Below are positions 1-64,000 of a stretch of 64,000 bases of DNA, piece after piece; the stretch's first letter is position 1; each line of letters starts with the position of its first letter. The notes below the pieces were generated by a model. It did no database searches and was not told the origin of the DNA. It saw only the letters and a list, made by a program, of their open reading frames with translations. Origin of the DNA: Anthoceros angustus (Eukaryota > Plantae > Anthocerotophyta); contig VJWM01000025.1 in assembly GCA_010909165.1 (NCBI GenBank), forward strand, positions 2,170,001 through 2,234,000. Reading direction: 5' to 3'. A program made the position numbers and the translations under genes.

Positions 1-463
1 TGCACCTGCAACAGGCTCTTTGTAACATGTTGGCTTTGTCAGACACTTTTATCATGTGAATGCATTAACCATTTTCAGGCAGGCTTCGTTATGGATCAAT
101 TTTATGCGTCCGTCCTTTGAAGGTTGTCGTCTATAGTCCCTACCGAAGGTACGGAAGAAAGCCAGACATCTTGTGTTGGGTACTAGAAAGGAGGCATGTT
201 GCTGCCGCAACGTTAGCCAGAAGGGCCGACGACTGAGTTGTGGGCAATCTCTTCCAAAAGTAAAATCTGCCGAAAACCAGGCTGCTCATTATTAACCATC
301 CTCAGAGGTACGTAGAGCTGGCGTGTTTCCCCTCTCAAGGTAAACGTCAGGAATCACCACGTGCAAAACCGTCTGACAAGCTGCAGGGGAGGTAAAGGAG
401 GAGGACTTTAGGCAACCAATTCGGCTCCGCTGCTTGGCCAATCCTCGGAATTCAACTCATGGG

Positions 464-2507
464 TTAAAGCTTCTGTCTTCCGTCTTCGTGCTGGACAAAA
501 TGGATCAGCCCAAGCCCATATTCTTGTGCTGGCTGACAGCTAAAGGTCGACTGGCCGGTGCATGTTCTCCAGAACTGAATTCTTCTGAACGGCTGAACCG
601 TCCATACTCCGTTCACATCACATACGACCAGTATGTTCCTCCCTTTGTAATGTTGCAGACCCATTGGATCCGTGCTTCTCCGTTCGCATTGATCATGTTT
701 CTTTTTATCACGGCGTGATCTGCCCTTGGACTTCCAGTCTTTTCCACCCTGTTTCTGAGGCTTGTCTACACGTGCAGAATTCTCCCTGGGGTGCAACGGA
801 ACATAACTTTCTGGTGGCGGTGGTGGTGGTGGGTTAGGCCATGGAGTTCTTTGGGAGGGAACCACAACCTCCAAAGGCGGATCTATTACCCAACTGCAAA
901 ACACAACCGAAGAGCTTAAATGTGTGTCTCAAGAAAAAACACCAGCAAGGACTCCCCAAAGCCCAAAAGCACTATCTATGTGTAGCACAGCATACTCAGA
1001 ACAAGAGAACTACAACAGGTCAGAGAACAGATACCGATGAGGATGCTTGCTGTCAGCTCGAGCTTCTGCGCGCAACCACCACACAAGAACACGGCTTCCA
1101 CAGTTTCCAAGAGGCTCAATCAGCTGCTCATCTCTTACAATACTTGTTGGAGAGTCAATGCCCATTGGCAGAAAACCAATCATCCCAATCCTTCAGCCGA
1201 CGCGGCTTTAAACTACTCTCCCAGAGGATCTCCGAATTGATGACAAACCCTGCCCACTCCAGACTCCTGCGCGCTGTGAACACATCCACAGGCTCTGTAT
1301 ATCCCACTGTAACAGACCCATGCGGATGGTCAACTGTATGCCACCCTACCAAATGACCAGAGCTGTTACAGACAGGGCCCTGAATCGGATAGAACTTTGA
1401 GCTAGCATCTACTGATGCAGCCTCTTCTAATTTTCTTGGCTCCTGCAGTATCCCAACTGAAACTGCTCCTAGCCATTTGACAGTTTGCACCTCTTCAAAG
1501 AACTCAAGGCTGTAAGAATTGCTTTCATCTGCAAACACCACAATGCCATGCAGCTTCTTTTGACGCACATATCTGCATAAACAAGGAAAAATCTGGTTCA
1601 CATCCTGGTTGACGCAACGGCAAAGCACTTGTAGCACCTAATACAATAAGCCAAGAGGGAGGAAAAGACGTGAATCTGACCTCAGTCCATCCAGCCTCAA
1701 CCTTGCTTCCACTTCAGCTTGCTCATCCCACGAACTTGGCAGGAGTACATCAGGTGTCAAGTGGACAAACTCCAAGTCTGATTTGGCTAACAGCTCCACA
1801 GTTTCTGTAGAAGCCTGGCCCCCGGCCTCAACAACAATCCAGGTCAACGGACCTGGGATATGAGAGAGTGTGGAACGAAGGCCTGTTAAATGGGCAGTCT
1901 GGAAAGTGCGAGAAAAAGTGGGGGTTATAGCAATGATTCTCCGCCTGTGTCTGCCTCCATATAAATGCATCTGCTCCTCTTGAACACGAAGAATCAAATT
2001 GTGTGCCACCAGCATCTGCAAGGGATCTGGATGAGGCCATGGCCGGACAAGGATCTCATGTCGTCCCACATGCACCCGACTGCTCTTAGTGCCGTTCAAT
2101 GGAAGTGAACCCTCAGATGTTTCCTTGTCCACGAGTGTGTGATTCTGTGGAGCAACCTCCGAGTGAAAAACATAAGGGTATTGCAGAGCCACATCACTGT
2201 CATTTATTCTGTTTGTGATCTCAGTTGATGCAAGACTTAGGTAAGGAACATCAGGCTGGCTCCAGTGAAATGCAAAAAAAAGAGATTCCCTTGAGAACCG
2301 GAAGCCAAGGACCAGACTCGCAACGCATGCCAGAATCTGTAAGAAGATCCGGCATAGAAAACCAGCGGACCAAACCGCGTTCTCTCCCGAGTGCTCAGGA
2401 CTGACACCTCCTCTAGCACTCCGTGTTCTAGGAGCCGCACGGTAGCTTCCGAACTTCATCTTCCGAGGCCAAACACTACGGGCTGTTGATATGGGCTGCC
2501 CGCACAT
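464..2507 (-). CDS. IRX14: GT43 xylan glycosyltransferase, IRX14-like (3 exons: ~2507/2459-1681, 1572-1035, 893-464; one apparent frameshift at ~1162)
   Basis: N-terminal TM segment, GRHEILVRPWPHPDP, ITPTFSRTFQ, WIVVEAGG, VVFADESN, LEWAGFV, and after the frameshift EPLGNCGSRVLVWWLRAEARADSK..WVIDPPLE; GT-AG introns join the ORF pieces. Confidence 0.88.
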
Positions 2508-3609
2508 AAAAGCAAGTCATGGCGCGACCTCTATCATATCTTGCCCCTCCTGAGATGTTTCACACGAGGAGGAAAACCAGAACACACTAAATTCCCGCCG
2601 TGCACTAAACTTGCACTCCCGCGCTGCCTGCCGCACTTTCAAGCATTGTCATCGCTCCGAGAACCTGCTACGGTGTTTCTTGGCCGCTGTCAAGCACTGC
2701 CACGGCCCGGAGCGGGAATTCTAGAATCATGAGGTGATCAGAACACACTTTCAGCTCAGAAACATGTTGCCTCTCAAGTAAACAACAGAATCCCTTGCAC
2801 GCTGTACAGATCGAAACCGCAAAAACAACCAGGTCAAGCAGGGAAAGAGAAGTGACAACAGAAAACAGCAGAGAAAGCAACAAGACATACAAGGAGAGAA
2901 TTCCCTCGGACGTGTAGGACGTCAATAGCAATATAGGAATTGCAGAAAAAAAGCCTACTCCACACCAACATCACAGTCTTCACTCGGGACAATTGAACTC
3001 AAGAAATGTCCAACGCTCCAGCTGGCTCTCTCACCGCAACAGGAATGCAGGCGACTGTGATCCCTCAAGGCACCACGCCGGTGGCAGGACGTACTTGCCA
3101 CACATAGACGAGGATACATAGCAGAACAACGATGGAACCAGGCCAGCTGCCATGACTGAAGCTGCCTGGCTACGGGAAAGGATCAGCAGATCGTCTTGAT
3201 TAGGCCTTATTAACGCCGTTCCGTTGCGTCAAGAACGCAACCCGTTGTTCTCATGTTGTTTCAAGTTAAACGTAAAACACATAGGTAACCCCAGAATGGC
3301 TGTGCACCTTCCGATGCATTGTTGCTGGCCGCAAGAACGCGTAAGCTTGGTTAGGCCATTTAACACTAGGCCCCGGCCCTGGAGCCAGCCTATTGGGGCT
3401 CCCTATACGGATCGTACATTCCATATGTTTGGTAAATGTTGGGGATGCTTTGTCTTGGCACCTAGTGCCCCCTCGGCACCCAGTGCCTCGGCCAGTTGTT
3501 TACATGTTATTCTTTGAATCGTGCCATTTTTATTTATTCCCGCCCTCTCCCCTATGGTGCGGTCCACTCCTTCAGTGGCAGTCAGGGACACTCCCTGTCT
3601 AATCTGCCC

Positions 3610-4790
3610 TCAGCTGTGCTATAGGGTCAAGGGAGTGAAATGTCGCATTGGGCACAAACATAAGGACTTTCAACCGACCTTGCCTACCAGCTTCCTCTGG
3701 ATCGCCTTATGATGAACCCTGGGGACGAGGCGTCTTGGACTCTGTTCATGTTTCTCCCCCGGTGGTGTCTTCGTCGCTCCAGGGGTGGTTCTTCCGGCCA
3801 TAGGGATATGGCATCTCGTCTCCGTCGGTTCCGGGCTGAGGACTGGGAAGCTGTGCAGGAGGTGGGAGGGCGCATGGCGAGATCCAAGCTGGAGGCTATC
3901 AAGGATCGAGTCTGTCAAGACCTCGCCAAGGCAGGTTATTGGCAAAGGCAGGTTAAGGCAGGTTTTGAGGGCCAACAGGTTACTGGCTATGGAGAAGCCC
4001 ATGCCTAGGGTGCGCCCTATTGTCGTTAGGGAGGCATTCTTACGCCTCATAGATCGCAGCATTGCTATCCAACTTCGAGAGCAGTTCCAGGAGCATCTTT
4101 GCCCTCACCAATTTGGGATTGCCACTCCGGGGGGTTGTGAGTTGGCCGCGTTCACTATCGCTGCGGTTCTGGAGTTACATCAAGGTTGGGTCGCCCTATA
4201 GGTGGACGTCGGGAATGCTTTCAACACGATCTCTAGGAAGGCAATTTTTAAAGAGCTGAAGGATGCAGGCGGGCACCTAGCAAGTCTTATTTCTTTCGTC
4301 CGCTCTTTCTATGGTTCTCCGTCTACTCTCTACTTTCAGCACGGACCATCTAAGGAAGGGGTTGCTGTGCTGGACTCGGCGACCAGCATGAGACAGAGGG
4401 ATCCCTTGGGGGGTGCCCTCTTTGCCGTTGCGCACTTCAAGGCCCTGGTCATTACTGCCAGCGCGGTCGAGGAGTGTTTTTTTCCATCCCTGGTGGATGA
4501 CACTCATATCTTAGGACCCGAGGGCAAGGTCAAGGAAGCCCTCGCATTCTTCTCCTCAAAGCTCTCCTACTTGGGTTTGAGGGTCAAGATTTTGAAGTGC
4601 AAGGTTTTGTCCCCATCTGGCATTACTCCCTCTCTTCAATTTCCTTGGGGGGACATTGTTCCTTCGCAGGGACTTCGCGTCTTGGGGGTCCCCATGGGAC
4701 CTCTGACCTTTATTTCAAGGTTTTGTGGATAAGGCTTTGAAGGAGGACTTGGCCCATGTTTGCAACCTATCTCTCTTACGGGACCCAAGC
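3610..4790 (+). mobile_element. Degenerate non-LTR retrotransposon reverse transcriptase, CRE/SLACS-clade-like
   Basis: RVRPIVVREAFLRL, PHQFGIATPGGCE, DVGNAFNTISR, RQRDPLGGALF, LVDDTHILG (YxDD equivalent), LRVLGVPMG; broken by stops and frameshifts. Confidence 0.8.
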
Positions 4791-5310
4791 TCCGGGGTAG
4801 GATCCTCAGCCTCCGAGTCAGTCTCATCCTCGACACTTTCAAAGGCTAAGGCCCCCCACTTGCCCTCTGGGGACCCTTCTTTCCCCAAGCCTCTACCAAA
4901 GATCCGTGCTGCTTGACAGGGCAATCGCTTTTTTATGAGATGGTCACCATGACACACCATAGAGGCAAGTCCGTAATCAAACACTGGTAAATACAGAGGG
5001 ATCGGACGGATCATGGATGACAACTCACCGGCACCATCAACCGATACCAGACTCCAAACTTTGGAGGATTGGCAAGATCAAAAAAGGCAGAGTCCACCTT
5101 CGGATGTTGACCACCTTGCCCACCACTGAAAGAATTTTCCTAACCATGGAGACGAGTTGTATTGGTAGCGACGGTAATCGAACCCACAAGAATTTCTGCT
5201 TGATAGTAAATTATTGCAGAGTACAACCCGGCGTCCAGGCCTCTAGTAGAACTGGTACAGAGTCCTTGAATAAGACGTGAGTCTGCAGTAGCTTACCCGC
5301 ATCCTCACTG
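4790..5310 (-). mobile_element. Relic of L1-type LINE ORF1 (DUF4283-like plus decayed zinc knuckle)
   Basis: Minus-strand translation LLEAWTPG..*..KFLWVRLPSLPIQLVSMVRKILSVVGKVV resembles the W.P...WVRLP.LP...IGK motif; followed by VCHGDHLIKKRLPC. Confidence 0.55.
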
Positions 5311-5504
5311 TTATCACATTTAATCTGGAACGTGCCATCTCCTTTCATAAAAGCATATGCACCTAGGTTGTACGCCAAGCACTTTAGTGGCCCAGGTGTC
5401 GACCTCCTGCGTGGAGGGAGTATACAACAGCATCTGTTTAGAAAGGGGTTTCTCCTGAAACCCCTTTTTGCACACGTACTTGGCCGGACCCCTTTTTGTA
5501 CTTG

Positions 5505-6965
<1,461 letters not shown>

Positions 6966-8799
6966 TATTTGAGATTGTAGATTGCAAGTATGTGGCAAAA
7001 ACCTAAAGTCCCATTCTCGTTCGGCTTTTTTTTCAAACTGGACCACATTGCGCAAACTTATGCGCGCACTTACATCTAAGCAGGTCTCCAACATCCGCAA
7101 TCATTGCGGTGTTGGGCGATATCTAAAACATTTAGAGTTTTTAGGGCTTGCTGTAATTCTGGTGCGCAAACTTGTTTGCGCACCAACCTTTCATTCATTC
7201 TAGTCAATCCTATGACTATACTCTCGCTCCGAGAATTTTACAGGACTTTGTTCCTTAGACATTGGGACAATAATGTCTTCTTTGGCCGGATGCTCTTAAT
7301 CCACGTCTAGTGCGAAAATGAGAGTGGCATGGTCTGCACTTAGAGCTGGGCCCACGCCAAATGTCTCAAGATTCAAAAGATGCAAAAGGTTCTCACTACT
7401 AGTTCAAAGTTTTAACCACTAGAAAAAAAGATGAGGGTTAAGTAAAGATAAGAACATATTCACATTAGGGAGCTGCACAAAAAAGGTTGAAAACGTCGAA
7501 AGGAACCCTTTAAAACAATAAAAATATCAATACAAATACAAAAAAATCAAAAAATTGTCAAAATTTTAGAGCAAGTGCGCGCACTTGCCTCAAAAAACTG
7601 GACTTTTTGGTAATTTTTTTAGGGGTGTTTAGGGTTTTTTTAGACTTTTTGCTCTTTTTTTCTTTGGATGAACCGTCTGGGAATGCACTAGGAGGCATGA
7701 ACCATTTGGGTTCATGCTCCTGTGCCCTTCTTGACCTTGGTGCGCAGGCGCACACCCGGCCCCTGCCCCTGGTGCATGCACTTGTTCACCCACCCCTCGG
7801 CATGTTTGATGATAACCCAGATTAGGTCATCGTAGAAAGACGGAAACAAAGAATAAAAGGGATAGGGTGTTCTTCGTCGCATTAGGGCATAGGATAGGAA
7901 TATAAGAGTGGTCTAGGTGAACCTCCGCCGATGTCTACTTGTTATTTTGTCGGGAGTTCCGACATCCTCGCACCGCCAAAAGGACATGCTTCCCATTAGA
8001 AGATCATTTTCGCGTTCTTTTGCAGTGCATGCACAAGTTTGCACATAAGCGTTGTTTAGGCGCACTTATGCGCCTAGGCCCCCGGTATACAAAACATACA
8101 AAACCACACAAAATGCGTAAACTACGGACATGACGAAATTATGGAACAATGAGGTCACTGGCCCTTCATCACACCGACTAAATCTCCATGGACTGAGTAT
8201 AGGCGCCAGTGTAAATGACTCGAGAAGTGGTGCCGAGGAATGAAACCGATGGATGAACACCTACAAAACCAACAAAACCAAACCAACTTCGCCCGCGAAT
8301 AGGGTTGGGATTTTTTCCAAAACCCCTTTTGACAGGAGAAACCCCTTTCTAAACAGATGCTGTTATACCCTAATGCTAGACGGCCAACAACAGACGAAGA
8401 GGACAAAGCTGACTCCTCCGATTCAAAGTACTTTTCTTCAGACAACACTTCTGCAAAAGGGCTGAGCTGGATATTGCCATCCCCGCTTGCCACTGGCTTA
8501 GTAGAACCCCTGGCACTTCCCGCCAGAAGGAGTCTTCATGTTGAAGTCCAGGGATTGAGGCCGAACCGGGGATTCCTCCGGTCTCCCTAAAGCGGCACCA
8601 GTACCCACTCTGGAGGGAGGGTTTGCCGTACGATCTGTGACTGCTGCACTTTGTGGGAGAGCACCGAGACGCAGACTCGGCGCCCGCCCGAAAGCAAAGA
8701 TCAGAGCCCCGGTGGGGCCCTGTGCCATCATGAGATGTTCGATCACACGGCTATCCCGCTTGCCGAGCCACCGTAAAAGATAATTGATGTACATTTCAT

Positions 8800-9850
8800 A
8801 CATTATGCCTCCATCCCTAGCCTACTATGGATGTGCCTACCATGGATATGTACTCAGAAGCTTAAATTCATTATTTTGGGCTTTAGGCTCCTATGTAGAA
8901 GTTCGATGCATTCACTTAATGCAATGACATAGATGAATGAAATGAATTAGATGAGCTATTTCTGATGTATGTTCAGGAGGGCGTTCTTCTTGCTATCCCG
9001 GCATCAGGGTGGCAAGCATGAGGGAGAAATGAGTTCTGTTCTTCTTCTTGAGACAGGGTGCCATCATCCATACCAATTTTGGCTAGCATCTCAATGTATG
9101 CTTGCTTACGTTGCACATTCACCTTCTTTCAGGAATTGATTTCTTGGAGGAGAGCATGTGCCTACTCTTCTTGCCCCATCCCTGCCGGGAAGCTTGTCAC
9201 AATTTCCACCATGCTAACTTTGAAATGATAATGCCACTTTGTTGCAAGGTTCTCTCCATACACCATGCACAATTCTTGTACATGGGTAACTACTAGTTTG
9301 GCGAGTCCCCTTTTGTCCCAGATCACATGTCTCTCTAGAAGAAGAATCGACCTTCCAGGATACGCTTGTTAGGCACATGCAATTCTCCCAGGATATGTTT
9401 ATCAGGTGTACCCAAGAGAAAATCTTGAAAGAAAAATGCCCTCAAGATACATTTATGAGGTGTATCATAAAAACCCTCTAACCAACAATCAACTCTAAAA
9501 CACGCACTTTAGACGTACCTTAGAAACTTGCTCTAATGACTTGCAACAAGAGGTGCAAGCAATAAGCAAGATGTGTCACAACACATGCACAACATAATAT
9601 AACCTAGCTCTGGAACATTTATATAAGGAAAAGAATCGCGCTATTTAGAAAACCCTTCCTAATATTATACCACATAATTATACCATTAATCCTCATAGAC
9701 TATTATAATTCTTCACCACTAAACCCTAAGGTATTTTATATTGTATCAAAATTGGAGAATGCGGCCCTTGGCAGTCTCCTTGGATGTCCTCCGCTCAAAG
9801 GGCTTTCCCCATCAGGTTCTCCCTCAATAGAGATGCACACCAACAGGTAT
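8800..9850 (-). mobile_element. Possible decayed LTR-retrotransposon end (LTR ~9620-9845, degenerate tRNA-Met PBS ~9605-9618)
   Basis: Minus strand TGTTCCAGAGCTAGG resembles the PBS TGGTATCAGAGC and follows an AT-rich block starting TGTTG; no clear gag/pol motifs seen. Confidence 0.25.
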
Positions 9851-12234
9851 GATATATACGTATATATATAAAAAATATGGATATGTGATAATTACAAATT
9901 ATATTAATTTCTATTATGCGTTGATACATCTAAGTTTTGAGACATGACATACATTCGAACGTTATCTGAAGTTTTGCAAGCCAAGTTGATGCATCTCATA
10001 CCCACGTGCCACGACACCCATCACGTGTGAGGGACGTGCGGAAGACGCCAACAATTGGCCATTTGAGATTTATCTTCTGACATCTCTGGCAAAGTGTTCC
10101 TTCTAGGTACTGTACTATCTCCGTGTCGCCAGCCCGACCCGTCAGGTTATTTCTCCAGACATCAGTGAATCTCGTTTCCGGAGGCGTTCACGAAGCTGTT
10201 CAAAGGCTCTTTATCTTCAATTTGTGCACCTTCGAGTCTCCAAGAATCGGATACATCCATATGCCTCCATCTCGCACGGTGCAGGGTCGGGCCGGGCCAT
10301 GATAGTTTTAGAGTGGTGTGTGTCTCTCTTCGCCAAGTTCACCAAGTCCGTCAAACAATCCATGGGTTTCCTCTTGGGAGTCTAGGCTGCATGCAACCCA
10401 CAGCCACATGTTCAGAACTCAGAACTCCTTGTTGCCCAACCTGTGCACGAAGCAACTTCCAACTTCTCAATCCCAAAGTCCGAATATCACGTTCCTGGAG
10501 AACATACGCAAGTAGGGTACGTTCAGTCTAAAAAGTCTTCAAGCCTGTTCCAAGCTCTCTCATCAACATTTCAACATTCAATTTCGAACAAAAGAAGCCT
10601 TTCTGAATCCTGTGGCCAGCTTTCACATCAGCGTGCACATCGTCCGCACCAGAACACTTGGATGCCCAGAAGCTCCGCCTCCACACAGGCCCCCGGACTT
10701 TCTTGCCGGAAGTCGGGAGACACGAGCTCGGTTCCCAAAAAGCTGTTGCCAACAGAAAAACAATGACCAAGATGCGTGAACAACTTTGCAGGTCCATGTG
10801 TCCCCCTTGGTACCATCGAACAAGCCGCCATGCATCCACACTAGCTACAAAACGAATTAACGAATAAGGAGAAGAAAGGAACTTTACGGAGGCTTACCCT
10901 TGCACGGATGTCGAGAAAGGACGAACATCGCAACCACCGGACATGTTCCAGGTTTGCCACAAGCCAAGCAAGTAGTCTCATAAGCACTTGCCAGTGGCCA
11001 CTAGTGCGCTTTAATAAAATTCTTCTTCTTGTAGTGGCATGCATGATAAGACTGATTTACTACAGCCATGGCAAATCAAAGCAAATGAGAAGAGGCAAGA
11101 GTGAGTGCACGAAGAACCTGGAATCTTGCATGCCGTAATTCGAAGCGCGGCATCAGGGAAGTGGGAAGAGTGAACCCTCAAACCAAGAGCGGGTCGTGCA
11201 TGGGGCAGTTTGGCACGACGTTTGGCAGTAGACGAACGCGCAAACCCCAAAACCCCGGTCATTGGCGATTGGTTCTCGTACGCGTTTCCCTCCGAGATTC
11301 TTTGCGGCGAAAGAAACGTGCTTGGCAGGAGCACGCGCGGCCAGGCAGGCCGGTGAACGCACACTTCATCGCATTACGCGACAGATGCAGGCATTACACA
11401 GCAGAGCGGGATTAGGCGGAGAAGGCATTGAAGAAGAAGGCCGGCCAGGGCGCAGGGCTCGCTGCTCGAGCATTGGACGAGAAGCGTAGCTGGAGGATCA
11501 AGAAAGAACGTAAACCCTGGCTCGCTCAAGGTTGTCCGTAAGCTAATCCGCTCTGCCACAAGGCTGATCCGCAACAGAGCACGGAGCACGGAGCAGGCCG
11601 TGTAGTGTTGCGGAGACATACTTTATTGCAAGGTTCTGTCTGAGGAGGGAGAAGAGAGGTGATCCGAGCTCGCATTTTTTTTTCTGTCTTTGCCTTCCTG
11701 CCGCTGCGTCTGCACTTGCTCCTGCAACCGCACTGGAGTGGCAGGAGTATCATGCTAGTCCGCTGAGAGAGTAGGCAGGATGGGCCGGCCACTCTTTCCG
11801 GCTCGCGTGCCCTGTGTGGCTCAGCCCGGGGTTTGCGGCCTGGGAGAGCGGCAATGGTGTCCCTTCCGCCTCTGCCTGGCAGGGAGGGATAGCAGGCCGG
11901 ATTTGTGATCTGCTTGCCGAGCCTCGAGGCATTGCGCCCGGGCCGCCTCCGGAAGGCAGGCAGGTGGCAGATGCGCATTCTTGTAGCGACTGAGTTGGAG
12001 GAGGAAGGAAGTGCACAGGTTGTGCTCCAAGCTGGAGCTTTTAGACGAGGTAGGAGTCGGGGCGGAATGCTGCGGAGAGGAGTGGTCGATCGCCGCCCTG
12101 TCGACCTAGGATCTCCGGCGGTGTCGGCAGACGGAATCTTGAGGCTTGGCTGGGAGTTCACTCTCAAGCCATGACTCGGAGGTGTCTGCTGTCAGCGATA
12201 TGGTATCAGCTGTCTCAGGCGAGAGCCTGCTGAT

Positions 12235-15085
12235 ATGGAGAATGAGGCTGGTAGGACACTTGATGAAACGCCAGACACTGGAGCTTCACAAGACAAGGAT
12301 GGCAGTGAACCTGCAACCCCTCCAGCCACAGCCGCACGCACAGGGCAGCACCATCACCATCACCAGCACCAGCACCAGCATGTCGGTCTCCGGGTGAGAC
12401 GGGCCATTCTGGCAGGACGCCGGGCGGGCCCTAGCACGCCGGTCCCCAGCTGGAAGCTCTATGAGAATCCATTCTATGACGGTATTGCAGCGGCAGCAGC
12501 AGCTGCAAGGCAGAAGGGCTTGCACCGCCGCAGTAGTGGGGCAGGGTCTGGAGCATCGTCAGGAGCTCCTATTTCGGCTCGCACTTTGGCTGCAACGCTT
12601 TGGGAGCTGCAAGACCTCCCCTCACTAACTGCTGGCAAGAAGAATAGTCCCGTTCCTGCCATGAGCTCCCATGTACGTCGACCCAGCCCCCTACACGTCA
12701 GGCAGGGGCGTGATGGTAGCCCACTTCATGCAATGGGCCATGACGTGTTGGGAGCTGAGTCTCCCTCACCTTCGAAATCATCCATGCAGCCCTCCAGCAA
12801 GGTGCTGTCTATCTTCTTAGCCGTCCCAAACCCTCTAATGGGTTCGATTCCGATCATTCTTGCTTGCACAGCTGGTGTACAAGCCTGTCGAATTTTTAGG
12901 GTGCCACACGGGTGTTTTTCTTTTTCGGAGGAATTAGATCTCTGCAGTTTGGTTTGATTTTTCTTTTGTTTCTCGTATTGCAGTTGTCAGAAGCCACCCT
13001 GAGGAGTGCGAATTCCAGTAGACAAGCAGCAGCGATGAGGTCGCATGTTCACAGACTTCTGGAGAAGAGAGAACCTAAGTTATCGCCCTGTGTGTTATCT
13101 CCCACAAATGGCATCACCTCGCCCATGGTAAGCACCGGTTAGAAATGGCGTGTGTCCTGACTGATGATCACTGCAAAATGGCCACGTTTTCGTTTTCAGT
13201 TTCATTCCTCTTCCTCTTAAATGCCCCATCTGTCGTGTACATGTGCTGTGCCCAGATCGAACCTCAAAGACAAGCCGTGTCCCCACCAGCATCAGTTGAA
13301 AGGAAGCTGAAATTTCCTGAAGCGGATCATCCCACGACATCGAGTGAGCTATTGAAAGTTCTCAATCGAATTCGTGATCTGGAGGAGCAACACAATACGA
13401 GTACATCTATGGTGGCTGCTCTTAGGATCGAGGCAGAGCACTCTCGAAGCCGCATTCTGGAGCTTGAGAAAGCATTGAAATCCTCGAGAAGGGAGACTGA
13501 CAGCCTTTTGAAAAAATTTGCAGAAGAGAGGATGCATTGGCAAGCCAAAGAGCAAGATAGGATAAGGGCAGCTGTTGTGTCGCTCAAGGAACAGGTCGAT
13601 GAGGAAAGGAAAGGGCGAAGGAGGATGGACATTGTTAATCGGAAAATTGCCAGAGAGCTGGCAGAATGCAACATGGCTCTAGCCAAGGCTTTACAGGATC
13701 TCGACAGAGAACGGAAAGCCCGGGAGCTGATGGAGGACGTTTGCGATGAGCTAGCTCGAGAGATTGGTGAGGATAAAGCAGAGGTGGAGGAATTGAGACG
13801 TGAATCAGCGAAGGTGAGGGAGGAAGTGGAAGAGGAACGTAAGATGCTGCAGATGGCAGAGGTCTGGAGAGAAGAGCGGGTTCAAATGAAGCTTGGTGAA
13901 GCCAGGCTGGAGCTGGAGGAGAGGAATGATGCTCTGGACCATTTAAGGGCTCAGCTTGAGGCTTTTCTGAGGTCAAGGAAGGTTTCTTCAGAAGCAGGAG
14001 GGCATTCAGGAAACCAAGTGGATGTGGAGGAAGCAGAGAAGCTGAGAGATGCTGTGACAACCATACAGCTGCAGGAAACCAGGGCTTTGTCAGGCAGAGG
14101 AGACATAATTGATGACACTGGTTCTCTGGACGACGATGTCCACACCATTGAACTAAGCAGAGATGGACCCGCTCAACAGGAAAGAGGTTGGAATGATAGG
14201 AGAGGTGGGCAGCATGAGAGGGAGGGTGGGGGTCAGGCCTTTCAAGGTGCAAGCATGGACAGTCGATGGGAGGACGACGATTCCAGCCATGTTAGTGTGG
14301 ACGACGGCAGTGCCAGAGAGTGGATTTACACTGAGAGCGGTGTTATAGAAAGACGTAATGGTGTGGAATGGCGTGTGGGAAGTAGGGGGAGCAGGAAGCG
14401 GAAAGAGGAGGAAACAGACGCGGAGGGTGAGAGGGAGGAGGAAGAGGAATACAGGGAGGAGACAGAGGGAGATAAGGAGGAGGAAGAGGGAGACGGAGAG
14501 GAGGAAGAGGGAGACAGGAGGGAGGAAGAGGTTGATGATGAGAACAGTGGTGACGACGATGCTGATGCTGATGAAGACGATGATGAAGAAAGTCAATGGG
14601 AAAGTGCAAGTGAAGAAGATGAAGTGGACGGTCGTGTGTTCACCTCAAGGAGGAATGGACGAACTGAAGATCAGTCCACGAGGAGCGCTGACCCTGGACT
14701 GAGGAGCAAGATGGACACCACTTTGGAAACCAATCCATCGGAGGCCTGGACGATGAGCCAGAGTGCCAGCATGGACAACTCGTCAAGATTCCGAGACGAC
14801 GACAGAATGACCTCAAGCCAAATGGATTCATCCAGAGACTTCGTGCATCAAGTAGATTCATCCAGGGAGTTCTCAGGCCAGTGCGACTATTCAGCAGACT
14901 TCGTCACTCCCTTCTCGCAGGATGCTTCTGGAGCTGGCTCAGGGTTTGCGCAGTCCAGCCCAAAGGCGCGGTCGGAGGGAACATGGGAGTCAAGTGACTT
15001 CGTGAACCCACAACAGCAGCAACAGCAGCAACAGCAGAAAAGTGGGAGGTCCATGAAGACGTTCGTGGAGTGGCCGAAAGGCTAA
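12235..15085 (+). CDS. At5g41620/BRANCHLESS TRICHOME-family coiled-coil protein (exons 12235-12801, 12984-13127, 13256-15085)
   Basis: GPSTPVPSWK, SARTLAATLWE, SELLKVLNRI, ERKARELMEDVCDELAREI, EEERKMLQMAEVWREERVQMKL; long acidic tail. Confidence 0.85.
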
Positions 15086-15543
15086 CGGAAGAGGGAGAGT
15101 GGGAGCAGAAACAACCACGATGAGAGCAATTCCGGATGCCCCCCAACCCTGGCCCCGATGTGGTTAGGTGATTTGCTGGTAGCCTCGATTTTTTAGCAGC
15201 GGTGAAATTGTACCCAGTATTCATGGCTTGTTATCTATTGTTTATCCAGGGATGTTATCTGTGTTGTGACGACGGTAGACTGTAGTGTAGGAAGAGGAGT
15301 GCAAGTAGACAATTTTGCAATTCTTGTTGTGTGTATCATAGTGTTAGAGGCCTGGCTGATGTGAAAAGCAACGGAGTCCCGAGTGTTTGTGCACTTACAC
15401 ACAAGACAGTTCTCCGGTGTGCCAAACTTTTTATTTCCCTGCTCAGCTTGCAACCCAGAAATAAGGAAGAACTGGAGCAGGTGGTACCTAAGAAAACAGA
15501 CATGGACAGAGGAGACAAAACTGCATAGTAGTGGCTCTGCGCC

Positions 15544-16932
15544 TCAAGCCTCGCTGTACGCCGCTGCTTGCTCCATGGGAGTCGGCACTTTCCTGTCTAG
15601 CTCGGGTTCTCCATCCAGCGCCGAATGCCCTTGCAGGAGGGGATCCGTCGGCAGCAGCTGGCACTGCGCGTAGTTCTGCAGGAGCTGGTCGGCCAGCACC
15701 AAAGCCACCATAGCCTCCACCATGGGCACGGCTCGGGGCACGACGCAGGGGTCGTGCCTCCCGCGCGCCCGCAGCTCCGTCTCCTGCCTGTCTCTGGTCA
15801 CCGTCTTCTGCGCGCGGGTGATGGTGGAAGTCGGCTTGAACGCAATCCGCATCACAATCGTCTCGCCGTTGGAAATCCCGCCCTGGATACCGCCCGATCT
15901 GTTGGTCCTTGTCCTGATGTCCCCGCCGCTGTCCAGGTAGAACTCGTCATTGTGCTCACTCCCCGTGAGCAGCGTGCCCGCAAACCCGCTGCCAATCTCA
16001 AACCCTTTGGTGGCCGGGAGAGACATCACCGCCTTGGCCAGCTCCGCCTCCAGCTTGTCGAACACCGGGGACCCCAGCCCCCGCGGCACGTTCCGCGCGA
16101 TGCAGGTCACCACTCCCCCGACAGAGTCCCCCTTCACCCGCACCTTGTCGATGGCAGCGATCATCTGCTCCGCGTACTCGGCATCCGGGCACCTGCAGAT
16201 GTTGCTCTCGATCTGCTCGAGCGTCAGGCTCTCGTGGTCCACAATCCCCTCGGGAAGCTCCACCTGGTGCACTCTGGAGACGTAGGCCAGCACCTCCGTC
16301 CCCGTCTGCAGCTTCAGCAGCTTCTTGGCGACAGCCCCGGCGGCCACCCTCCCGATCGTCTCCCTGGCCGAGGACCTCCCCCCGCCCTGCACCGCCCGTA
16401 CCCCGTACTTGAAGTCGTATGTGGCGTCCGCGTGCGACGGCCGGTACGCCAGGCTCATCTCCGAGTAGTCTCCCCCACGTTGGTCGGTGTTGGGAACCGA
16501 GACGGCGATCGGCGTCCCCAGGGTGAGCCCGTCTCCCACTCCGGACAGGATCTTGCACGTATCCGTCTCCTTCCGCGGCGTGGTGATCCGGGACTGCCCC
16601 GGCCGCCTCCTGTCCAGCTCCACCTGCATATCCGCTTCAGAGAGCGGGATCCTCGGCGGCACCCCGTCGATCACACACCCTACCCCGCCTCCATGCGACT
16701 CCCCGAAGGTTGTCACACGGAAGGCGTTCCCGAACGTGTTCCCCACGCCTGCTCGCACCTCCAGCCGCCGCCTGCTGATGGAGAGTCCCGGGAGGGAGAG
16801 CCGCTTCGCCATGGCCAGCCACGGGCCCGAGGCCCGCAAACCCTGGCCTTCCAGGCACAGCCTGGAGGCGGCGGAAGAGGAGGATGCCGCCACATCCGCA
16901 GCCAATGCCTGACCGGCCACTAGAGAGCTCAT
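15544..16932 (-). CDS. aroC: Chorismate synthase, plastid-targeted, intronless CDS
   Basis: [83 protein letters not shown]; Ser/Ala-rich transit peptide from ATG 16932. Confidence 0.97.
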
Positions 16933-17375
16933 CCTGGAGACGCCTCCGGCACCACCTACATATGCTCGATTCGCGCACAAAGCCTGCAGAGAGGGTGGAA
17001 TTCTGGAATGCAGCAATCAGAGGAAGCAGGAAGAAGCAAGCAAGAATTTGTGGGGAGAAGCAGCGATCTTCACAATTCGTGGGATTCGTCTCAAGGAGAA
17101 GTAGAAGAGACGTATCAAAGATTCGGTGCCTGATTGCTTGCTTGTTGTATGTGCTTCTCACAGCGACAACGTGAGGCAATTCCCGACCAGGAATAATTGA
17201 AGAGAGAGAGTAGGGAGAGCACTGATTGTAGTGAGAGGGGGGGAGAGTAGGTATGGACCTGGTTCGAGGTCGGGTTTAGTTAACCTGAGACCGGTGTTAG
17301 GGGACCGGAGAGTCCGGTTTGGAAAGAGTTCTGTTCTGCGTTGTGACAGTTGGAGCAGGCTGGCATATGGATCCA

Positions 17376-19341
17376 TGGACAGCATCGGAAGCATCCTGGT
17401 GCGCGAGCTTGGGGACATCAATAGGCTGATAGCCGGCACGGAGAAGGAGGTTGCTGAAGCTGCGGAACAGTCTGACAAATGGCTGCGAGTCAGAGAAGAA
17501 GACAAGGATTTGCAGCGGGATCAGACTTTGGCTACCACAAAAATCGCCTTTTATGCGCAAAGAGAGAAGAGCATCAGGAAGAATCTCAAGATCCAGATGA
17601 AGATCAAGCGAGTGCTGCTGGACCGGTTGACAGGACCAGGTACGGTGGTGTGATGTGAATTGACCTAATTGGGGTCTGTGGAGATGGATTTCATCTCATG
17701 TCTGGTGTTGGGCTGTTTGATTGCAGGGAGGGGCGGGCTTACAGCTTTGCCCACGACGCTGGGTAAGTATCTGCAATGTGGTTCACGCAAGCACGCACGC
17801 ACGCACGCACGCACTGGTGCCCGGCTTGTGCACAAATTCCTTTTGACAGCCAACTTTCACGAGTAGATGTGGATGTACGGGACCGCAGTAGAGAGCTGGC
17901 GGTGGCTTTGATCCAACCGTTTCAGGAGGCACCAGCCACCTCTGCTCAGTTGAAGGCTGCCATTGCAGCAGAGCTGCTGGAAAAGCTGCCTGTTTCAGAC
18001 CGGCTGTTCCCTATCTTGTGGCTGGATGACTGGCAGCTGACAGGCAAGTTTTTCATCCAAAGACGGCAGTATCAGGCCGACCGCCTGGAGTTCCTCATGG
18101 ACGATATCCTGGATGAGCCATGCAGCAACAACGAGGAGGAGGAGGTCATGAACCTGTTTGTGTGGGACTCGTTTTTCTACCGAGTTTGGACCAAGCTGGT
18201 GTCTCTGCTGGAACTAGGGGGCACAGTCACTGCCTACCGCAATTTGTCGGATCTCAGGCCCGAGTTCATGCTCTTCGCCCTCAACAGACTTATGCTGAGA
18301 CTGGAAGAGAGAAGGGCCGCTTCTGACATGGACTCTGCCTTGGAGTCACTGACCCAACTGAATGACGTCCTGCCATGCTACCTCGGCCTCATCCCCTGGG
18401 TCATCGGAGTGGGTGCTGCTGGCACACTGGTGAAGGCGTGGGCTTTTGTGAATGGAGAGCCACCTTTGCAGCTCTGCGACCAGATGGATGTTTCTACTTA
18501 CAGAGGGAAGTTTGAGTGCCTCAAGCTGTCCATCAACATCCTGCGTGCAGTCGTCTCCCTCGCGCCCTACTTTCGGAAAGTTGAGTTCAAACCCTACAGG
18601 CAGGAGCACAGAAAATACGGGCCTCTGAGCAGCATCGCCAAAACTATAATCGTGGACAACGACAGAGTAAGGAAGATATTGAAGCCCTGGTCTGTGCACG
18701 TCAGTGAAGGCTTCACCAAGCTGGAGTACGTGAGGCGGGCATACCAGGAAGTCACTGGGAGCGATCACCTGGTGACAGGAGAGTTCAAGGTTCCCAAAAT
18801 GGACAGATACCGGATGGATGTATCGCCAGTAGGGTTCGACAGGCCTCCCAAAGACGAACAGGAGTTTAAGGACGCCGTCAAGGCAGTGCTCCATGCTCTG
18901 GCTGCCCTGCATCAGGCAGGCCTTGTGCACAGAGACATCCGGTGGAAGAAGGTGTTGCATGTGGAGGGGAAAGGGTGGATCCTGATTGGCCTGGAGACTG
19001 TGTGGAAGGCTGGGGATATGCCCCTGTGCTGGCTCCCAGGTTGGAATGACCACGTTCTGGAAGAAGACAGGTGGACTATGGGAGGCCAGATGCTAGAGGA
19101 CGGTAAGTTCACGGCCAAGTCCGATCTGTGCTTGCTTGGGAAGCTGTTCGACGGATTCAGAAAGCCGTGGCCATACGGTTTCAAGCTCCCTGACACGAGC
19201 TTCCAGTACCAGGAACAACTGTTTCACAAGAAATTCGCAGATGCCGAAGACGCTCTTCAAACCTGGTGCAACATCAACACTTGGTATAAACCTAAACCTG
19301 TTCCCAAGCCGGCGGTTCCCATCCTCTACCCATACTACTAA
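17376..19341 (+). CDS. Crinkler(CRN)-like protein: N-terminal coiled coil, REase-like and kinase-like domains (probable pseudoenzyme)
   Basis: LRPEFMLF..LRLEERR (cf. RPDF..GEEK), PVGFDRPPKDEQE..AVKAVLHALAALH..GLVHRDIRW..V..WILIGLE; probable exons 17376-17639, 17727-17762, ~17867-19341. Confidence 0.7.
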
Positions 19342-19691
19342 GGTGAAATCCATTGTATATTACTAGTATCCATCGTACAAAAGTCTCAGGTAAAACCCAG
19401 TAGTGTGGGCTGTGGTCATTTATGGTAGGAAGAACGGTTTTCCTGGTTGACTGACGTGGAACAACGCCGTAGAAGAATGGAGGGAATTTCCTTCACGCAG
19501 AAGAGAGAAACGTGGAATTATGACAGTTGCGTGGTCAAATCTTCACGAAATCTTTCGATCTCTTGAAGCACTAGACGCGTGAGACTTGTTGCCCGAAAAC
19601 ATCCTTCCTCCACGGAAGATGTGTACACGATTGGGCTTGCGCTTACACCTGAATCTGTAGCTGAGCCTGGCAAAAAAGAGCTATCTGAGTT

Positions 19692-20478
19692 TCAAGTGCT
19701 CACTAATCCGGCAACGGTGCCCAGTAGGAACCAGAACACCAAGAGGGCAGAGAAGGCGACCCAGCCAAAGAGAAAGGGCCAGCCAGCCACGCGAACACCA
19801 AGACACAGCACTAGCACGGCAGGACCGAAAGCTTTCACAACAGCCATGGAATTCACCCATCGACCCTGCAACAGAACCAGGATTGCGATGTGCACCACAT
19901 TCCACTTGGTAGACCCTCCGTAGGCAATTCTGTTAAGAAAGTAGGCGACAAAAGAGTGGCAGTTGCATGTGAAGAAATTGTAGGAATTATGCTGGTAGTG
20001 CTGGGTCGCAATGCGAAGGCCATCGTCCCAGGAGAGGGCGGCCGTCCCCAGCCCCGCGTGCGCCCCGGCAGATTTACACTTGTGGGCTGACATGTTAGCG
20101 GGGAAGCAGCACTGTTGCCACCACAAACAATCCCACAGAAAAACCCAACACCGCGTCAGCAAGGCAAGGCAAGCCAAGACAAGCCCAATGCATACACAGA
20201 CAAACCCAACAAAACCCATCCCTTACCTTCTCCGGATTCAACCGCATGTATCTGGCAGCAGGGCCGAAGGCCAGAGCACCGATGTTGACGAAGTAGGGGC
20301 CTGCGAAGTCGCGGATGATGCCGTCCTCGCCGCACACGCCCACATGGCCCAAGAAGGGGCTCAGCCATGACACGATCGGCAATGGCGTCCACACCAGGCA
20401 GCAGGGGAATCGAGCCTTGGCCGCATCAATTGGCGCCTCCGCCAGCTTCCCCCCGCCTGGCCAGGCCTCTTGATCCAT
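19692..20478 (-). CDS. RTE1: REVERSION-TO-ETHYLENE SENSITIVITY1 (DUF778/TMEM222 family), 2 exons
   Basis: [51 protein letters not shown]-terminal TM helices. Confidence 0.93.
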
Positions 20479-21219
20479 GGAACTTGAGGCTAAACAGGAG
20501 CTGCTGATCGCAGCCCCGGCTTAGGGAAAACGGAAGCTCGAGCTCCCGTAACCTGGCGTCCTCATTCGCAACTTGTGACATGCGCCGTGACGCACCCGGC
20601 ACAACGCGCGCACTGTTAGACGTCATTGGGAACAGGAGATCCGCGATTTGGACCTAATCTATATTACAGATTCAAGCACATGCTATTCCAGGAGATAGAT
20701 AGTCATTAAACATAAGGCTAAGGGCCAGGTAGATGGAAGGACTACGGAGCTTGTGACATACGCAGCTAGATGACTTGTCGACACCCTTTGCAAGTGTCTG
20801 TAGGTATATGTATATTCCCTTGGGGGAGTAATATAATCTGTAGGGGTCAAATATATCCCCTGGTGGAGTAATATAAGAATCCCCTGATTGTCGATATTCT
20901 CACAATTTAGACACCTGGCCACCCGAAATCTCCGCTAAAAAATGTGCATCTGCATTCCACTCCAGGAGTTTCTGTACAGACACTGAGGCAGCTCTGATTT
21001 GCCAAAACTGTTTGCTGCCTCTTTCGCACCCACCGCCTCGGTGAGCTGTCTGCTAAACAAAACGGAATACCTAGGTAATTCATATGCCTCTTTACCCAGC
21101 TGAAGAAAGAAACGAGCACCTGCTCGTGGCACACAACCTTCATCCCGCAGGCAAGAGACACATTGAAGAAACTACTCATCTTCTGTACGGTACAAGACAT
21201 TTTGTGTGCACATACATCT

Positions 21220-22607
21220 TCATGACCCGTCTGACGTTTTGGTTGTCACGGCTTCCAAGTCCTGCTTGTATACTTCAAATTCGTCTGTACTCCATCTGCA
21301 AATCAGGTTCAGCTTGACAGCCGCCATCTGGATTCCTAAAAGCCTCTGCAGACAGTTGAAGGGAACCAAAAGTCAGAAGGCAGTCAAAAGCCCCAAAAGC
21401 TTCCAAACGAGCAACCTGCTCGGGAGCTAGTTTCTCACCAGTATCCTTGAAGCTTCAGGTGATATATGCTCGCCATCCCTGCAAACTGTGTGATCTCCCA
21501 CTAGCTCAACGATGCCTGCAAGTCCACCAACCATAGATCCAAGTCAGCAAATTCGCTCACAGAATTCGATAGGGTAAATAGAACTGGCTATTCATGGAAA
21601 AGGTCACGGTTACTGTGTAATCCTAGCACGATGGCCACACCTCTGTTCAACCTCACAGGCATTCCCTGTTTTCGAAGGAAAGGCTCCATATCGTGCGTGA
21701 ATTGCTCCAATGGTCCTTCCTTCAATTCCACCTATATCCAAGCACACCAAAAGACTGTTAGTCTTGAGGACTCCTTGGCCATGCGCAGGAAGGCTCATGG
21801 CAACGCAAGAAAGCATTACCTAGCAAATCCTACGTACCGTCTCTGTGGCAACACTCCCTGTGCGAGCATAATCATGCTCCTCAAAATTGTCAAATAACCT
21901 GCCAGCAAACCAGCAGTAAACAAACTCATTCACTCCATACAACACCAAGCCTCAGGTTGCAAATGAGAAAAACCGCGAGTCCTAACCTTGTTACTTCCTC
22001 TTTGGGAAGATTGGTTAGCAGCAACCCACGATTGCCCTCGAGCATCTGCACAAAGATGTAGAATTGCGTGAGCAGCGGGCTGACACAAGTCTGAAAAGGC
22101 CTCCGATTTCAACAATCAAGATTGGGGATGTAGCTCACCTCGCTGACTTGATGTAGCCCATCCCGCACCTCTTCCGCAGCTGACCGGCCTAGGGCCACCT
22201 TCAACACTTTATTTGACCCCAAAAAAAATCTGTTGTACCATATCGCCACAGGTGTGTAAGCTAAGGCCTAAATACCCGTTTGTACACCAAAACACTATAC
22301 TGGGGACTGGAAAACCTGCTGCTGGACTTCAGCTTGTGCTTCAGCTCCTTGAGCGTGCTGTTGCGCAGATTTTCATGGGAGAAGACGTACACGGACTTGT
22401 AGAGCTCAACGTGCTCCCTTACTTTCTTTACCAGTGATTCCTTGTGTTCCTTGCCCTTTTTCTGTGTCTTGGACGTGCTCACTGCACACCACCAGACGAA
22501 TCGGAGAAAACGTTCATGACTATGGCAGAAGGCAAGCACAACAGGAAACGCGGGCCGAAAGCGCTTGCAGCAGGCGTACCAATCTTGTTGCGCTTGGATT
22601 TGGGCAT
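21220..22607 (-). CDS. MRT4: mRNA turnover protein 4 / ribosome assembly factor (uL10 paralogue), 8 exons
   Basis: Spliced: [85 protein letters not shown]. Confidence 0.93.
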
Positions 22608-23308
22608 CGTGGTAGTTGCTGCTGGAAAGCCCTAAGTGCAAGGCCTCTCTATCTGGCCTCAAAAGCTCGCTTCCCCCGTGAGCCTAAGAAACTCGAGACA
22701 CGTTTGTAAACTGAGTGCGAGTGCTTCCCGGCTCAAACGGAGGCGTCGTATTTATATACCCATGAATATTTGACGTAATACTCTGGTTATTGGCCTCCAA
22801 ATGGACCAGCCATCGACATACATTATGTACAGTCCATCCCCCCTAATTGGGACTGGTTCGGGGTGCCTTTAGAGGTCCAATTAAGGAAGTTGTCCCGATG
22901 ATATTTTCTTTATTTAACAATAATAAGAATATTATAAACTTTAAAAAAGTAAAAATATCTAAAAAAGAAAATTTAAATTTTGATTGATAGGTTTTACTTA
23001 AAATAACTTTTACCACTTCTCATGTCGGCATGCATACAGATTGGTACGTATGTGACTGATAATACGGTAATACCTAGCTGGCATCACGGCGAGTGCATTT
23101 CAAGGTTCAAAACGGCTGAGTCCCTGGCCGGTAGGGTGCCCTAAAATCGAAAGCGGGCCGGATCCAGAATCAGATGAGATAAAGTGATTCGGTTTATGCA
23201 AACCCAGCCACTAAAATTCGTTGTTCATGGCAGAACCATACATGCTTAGGGCTGAAATTTGGCCCTAAGTGGACTAGATTTGGACATCACAGAAGAGGCT
23301 ATGTTGTG

Positions 23309-24292
23309 TTAATTGAGCCAAGCAGCTATGCCTTCAACAGTGGAAGCAGTAGTAGAGGGACTGAGCGTATTCCCACCAAAGATGGTGTCCAAGAGAGCGA
23401 AGACAATAGCCTCACTCGAGATTGCATGAGATGCCTCAACCCCGTCTGCTTGGACCTGAAATCGACAAAAGAAACAGCGACGTAGACAGTTTAGTCACAA
23501 GTGCATCTACATACAATGCTGCATGAGCAACAGATGTGTTGCAGTGCCCATAAAGCAGTGTAACCAACTGGACTGGTGAACTTCACTGTGAATACCGTGA
23601 GGTTGAGAAGGGACGGCGAGGGGAAGGCGTAGAGCACAGCCGAGCCCAGCTGGGAAACGGGCTGGAAGAACTGGAGCAGCTCCTGCAGCGCCTTCTCTTC
23701 TGCGTTGCCCAGCTTGCCTTCCTTGAGGAGCCTCTCCTTGATGGGGGCCTCCACTTGGCTTCCGTAGTGAGGCCCCGGGACTGGGCCCACCAGCAACCCA
23801 ACCTTGACAAGCTTCTCCACAGGTGCTGCAGAATGATGTGGTGAGACAGGGTCAGTCTGAGACCCTCATGAAATTTCAACCTTGGCAATTGATGCAAGCT
23901 TCTGGAAGGGTGATCCATTCTTGGGCACCTTTAATCAAGGCGGTGAAGAAGGCATTGTCCTGTGCCAGATCTTGAGCAGACTTGCCTTTCCAGGCTTGGA
24001 GGTGGGACGTGACATCCTTGTCTAAGTACACACCCAGCTGAGCCACTTTCACCTGGTTTCCTTCGATGTTCTTCTCTTCCACACCTGCCAGAGAGTGTGT
24101 CAAGCGAGATGTTTGTGCTTGGAGTCCGAAATTGCTATCAGTTTCCAAATCTTCGGTTTCCAAATTAGTCGATGCTCAGCACTGAAAGAACGTTGAGGAG
24201 TCTCAAGTAATACCGTGGCCAGCTAGGTGGAGGGTCTTGGAGCAGCCGGCAGGCGCAGTGATGGTTGCTTGGAGCTCCCCGGTCTGAGCCAT
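23309..24292 (-). CDS. CHIL: Chalcone isomerase-like (CHI-fold) protein, copy 1 (exons 24292-24214, 24084-23929, 23825-23596, 23455-23309)
   Basis: MAQTGELQATIT..LHLAGHGVEEKNIEGNQVKVAQLGVYLDKDVTSHLQAWKGKSAQDLAQDNAFFTALIKAPVEK..YGSQVE..AEEKALQEL..LSPST; typical 4-exon CHI structure. Confidence 0.85.
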
Positions 24293-25270
24293 GACGTCCT
24301 GTTGGGAAACCAATATTTCATGGTCAATGCCACAGTTCTGTCAAATTGCCTGCCAACATTCCAAGTTCAAATCCCCACAACCAAAGCATGTCGGAGCTAC
24401 GTACTGGACTTAAGGTGGAGTTGAAAACCGAAAACGGAGAAGGAGTCGGAGGGATGTAGACGCCTGGATCCTGGAGCCTGAAGAGATCGAGTTGCTGAAG
24501 GCAAATGCTGAAGGCGGTTGGGTGTCATGGGATCGAGAAGCCCAGTATATATTCATCATCTCGGCCGTTGAGCTTACTCCGTCCAGTCAACTCCGCTCTG
24601 ACAGAGAACCAACCACTGCTCAGCGCTTACATCTTTCCGCTAACACCAGAAACTTGTAACGAAGTTGCGAGGAAGTCCTTCTTGTCCACATGGGACCGGT
24701 TGCCCACTGGCCAACGCCATATGACGTTCCAGAACGCTTCCAAAACTTGATGCCTCGCTGATTGCACCATGAAACAACTAAGCTGTTAGCTTGTCCAATC
24801 CGTGATTTGGACCCACTGTATGCACCTCACTAGAAACCCATAAAATTTCGCTTTGGCTGTTTCCCACCTCGAGTGAGACAGGAGCCTCCTGTACATACAG
24901 TCCAGAATGGGTTGAACTCTGCCCTATTCCAAAGAAAACCGTATGCCATTTTTCCCGCCTTCATATCTTTCACCATTGATTCCTTATGCTCATTAGTTCC
25001 GTGCACTTTCTCTCCGTCCAGACAAGGTCACTGCACACCATCGCCACAGATCAAGCAGAAAACTTGCAGTGGGATATGTCAGTTTCATAACTTTCTATCC
25101 ATTACGTTAACCTGCCAAATCCCCTTGCGCTTGGATGAGGGCATCTTGAACTTCTGAGGGTTGACGCTGGGAAGCCCTAAAATAAGCACTCCCATCCTCG
25201 CTGCCACAAGTCTAGGTCAGAACTGTTGATTCACAAAAGCTGTTCAGATCGAGGTCAGGCTACTTCCAAC

Positions 25271-25898
25271 ATGCAGCAGGTTGGCTGTTTTTCCCGCATC
25301 CGGACCACCCTCCAGCAGCACTAACGTTGTCTGTTTCTTCAGACAGGTTCATCATCTTGGAGCGTTAAGCAAGTGTGCTGTGGTTCTGACAGGGAGAAGG
25401 AGTAGAGACCGAGGTGACTTGGGAGGACCAACAGAACATCAACACTTTCGGCAGGCTCAACAGCAAATTCCACGAGCTGGAAGATGAGATCAAGATCAAG
25501 AAGGTGAGACTGGTTTTGAGAATTAGGTCAGGCCAGAGCACGGTCAGTGTGGCCTGAGTCGTGCGATGTCCTGGCGCGTACTCGTGATGCTGATGCCAAT
25601 TGCCTTGTTGACATGATTCTCTTGTCATGTCGAAAAGGATACGGCAGAGAATCTCGAAGACGCAGGCAACGAGCTGATCCTGTCTGATGACGAAGTGGTC
25701 CGGTACCAAATCGGTGAGGTTTTCAGCCATCTGTCGAGGGATGAAGTGGAGAACAGGCTGGAACAACTGAAGGAGGAAACAGCAAACGAACTGGCTCGCC
25801 TGGAAGAGGAGAAAGATGCGGTGCTTGCCAAGATGGCAGAGCTGAAGAGGATACTGTATGGGAAGTTCAAAGATTCCATCAATTTGGAAGAGGACTGA
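25271..25898 (+). CDS. PFD4: Prefoldin subunit 4 (3 exons)
   Basis: MQQ|[23 protein letters not shown]..|..[43 protein letters not shown]. Confidence 0.95.
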
Positions 25899-27902
25899 GG
25901 TGCACCAAACTCTCTTCCATACCACTGCCATGGCTAGCATGCGCAGTAGCATGAGATGTGCTATAAACATCCCCCGTGAAGTTTTGAATTCCTTCATTTC
26001 CATTGCTAGCGGCTCAACACGGATTCTGCGGGCCATGGTACGATGCGACTCTTCTCATCCTGTGACTAGTATCGTTGGAATTATGAACAAAATCTACTCC
26101 TCCGAGTCACAGCTTCTCGTGTTAGTAAGGTATTCAGGAGCCTTTGCCGTTGCCGCCAATTATGCATCGCCACATATCGTTCCATTTCTCTATGCTCCAA
26201 TCTTTATGAAATTGATCTGTAGTCGGTGACGAGAATCATTCCCAAAGATACAGCGGAGTACATAACTGCAATATGAGAGGTTCTGAGCTGAGAGCGGGCT
26301 GTGATTTATGAGGCGTGGTTGGGGTTTCCTACTTCCACAGCAATTACTGGCCCTGGTCAGCATCCGCAGACGATATCTCCAACCCGTGATTCAGTTGCAG
26401 GCGCCATTACTACTCCAGCACAGGCATATGCATGAACGCCCGCCTGTCAGGCACGGGCATGATTGAGCAGGCAAACACACCGCATACGTACTGTACACTT
26501 AAGTACTCGCACTCTGGACAGACTTGATGACAACCTTCACCACAAGCCAAGCAGAGAGTGTACTGTAACGCCTATCTTTGAAGCTGTGTGTGTAAGCAGT
26601 GGAAGACCGGACCTACCAGGGGCCATCCTCATCCACAGAATACTCTGAGCTCAACTCGATCGCATGCTTACAAACATTTCTTACTAGAAATGATTTCCAC
26701 ATATGGATGGACATATACGGGCTTTGAAAGATCTTCCAGACTCTACGCTGTTCAGTAATGTATGCTGCAAGCAACAAGACATTAATCCAGCTGAAGTGTG
26801 AGGAGAATGACAGCCTTGTGTCGGTTTCAACCACATGAAAGGCAAGGACGACCACGGCCGTCAGGCGGCTGTAATGGAGATGGCGACCAGTCACGGCTAT
26901 GGCGGTGTGGCAGTGTCAGAAGCTTTGGCCCCGCCCTCTGATGAGCGATCATCAGGATCACCGCTGGCCTGGCTCCCTCCGCGCTTTCCACTGGCTGCCG
27001 CCTGTCGCTCTGGCTTGCTTCCTGTGAAAACCTCCAAAAAGCGAGCTGCATTGCCGCTCACGCTCTGACGAGCGGCTCCACCAGATCTCCTCCTCCCCGC
27101 ACTTGAGTGTAGTCATGTCGATCCTCAGATCAGCGCGGTAAAACCTACCTTCCTTGGCAGCATTCAAGGCCGGTGCGGTGCCCAGCTGCCGCTTGCTGCC
27201 GCCCTGATTCGCGATTCGTGAGACGTCTTCCGTGAGTCGTGTTTCGGTTCTTTTACTGTACGCAACGTTACCGTTTCCATGAGAACCGGGATGCACGTTT
27301 CCCAGAGCAGGGGCAAAGCCGCAAGGCAGCGTTTAATAAAAGATAAGCGACGGGAGCTGCGCGGACTCCAAGTGGCGGCCTGAGACGGGATTTGGCCGCG
27401 CCGTCCGCATTCTGTCCGCAGGGACAGGCACGATAACCTCAAACGCTGACCGTCTGCCAGTTTCGCCGGGCTTCTCCTGCAGCCGCCTTTGGCTTTGCTT
27501 TTGCCTTCTCTTTTCTCTTCTCCCACGCTTTATATTCCTGAGGTCTGCGCGGGCCTTTGTCTCGGTCCTCCTTGCCTGCCGCTGCTGCCGGTGCACCGAG
27601 CGTCTCAAGACTCGATATGCGTTTCACGCTTCACGCTCGGTGCTGGACTAGAGGAAGCCTGGCGCTCGTGCATGGAAGTCGGCATCGATGTGCTGGAAAC
27701 GAGACGCGGATTGATTCGCTGAAGGAATTCATTTCTATCGGCAGGCGAGCGCTGTGAGCAGCTCCTGGAGCGATGTCAGCGCTTTTGGCTCCGAGAATGT
27801 TCCAGTCTTTCGGATTCAGCTGAGGAAACGGAGCAGGTGGAAGCGGAGAAGGGCCTGGAGCAGAATTGATCGGAATTGGTCATTGTTTAGAAGGATTCAG
27901 CC

Positions 27903-28994
27903 ATGGGGAAGGTGTCCAAGTACATGTGCCTGGGATGCTGGAGCTCCGCCGGCCCGGCGCGGGTGGTGCGCGCTGATGGCCAGGTGCTGACACTGAGAAA
28001 GGCTACCACGGTTGGAGAGCTTCTGCGGCGGTTGAAGAGCGGAGATTACTACTACGTTTGCGAGGCATCCACTCCCGGGATGAACTCCCCGCTCTTCCCT
28101 CCTCCTCCGCCGGCTCGGATGGCGGACAATCCGCTCTTCGCACCAGCGTCTCCGGTGCAAGGAGGACCAAGGCTCCCGCTGGACGCGAAGCTGCAGCGCG
28201 GGCATCTGTACTTCATCTTGCCGCTGCCGTTGCCGGAGCAGGAGCGAGATCAGGAGATCGGAGTGGGGAACTTCCACAGTTACGCGCCGAACTCGCTGTC
28301 CAATCTGCTGAGGAGATCGTCCGGGGAGGATCCTTCCGGTCTGCAAAGATCAAGACGGGTCTCCGGATCCAGCAACTACGGCGGGAACCAAGGCGGAGCG
28401 CTCAAGTCCGCCAAAGCCAGGAGGATCTCCACCAAGATCTCGCCCGAGCTAGGCACAGCGTTCGATAGCGGCTCCAAGCCGGGCCCCGCACATCACCTCG
28501 TGTACAACCTGCTCACCAAGCAAGCTGTGGTGCAGAGCGGCAATTTGAAGCCGGTGATGAGGTCCTGGCAGGATCGGGCGGCGAATGCAAGTCCCGCAAA
28601 GTTCACCAGGAGAAGAAGACGCTCCTTGCGCGCCTACAGCGGCTCCTGGAAGCCGGACCTGCCTATCATATCGGAGGACGGGACGCTGGCCTCCTGCCTC
28701 TGCCCTGCGATGCTGTCCAGCGACACCGACGATGACTCCATCACTATGCTCCCAACTTCGCCCTCTGCGACTGTGCCCGCCTGCAGCAGCCCTTCGGCAA
28801 AGTATGCCCCTGCTGCCTGGAACATCACCGTTGCCATTGCCATTGTAATTGCCATAATTTTCTTCCTTCTTCCGCTTCTCTTCTCTTCTTTGGTTATCCG
28901 CCTAATCTATCCTTCCTTTCTTGGCAGGATTTTCAGACTGTCCAAGTCTCCCCGCAGCGATCTCAGTGGTCAGACCTCAGCTTATGTTATTTGA
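27903..28994 (+). CDS. PADRE-domain (DUF4228) protein
   Basis: MG..C N-terminus, ARVVRADGQV..TVGELL, LPLDAKLQRGHLYFILPL, SWKPDLPIISE; probable intron 28802-28927. Confidence 0.85.
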   Translation: MGKVSKYMCLGCWSSAGPARVVRADGQVLTLRKATTVGELLRRLKSGDYYYVCEASTPGMNSPLFPPPPPARMADNPLFAPASPVQGGPRLPLDAKLQRGHLYFILPLPLPEQERDQEIGVGNFHSYAPNSLSNLLRRSSGEDPSGLQRSRRVSGSSNYGGNQGGALKSAKARRISTKISPELGTAFDSGSKPGPAHHLVYNLLTKQAVVQSGNLKPVMRSWQDRAANASPAKFTRRRRRSLRAYSGSWKPDLPIISEDGTLASCLCPAMLSSDTDDDSITMLPTSPSATVPACSSPSAKYAPAAWNITVAIAIVIAIIFFLLPLLFSSLVIRLIYPSFLGRIFRLSKSPRSDLSGQTSAYVI

Positions 28995-29535
28995 CAAGTG
29001 CATCACATCTGCGAATCCACCTAATTTCATGCTCATCTTTCCAACCATCTCAGCTCAGCTCGTTGTCAAACTGTTGCAGCAACCTCACTGTGGCTTGGCA
29101 ATTTGAGCCTCACACTCTCCCTGGACTAAAAGTCTTCCCTAGACATTTCCCTTACACCTCAGGCGCTCTCCTCAAGGACTGCTGCCGATTTTGACTCAGT
29201 TGAGACTCCACTGCACCCATTTCGGTGCCTGTATTATAAATTGAAAAAAGGAAAAACTTTTAATTACTTGTAAAGATGTAGACGACTTAAGTCATAGCAA
29301 AAAGATGCCGTTGCCAGGCACCAGGAACATGCGTTGTTGTGAATTGGTTTGCACAAGGTTTGGGACTGGTGTATTGGACAAGTCTACAAGCTAGGGAGGC
29401 AAAATTCATCGCTGTACACTCGAGTCTCAGCTTTGCCTAGCTAGGTATTATATTACTAGTTTGATTGATTCATAGATCGACTGCTTGATACGTAGCGAAA
29501 TAGATCTTGCATAGATGCAATGCAATTTCTTGAAT

Positions 29536-32500
29536 CTAAGGCATCCGGGAAGAACCTTGACCTGCAGGAGCTTGGTGGTTCATGTTAGCAGCTGCATCTG
29601 CTGGTGTGTGACCCAGAAGGCCAGCAGAAGAGGCATCCGCCGACGATGTAGCAGTTCCAGCTGAGCCAGAAGTGCCTGGAATGGTGAATCTGGGAGCTTG
29701 AGTTGAGGGTCTCGGCTGTGGGAACATCATGGTTGCATTGCCCATGGCTGCACTGCCCAGGGGCACTCCTGGCCGGACAGCCAACATGTTGGGCACCATG
29801 GTCGGCCGAGGCAACAACCCAGCCTGGGAGCTTCCAAGGCCGGGAGGGCCGGGGCCCAGAATTGCAGCTCCCTTTCCCCCAGCCAGGTTACTGCCCCCTG
29901 AGAGAAGGGACGGTCTGGCTCCATGCAGCGCCGCCTGCTGCGGCCAAGCAGAACTAGCCCCTGAAACAACCCCTGGATGGGAGACCGATGCCCGCTGACC
30001 AGACACTGCAGGAGCTCCCAAGGTGCCTGCACTTGAAACAGCTGGGCCCCCAGCACCTTCTTGGGCTGCAGTGGCAAGCTTTGAAGCTGCAACTTCCTGG
30101 GCAGGAGCCGAACGCCCAGTAGCTGACTTTGAGTTAAATGGAGGTGGCAAATGAATCACAGCTGTAGGGGTTGGCGCTGACACAAGGGCTGCTTGTGATG
30201 GTTCTGCTGCGCCTGTGACTGAGCTCAGTTCCATGTCTGATGATGCATCCCGCATCTCCAAGTCACCCCTTTCCTCTGCTGGCTTTTCCGCATGCTCATT
30301 TGCAGTTGCCTGCTCAGGTTCTAGTTCCATGGGCTGTGCAAGAGCCACCATTCCTGTTGTCAGAGGCAAACCTGGCGAGAAACCTCTGATAGGACGACCC
30401 CCCCCAGAGTACTAACCTCTCCCACTTCCGTTTTCACTTCCTTCTCAGGAAGTGCAGACTTTGGCACATCCTCGTCTTCACTATCTTCATCCTGAACTCA
30501 CAACGTTACGTGAATCACGAGACCCGCACCAAAACCCACACACATCCGCGGTGCCAGGTTGGTGAAGACCAAGACGAGCACATGACATGGCAACAGGAAG
30601 ACTAACCATTGAGGCGGCATCTGTTGATTCCTGCTCCTCTTTCACTTTTGCCAATGTTCTTTCAATGTTAACCAACATCGGCCTCCTGAAAGGGCACAGC
30701 CAACTCAACCTCATGTTAGTACCTCAGCGCAAAGTACTTCCGCAACAAACTTTCCAAATGAGCTAATTTTGCCAGGACCTTGGAACGTAGTTGTCACTAG
30801 CAATGCTATCTCGGTGTCTAGGCCTGGGTCCTGGACCATCTTCCCCATCAGAATCTGAGAGTGATCCATCCCACACACGGCTTTTTCCTCGAGCATCCAT
30901 GTCTTCTTCGTCCTATAGAAGCAAGGAGAATTGAAAAAGAGATTCGGAACAATTCACATCACCTACAAAGTACAAATCCTAGTAAAAGAGATCGTGAAAA
31001 AAACAAACATTCTGCATATTTTACCTCTTCTGGGAATTCTGTGTCTGGAGGCCTATCATGAAAGGGAACACTAGGTACATGCTGTAACTTAGACAAATTT
31101 TCAAGCAACCTTTCCCTGCGGTAGACAACAAACCGCCATTTTAGACATGACATCACAGCCACAGGTATCGTTTCAAGTAACACTGTGCACTCTAATCCAG
31201 CACATCATGTACCTCACGCTGTCAAGGTAAGCTCTTGTATTTTGATTCTCCATGTTGCTAGGAGCGACATGAAGCGTGTAGTCAGGTCCAAAATACTCAT
31301 AGTAGTCATTGTAAGGCATCTTATCGTCGAGCTCAACTCCCACAGCTACCCCAGTCTGCAAGTCTAGAACAAGAAAACACGCTCGGAGATAATTACCATA
31401 GATATCCCAACTTCCTCACACAAAACCGAAAAGTATGTCATGGCCAGAACACAATCAAAGAGCTGTCGATATCTAGAAAACGAGCTGACTCCCTACAGGG
31501 CCTGGTAAAAGCAGAGAAGAACACTTCACTACGGCATGCATACCCCTCAAAGAACATAAGACATGCCACAAGCTGTTAATGAGGGGAAGTAAGGCGCACC
31601 TCATAGCACCAGCACCGAGCTACATTTCTGATCGTGTATCCACCACCTCCCACCAATAACAGGGGAACACCAAATGAGCGCATAAACCTCACACATTCAG
31701 CATGTCCCTTCACTGACAGGTTGAAGCAACCAAGTCTGTCTTCTGAAAGAGAGTCTGCTCCGCATTGCAGTACTACTGCCCCTGGGTCATATACTTGCAT
31801 CACCTTGGTGATAATAGGCTTAAATAAAGACTGGTAGCTGTCATCGTCGATACCATCATTGAGAGGAACATTCAAGGAATAGTACTTGCCCTTCCCATAT
31901 CCCACATCCCGAAGGTCCCCTGTGCCAGGAAAATAATCGCCAAATTTGTGAAATGATACAGTCATAACACGATCCGTTGTGTAGAAGGCTTCCTCCACTC
32001 CATCCCCGTGGTGAATATCAATATCAATGTAAAGAACCCGCTGCACAAATGTTGAAAGACAATGAGGAACATCGAAGAACACAATACTCAGAACCTACAA
32101 CTTCTTGCACAGTAGCACGTCGGGAAAACCCTAAGACACATCTGGCACAAGCTGGGGAACACAACGCCGCAACTTACAGGATGATACTTCAGAAGCTCCA
32201 AAATGGCCAGCACAATGTCATTCACATAACAAAATCCCGATGCCTCGCACTTCTTGGCATGGTGAAGCCCTCCAGCCCAATTGATAGCAATGTCAGAATG
32301 CAAGTGGTTCAGCTTCACTGCGCCCCCCACAGAACCCCCCGCATATATCTGGCAAAAGGAGTAAAGCCCATCGAAGACAGGACAGTCCTCACCGACGTTG
32401 AAACGCTTGAGCTGCCTCAGCTGCTCATGCTGTGTCTCAGGAGTGACTGTTCTCAAGAATGACACATAGTCGTCAGCATGAAATCTACAAAGATCCCGAT

Positions 32501-32708
32501 CCTTTGCTGGGTATGGCCGTAAAACCTCCATCTTCTGATGCACCCCATAGTGAACTAGCAGAGAATGTGCCATGCGTATTCGATGAGGCTTCATGGGGTG
32601 CCCCTGGCCATAGTAGTAGTTCCCCACTTCGGGATCATAAAAGTAGGCCACCCTTTTCTTCCTGCCCTCAGGCCCCGCTACTAGCGAATTTCCCGACCCG
32701 TCATTCAT
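29536..32708 (-). CDS. HDA19: Class I (RPD3-type) histone deacetylase, HDA19-like, multi-exon, long low-complexity C-terminus
   Basis: [99 protein letters not shown]. Confidence 0.95.
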
Positions 32709-33823
32709 GTTCCAAAACTGTGGGGAAACGAAATGGCCAAGTACCCACCAAGGGTCAAAGTTGTTCCACCTGCAAGAGCATCATTTCCATTCAAACAGTA
32801 AGTCAGTCAACTCAAGCTCCCCAAAGCCAGCCCAGCCCAACCCACCCCCACCCCGAACTTCAGCTTCTTGGTTTTCCCACTTCCGCCTAGAACCCAAGAA
32901 AAACTCCCCTTCCAGAACGAAACACCAAGATCCTGCTCCGTCCTCTCCCACCACCCAACTCCTCACCCACTCGTCCCAGCAATTGCTCCTCCCGCCCAAC
33001 AAGTGCCTGAATTTGTGGGCCACTCCTCCCTCGTCAACAGGCACAAAAAACGAACAGACTCCAGCGTCACCCAAGTCACTCACCCGCTGCACAACCATCA
33101 CTCCCGGCAACCAGCATCCGAAGGCGCCGAAAACCGCAAGCCGATGTGAGCGGGCGTAACTTCTGCTACAGCCCACAACCTGTACAGCGCCCAATGTGTT
33201 CACGCAGTCACAACGTGTACAGAGCCCGGCAGTCACTGCGCCCAGTCTTCTAGCTCTCAAAAGTCTCAGCTACACGCAACCCCGACACCTTCCCGCGGAT
33301 CGACCATGGCCGGACACCCTCTTCAGCTCATCGAGAATCCCAGGCCCCGGGACACCCCACAAATTTATAAGCGCCAAACGTACGTGGTAAAATCATTTTC
33401 CTCCATTCACTCGGTTTTACTTTAGTTCCCACATTGAATTTTTCTCAAGTTCATCTATACATATTAATTTTTATTTTCATCAAATATTAAAAAAAGTTAA
33501 CTATCTGCTATTGAAAGATCATTGTTAAGAGTTACCTATGTTCAAAACCTACTAAAGCTAAAAATACCTATTATTCCATCCATGATCTCATAAGGAGACC
33601 TAAAAATGTATCATCAAAGAGAATTTAACATTAAAAAATATATCTATCACTGAAGTTGTTAGACTAGGTGGGAAGCATTGCCAGCCATGGAGGTCATCTT
33701 GAACATAGCTTCTACCAAGGCCCTTTAAAGAATCAAAAACACACACTTGCTTATAAAATGCTATGAAATATGAAAGAAGCAACCCTACTCTGAGCTCACC
33801 TAGGGGTAGCTGGTTTACTTCGT

Positions 33824-33926
33824 GCCTACAAGGGTGATATGCCTTTGTAATATCCACGCCTACAAGGGTGATATGCCTTTGTAACATCCACGCCTACAAG
33901 GGTGATATGCCTTTGTAACATCCACG
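33824..33926. repeat. 3 x 34-bp tandem repeat GCCTACAAGGGTGATATGCCTTTGTAA(C/T)ATCCAC
   Basis: Directly visible. Confidence 0.95.
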
Positions 33927-34989
33927 GCTCGACAATTTAATTGAAGTCCATGGCCAAAGATCCATAGGTCTCCGGAATTTTGAATCTTTAGAGCAAGTCT
34001 ATGCTTAAATGATGAGAATGACACTACATAAGAACACTCTAGATTTTGATTGGAAAATAACTAGCTATTGAGGGAAGACGAAAGCCTCTCCCTCCAAAAT
34101 CTTTTCAACTTAGGATGGTTTAAAACACTATTTTTTTTCCTTTTAAGGAATCTATTTCAATTGACCATAACCTAGCCACTTCAGTCCTCAATCAGCCAAT
34201 TGAGCAAGAAAGGATGAGGCGCTGATTGTAAATAGTGGACGAGTCGACCCAAAAATGAAGGTAGTGTCTAATAATAGTAAGTGTAATTAATTATAATTAT
34301 ATTGAACAGGTCTCTTAAATATTGTATAATTTATGTATAATGATATACTTAATTTCTCTAACTACAACTGTGATTATATAAATATTTATTTATAACCTAT
34401 ATAATATATAATAAAAGAAAATGAATTTTGTATGAAAATAGAGACACGTAACTAAATTACAAAGGTAAAGAGCATGGCCGCATGGGCACATGTACAAGAA
34501 TGCCAACCTAGTAAAGAGAAGTTATCCACTTTCGACAAGTAGTAACTTGCCTAATTTATTTAGACCGATCTAAGGTGGACCGAAATTCAATCCACATTGA
34601 CTCTTTTGAGATAATTTTGATTTTTTCAGCACAAGATTATATTTTAATTCTTTCATAATATTTAAATTATATTTTAATATTTTAAATTTTGCAGAGTGTA
34701 CATGACGACATCATGCAGCACTCACCGAGAGCATGTGAAAACTTGGAAGTCCTTCAGCTGAAACGAGGACAACGTCGACTGAAGGAGAACCTAATCTTTC
34801 ATGGTTTTGATTGATTCCAACATCCGGGTACACAAGATCCCACACATTCGGTGAAGGATACGACGCTAACGTTTTTGATTTCTCGCACCAAGATATTCTT
34901 TGAGAAGAATGCAATAGAGCATGATGATGGAGTGCTTCGTTTGCGGCACCTAACCTTCAGGGGGCAAAACGGCCACATCCACATAATTA

Positions 34990-35930
34990 GAAACATGAAA
35001 TTGAATTGAAAGAGGTGATACCTTGCAAGAGAGACTTTATTTGCACAAGTAGCTTAGGACGAGGTTAGTGTGTGTTTTGCGCCGGGCTATGGTTCCTTCC
35101 TTCCTCGACAGAAAAGGGTAGAGCATTTTACAGGTGCGGCTAAGAAGAGAGTTAAACGTCTGCTTCTAACGCCCAGACTGGTTTCTGATCAGAAAAGGAT
35201 ACAGTCGCATTACAATCTCTGCATCTGCCAAGGCATGGAAGTTACAGAGGTGAAGATAACCGGCCGTACACAAGATCCCACACGTTCGGCTGAGGATGAA
35301 GCTTGATCCTGAGTGCTCTACCATTTGTACATCATAGAAGAGGCTGTGTTGTGCTAATTCAGCCAAGCAGCGATTCCTTGCACTGTGGAAGCAGTAGTAG
35401 AGGGACTTGGCGTGTTCGGAGGTGAGCCCCTCATCCATTAGGCCACGCGACCTGATCAACGATATCCGGTGTAATTTCTATCCTGTTGTGTCGCAGTTTA
35501 GTCATCAAAGCCTCCCAACTGTAGCCTCTGCAACTTCTTTAGTACAAACTCCTGAGTGTGTCCTGAAGAATGAACTTCTCCTGCATCCTGAATCAAAGAG
35601 GACTTCTCTTTATCGTACAAGAGATATATTGCGCTAAATTGATCGACGCATCGATATCCTGTGCTGATTGAGCCAAGCAGCAATGCCTTGGATAATGGAA
35701 GCAGAAGTAGAAGGACTGAGCGTGTAACCACCAAGAATGGTGTGCAGCAGAGCGAGAACGATGGCCTTACTGTATATTGCATGACATGCCTCACTCCACC
35801 TGAAACGCACCAACACCAACAGCAATTTAGACTTCTAAGCTACCTGAGCTACAGGCACGCTTAGTACAATGTCCCATCAGCAAGAAATGTGTTGCACAGT
35901 GCTCCTAAGGGAAGACATGTCCAACCAGGT
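34990..35930 (-). pseudogene. Two decayed CHIL 3'-end fragments (exon 4/3'UTR at ~34990-35415 and ~35640-35930)
   Basis: AGCCAAGCAGC..TGGAAGCAG..GTAGA.GGACT blocks match CHIL exon 4; 34997-35065 matches the region downstream of copy 2. Confidence 0.75.
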
Positions 35931-35980
35931 GTGCAGGTGTGCCCCTCAGTCTCACCGGTGATGCCATTGCTTTGGGCTCG

Positions 35981-36182
35981 TGGTTATTGTGTTCGCTCTG
36001 TTGGACACCATTTTTGGTGGGAATACGCTCAGTCCTTCTACTACAGTTTCCGCTGTCCAAGGCATTGCTGCTTGGCTCAATTAGCACAACACAGCCTGTC
36101 GATCATAGAGTTCAGCACAACATGCTAGTCCAGCTCCGGGCAAGCTCGTCCTCGATCTGCCATGGGTGGTTTGCAATTTCCA
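35981..36182 (+). pseudogene. Inverted CHIL exon-4 plus 3'UTR fragment
   Basis: Plus-strand VFALLDTIFGGNTLSPSTTVSAVQGIAAWLN* followed by the reverse complement of 37261-37315. Confidence 0.9.
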
Positions 36183-36189
36183 AAGTATG

Positions 36190-36760
36190 GCTTCAAAAAC
36201 CCACAAAAGCACCCACCTAGCACGCAGTAAGTCCACAAAGGTACTGCGCTCAGCGCCTGCACTTTCCTGTCCGAACTGTCATGGGTGGGCTCCTCCGGAT
36301 GGGGTGTAAAGCATGGCACGCCCACTACTTCCCACATAGCCTAGGGTTTCCAGGTAAGTAGGAAGAGTTACCGAAACTATCAAACTGTCGACCACTGGGA
36401 CCAGGATCTGACAAATCGTTGTTGCACACATTGAATGTGGACAAGTAGGCCAGTCTTGACCTGACGGACCTCATGTTCGTTTGGCAAAATGTGGATGCTT
36501 AGGAGATGCCCGCTGCAACCTTTTTGAGAGATTTTCAGAGAGAGATGTTGTGATTTGGACATCCATGATTGCAGGGTATGCATTGCATGGGCATGGTGAA
36601 GAAGCAAGAGGAAGGTCTCCTTTCAGCTGATCGTGTCTCATGTGCTTGCCTTCTGAAAGCATGTGCTTCGGTTGGAGCGGTTGGACAATGCAGCACCACC
36701 CTCATCAACAAAGCAAAATTCTGAGAGGAAGCCTTCAGAGCAACTAACTAGTACAACTAG
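36190..36760 (+). pseudogene. PLS-class PPR gene fragment
   Basis: [41 protein letters not shown] at ~36484-36606; flanks disrupted. Confidence 0.75.
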
Positions 36761-37375
36761 TATTAGCTGATGGTCTGCTTCGCACTGCAGACAGCATGTC
36801 TGCTACCACCTAAAACCCTAACGGATTCTCCACTCTCTCCTCCACCTCAAGGCCACCTCCACCATAAGCGCCGCATTTTCCACATCGTTGTTGTTCGACA
36901 TCCCGGGCACTTCGTGACAGCTGCGGCATTGCAGAGTCTACCTGCCCACTCCCCGTTCGTGTCTCTGTCTCCTGGCTCAGCAATCCTGGAACCCGCAGGC
37001 AGCAGAGGGGCTGTAAGGCACCTATTCAGGTGACCGCAAATGGGGGACGCAGTCACCATTCACGATTCATTGAATTCAGGTGACCGCGGCCCCCATTCAC
37101 GATACATACTGGCTCGAGAAAGAGTGTGATGAAGCGTCTGAGTGAATTGGGAGGCGTAGCTGCTCCCACAGGATCTGTGATCCACATATCGTAACCATAC
37201 TAGGTGGCAACAAGAAATTGAATCGAAAGGGGTGATCACATTGAAATATAGACTTTATTATTGCAAACCACCCATGGTAGCTCGAGCACGAGCTCGCCCG
37301 GAGCTGGACTAGCATTTGTACATTGTAGATGAGGGCATGTTGTGCTGAATTCTACGATCCAAAGCCTTTGTTGTG

Positions 37376-38360
37376 CTAATTGAGCCAAGCAGCAATGCCT
37401 TGGACAGTGGAAACAGTAGTAGAAGGACTAAGTGTATTCCCACCAAAAATGGTGTCCAGCAGAGCCGACACAATAGCCTCGTTAGAGATTGCATGAGATG
37501 CCTCAGCTCCATCTGCTTGCACCTGAAAACAGCAAGATCGACACCAGCTTAGACGTCTTAGTTGCAAGCTATGGAGAAGATATGTGTTTCGGTGACCATC
37601 AAGCTGTACAACCAGCTGTGCGGATGGTTGACATGCTGTGAACTTGACAATGTGGGTACCGTGAGGATGAGGAGGGACGGCGAGGGGAAGGCGTATAGCA
37701 CAGAGGAGCCCAGTTGGGTGATGGGCTTGAAGAATTGCAGAAGCTTCTGAAGAGCCTTGTCCTCGGCCTCCCCCAACTTGCCTTCCTTCAGCAGTCTCTC
37801 CTTGATGGAGGCCTCCACTTGGCTTCCGTAGTGAGGCCCTGGAACTGGACCCACAAGCAACCCAACCTTGACAAACTTCTCCACAGGCGCTGCAGGATCA
37901 TGACGTTATCAGACAAGGTCAGTCCTGAAGCCTGAGATGATCCGCATGAACTAGCAAACTTTTTGTGCATCTCGGCAATTGACGCAAGCTTCTGGAAACG
38001 TAATCCAATCACGGGCACCTTTGATCAAGGTGGTGAAGAAGGCGTTGTCATGTGCCAGATCCTGAGCAGACTTCCCTTTCCAGGCTTGCAGGTGGGAAGT
38101 GACATCTTTCTCTATGTACACATCCAACTGGGCCACTTTCACCTGGTTTCCTTCGATGTTCTTCTCCTCCACTCCTGCAAGCATGGCCAGACAGTATGTC
38201 ACAACTTGCCAATCCATGCCTGATCCTCCGGGGCTCGAATTGGTCAGAACAGAAAGAAAGTCGAGGAATCGGGATTGGTACCGTGGCCGGCTAGGTGCAG
38301 GGTCTTGGAGCAGCCGGCAGGGCCAGTGATGGTTGCCTGGAACTCCCCGGTCTGAGCCAT
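37376..38360 (-). CDS. CHIL: Chalcone isomerase-like protein, copy 2 (4 exons)
   Basis: MAQTGEFQATITGPAGCSKTLHLAGH|GVEEKN..HLQAWKGKS..|APVEKFVKV..|VQADG..AAWLN. Confidence 0.85.
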
Positions 38361-39229
38361 CACGTCCTGTTGGGAGTTCACCCAATGTTAATGACATGCA
38401 ACATACATCTGTAGATCATTGCCTGCAAAAACTCCAAAGTCCATCTCACTACGACAAACACAGATATCGGGGAGTATACTTCCGGGCTTGGAAGTAGTCT
38501 CGAGAACTGAGATAATGCCGGAGCGAGTTGGGTGCCTGGCTGCTGCTATCACAAGAATCCTGGAGAGCCTGAGCTTCAAATGCAATGAGATGAAAACGTT
38601 GCAGGAGACTCTTCTATCCTGGGACTCGGGAAGTCCAGTATTTGTATGTGTTCATCAGACTTGGCCGTTGAGCCCATTCCATCCAGTCAACTCGACTCTG
38701 ACATGCACTTACAGTTACAACAAAAAAACCGCGAAGGAGCTTGGAAATGGGTCTCTGCCAAGCGGGACCGCTGGACCACTGGACCAACGCCATCTCAGCT
38801 GCCCTCGCTTCCAGAACTTTGGCAGCCCAGCTCCTCATTCGCCCGTGAAACTCTGGAAGATGGATCTGGATTTGGTTCGTTCACCTACACGAACCAGCGG
38901 GGACCTGCCTCGAGCCATCTTGGCTACTGCATGACTGCAGAGTGCAGACGCCCTTGTCATTTCCCAATTTTAGGTTGGCTGTACAAGCACCAGGGATTCG
39001 TCCACCATCTTCCATCTCGTTTCTTTGTAGGCATTGCCCCAAGGTCATAGGGGGGTGGGGCACCATGCCAAAAAATCAGGATAAAAGACAGGCCATGTTT
39101 TGCTGAATAATCGCACAAGATATGATGATGAACTCTCAGTGGAGAATGACCAGCTTTAATGGCTTGCCGCACCATGGCTGCCAAAACACCATGTCTCGAA
39201 GTTCATGTCAAGTTATCAATCCAGTATCA

Positions 39230-39690
39230 CTCTCTCTATCGTCAGCACTGTCAGTTTTAGATCTGCTCCAAGAACCACTGTACTGTGAGGCTGGACGAAG
39301 GCAGGGGGCATTAGATAGACTGCGGCTTATGGTTAAGCAGCGCACTGTGGTGTGATAGTGAAAGTTTGGCTGACCTGGACGAAGGAAAGAGGATTCATGC
39401 CCAGGCCGTCAGAGTTGGGTGGACGTATCGCTGAGCATTGCAGTGATCAACATGGATGCGAAAACGTGGAGGCTGCACAATAGGTCGTTGGTGCATTACC
39501 AAAGCGCAATGGGTTCTCCCGGAATGCTCTGATTGGGTTCTGGATAAAGCCTTCCTACTCTTTGGTGTGCGCAGTAGGATGTGCTAGCAGACAATTGGAC
39601 TTTCGTTAGTGGGCAATCAAAGCATGTAGCAGCTTGGCACCAGTAGAGCGCTGGAGGTAGTAAGTGGACAACCAGTGAAGCAACACGGTT
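39230..39690 (+). pseudogene. Degenerate PPR fragment (duplication unit 1)
   Basis: LADLDEGKRIHAQAV; homologous to 41690-42160. Confidence 0.6.
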
Positions 39691-39835
39691 TGCATTCACA
39701 TTGAAATATAGACTTTATTATTGCAAACCACCCATGGTAGCTCGACCACGAGCTCGCTCGTAGCTGGACTAGCATTTGTACATTGTAGATGACGGCATGT
39801 TGTGCTAAATTCTGTGATCCAAAGCCCTTGTTGTG

Positions 39836-40804
39836 CTAATTGAGCCAAGCAGCAATGCCTTGGACAGTGGAAACAGTAGTAGAAGGACTGAGCGTATTCC
39901 CACCAAAAATGGTGTCCAGCAGAGCCGACACAATAGCCTCATTAGAGATTGCATGAGATGCCTCAGCTCCATCTGCTTGCACCTGAAAACAGCAAGATCG
40001 ACACCAGCTTAGACGTCTTAGTTGCAAGGTATGAAGAAGATACGTGTTTCTGTGACCATCAAGTTGTACAACCAGCTGTGCAGATGGTGCATGCTGTGGA
40101 CTTGACAATGTGAGTACCGTGAGGATGAGGAGGGACGGTGAGGGGAAGGCGTATAGCACAGAGGAGCCCAGTTGGGTGATGGGCTTGAAGAATTGCAGCA
40201 GCTCCTGAAGAGCCTTGTCCTCGGCCTCTCCCAACTTGCCCTCCTTCAGGAGCCTCTCCTTGATGGAGGCCTCCACTTGGCTTCCGTAGTGAGGCCCTGG
40301 AACTGGACCCACAAGCAACCCAACCTTGACAAACTTCTCCACAGGTGCTGCAGGATCATGACGTTATCAGACAAGGTCAGTCCTGAAGCTTGAGATGATC
40401 CTCATGAAGTGCATCTCGGCAATCGATGCAAGCTTCTGGAAACGTAATCCAATCATGGGCACCTTTGATCAAGGAGGTGAAGAAGGCGTTGTCATGTGCC
40501 AGATCCTGAGCAGACTTCCCTTTCCAGGCTTGCAGGTGGGAAGTGACATCTTTCTCTATGTACACATCCAACTGGGCCACTTTCACCTGGTTTCCTTCGA
40601 TGTTCTTCTCCTCCACTCCTGCAAGCATGGCCAGACAGTATGTCACAACTTGCCAATCCATGCCTGATCCTCCGGGGCTCGAATTGGTCAGAACAGAAAG
40701 AAAGTCGAGGAATCGGGATTGGTACCGTGGCCGGCTAGGTGCAGGGTCTTGGAGCAGCCGGCAGGGCCAGTGATGGTTGCCTGGAACTCCCCGGTCTGAG
40801 CCAT
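39836..40804 (-). CDS. CHIL: Chalcone isomerase-like protein, copy 3 (4 exons)
   Basis: Near-identical to copy 2, splice sites intact. Confidence 0.85.
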
Positions 40805-41689
40805 CACGTTCTGTTTGGAGTTCACCCAATGTTAATGACATGCGACATACATCTGTCGAATTGCCTGCAAAAACTCCAAAATCCATCTCACTACGACAAA
40901 TACAGATGTCGGGGAGTATATTTACAGGCTTGGAAAGTAGTCTCGTGAACTGAGATGGTGCCGGAGCGAGTTTGGTCCCTGGCTGCTGCTATCACAAGGT
41001 AGAGGAGAACTGGAGCCTGGAGAGCCTGAGCTTCAAATGCAATGCGATGACAACGTTGTAGGAGACTCTTCTGTCCTGGGACTCGAGAAGCCCAGTATTT
41101 GTATGTGTTCATCAGACTTGGCCGTTGAGCCCATTCTATCCAGTCAACTCGACTCTGACATGCACTTACACTTACTTCCAACCGCGAAGGAGCTTGGAAA
41201 TGGGTCTCTGCCAAATGGGACCGCTGGACCACTGGACCACTGGACCACTGGACCAACGCCATCTCGCTTCCAGAACTCTGGCAGCCCAGCTCCTCATTGG
41301 CTCGTGGAACTCTGGAAGATGGATCTGGATTTGGTTGGTTCACCTACACGAACCAGCGGGGACCTGCCTCGAGCCATCTTGGGTACTGCAGTACTGCAGA
41401 CGCCCTTGTCAACTCCCAATTTTGGCTTGGCTGTACAAGCACCATGGATTCGTCCACCATCTTCCATATCGTTTCTTTGTACGCATTGCCCCAAGGTCAT
41501 AGTGGGGAGGGGCACCATGCCAAAAAATCAGGATAAAGAGACATGGCCATGTTTTGCTGAATAATCGGACAAGATATGATCATGAACTCTCAGTGGAGAA
41601 TGACCGGTTTGATGGATTGCTGCACCATGGCTGCCAAAACACCCATGTCTCGAAGTTCATGTTAAGTTGTCAATCCAGTATCCCTCTCT

Positions 41690-42390
41690 CTACCTTCAGC
41701 ACTGTCAGTTTTAGATCTGCTCCACGAACTCCTGTACCGTGTGAGGCTGGAAGAATACAGGAGACATTCGATAGACTGCAGCTTATGGTTAAGCAGCGCA
41801 CTCTGGTGTGGCAGTCTAAGTTTGGCTGACCTGGAAGAAGGGAAAAGGATTCATGCCCAAGCCGTCAAAATTGGGTTGGCGTCGGACATGTTGCTGAGCA
41901 CAACAATGATCGACATGGATGCGAAAACATGGACGATGCACAATAGGTTGTTGGCGCAATACCAAAGCGCAACCGGTTCTTTCGGAATGCTCTGATTGGG
42001 CTCTGAAGGGGGATAAAGCATTCCTACTGTTTGCTGTGACGCAGTAAGGTGTGCTAGCAAACAATTAGACTTTCGTTAGTGCAATCAGAGCATGTAGCAG
42101 CCTGGCAACAGCAGAGCAGTCGAGTTAGGAAAGTGGACAACCAGTGAAGCAACACGGTTGGCAACAAGGTAGGGTATATCAGGATCATGTGGTTACCGGG
42201 GGTTGTGATTGAATAAGGATTGTGTGCAAACCACTGGCAAAGGAACAGCAGCAAAGCTCCTGACTTTCTCAAGATCTGCGAATTCCAGACACCAAGAGTC
42301 GTGCACTGGATCGTCTATTCTGGATGAAGGAACATGTGTATTCAGCAAAATGTATTGGGACTTCAGTTGTAGAATCCTTCAGTCTCAAGG
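41690..42390 (+). pseudogene. Degenerate PPR fragment (duplication unit 2)
   Basis: CGSLSLADLEEGKRIHAQAVKIGLASDMLLSTTMIDM; stops and frameshifts. Confidence 0.65.
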
Positions 42391-42391
42391 C

Positions 42392-45300
42392 CTATCGAGT
42401 CAAGTACGTGTATGAGCCCAAGCTACGCCTATAGTTGATCAGCAACCTTTGTGCTTCTTCTATTGTGAGACACCCACTAGCTACGGCATTTTCTGTCTCC
42501 CGGCGGAGAGCTTCCATCATATCCTCTCCCACATGTTGAACCGTCTGAAGCAGTTCCTCCATAGTTTGGCCCCTAATAACATGCTCAACGATGTATTCTC
42601 CGTTCTTGTGGTTGTTCGACAGGCCATTACTAATGTTCAGCCTCTTTGCCCTCACATGCACTACGTTTGTCATTCCAAATAGATTGTGGGAGCTTCCCAT
42701 CACCTCCTGCAGTGTCGAATCGCCAGCGAGTTTAGTTTTGAACGGATTGCAAGTCAGACGACCAAACATAGTATTGAATAACATACCTGATAGACCCCGC
42801 CCAGAAATAAGCCGAAGTAGTAGAATTCACCTTTGATAAGTTCATGCACCTGCAGAACACTGGTGGACTCACCGTTTGGACCTATGAACCGGTTGATCTT
42901 CCCATCGCTGTCACAGGTCAAATCCGCAAGTGTTGCCTGTACGCCTGGTTTTTCATTTAGGCGTTGCAAAGGCATGACAGGGAAAAGTTGACTGATGGCC
43001 CATGAATCTGGAGCAGAACGGAATACAGACATATTCACATGATATACAGCACCAAAGGACTTGCTCACAGCTTGCAGCTCATCAGGCAGCTCATTCCCCT
43101 TTGAGTACTTGACAGCTCGGTGGCACACAGCGTCATAGAGAGCATCTGCTTGTGCCCTTTGCTCCAAACTCAGACAACCAAGTTTAAATAAACTCCAGGC
43201 TTCAGACTTGAATTGCTTGGCATCATTATATGCTTCTTGGAAGTTGAATTCGTCCATGGTGTTATATACCTCGAAAAATGTTGACAATAGATAGTCACCT
43301 GCTGTTCTCTGCATAGCATCGATCGGCCCTCGCTGAGTGGGACTGGAATTTTCACCTGTTCCATTTTGTGACCTGGCCTCCCCTGATCCAGCACATCTCA
43401 CTAAATTACTCAAGTTCTCCAAAGCCGCAGCTTCAGAGCGCTGTGACGCACTCAGTACATCGAACACCAACACTGAATGATGTGATGCCAACGCACGACC
43501 GCTTTCTGAGATTATCACTGGCTGAGCCACCTGCTTCAACAAACAGGCATCCGCCAGAGCTGCTACAATATCGTTTGCATAATTCTGAAACGACAATGTC
43601 GATTAGTCAAAAACCTGCTAGGCGAGACAGGTTTTAGCAAACTGCAACTAAGAACCCATTCTACAAGCTGCCTCGTACCTGCATACTATAGTTGGTCGAT
43701 GCTTCTGACCGTCCTTTTGTGCCATCATAATCAATGCCCAATCCACCCCCAACGTCAATGTAACCCTGTTCACACGAAAACAAGGAAAGAGATACTATCC
43801 TTTACAACTCAAGGACTTTCATGGCATTTCAGGAAAAGCTGCCCCTCAAGTTGGAGTTCCAATCTCATGGATGAACTGACCATAGCAGCACCAAGCAAAG
43901 CAAGCTCGCAATACATGTGGCTGGCTTCACGCATTGCATCCTTGATTATAGAGATAGATGGGACTTGCGATCCTATGTGGAAATGAAGGAGTTGCAAACA
44001 GTCAAGCATGCCTTCCTGTTGACAAAGCACAAACTTCAGTAAGAACACATCCGATGACAAAGTAACAGGTTCGTAGCTAATGCCACAATGTGCGGGAATT
44101 CACCTACCTGCTTCAATCTGTAGACAACCCTGACAATCTCATTCGTTGTAAGGCCAAACTTTCCCCTATCACCAGAGGTTTCGCCCCAGTGTCCATCATG
44201 CCTTACACTAAGTTTTGCTCTCACACCAATCAAGGGCCTAATCCTTAGCTTCTTACTAACGTCAATCACAAGGTCCAGCTCCTCCATCTGCTTCGAGGGG
44301 CATGATAACGTGAGCACCTAAAGCTATAAGATGCCTACGATAGGAGAAGACTATGAACTACAAAGCACCTACACGCCGGTGCTGTGCCCATGCCTGAGAA
44401 CTCATATGACGTCATCTCCAGCTCGATGTTACCTGCTCAAGGACAATGACTCCATTCACCCCAAGCTGTCTCGAGAGGAGGACACTTTCAATATACACCT
44501 GATCCTGAAAGATCAGTGTGGAGAAGATCAATTTTCACCGCAATGCTCCAAAACTTTGTGCCACATTGTCAGCAGGGAAGGGCCCAAATGACCACTTCTA
44601 GCAAGCATCAAGCTTACCCAGATGGCAGAATTTCTGAAATGCACTGAAAGAAAGCCACACCTTGTATCCATTACAGATGAGAAGGGCGTCTTGCTTTCCA
44701 CGCAAGTTGGCAATGGCGATGAGAAGTTCAGCTTTGGACCCGGCCTCGAGGCCAAATCTGCACTGCTGGCCAAACTTCACAATGTCCTCAAGAAGGTGCC
44801 GGTCATGATTACATTTAATAGGAAAAACACCTTGAAAATGCCTCTGCAAAAGCAACAATAGTGTCAACCATATAAAAGGTCATGGAACTACACAAAGCTG
44901 TCCACAAGGCTCCGAGTCACACAAGCTTGTGACATACTTGATACCCAAACTTGGCTATAGCAGAGTTAAAGCAGTCTTGAAGTTGCTGGATTCTATGTTG
45001 CACGATGTCAGGAAATCTTATCACCATAGGAAGCTGCACATTTCTCTTCAGCAGAGCACCAATTAGCTCAACAATGTCGAGCTCATCAGCTTCTGCCAGA
45101 GAGCACACGTTGTCAGGATCGGCAGCAGCGAGGTCTCTCCCTCAAACCCACCGTCACCTTAAACCCTAAACCCTGAGGGGTCGCAAAAACTCAACAATAA
45201 GCTTTAAGGTGTCATCTTACGATCACCACCACCCAGAGGATGAACGCAGACATTGCCAGCGGAGTTGATGCCAAAGTAGGGGGCTCCCCAGCCTGCAACC

Positions 45301-45683
45301 CTGTAAAGCATGGAGCTGTCGGCAATCGTCCACGCACCCTCCTCCTCACACCCTGCCCGGGAGGATCTTTCTGCACCGTTGCGGTTATTGAATTGGGTGG
45401 CAATCCCAGGTCCATCTCGCAACCTGGAGGCAAGATTATTCAGGCTCTGATCTCCACCCTTGGCAGCTGTCTTCCTGGCTTCCTTTCGCAACCTGCCAAC
45501 ATGCACTGCCAACAGCGTGCTTCTCAGGCGATTGAGCCTTTCCCCGCTTTCCTCAGCGGCGACGCCAGCAAAGTCCTTGGATGCAAGCTCCTTGGAATGG
45601 CAGAACGCTCCTTTTTTGGATCCATGGATATCCGGACGAGGGATTGCGGGACCCAGATCATGTATCAGCCGCAATCGATTCAT
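42392..45683 (-). CDS. ADC: Arginine decarboxylase, 9 exons / 8 introns
   Basis: [29 protein letters not shown] (PLP Lys), [79 protein letters not shown]. Confidence 0.96.
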
Positions 45684-46032
45684 GCTGCTGACAAAGAAGG
45701 ATGTGCCACAGCTCTGACCGCTGTATTCATCACAGACGCTTCAAATTCACGAGTGGAAAGGAATGGCCAAACAACTATGTACATACATACATACTCGCCT
45801 TGCACCGGGTTTCTTTCAGTTATAAATAACTAGGGTGCTTACAATTGAGAACTTCAGGACTCCATGTCCTACTTCAGGACGCCCTTCTCTTACAATTGAG
45901 AACTTCACCGTCACAGGAAGCTGGCCATGCTTCTAAAGCCGGCCATGCTTCTAAAGCCGGCCATGCTTATACGAGATAACCCTCCGAAAAGAGAGAGAGG
46001 GAGTACATACATTGTGACAAAGCTCTGTCACA

Positions 46033-46113
46033 ACTGCTAGCCGTGCTCTTGGAACTTGGGTCACACCTGCTAGCCGTGCTCTTGGAACTTGGGTCACACC
46101 TGCTAGCCGTGCT
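46033..46113. repeat. ~2.5 x 33-bp tandem repeat containing the isochorismatase stop codon; 18-bp repeats nearby at 45839-45907 and 45920-45968
   Basis: CTGCTAGCCGTGCTCTTGGAACTTGGGTCACAC repeated; GCCGGCCATGCTTCTAAA and TTACAATTGAGAACTTCA repeated. Confidence 0.9.
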
Positions 46114-47152
46114 GTTGGTCTGCTCCCCACTCAGCAACGGTAGGTGTCTTGATGCCAATGTTGCGCATGTCCAGAAGATTGGCTGCACAAGGGAAAGGGT
46201 AGAATTACTCAGAGACCTGTGAGATGAATAACTGCGCGAGACAGTGCTATGTGAGGCACGGGAAATTGCAGCACAGCGGGATGCAAGGGATCTGCACTAC
46301 CGGCATGAACTTCCGGGGTACTCGCAGCAGTAGCATCTGCCAGCACAGAGACGTACTCATAGTCCAGAGCAACAGCATCAAATGCTGTGGCACGGATGCA
46401 GTTCGGAGTTTGAACTCCTACACAGTCCACCAAAAGCCAGGTCATCACAGGTTCAAACAAAGGTTCTGAAAACAGTGTGCTACAAAACAAGAGGGAAATT
46501 CATACAGGGATGACAAGTGCCTGTCAGAATACACACCAGCAACCACAATCCTCTTCACTTCAAGACGGCGAAGAACGCGGTCCAAATTGGTCTCAAAAAA
46601 CGCACTAAACCTATACTTCACAACGACTGGCTCCTCCGGCAGAGGATCGAGACCCTCCACAAGAGCAGCACCCCTGGTTCCCTTCACCGTAGGCCCTGGT
46701 GTCTCGCCACCGTACAAGCACACGCGAAAGACCTCAACATCCCTGCCACTAAGATCGTGCTCTCGCTTGACCTGCACATAGATAAGGTGGCAGATTTCCT
46801 CTCTGTCATCCAACCAGGGCAAGGGCCAGGGCAAGAACAAATCTGCACAGCCACAAACAGAAGGGACAAATCTGCTCACCCAGACAACCACGGCACCCCG
46901 CTGTCGTGCTATGGAAACTGCCTTCGCCACGGCAGGCACTATGGCCAGACCTCCGTTCACACGAAGAGGACCAGGATAGATGAAGTCATTCTGCAAACCA
47001 GCTGCATCACAGGCTCAGAGCCATATCCACAACAAAGCAGCTGGAGCTCAAGCTTGAGACATGTACAACAGAGATTCCACCTGCATGTCCACCACTAGCA
47101 GTGCGGTAGACTTCCATTCACTACTGTCCGCCAAAACCTCGGTATCAGCCAT
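46103..47152 (-). CDS. Isochorismatase/cysteine-hydrolase family protein (At3g16190-like), 5 exons
   Basis: MADTEV..TALLVVDMQ|NDF..|REHDLSGRDVE..KYRFSAFFETNL..|GVQTPNCIRATAFDAVALDY..|ANLLDMRNIGIKTPT; D-K-C triad residues present. Confidence 0.92.
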
Positions 47153-47213
47153 GGCAGCTGAATCTAAGATGAGCCTACAAGGAAGGTGAACTCCGCACGC
47201 CACAGCACGGAGA

Positions 47214-47414
47214 TCAGTGCTCTGAATCCTGGCCGCTCTTGCTCAACTTGGAAGCCATGCCGTCCACGAACAGGTAGACAGCAAAAGCGCCGACCGCGAT
47301 TCCCAGCCCCGGCGTCGCACGTTTCAGGTTGTTGCTCAGCAGCGGATGGTAACGGTACAGATTGATCGCCTTGAAGAATTCCGCGGTGCGATTGCCTGCT
47401 CCCGGATCAGCCAT
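47214..47414 (-). CDS. NDUFB3: Mitochondrial complex I subunit B12 (NDUFB3), single exon
   Basis: TAEFFK..YRYHPLLSNNLKRATPGLGIAVGAFAVYL matches the plant B12 pattern EFF..W/YR.HP.L.N..R.A.PG.GI..GAF.VYL. Confidence 0.88.
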   Translation of the reverse strand: MADPGAGNRTAEFFKAINLYRYHPLLSNNLKRATPGLGIAVGAFAVYLFVDGMASKLSKSGQDSEH

Positions 47415-47734
47415 AGCTCGTCACCTCGCTTCCCCGCGGCCGCTGCCTTCTCCGGACAAACTGAGCCGTCGTAACAAAGACGCCTTAACTGTTACAGTTA
47501 CGTTAACAAGGGAGCGGGTCCACATTCCAACGGCCACATTCGGCCGTGTTTGAACTTGTCCGCTCTCGCCAGTCCCCAGTCCAGGATTCCAGTCCACTGG
47601 AGGAGCATCTGGAGCCAAGTTGCGCGGTGCATTGCCATCGCACATTTTCTTCCAATTTGTGGACAGCCTAGTTGTTTGTGCTGTGAATTGTTCTTCCCTG
47701 CGCGCATTGGGATCAAGAATTGGAGACGAGAAGG

Positions 47735-50700
47735 ATGATGTCCCCGAGGCTCATGTCCCCCAGGCACACTCCAGGCCGCTCCAGATTTGCACCACCCACT
47801 CCCACAAGAACAGGACAGGGCTCCAAGGTGCGGGTTGTGGCCCGAGTGCGGCCTTTCTTGGCATCGGAGATCGAAGGGGCGCAAGGGGCTCCTCAATCGT
47901 GTGTGACAGTGGTGAGAAGTGCTGATGATGGCGAGGTGGCTCTGCAAATTGCGGACTCCAAAACCAGGTGAAGTGGACATGAGGAAGAAAGGAAGGCTGG
48001 GGATTTCATGGCTTGATTGCCAACTGACGAGGAGGGGTGGGTGCGTGCAGCCGGGGTGAAACCTACAAGCTGGACATGTGCTATGGTGATCAGGCAAGGA
48101 CCGATGAGATTTTCCGTACCGAGTTGGAGCCCATGCTGCCAATTCTGTTTCGTGGGTGCAATTCAACGGTGTTTGCCTACGGTGCCACAGGCAGTGGCAA
48201 GACGTACACCATCCAGGTGAATTGAGCTCTCTTCTTCTTTCTTGGTTCTTTGAGTGGGCTGTTGCTGTTGGTAGGGTATCTCAGACACTTTCTTTGCCTC
48301 GGGATGGATTCAGGGAACTCCAGCCCGACCAGGGCTTATGCTGCTAGCTGTGGCGAAAATCCTGGAGGCAGCTGGAAGAGTGGAATGCAGTGTCAAAGTT
48401 GCATACTATGAGGTGTACATGGACCGGTGCTATGACTTATTGCAACCAAAGACAGAAGTATCTGTTTTGGAAGATCCAAGTGGCCGCATTCAGTTGCGTG
48501 GTCTTGCTCAGGCAGGTGTCAGCCCGAAGACAGTCTTGAGCACTGCATCAGTGGGTGGGGCTTATGAATTTCGTTTTGAACGCATATATTTTATGCTGAG
48601 CAGGTTGAAGTGAAGACCGTGGAGGAGTTCCAGGCGACTTTTGCAGATGGGTGTGCAAGGCGAAAAGTTGGACAAACAGGACTTAATGATGCTTCAAGCC
48701 GAAGCCATGGAGTTTTGATGGTTACTGTCTCCAGTGGGACTGATGGTTCGCGCACAGTTGGAAAGCTTAATATGATTGATCTGGCAGGTGAGGATCTGTT
48801 GTGTCGGTCTGTTAACTTGGCTGGAAGGATGCGTAGTTAGCTAGCTATAACTATTTCAGGTGATGTTTGCAGGAAATGAAGACAATCGTAGGTCAGGCAA
48901 TGAAGGTCTCCGCCTTCTTGAAAGCAGCAAGATCAATGCTTCTTTGTTTGCCCTATCCAATGTGATCAATGCACTCAATGCAAATGAGGCCCGAGTTCCG
49001 TACAGGGATAGCAAGCTGACTCGCATATTGCAAGACTCTTTGGGGGGTACAAGTCGGGCTATCATGATCGCATGCCTGGTATTGACAACATCTGCTGCTT
49101 GGGCGCCATTCTGGACCTGTTCACTTCTTGTTTGTGACAGGATGGCTATCTTAACTGCAGAACCCAGGTTCATACCAGGAAGCATCTCAAACTTTGAGCC
49201 TTGCCGCCAGGTCAAGGCAAATTGTCAACCACAACATTCTTGACGCAGAGAATGAGATCTTGGAGGCAGGACGAGAGGTGAACATGGAAGCAAAGCTGTT
49301 AGCTTGGAGAGAAGCTAAGGGGAAGACCCCGATCAAGTGCATTCCAGTATCCAGCCCTGTGCAGCCAAAAGGTCATTGTCCCTCTCCTGATAGAGGTCGC
49401 TCTGTCCGCACACTTGCTACTCCAAAGAAAAGGTCAGAGTTATCTCTCTTACCCCCTGAGGTTCCAGGATTGCTCCTGTGCAGCTGGCCACCATTTTGGC
49501 GGCTTTTATGCTCTTGTCATACCTATGAGCGAAGTCGCAATTGACAATATGTTGTGTGTAGATCCTTACTCTTTCCAGGACAACGTGATCCAGTACTGGT
49601 AAGCTTCAGTCAAGCATGTCAGGAAATAAAAGTTAAAGCAGTTCTCTTTCTGACAATGCTTTTGGTGTTTCTTCAGGGCACAGCTGAGGAGAGGAAAGAT
49701 GAGGCAGCACAGCCTGCTGCTGACCCGCCTGCTGATCAACTGTGCACCAAGTCAGGGAATGAGATTGCCGTTTTCCACGATGAAAGGGATCAAGAGCCCC
49801 AGGAAGATTCTAGTCAAGGGGCAATTGAGCTGCCACCCAAGCTGCCGTTCAATGGTACGCCTATACTTTCCTTGTATCCTCCTCTGCTGGATCGTGGTGG
49901 AGTACAGCTAACTGATGTTTGGAATCTGTTGCGCAGAGCAAGAAGCTGAAAAGGAGAACATGGTTCAGGAAGTACCAGCATGGACGACGCCCAACAGACT
50001 GCCAAGGACTCAAACCTCTCCACCTCTCAGCGAAAGGGTGCGTGAGATCAAGAACCAGCTAATCAATCTGTCCCCCAGGCATTTGGCTCCTTTGAAGCTG
50101 GAAAAGGCCGTCTCCACCATCAGTATGGATCCCCCCTTCTTGGGAACCTCTGTGGAGTGCAGCTCAGACACATTAAGTACACCCACGATCAAACAGAATC
50201 CCCTATTTGCTGGCACACCGCTTGAAGAATGGGACATAAGCAGCCGTGGCTGTGAGGTAAGCAGCGAATCAATGTTATCCTTTTCTCTGGTGCTTCTTTG
50301 TTCTATGCCTTGTCTATTCTACTAAATTGAAACGTGTAATCCGTAGAGAACATTGCTGGAGAAGTATCTTCATGTGCTCAACACTGCTACCAGGCAGGTT
50401 TCCTTGACTTTCCTTTTTCAGATTTCCACCTGACAGTCTTATTTCTCTTCTCCCGAGCAACGCATGCACATGCAGCAGTTTCCCTATCGTTTGCTTATTT
50501 CTGCTCTTCCTTTGTGTCCACAGGGATGAGTTGATGGCATTGAAGGTAAAAGCCGCGAACCGACTTGAGAATATAATGGTTTCTTCTTGAAACAGCCAGC
50601 ACGCGCTGAGCATGTGACAACTGTGTTCTTCCAGGGCATTGGGGAGAAACGAGCAAATCGTCTCCTAGAACTCCGTGCAGAACAACCGGAACCTATACAG

Positions 50701-50980
50701 GAGGTAAGCAAATTGCACTGCTGGCTTCATCGGCTCCTACATGTCAGCTTAGAGCGTTCCCTGACTTTCTGTTTTCTCCATTCCAACTGTCGCAGCTTGG
50801 GGATCTCGAGAAAATTGGATTGTCCCTCAAACAGGTAAAGGCCGTGTATCTTGTCAGTACTACCTTGCATCACATTTTGGGCACCTTCGGAAATGTGACA
50901 ATTGCGGGTCTGTTCCACAGGCTCGCAGGATTTTCATATCGAACGTGGCACGGAAACTGGAATCGCATGCAAAGTTTTAA
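47735..50980 (+). CDS. Kinesin-10 (Kid/KIF22-like) with C-terminal helix-hairpin-helix, multi-exon
   Basis: [53 protein letters not shown]-terminal [30 protein letters not shown]. Confidence 0.92.
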
Positions 50981-51176
50981 GCTAGAAATACCAAAAAGCT
51001 GCGTTTGTGTAAAAGTATTTACTATTAATCAAATGAATGAAAAAATATAAGCCGACCAGGTTTTCTTGAATAGCTTGTCCAGGATGCATACGGTTAGACG
51101 ACATGCATCAGAGAAAAAGAAAGCATGCATTTGCAAGTACTGATTCAGATGCGAACTCCAGACAGTGTTTTACACT

Positions 51177-52527
51177 TCAGGTTGGAACGACTTCTTCCAA
51201 GGCCTTCCACAGCGCCGGGTCATTGAAATTCTTTACGATGAGTGAAGCTCCAGCGTCCAGAAGAACTGACTCAGGATTGCCTGTAGTCAGGCCTACCACA
51301 GCAAGGCCTGCTGCAACTGCGGCTTTCAGTCCAGAGGGAGAATCCTGCAGGGGAAGCAAGGGCAGTAAGTAACACGACAGCACTGTTACAAGTTTTCAAA
51401 GACCTGAGTTTTTGTACAAAGGGACGTGACCCGGATTTGAAACCTCATGAAGAAAACAACAAGCTCCTCTTACCTCCAGAGCAAAAGCCTCATCAGCCGA
51501 GACGCCAAAATGGTTCAACGCCTTCAAGTACGGGTCAGGGAAAGGCTTCACATGTTCGCAATCATCACCAATCACCACAAGCTGGAAAAAATCAGAGAGA
51601 CCCGCTGCTGCGATCATCTGCTTCGCATTTTCACTTGGTGCATTTGTGACAGCAGCACGAAATAGCCCATGCTCTTCAACCCACTTCCGCAGCCTGTCAA
51701 GACCTTCCACTGGCTTCAAACTCTCGGCTGCAAGCCTGTAAAAGAGATCAACAAAAATTAGACGATCACTTTTTCTAGACAATGGACGTTTCTAGACAAT
51801 GAACGGTGACTCGCCCACTGCAAAGCTTGCATAGGAAAAGAAGCTCACACCTGCGGAAGTAAACCTCCTTCCCATCCAGGAACTTCTCTTTCTTCGCTTC
51901 ATCCCAGTCAGGAAACAAGGCAGCACCAATATCACTGTTGTGCTTGCCGGTGATATACTTGAGGTAGAAATCATGGTCTATGGGAACTCCACCTTGGAAC
52001 CCAATCTGCCATTGCACGATAAACAATTACAAAGGTTCCGTGCCATGCATGCTACTTACTATCCCTTCATCCCTGAACGCCATCAAGCATAACCTAGGCG
52101 GGAGTGAAAGCAAGCCTCGTATATAAGGACAAAAGAGGGAAGGTAACCTGCAGCAAGGTGTCCTGGAAAGCCTTGAAATGAATCGGATCGGAGTCCACCA
52201 GAGTCCCATCCACATCAAACAAAACTGCCCGCAACTTCTTCACGGGGGGGAGCGGTGAACCCATAGTTGCTGTATGTTACAGACCCACAAACACTCAGCT
52301 AACCATGTGATGCAGCAGACGACATCCAAGTAAGAAGACAGGTATGAAAAGCAAACTGCATGCATACCACTGCCTTCTGTTACTGAAGAGAAGCAGGCAG
52401 CCCTTTGGGCACGAACCCTTTTAGCAGTCTCTTCAGCCCTCTGTGCACGAACCCTTCCACCAGCGGGACCGACGCTGCTGCAAGCACGAAACCGCAGAAA
52501 CCGCTCGGATGGAAGGGCTAACAGCAT
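51177..52527 (-). CDS. SGPP: HAD-like sugar phosphatase (SGPP-like) with probable transit-peptide exon
   Basis: AVLFDVDGTLVDSDPIH, RAAVTNAP, KPFPDPYLKAL, EDSPSGLKAAVAAG. Confidence 0.9.
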
Positions 52528-53687
52528 GCTCCCACCTAATTCTTCACCACACAAATACCGTCAGCAAATGTGCATGACAGCTGAGGGGCTTCGCCATAGT
52601 TTCCAGCCGCCAGGTGCTCTTAGGGTTACCAACCTTCTGTGGCGGATCGGATGAGAAGCATGTGGCGGCCGGCAAATGACATACAGCCTACAACTATAGG
52701 GCACTGGATCAGCCCTCCTGTCACTTTCAGCTTGAAACATCAGATGACTTGGAATAGTTGGGATATCCCCATGTTTCCCCTTCAGGAAGGTCGATTGCAA
52801 TTCAGAGGACTTGAGTTTGGCCATGAGTTTCAGCTACGTTAAGCCTCGCCCCAACGACCTCCTGTCCTGAAAATGCCTAATCTCTGCAGGCAAGCGTCCG
52901 GGGACCCACGATAACATCGACGCAAGTACCTCCAGCCGCTTGTGGAGCTTTCAATGCACGCAATGAGTGACATATGAGGGAGCGAGATATTTGTCCTGAA
53001 TCACTCTTATTGGTGTGAAACCGACTCACCGGTTTACCAAAACATAGATACTTCAAAGCTGGACTAGACCTACGTACATAACCCCGGACATGTTTTTTTT
53101 GGAATCCTAGTCTATAGGCATCATTCAAGGTCACGAGTACATATATCCATCGTAATTCACCGCAATTTTCTTGGTTCACTTGGAACTTCTTTATCACTCG
53201 GCTCCACCAGTAGCATTAGTTAAAGGAGTAGATCTCATTATGGATCCTTGGACTCTTGCCTAGGTGAATTAGTATTTTGAGAGTGAAGATTGGGGTGAGG
53301 CTTAACCAATTTAGACGAGTTCCTTTTATTTAATTATAATTAATTAAATACAAATAAATTACCCTATTCTTGTACAATTCTTTTCTTCAAAAAAATCGAG
53401 GTCAATCAAGTCGGAGTCTCTTACAACCATGCTTGTCATGGTGGCAATCGTAGCGAGTTGTAAACTCTAACGTGTTGGTTGGTGACAACATTCCCTTGAA
53501 AAAGTTGGAGCTCCAATCTTGGTGCGTTGTAACTTATTATTCTTGGACACACAATACATTTTAACCATGGCTACCTTACGCCGCTTCTTTGAAGCGGCCA
53601 TGCTAAACTTTAACCAACTACCATTCTAGTTATAGTAACTATTCGTTTGCAGTGCTTCAACCAGCATGTGTCCCGGCCGTTTAAATC

Positions 53688-55400
53688 TTTTTTTCATGAA
53701 ATCACGGCTCATTTATATTAGAAAAGTAAAAGACCAAGAGAATACAAAATAAAACCTTTGAAAGCCAGCTTGAAACTAGAAGTTCAAATACTAGTCTTGC
53801 AGCATAATGAATGACTGAGATCCGCAAAAGCCACGTTTTCTCTAAATTGAGTGCATTTCAGTAGCGAATGTTGTCCTACATGGAAGCCAAAAGGCTCAAT
53901 AATAAGGTCTCCATCTACTAGATATTTTATTTGTATTAGGGTTGTTGCCGAGAGCTCACTACCAATGTTCTATCGGTTGTTCTTCTCATCCCACTGAGAA
54001 AGCTGCATCAGTTTAATTTGCTAGAGATCACGATTGGAGAAGGTTGTCTTGATCAAACCTTGCAGGATGCTTCCATCATCCGGTTGGAGCCGCGAGGTGA
54101 GTATGTTGAAGAAGAAATCGCGTCTGTTCCACAAACTGATGCGGACCCCAACACGTATCACCGTTACGTGCCTTGGCCAATTTCCAAGTAACAAGCTGTT
54201 CAATTCTTGTGCACCAATTTGTGATATTGGAGAAACACGAAGAGCCTCAGGGACTTGAGCAAAGAGATGATTTTATGTGCTGCCACATCGATCAAGCAAT
54301 CCAGTTCTGCATGAAGGCTGAAGAGCTCCGCCAGGTCATCGTAAAGAGTCACAAAATCTTGCCCGTCTATGAGGTGTGGTTCTAATATCTCCTCCTTCCT
54401 CTTCGAAACCTAAGGATAAGCACAACACGCTGTGCATGACCAGTTTTCCAATTCTCGCTTAGTCTTTGCAAGATCAAAAGGTTCATCTTCAATTACAAAT
54501 GAGTGAACATGTATTTTTCTTCGCAGAGTTGTATTTTAACTATGCTCACTGGTTTTTGAAAAGCATGCTAAATTTGGAAAGCCAAAGAAGAACTCCATGA
54601 GACCCATTTATCCTATGAGATCTCGTGTTCTATACTTACTTGGATCATTGTATGCCTCTGAGCCATATTTTCATGCACAAAGTTCTTTATTACTATCATC
54701 TTTTTTTATCGATGAATGGAGCGAATTTGAGCTCAAATAGAACATCAGCTAGACATAGCTTGAGTCGCATTTTAGAGGCTTGTCATGGTCATAGACTTAT
54801 AAAAGCGTATTCATGTAGAAGTGATACTGAGGTAAAAGTAAATGTATTTGGAACCAAGTGAAATAAGATTAGAGGTTAAGATTTTTAGCTTTTATACAGG
54901 AGAAGAAGCCGCTCTATCATTAGCTATAAGTTGCTCGTTTGGAGAATCAATTTTAGCAATAATTCGCCAAAGGACGATAAGTGCTTGGAAGTTCCAGCCA
55001 TTAGTGACGTCTGTGACTCAGAGGCGATGGTTGCGTCCTCTAGCGAGCGCTTCAAATTTGGAGATAACTGTGCTTCAGGTACTCCGGAACATTGTTTAAT
55101 CTCTTCGACAACTTTGGTGCTGCAAGCTGATAGAAATTATAGTTTTTATTATTCAAAATGCACCATCTCCGTTTGTTCCAAAACTTGGAAGTTTGAATCA
55201 GGATGTTGCCGACTTCACTGAAAACATTATCGTTTGGTGGAAGAGGAAACCGTACGGCGCACGACTACAGGATACATATATGTCTTGATGTGCATTCTCC
55301 GGGCAGTATGACCCTCCGTATTTACCAGGGCTTTCATTGCAACCCTTCACGGGTGCTTCAAACCCAAAGCGCGCAAATCCTTAGCCCGCAGTTGTTCGAC
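53688..55400 (-). mobile_element. Decayed L1-type LINE 3' portion
   Basis: Minus strand ends TAATATAAATGAGCCGTG..GAAAAAAAAG (LINE-like 3' end with A tail); weak relics of the zf-RVT region and LWNRR..FFFN; no intact ORF. Confidence 0.45.
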
Positions 55401-57087
55401 AAGTAATCGACAATGGCAAAATGCATATAAAACTTGAACTCTCCTTTCAACCCACGTCTTCAATATATGGAGGAAGGCATGGTATTCTCCTTTGCTTTTA
55501 GTTCACCAAAATTCATAAAATCCTTTCACATGGGAAAACAAGAAAAAAACCTCAAGTCTTTAATGAAAACAGCCCACACATTCCCTCCTACAGATTTATA
55601 GCTATCACCAGCTACCTGGGTATGCAGCGAACTTTGCATGGGTGATCCTTCCAAAGTGGTAGTGCGATGCAGAATCTATATTTGGATGCAAGTCGAAAGG
55701 ACAAGGACGATAGTTTCGTGTCTGGGGAGAAAAGGGGATCTCATAAAAACTCGTGGGTGGGGACAGGAGGAAATAATTTGAAAAGTGGTAGCGGTGCTGG
55801 AAGTGCGGATCCAGAGAGGCCGAGCCTGAGCCTGAGCCAGAGGCCGAAGAAGCGCGGCCACCAATATTTTTCATTTTCATAATTCGGGATCGAGAGCGCG
55901 ATCGGTCGCTGCAGCTGCCACTACGAGCAACGGCTAAAGCAAACCATCTTCGCGCAGCACCTCGACGCCGCGCAGCGCAAGGCCAGCAGCAGCGGGAGGC
56001 ATCGCATCGCATCCCATCGCAACGCAACAGCGCAGGCTCAGGCCAGCAAGGGAGGGAGGGAGGGAGGGAGGCAGGGCGAGGAGCAGCAGCAGCAGCAGCG
56101 GCGGCGGCAGATCAGTGTCCCGCCATCTCCAGGCAGCGGCACCGCCTGCCGCCATTCGAGATTGGCGGCGGAGAAGCAGCAGGCTCCCGGGAGGCAGGGG
56201 AGCGGTAGGAGAGGCGGGGCGGCCGGCCGCAGCTCCTGGGGCTGCCGTCGGATTGGCGGAGGCAGGGGATCCGCATTCGCGGCCCTGCCCGGCCGGGATT
56301 CCGGATTTTGAATGCAGGCTGGAGGAGGTTGGGATTGGATTAGATTGGATTCGAGGGCGGCGAGGAGGCGCCTGGGCCCGGATTGGGAGGCCGGGGCGGG
56401 GCGGGGCGGTGCAGGGGATGTGTGGCCAGCCGGCCGCGGAATCGCGCAGGAGCCGGAGCCGGAGCCATGCCCGTTGCCAGGTGCTTGCCACCCCAACCCC
56501 GCCTCTGTTTTCCAATCCTCCGTCTGATTCTGTCCGTGACAGGCGTCCCCGTTCCGGGTGCGGGCTTGCAACTGCGTCCGGGAGGAATGGTAGGGGCGGG
56601 CATCCTGCAGCTGCAACTCGTGAGCAGCACGGCGAGCTGCGGCGGCTGCCGATGCCGATGCCGCTGCCGATGCTGCCGCCGCTGCCTGCGGTTATGCCTG
56701 GACCGGGGGCTGCCGACCCGGGGGATGTTGCGCATTCTCGATGGTCCTGACCTAATCGCACCGCTTGTGAGTCGCTTGTGAGGGGCGGTGTGGTGGAGGC
56801 AGAGTCCTGGGAGCAGCTGGTTTAGGTTTTTGGTTTGTTAGTGGGGTGTGGAGATGGTGGGGGTGGCAGGAGGTTTGTGCGGCTGCCTTGCTTCGCGTCT
56901 GATTTTTAGCATGGCGGTCTTGCAGGTGCTCAAGATTCGGTGACATTTCGCTGGCGGTGGTAGAGGAGAGTTAGGATTTGCAACAGAGATCTCGGTGGTC
57001 GTGGTGGTGCTGGCGAGGGAGGCAGAGGATGCCAACAGTCTCGTAGCTATTGGATGTCGATGGAATGCCTGAGAAGAAGCTGATAGC

Positions 57088-60000
57088 ATGGGTCTTGCCC
57101 GTGACACAGAAAGAGCTGCTGGCACAGGCACCTCCCCGTCTGGCAAGAGCAAGTCACATGTGGTACGGCGTTATTTGGAGAGGGTGTGCAGATGCCTCGG
57201 TTTTCACGTCCTGTTGCTTCCCAGGTAGAATCGTGTTTGCCTGGACACGATGTAGGATGTCTGAAGTCGTGGTGGGTGCAGGGAGAGAATGTGTTGCGGC
57301 TTCTGGCATGGAGAGAGATATCTCCGACAGTGAAGCGGCCCCTTAAGCGGTTGTGGGGAGATGCAGCGGCATGGAGTGTGGATTGTAGGGGATCCATGCG
57401 AGAAGGGACAGATGCTAGGCTTGGACTTATATCCTGGTATGCGCCTGTTTCTTTTGCCGGTCTGGAGAGTCTGGCTCTCCCTTTGCCTGCAGCCTGAGTG
57501 AAGGCTTTGCTTGGGAATATGTAAAGGTGGATGGAACCACCTAGCGGCTGACAGCTCTCCTACTAAGCAAGGTTATTCTTTCAGGTTGGAGGCTGAGTCG
57601 TTGAGGCACTGCACAGCCAAGTATTGCCCCTTGCAACCAGCTCCTAGGTCGACTATTGCAGCAGCTTTCAGCCCTGATGGGAATACCCTAGCATCAACCC
57701 AGTAAGCATCTGGTCCCTTTCTGTGGCTGGGCCCTCGCCTGCACGAGCTGCCATACGTGTTTGTTACTCACATTTTGTGATCTGCTTGGTCTGCTGTGCA
57801 GCGGAGACCACACTGTGAAAATCATATGTTGCAGAACGGGGCACTGTTTGAAGGTCCTGAGTGGCCACAGGCGTACACCTTGGGTGGTGGGTAGCAGTTC
57901 ACTGCCTGTCGTTACTTAAGTAGTCATGCCTGTACTGAATGCCTTCCATCGAGCAACCTAGTACTCCTTGCACCTAGTAGGATTGTGCGCTACGGATGCA
58001 TACTGTTTCTAAGTAACACGGTTACTGTCCAGGTACGATTTCATCCCAGCAGTTCTGATGTGATTGCAAGCGGGAGTCTGGACAATGAAGTTCGGCTATG
58101 GGATGCGAACAGAGTTGAATGTTTTAGTTCTCACGACTTCTGTGAGCCCTACATGCTCTAGTGTTCCCTATTGATTTGGCAACTGTGTGATCGCATACAA
58201 GCTGACTGATCACTCGTGTATCTCTGTCACAGACCGACCAATTGCCTCCCTTGCATTTCATGCTCAAGGAGATCTTTTGGCTGTGGCTTCTGGACACAAG
58301 GTAGAGAGTGGGAACCTTTTGCTGCACATTTCACCTGATAAGGTTGCAAGCTTGACACGAGGGCGTCATCTTAGCCTAACACTCTTGGCTGCAGTTGTAT
58401 ATATGGCAGTACACCAAGGATGGGGCTGCTTCAAATCCTATTATTGTGCTTCGCACCAGACGGTCTCTTCGAGCGGTTCACTTTCATCCCCATGCAGCAC
58501 CCCTGCTGTTAACTGCTGAGGTACATTCATTTGGCACCTTGAGCTCTATTTGCTTTTCTTCCTATTATCGTGTGGCGTGGAATAAGACCTTAGTAGAACT
58601 TGGATGTTTTGTGCAGGTCAATGAGCTGGACTCCCCTGATTGTCCTATGACGCTTGCCACTACACGGGGATATTTGCATTATGCTCCTCCAGCAATACAT
58701 TTTTCCATGAACCCTAAATATGCCAAGACGAAGGACTCTGCATCGCCGTCTGATCCTCTGCAAGCTGGTGCAACCTGCACAACAAATGCCCAACCCTCCG
58801 GTCCTGTCCCAAACTGGCTCTGGCAAGGATTTGGGGATGGTGTTCTACCTGTGGGTCCGTCTGAGTCGTCAGCTGCGCAGCCACCCTTGGACGCACAAGG
58901 CGCAGAATTATTTAATGTTGCTGTGAACAACTTGATTCGAGATGCCAGTGTACAATTGCTACCTGATCAGTATTCGACTCAAGTGCCCATGGATGTTTCT
59001 CCCAGAGTATCTGATGAGGAGTTTGATGATCTGGCAATGATTGCGGATGAGGTTGATATGAATGGCGGTGACAGTAACATGCTCATGGCTGAGGCCTCCA
59101 ACATAGAGGAATCAGGCGATAATGGATTGTCACGAGCACAGGCGGACTTGTCACATGCAAGAGAAGGACAGGATTTGGCTGGAGACCCAGGCAGAAGCAG
59201 CCCTACAGTTGTTGGAGCGCCCTGGGACCCTGCTGGGCCTCTTTTGCTTCCACCTTCTGCTCCACAGGCTGACGAGTTTGAGGTTGGACCAAGTACAAGG
59301 GTACCCATTATTCCAGTTGCTCACAGGCAGGTTGATGCTAGAGGATCTGGGCCAGGACCAGGCATCTGGCCGGTTAACGCGTTTGCCAATCTCACTCCAC
59401 AGGGGGTCACTGGATTTGGTCCTCAACTGCAGCAATTTCTACCAGTTGGGGACTACACAGGTTGGGAGCTACCATTCTTGCAAGGCTGGGTCCAAGGCCA
59501 GGCACAAGCAGGATTAGGTCAGCAGGCTGTACCAAATCCTACGGAGCTCAGAGTCTCGCAGCCACAGCAGCAGCAATTAGCGACGGTTGCTATGGCAGCC
59601 ATGACTGCTGCAAGGGCTGCAGCAAGGAACATAGCTGCTGCTGGGGTAGGTCTGGCTACTGGTGGGCTGGTAGCTGGGGCACCGAGCAGTGCGGGTGCAT
59701 CTATACGGATCAATGTCACCCAAGGAAACAGAGGAGGAAATGTTCCCACCTTGGGTGTGGCTGAGGCGGCTGCTGCCCAAGCTGCAGCTTTGGCGGCAGC
59801 AGCAGCAGCAGAGGTCCCCTGTACAGTAAAACTTAAGATCTGGCCGCATGACATAAAGAGACCAAGTGCACTTCTTGATCCAGTAACTTGTCGCTTAACT
59901 ATCCCCCATGCTGTCTTATGCAGGTGAGTGAATCACATCTCAGTTTTGGAAGTCCTGTGTATGTAATCATGCATCCTGTGTCTTTCTCCACGGCAGAGGG

Positions 60001-61377
60001 CAACCTCATCTAGGATGGTTGGAGGAGGTTGATCATGCCTAGTTATGTTGTTTGTTGACAAGCGTCATCGGAGCAGTGAGAGTTGCATGTGTTTCTGCAG
60101 CATGTCATTGATCTCTTTGTCCTGTTTGCTGAGCAGTGAAATGGGTGCACATTTTTCGCCATGTGGGCGTTTTTTGGCTGCTTGCGTGGCATGTGTTTTA
60201 CCACTCATGGAGCCTGAGACCCAATCATCGAGGGCAAATGTAGTTGGTTCACCTGATGCAGCCTCTGCTCAGTCTCCCACACAGCATCCAATTTCTGCGC
60301 AACAAGTTATTTACGAGCTTCGTGTCTATTCCCTCGAAGAGGCAACGTGAGTTTGTAGAGTCATGCCGTCTTTTTTTGGAGGTGGCAGTGAATTGCCTCT
60401 TCAGGTTGCAAGTTACTAATGTGAGAGACCTGCTTTTGCTGATTGTTACCGTACCTCTTTGATGTCATTGCCAGGTTTGGACAGGTACTGGCCTCACGAG
60501 CAGTTCGAGCCGCTCACTGTTTGACATCCATTCAGGTAGCTGGTTAAGCTCATTGCACGAGCCACTGGCAAATGAGATTCTGTCGCTGTGTGTTGCCTCT
60601 GGTTTTGTGTGCAGCCACTAAACTGGAACTGCTTTGGATTGGATTTTGTTTGCAGTTCTCCCCTACTTCTGCCCACATCCTCCTCGCTTATGGTCGCCGA
60701 CACAACTCACTTCTACGAAGTTTTGTCGTTGATGGAAACTCAACTATCCCAGTTTACACTATTCTGGAGGTGCACACCAGATCAATAAACTATCGTTGTG
60801 TGTGTGATCCCTGACCATATGTGCCCGGAGAAATGAATGTTGTATGAGTGAGAGCGCAGATAATAGAACTCAAGACGTAGATGGAAATGTTGGTGCAGGT
60901 ATATCGAGTTTCAGACATGGAATTGGTCCGAGTACTTCCGAGTGCAGAGGATGAAGTAAATGTGGCCTGTTTCCATCCACGAGTTGGAGGTGGACTTGTG
61001 TACGGCACAAAGGTATGGTGGTAGTAATATGCGTAGGCCTATACCTCGTGCCTGATTTGTGTCAGTCAGGAGTAAAGCCGACAACTGATTTCTTGCCCTC
61101 TTGACTATTGTAGGAAGGTAAGCTGCGAATTCTACGGCATGATCGGACACCGAGACATCCTAATGCTAGCAGCAGAAGTCTAGAAGATGAACTACTTGAG
61201 GTGAAACTTTCTGACCTGCTTTTGACAACACTGGCACTTGCACACACATCCCATAACACGTAGTCAGCATCGCGTTCCGGTCCTGACTGTTGTTGTTGCG
61301 GTCTCTTGCAGGCTGAAACATCTGATCCTCTGAGCTTCGGAATGGTTCCAAACCATGTCATCGCCACTCAGGGATGA
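57088..61377 (+). CDS. AMBRA1-like WD40 (transducin-family) protein, multi-exon
   Basis: VLRLLAWREISP, PRSTIAAAFSPDG..LASTHGDHTVK, GHRRTPWVVRFHP, PCTVKLKIWPHD, LTIPHAVLCSEMGAHFSPCGRFLAAC, AAHCLTSIQFSPTS, DEVNVACFHP; start codon tentative. Confidence 0.9.
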
Positions 61378-61713
61378 GCAGATGTCTCTCTGTGACGGCT
61401 AAAGAGTTGGAGCCTTAAACGCGAAGGTGTCGACGGAGTCTGCGTGGTCATACCGCGTCAGCATCCTTGTTTTCCTCTTGTGGAATATTGTAATCTTGTA
61501 GCGCAATGGTTACTGTACTTTTCTTCTGGTAGTGCAACAGCTTGAGTGTGTCTGTGTTTTCTGTGGCTTCCTGCCGCAGCTCGTTCCATCCTCCGTATCC
61601 TTGTTGGACCTTCCGCTACAGATTGACAGGATCGGCCTCCACTGCCTGAACATGCACAAACCACACTCTGAACGAGAGTTCCACATATCCAACGAAAGTT
61701 TACACGACTTATC

Positions 61714-62888
61714 CTACACTCTGCCGGACAACTTCCTGTGGAGGGCCTTGACAGCTTGTTTCGCCCCTGCCAGGAACAGGCGAATTAGTGGATGACGGGA
61801 AATCTCGAAGTGACGAATTTGTTTCTGCCCTGACTTCCTTCTCATCTGAAAGAAGCTCTTCATCATTTGAGAGCAACTGGCAGCAAGCACCCCACGCCTC
61901 ACGATCACGTCTGGATGAAAGGGATGGACCGGCCCTCCCGCATTGCTGATGTCAGGACAATCCTCACATCCAGACTCGTCACTCTTTCTGGGAAAGAGGC
62001 TGCAAACCAGCACAGATTATTAGACAACAAACCCTCTTCGCAGGAGCTTTTTGCAGGGCTTACTTCCAACCTGATCCAGCTGCCATCAGCACCCAGCAGT
62101 GTGTTCTTCGCACCCCACACAACCTGCCCTACCCGAGCCTGGAGCAGAGCTCCAGCGCACATAGGGCAGGGCTCCAGAGTAACGTACAGTGTCGAGTCCT
62201 GACAACAACAACAACAACAACAACAGAAGTAAACAAACAGGTGTGAGACACTTCGTCATACGTCACACAGCCCAGATGCTGCTGCCAACGATGCCAGGAG
62301 ACCATCATGACAGAGAGCCTACCAGCAGCCTCCAACCACCAAGGGCTATAGCAGCACGCTGGATGCACAGCATTTCAGCATGTGCAGTGGGATCACCCTC
62401 AGCTTCCACTCTGCACATTCCCCAGCTCCCTGTGAGATACCTTCGACTCCAGAACCGGCAAAGCTTCAATTCAATTCAACACAACACAACAGCATCCGTT
62501 CTGCACATGGACATTCCTCAGCTCCCTCCAACCTATCGCCACCGATTCTGCCATACCTATTAAAAGCTCGAGCCACGATTACACCTTGATGAACCAAAAC
62601 AGCGCCCACGGGCACTTCTCCAGCGAGAAAGGCTTTCCGAGCCTCCTCCAACGCCATTTGCATGTAGACCTCGTCTTCAGCATTTTGCTGCGAAAGATCA
62701 AGCTGCTGGTATCCTCTTTTCCCACCGCCTGATTTAGCACGTAACAGCCGGAGTGGTCCTCTGATAGTCCGGGGCATCTGGATTCTCTGATAGGCCGGGG
62801 CATATGCTTTGGTGCCATCCTGGCTTGTTCGTCTCCGCTGCATGCAGCAGCGCCTTGTCAAGTTCAGTGTAATGCACCCGGTTTCCAT
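61714..62888 (-). CDS. TADA: tRNA(adenine34) deaminase, TadA/TADA-like, multi-exon
   Basis: MALEEARKA..GEVPVGAVLV, DPTAHAEMLCI, LYVTLEPCPMCAGA, LLGADGSW, PVHPFHP, FFQMRRK; start uncertain. Confidence 0.9.
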
Positions 62889-63358
62889 ATTGCCATATCT
62901 GAACTCCAGTAACCAACAGCCTGGTACACCCAGTTCTGCGCATGCCCCAAGAAGTTGCTTTAGATTCCCATGCAGCAGTGTGCACCATCAAAATAACCAA
63001 CATCCTACTGTAATTTTATCGCCAGTCTCTCATATTTTACCACTATTTTTGCTGCGCCATCGGAAGGCGGACGCAGCCTTTGCAAAGTGGTGAAAGAAAG
63101 GCTTACGGACGTGGCCGCCAAGAAATCAGTGGACGGTCCTTCCTGGATTCGAGACTCCTAAAACTGGTGTGCCTCTAATTACATAATCACATTACTTCTT
63201 CTACGTCCCTGGAGCAAGGAAGAGGAGAGGGGAGGAAGGATTCAGGACTTCTTCCATTCCAGGGAAGAGAGGAAAATTCCAAGCAATCAAAGGAGTCTAT
63301 TATTAACAGAAGCCGTAACCAGAAGCATTGAAGGCCAAAGGCTAGGAACCAGCCACGC

Positions 63359-64000
63359 ATGGCCCAGCCCGATTCAACTCCCTCTCCTGTTCTCGGAGAA
63401 GGAGGTGGCCGTGGCCGTGGCAATGGCAATGGCATCAAAGTGGTGATGAAACCCGAGTACCAAGTGGCCGGCCCTGCGAAATTGCAGCCTCCGGCCAGGG
63501 ATGTGTCGCAAAGCCTCTTTCAACCTGACTTCGACTTTGAGCGACGCTTGGTTGCAGATTTAGAATTGGGTGCCGGGCAGGATGGTTCTGTCATAGCATC
63601 TGTGAGTGACTGGTACCATCTGTTTGCCGTTGTAGTTCTCTTTGGCTGGAGCTAAACTAGCTGAAGAATTCTCAGGCCGTGGCCGAAGATCCAGCAGTGG
63701 CTAGGTACGTCGAACTGGGCTTGGACAGAGAGGCCGTTGCCATGGCCTTAGCAACATTCGGGGACGTCCAAGATAAGGTCAGTCTTGGCCCTCGTACTGT
63801 GCTCTGTTGCAATTTTTTGATCGTAAAACGCAATTTCGTCTGATCACACAGAACTCTTCATTTTTGCAGGTTCTGGGTTTCTGCCCTTCGTACCTGTTGT
63901 TGCGAGAGATGGGCTTTCCTTCAGTAGCAGTTGCTGGAGCATTACGTCTGTATGACAACGACAGAGACAAGGCCATTGGACACTTCGTTTTGCATATCTT
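63359..64000 (+). CDS. UBA-domain protein (At5g53330-like), runs to the window edge
   Basis: GIKVVMKPEY, FQPDFDFERR, DPAVARYVELGLDREAV, LLREMGFPSVAVAGALRLYDNDRDKA. Confidence 0.8.

Follow-up and report, generated by a model that had tools for sequence, protein, structure and literature searches.

A gene for the complex I accessory subunit NDUFB3 and a gene for an isochorismatase-family hydrolase in the hornwort Anthoceros angustus probably form one transcription unit, expressed as a conserved bicistronic nuclear mRNA. A single physical mRNA carrying both reading frames would be the main source of both proteins, the second frame presumably being reached by leaky scanning or reinitiation. The window, a stretch of 64,000 nucleotides from contig VJWM01000025.1, contains the two frames on the minus strand: NDUFB3 has its stop at 47214 and the hydrolase its ATG at 47152, with a 61-nt spacer between them. 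This arrangement had been described in a first-pass annotation and is present in the sequence throughout. The features of the locus are given below, all positions being those of the window.

47720..49243, plus strand: start of the coding region of a divergent kinesin gene (Pfam PF00225; X1 RNA contig starting at 47690; same neighbour in genomic contig L012)
47457..47436, minus strand: approximate RNA 5' end or transcription start region (end of X1, extra letters of X10, contig X2)
47435..47415, minus strand: short NDUFB3 5' leader, with no ATG and with a donor-like GAG/GTGACG inside it (slash, splice point)
47414..47214, minus strand: ORF 1, NDUFB3/B12, complex I accessory subunit, 66 amino acids plus TGA (47216-47214)
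47213..47153, minus strand: inter-ORF spacer, 61 nt, with no ATG and no A-rich poly(A)-like hexamer
47152..47081, minus strand: hydrolase (At3g16190 type) exon 1 (RNA contig joint 46990/47081; N-terminus in agreement with orthologues)
46990..46880, minus strand: hydrolase exon 2 (RNA contig joints; 76% in tblastn to L012)
46771..46537, minus strand: hydrolase exon 3 (RNA contig joints; PF00857; 79% identical to Nothoceros protein P0192)
46417..46301, minus strand: hydrolase exon 4, with the TPNC cysteine motif (joints in X4 and X10; PF00857)
46182..46103, minus strand: coding part of hydrolase exon 5, with the TAG stop at 46105-46103 (RNA contigs)
46102..45850, minus strand: hydrolase 3' UTR, with a 33-nt tandem repeat at 46027-46118, an 18-nt repeat at 45918-45968 and an AT-rich patch at about 45850-45870

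Judged by sequence comparison, the identities of both frames exceed chance by far. ORF 1 matches the Pfam profile PF08122 (NDUF_B12) with 28.9 bits, the curated cut-off being 22.7. It aligns at full length (residues 9-66) with the Arabidopsis complex I chain NDUFB3-A (7aqw_k, E=3.9e-12), and it also matches the NDUFB3/B12 chains 8e73_B3 and 7a23_t of solved plant complex I structures. Fifteen invariant alignment columns are common to ORF 1 and to NDUFB3 proteins of hornwort, moss, conifer and legume; the conserved core FF..R.HP...PGLGIA..F.VYL and the small size (about 60-75 amino acids) are both found in it. The frame stays intact in two relatives, B and C, whose reported differences we applied to the window sequence: six codons have synonymous changes only, five amino acids are changed, and in the part corresponding to the conserved membrane segment all changes are synonymous. 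The window's NDUFB3 protein was not found in a collection of 15 billion proteins, which suggests that the frame is hidden inside an annotated 5' UTR. A word-index protein search with NDUFB3 gave only two distant matches, and an exhaustive HMMER search gave 52 relatives, none of them a hornwort sequence whose context could be used. Among the longer NDUFB3 relatives that we examined, there was no gene model in which NDUFB3 is fused to an isochorismatase.

The five coding exons of the hydrolase total 615 nt, that is, 204 codons and the stop, and begin with an ATG in the context GCC ATG G. Exon-bearing reading frames match PF00857 with 70.1 and 31.2 bits (cut-off 27), and four GT..AG joints in RNA contigs delimit introns of 90, 108, 119 and 118 nt. 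The best matches are plant proteins of 187-214 amino acids, one of which is named 'putative inactive nicotinamidase At3g16190', and the four intron positions are the same in Marchantia, which places the gene in the At3g16190 group of orthologues. The closest named full-length protein is that of the hornwort Nothoceros aenigmaticus. A metagenome scan with exon 3 returned only distant, apparently bacterial-type isochorismatases (39-50% identity). The catalytic triad of the isochorismatase superfamily is Asp-Lys-Cys; at the level of sequence, the hydrolase has the motifs VVDMQ (exon 1), VKYRFSAF (exon 3) and QTPNC (exon 4). The first-pass annotation had seen in the pair a possible link between respiration and NAD; 'nicotinamidase' is a database name only, and no functional link between complex I and the hydrolase has emerged.

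Evidence from RNA comes from four runs, all in the form of assembled contigs rather than raw reads. Run X1 has 0 differences from the window and represents the same organism; runs X4 and X10 represent two relatives at about 92% identity (about 8% of positions differ). Spliced contigs of X1, X4 and X10 are unbroken over 47081-47435, through hydrolase exon 1, the spacer and the whole NDUFB3 ORF. The hydrolase introns are removed in these same contigs, which are therefore derived from RNA. Their upstream ends lie 21-43 nt before the NDUFB3 ATG (X1 at 47435, with X10 adding 21 homologous letters), and upstream of about 47457 only X2, an unspliced contig of low depth, continues; from this, transcription appears to begin about 20-45 nt ahead of the NDUFB3 start codon. 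This leaves a gap of about 235-285 bp to the start of the divergent kinesin transcript. The 5' contig of X1 has a depth of 112.8, and 44% of it is NDUFB3 and spacer; the 3'-UTR unitig, which lies in a tandem repeat of two copies, has a depth of 207, hence about 104 for each copy. Rough as such depths are, their similarity leaves little room for an abundant RNA with NDUFB3 only. The earlier proposal of 'one transcript, two unrelated proteins' thus gains both frames on spliced contigs of three organisms, as well as the conservation of the pair described below; that the frames share a single molecule goes beyond what contigs prove.

A contig spanning two genes is indeed no proof of one molecule, and minor isoforms are dropped from contigs. 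The assembler may have merged two independent, overlapping single-gene mRNAs, in which case the NDUFB3 RNA would end in hydrolase exon 1 or intron 1 and the hydrolase RNA would start inside or just before the NDUFB3 ORF. We regard this as unlikely, although it is the best of the alternatives. Past 45889, the contigs of X4 and X10 go on for about 750-800 nt, probably into the next gene on the same strand, an arginine decarboxylase gene, and a merging of neighbours' transcripts is therefore possible at this locus. Moreover, most Arabidopsis read-through pairs also have start sites of their own (PMC9768141), and the longer spacers of Marchantia and L012 could carry signals of their own. Overlapping mRNAs are, however, hard to fit into a stop-to-start gap of just 61 nt. 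Inspection of the window sequence revealed no A-rich poly(A)-like element from 47214 to the end of hydrolase intron 1 and no TATA-like patch within 47153-47414. The similar depths of the 5' contig and the 3' UTR also speak against two separate RNAs, as does the conservation of the pair from hornworts to Marchantia, which the neighbouring genes do not share.

The sequence around ORF 1 contains several elements that resemble splice signals, all of them where the first-pass annotation placed them. The donor-like GAG/GTGACG, with its G at 47424, precedes the NDUFB3 ATG by 10 nt; an acceptor-like motif ending in CCTTCCTTGTAG lies inside the spacer, with its last base at 47175; and a CTGAT overlaps the TGA stop of NDUFB3. 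From these elements, a 250-nt 5'-UTR intron had been proposed, removal of which would delete NDUFB3 and make the hydrolase AUG the first, with retention giving NDUFB3. The contigs contradict this as a description of the main RNA: the 47424>47175 joint is absent from the contigs of all four runs, the four other joints of the hydrolase gene are seen in contigs without it, and the dominant RNA keeps the NDUFB3 ORF. A switch between the two forms is improbable in our view, more so than overlapping mRNAs. In its favour, donor and acceptor motifs are both present and better than expected by chance, and the NDUFB3 stop falls within a sequence resembling a branch point. With an acceptor-like site defined as YAG with at least 10 of 12 upstream pyrimidines and a donor as AG/GTRA, chance occurrence in the window is 0.10 per 61 nt and 0.024 per 43 nt, respectively. 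Because the real donors of the hydrolase gene are much looser (G followed by GTG/A), the joint chance widens to about 0.002-0.03, depending on donor strictness, and the motifs are only moderately unusual.

Conservation of these signals is partial. In the hornwort contig L012, a donor-like GTAAGG precedes the NDUFB3 ATG by 16 nt, and a pyrimidine tract followed by AG comes after the NDUFB3 stop; Marchantia lacks a comparable donor upstream of the NDUFB3 ORF. In L012, moreover, four upstream ATGs would remain before the hydrolase start after such splicing. Since contigs drop rare isoforms, a minor spliced form is possible, against which stands the absence of the junction in three organisms at contig depths of 113-327. 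Exon 1 would measure only about 11-33 nt, and the proposed intron, with 250 nt and 58% G+C, differs from the four real introns of the gene, which have 90-119 nt and 44-52% G+C. As for the supposed branch point, we read CTGAT as the conserved His-stop codons of NDUFB3, because GAGCACTGATCT is identical in Marchantia. Both frames open with ATGGCTGAT, as had been pointed out; we consider this a coincidence, ATGGC being a usual start context, and in L012 the two starts differ (NDUFB3 ATGGGGGAC, hydrolase ATGGCTGCT).

In a bicistronic mRNA, the hydrolase AUG has to be reached through or past ORF 1. The two starts are 262 nt apart and thus in different frames, and this, together with an in-frame TAG at 47177-47175, rules out a fusion protein made by read-through. 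Between the starts there is a single ATG (in frame, Met53), as against 3.97 in dinucleotide shuffles (P=0.04). The depletion is weak evidence, however, because the protein sequence of ORF 1 by itself predicts only 0.5 out-of-frame ATGs. In relatives B and C, the spacer has the same length and has gained no ATG. The stability of the spacer fold is close to that of shuffled sequences (z=-0.13), and we thus see no case for an IRES-like structure. The NDUFB3 start has a G at -3 and a G at +4, a context that is not weak.

The weakest alternative, which we consider very improbable, is that the RNA in effect serves NDUFB3 alone, everything after ORF 1 being untranslated, and that the hydrolase comes from a rare separate transcript or is never made: the strong start context of ORF 1 and the rare translation of second frames in Arabidopsis read-through bicistrons (PMC9768141) would agree with this, but the hydrolase frame has no interruption, its exons are joined correctly and its sequence is conserved (in exon 3, identity is 79% with Nothoceros and 62% with Marchantia), its changes in relatives B and C are few, and no out-of-frame ATG precedes its AUG.

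The pair is found beyond the window. L012, an 8.9-kb genomic Logan contig from a plant whose exon 3 shares 90% identity with that of Nothoceros, has kinesin, NDUFB3 and hydrolase genes in the window's arrangement, with a spacer of 253 nt. In Marchantia polymorpha, an NDUFB3 ORF lies 646 nt upstream of the hydrolase gene MPTK1_6g01980 on the same strand (locus L030), with neither a kinesin nor a decarboxylase gene within 5 kb. The unit that is conserved from hornworts to Marchantia is thus, as far as these sequences tell, the gene pair and no wider block, and the pairing seems to predate the split between hornworts and liverworts. This order of NDUFB3 and an At3g16190-type gene had been named as a check on the first-pass proposal, and it holds in both L012 and Marchantia. 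Both of their spacers are long enough for a terminator and a promoter. A lookup of the NDUFB3 proteins of L012 and Marchantia found no RNA contigs.

Hornworts and one liverwort are the only plants in which the pair has so far been found. In Physcomitrium, one of two NDUFB3 loci, L007, has no isochorismatase gene within about 4 kb, and the same is true of loci L001-L006 of a relative. Hydrolase transcripts of three other plants (L013-15, L036-41 and L042) are single-gene transcripts with short leaders that lack NDUFB3. An ORF at the 5' end of L036-41 was rejected as an upstream cistron, as it consists of adapter and leader.

Comparison of the spacers suggests how the acceptor-like motif may have originated. 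In Marchantia, a strong donor (CTG/GTGAGG) lies 4 nt past the stop codon of NDUFB3, and position 4909 of L030 marks a strong acceptor preceded by an extended pyrimidine tract. Every one of the 13 spacer ATGs falls inside this candidate intron of 551 nt; its removal would leave about 95 nt of spacer without an ATG. Likewise, the four spacer ATGs of L012 all lie downstream of a GTAAGG at 6930 and upstream of acceptor-like sites at 7033 or 7099. Short, low-scoring alignments connect these boundaries to the window: the left half of its spacer matches L012 as far as TTGTA at 6927-6932, the right half matches L012 from a second TTGTAG (7094) to the hydrolase ATG, and the pyrimidine tract aligns with the acceptor tract of Marchantia. 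The ancestral unit would then have had an intron between the two ORFs, most of which was lost in the window's lineage. Since it aligns with candidate boundaries of the inter-ORF intron in relatives, the acceptor-like CCTTCCTTGTAG may be a relic of that intron.

For the bicistronic mRNA, we propose the following course of expression. A promoter in the gap of about 250 bp shared with the divergent kinesin gene would start the RNA about 20-45 nt before the NDUFB3 ATG. The RNA would span the NDUFB3 ORF, the 61-nt spacer and the five hydrolase exons, with polyadenylation near 45850. NDUFB3 would be made from the first AUG, and some ribosomes would get to the hydrolase AUG, having either missed the first AUG during scanning or resumed initiation after the stop 61 nt upstream. 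Two variants of these routes are conceivable: leaky scanning from the short leader, or a start at Met53 and a renewed start 61 nt beyond the stop. With four spliced introns downstream of a 66-codon ORF, the RNA is expected to trigger nonsense-mediated decay in plants (PMC9768141); the contig depths suggest that the RNA is abundant despite this.

A stronger version of the bicistronic reading is tentative, and we think it more doubtful than not. The RNA may be an obligate two-protein messenger inherited from the common ancestor of hornworts and liverworts: NDUFB3 would be made solely as a first cistron, the output of hydrolase would be set by the ribosomes that skip or finish NDUFB3, and the ancestral inter-ORF intron would have been lost, leaving a fossil acceptor. 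A further level of control could come from a minor RNA form from which NDUFB3 has been spliced out.

Bicistronic nuclear mRNAs are well established in green algae, where long reads, proteomics and mutagenesis support them (PMC7896298, PMC11291117/PMC11892635). The obligate bicistronic loci of these algae have a short ORF 1 and a short spacer poor in ATGs, and are read by leaky scanning (Gallaher 2021, PMC7896298; Duenas 2025, PMC11892635/PMC11291117). The Anthoceros unit resembles them in its ORF 1 of 201 nt, its spacer of 61 nt (algal medians are 40-183 nt) and the few ATGs before ORF 2; it also encodes unrelated proteins, the first of which is a small mitochondrial protein. It differs in its start context, as the ORF 1 of algal bicistrons has a weak one, and in the nature of the evidence, which is long-read and proteomic in algae and consists of contigs here. 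The NDUFB3-isochorismatase pair was not found in the supplementary lists of the green-algal bicistron paper that we examined, nor in the searchable literature, and the Marchantia gene identifiers are mentioned in no paper of that literature.

The CDC26-TTM3 transcript is a known bicistronic transcript of land plants (Lorenzo-Orts et al. 2019, cited in PMC9768141, PMC11062462 and PMC11291117). As portrayed in the citing papers, it shares with the present pair the layout of a nuclear transcript in which a conserved small protein precedes a metabolic enzyme unrelated to it, the persistence of the pair across distant plant lineages, and an upstream ORF that resembles a uORF to annotators. The two units encode different proteins, ours being a complex I subunit and an isochorismatase-family hydrolase. 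Judging from the same accounts, translation of both ORFs and sensitivity to nonsense-mediated decay have been demonstrated for CDC26-TTM3, whereas the NDUFB3-hydrolase pair is known from sequence and RNA contigs.

Two further phenomena in plants are worth comparing. Some Arabidopsis read-through transcripts undergo intergenic splicing (PMC9768141), and the apparent inter-ORF intron of Marchantia and L012 is similar in that it could remove the termination signals of the first gene. Arabidopsis read-through RNAs are mostly minor and targeted by nonsense-mediated decay, and their ORF 2 is rarely translated (PMC9768141); here, in contrast, the two-ORF form is the one that is assembled, at relatively high depth, and the window's lineage has no spacer intron. 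The second phenomenon is alternative splicing of a 5' UTR that removes a uORF (PMC11062462), which the splice-like motifs flanking the upstream ORF recall. The likeness ends there: the contigs lack the junction, the first exon would be tiny, and what is cut out would be a whole conserved protein gene instead of a regulatory uORF. NDUFB3-isochorismatase is thus most likely a newly found gene pair of an already known kind of bicistron.

Confirmed nuclear bicistronic mRNAs are very few in land plants, CDC26-TTM3 being the textbook case. If our reading is true, NDUFB3-isochorismatase would be a second deeply conserved land-plant pair, with a complex I subunit as its first cistron, and the algal habit of placing a small mitochondrial protein before an unrelated enzyme would persist in bryophytes. 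It would also flag a systematic gap in annotation, as our results suggest that NDUFB3 is likely to be concealed in an annotated 5' UTR. Marchantia and transformable hornworts would then offer a tractable test of how second ORFs are translated and how such messengers escape nonsense-mediated decay.

The NDUFB3 unit and the hydrolase gene lie among the following features (window coordinates):

47436-47719: upstream region that the NDUFB3 unit shares with the divergent kinesin gene, very short (~235-285 bp)
46027-46118: 33-nt tandem repeat, 2.8 copies, in the hydrolase 3' UTR
45918-45968: 18-nt repeat, 2.8 copies, in the hydrolase 3' UTR
42392-45683, minus strand: arginine decarboxylase gene (Pfam Arg_decarb_HB, Arg_decarbox_C and a weak Orn_Arg_deC_N)

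The head-to-head layout of kinesin and NDUFB3 is also observed in L012, a genomic contig from a more distant hornwort. There, the spacer between NDUFB3 and the hydrolase (6876-7128) spans 253 nt and contains four ATGs, all of them bounded by a GTAAGG at 6930 on one side and by acceptor-like sites (7033, 7099) on the other. The segment present in this spacer and missing in the window is flanked by two TTGTA(A)G copies; the window's lineage could have lost it, or the other lineage could have gained it, as an insertion or as an intron.

On the 3' side of the hydrolase, 66 nt of the 33-nt tandem repeat, corresponding to two units, are missing in relatives B and C, two organisms represented by RNA-derived contigs, and copy number therefore differs between species. 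The arginine decarboxylase gene follows on the same strand. The RNA contigs of both relatives extend ~750-800 nt past 45889 and so may reach the 5' part of this gene, by overlap or by read-through.

The NDUFB3 ORF itself (47214-47414, minus strand) probably lacks annotation in public gene sets for the lineage. The exact protein sequence is absent from a collection of 15 billion proteins, and no near-identical protein was found. Annotations of the Marchantia locus (L031 1-4354, GCA_001641455.1) conflict: one contains a 381-aa gene model that stops exactly at the NDUFB3 stop, another calls NDUFB3 alone, and a third omits it.

In Physcomitrium RNA contigs (L008-L011), NDUFB3 is located ~950-1300 nt from the contig start; at 2.5-2.9 kb, these contigs are long for a 71-aa protein. 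Finally, in two gene models of other organisms, P0024 (130 aa) and P0031 (127 aa), an NDUF_B12 domain is combined with an LSM domain or, as a weak match, a DTW domain, and we may have here further cases of NDUFB3 lying directly upstream of an unrelated gene.
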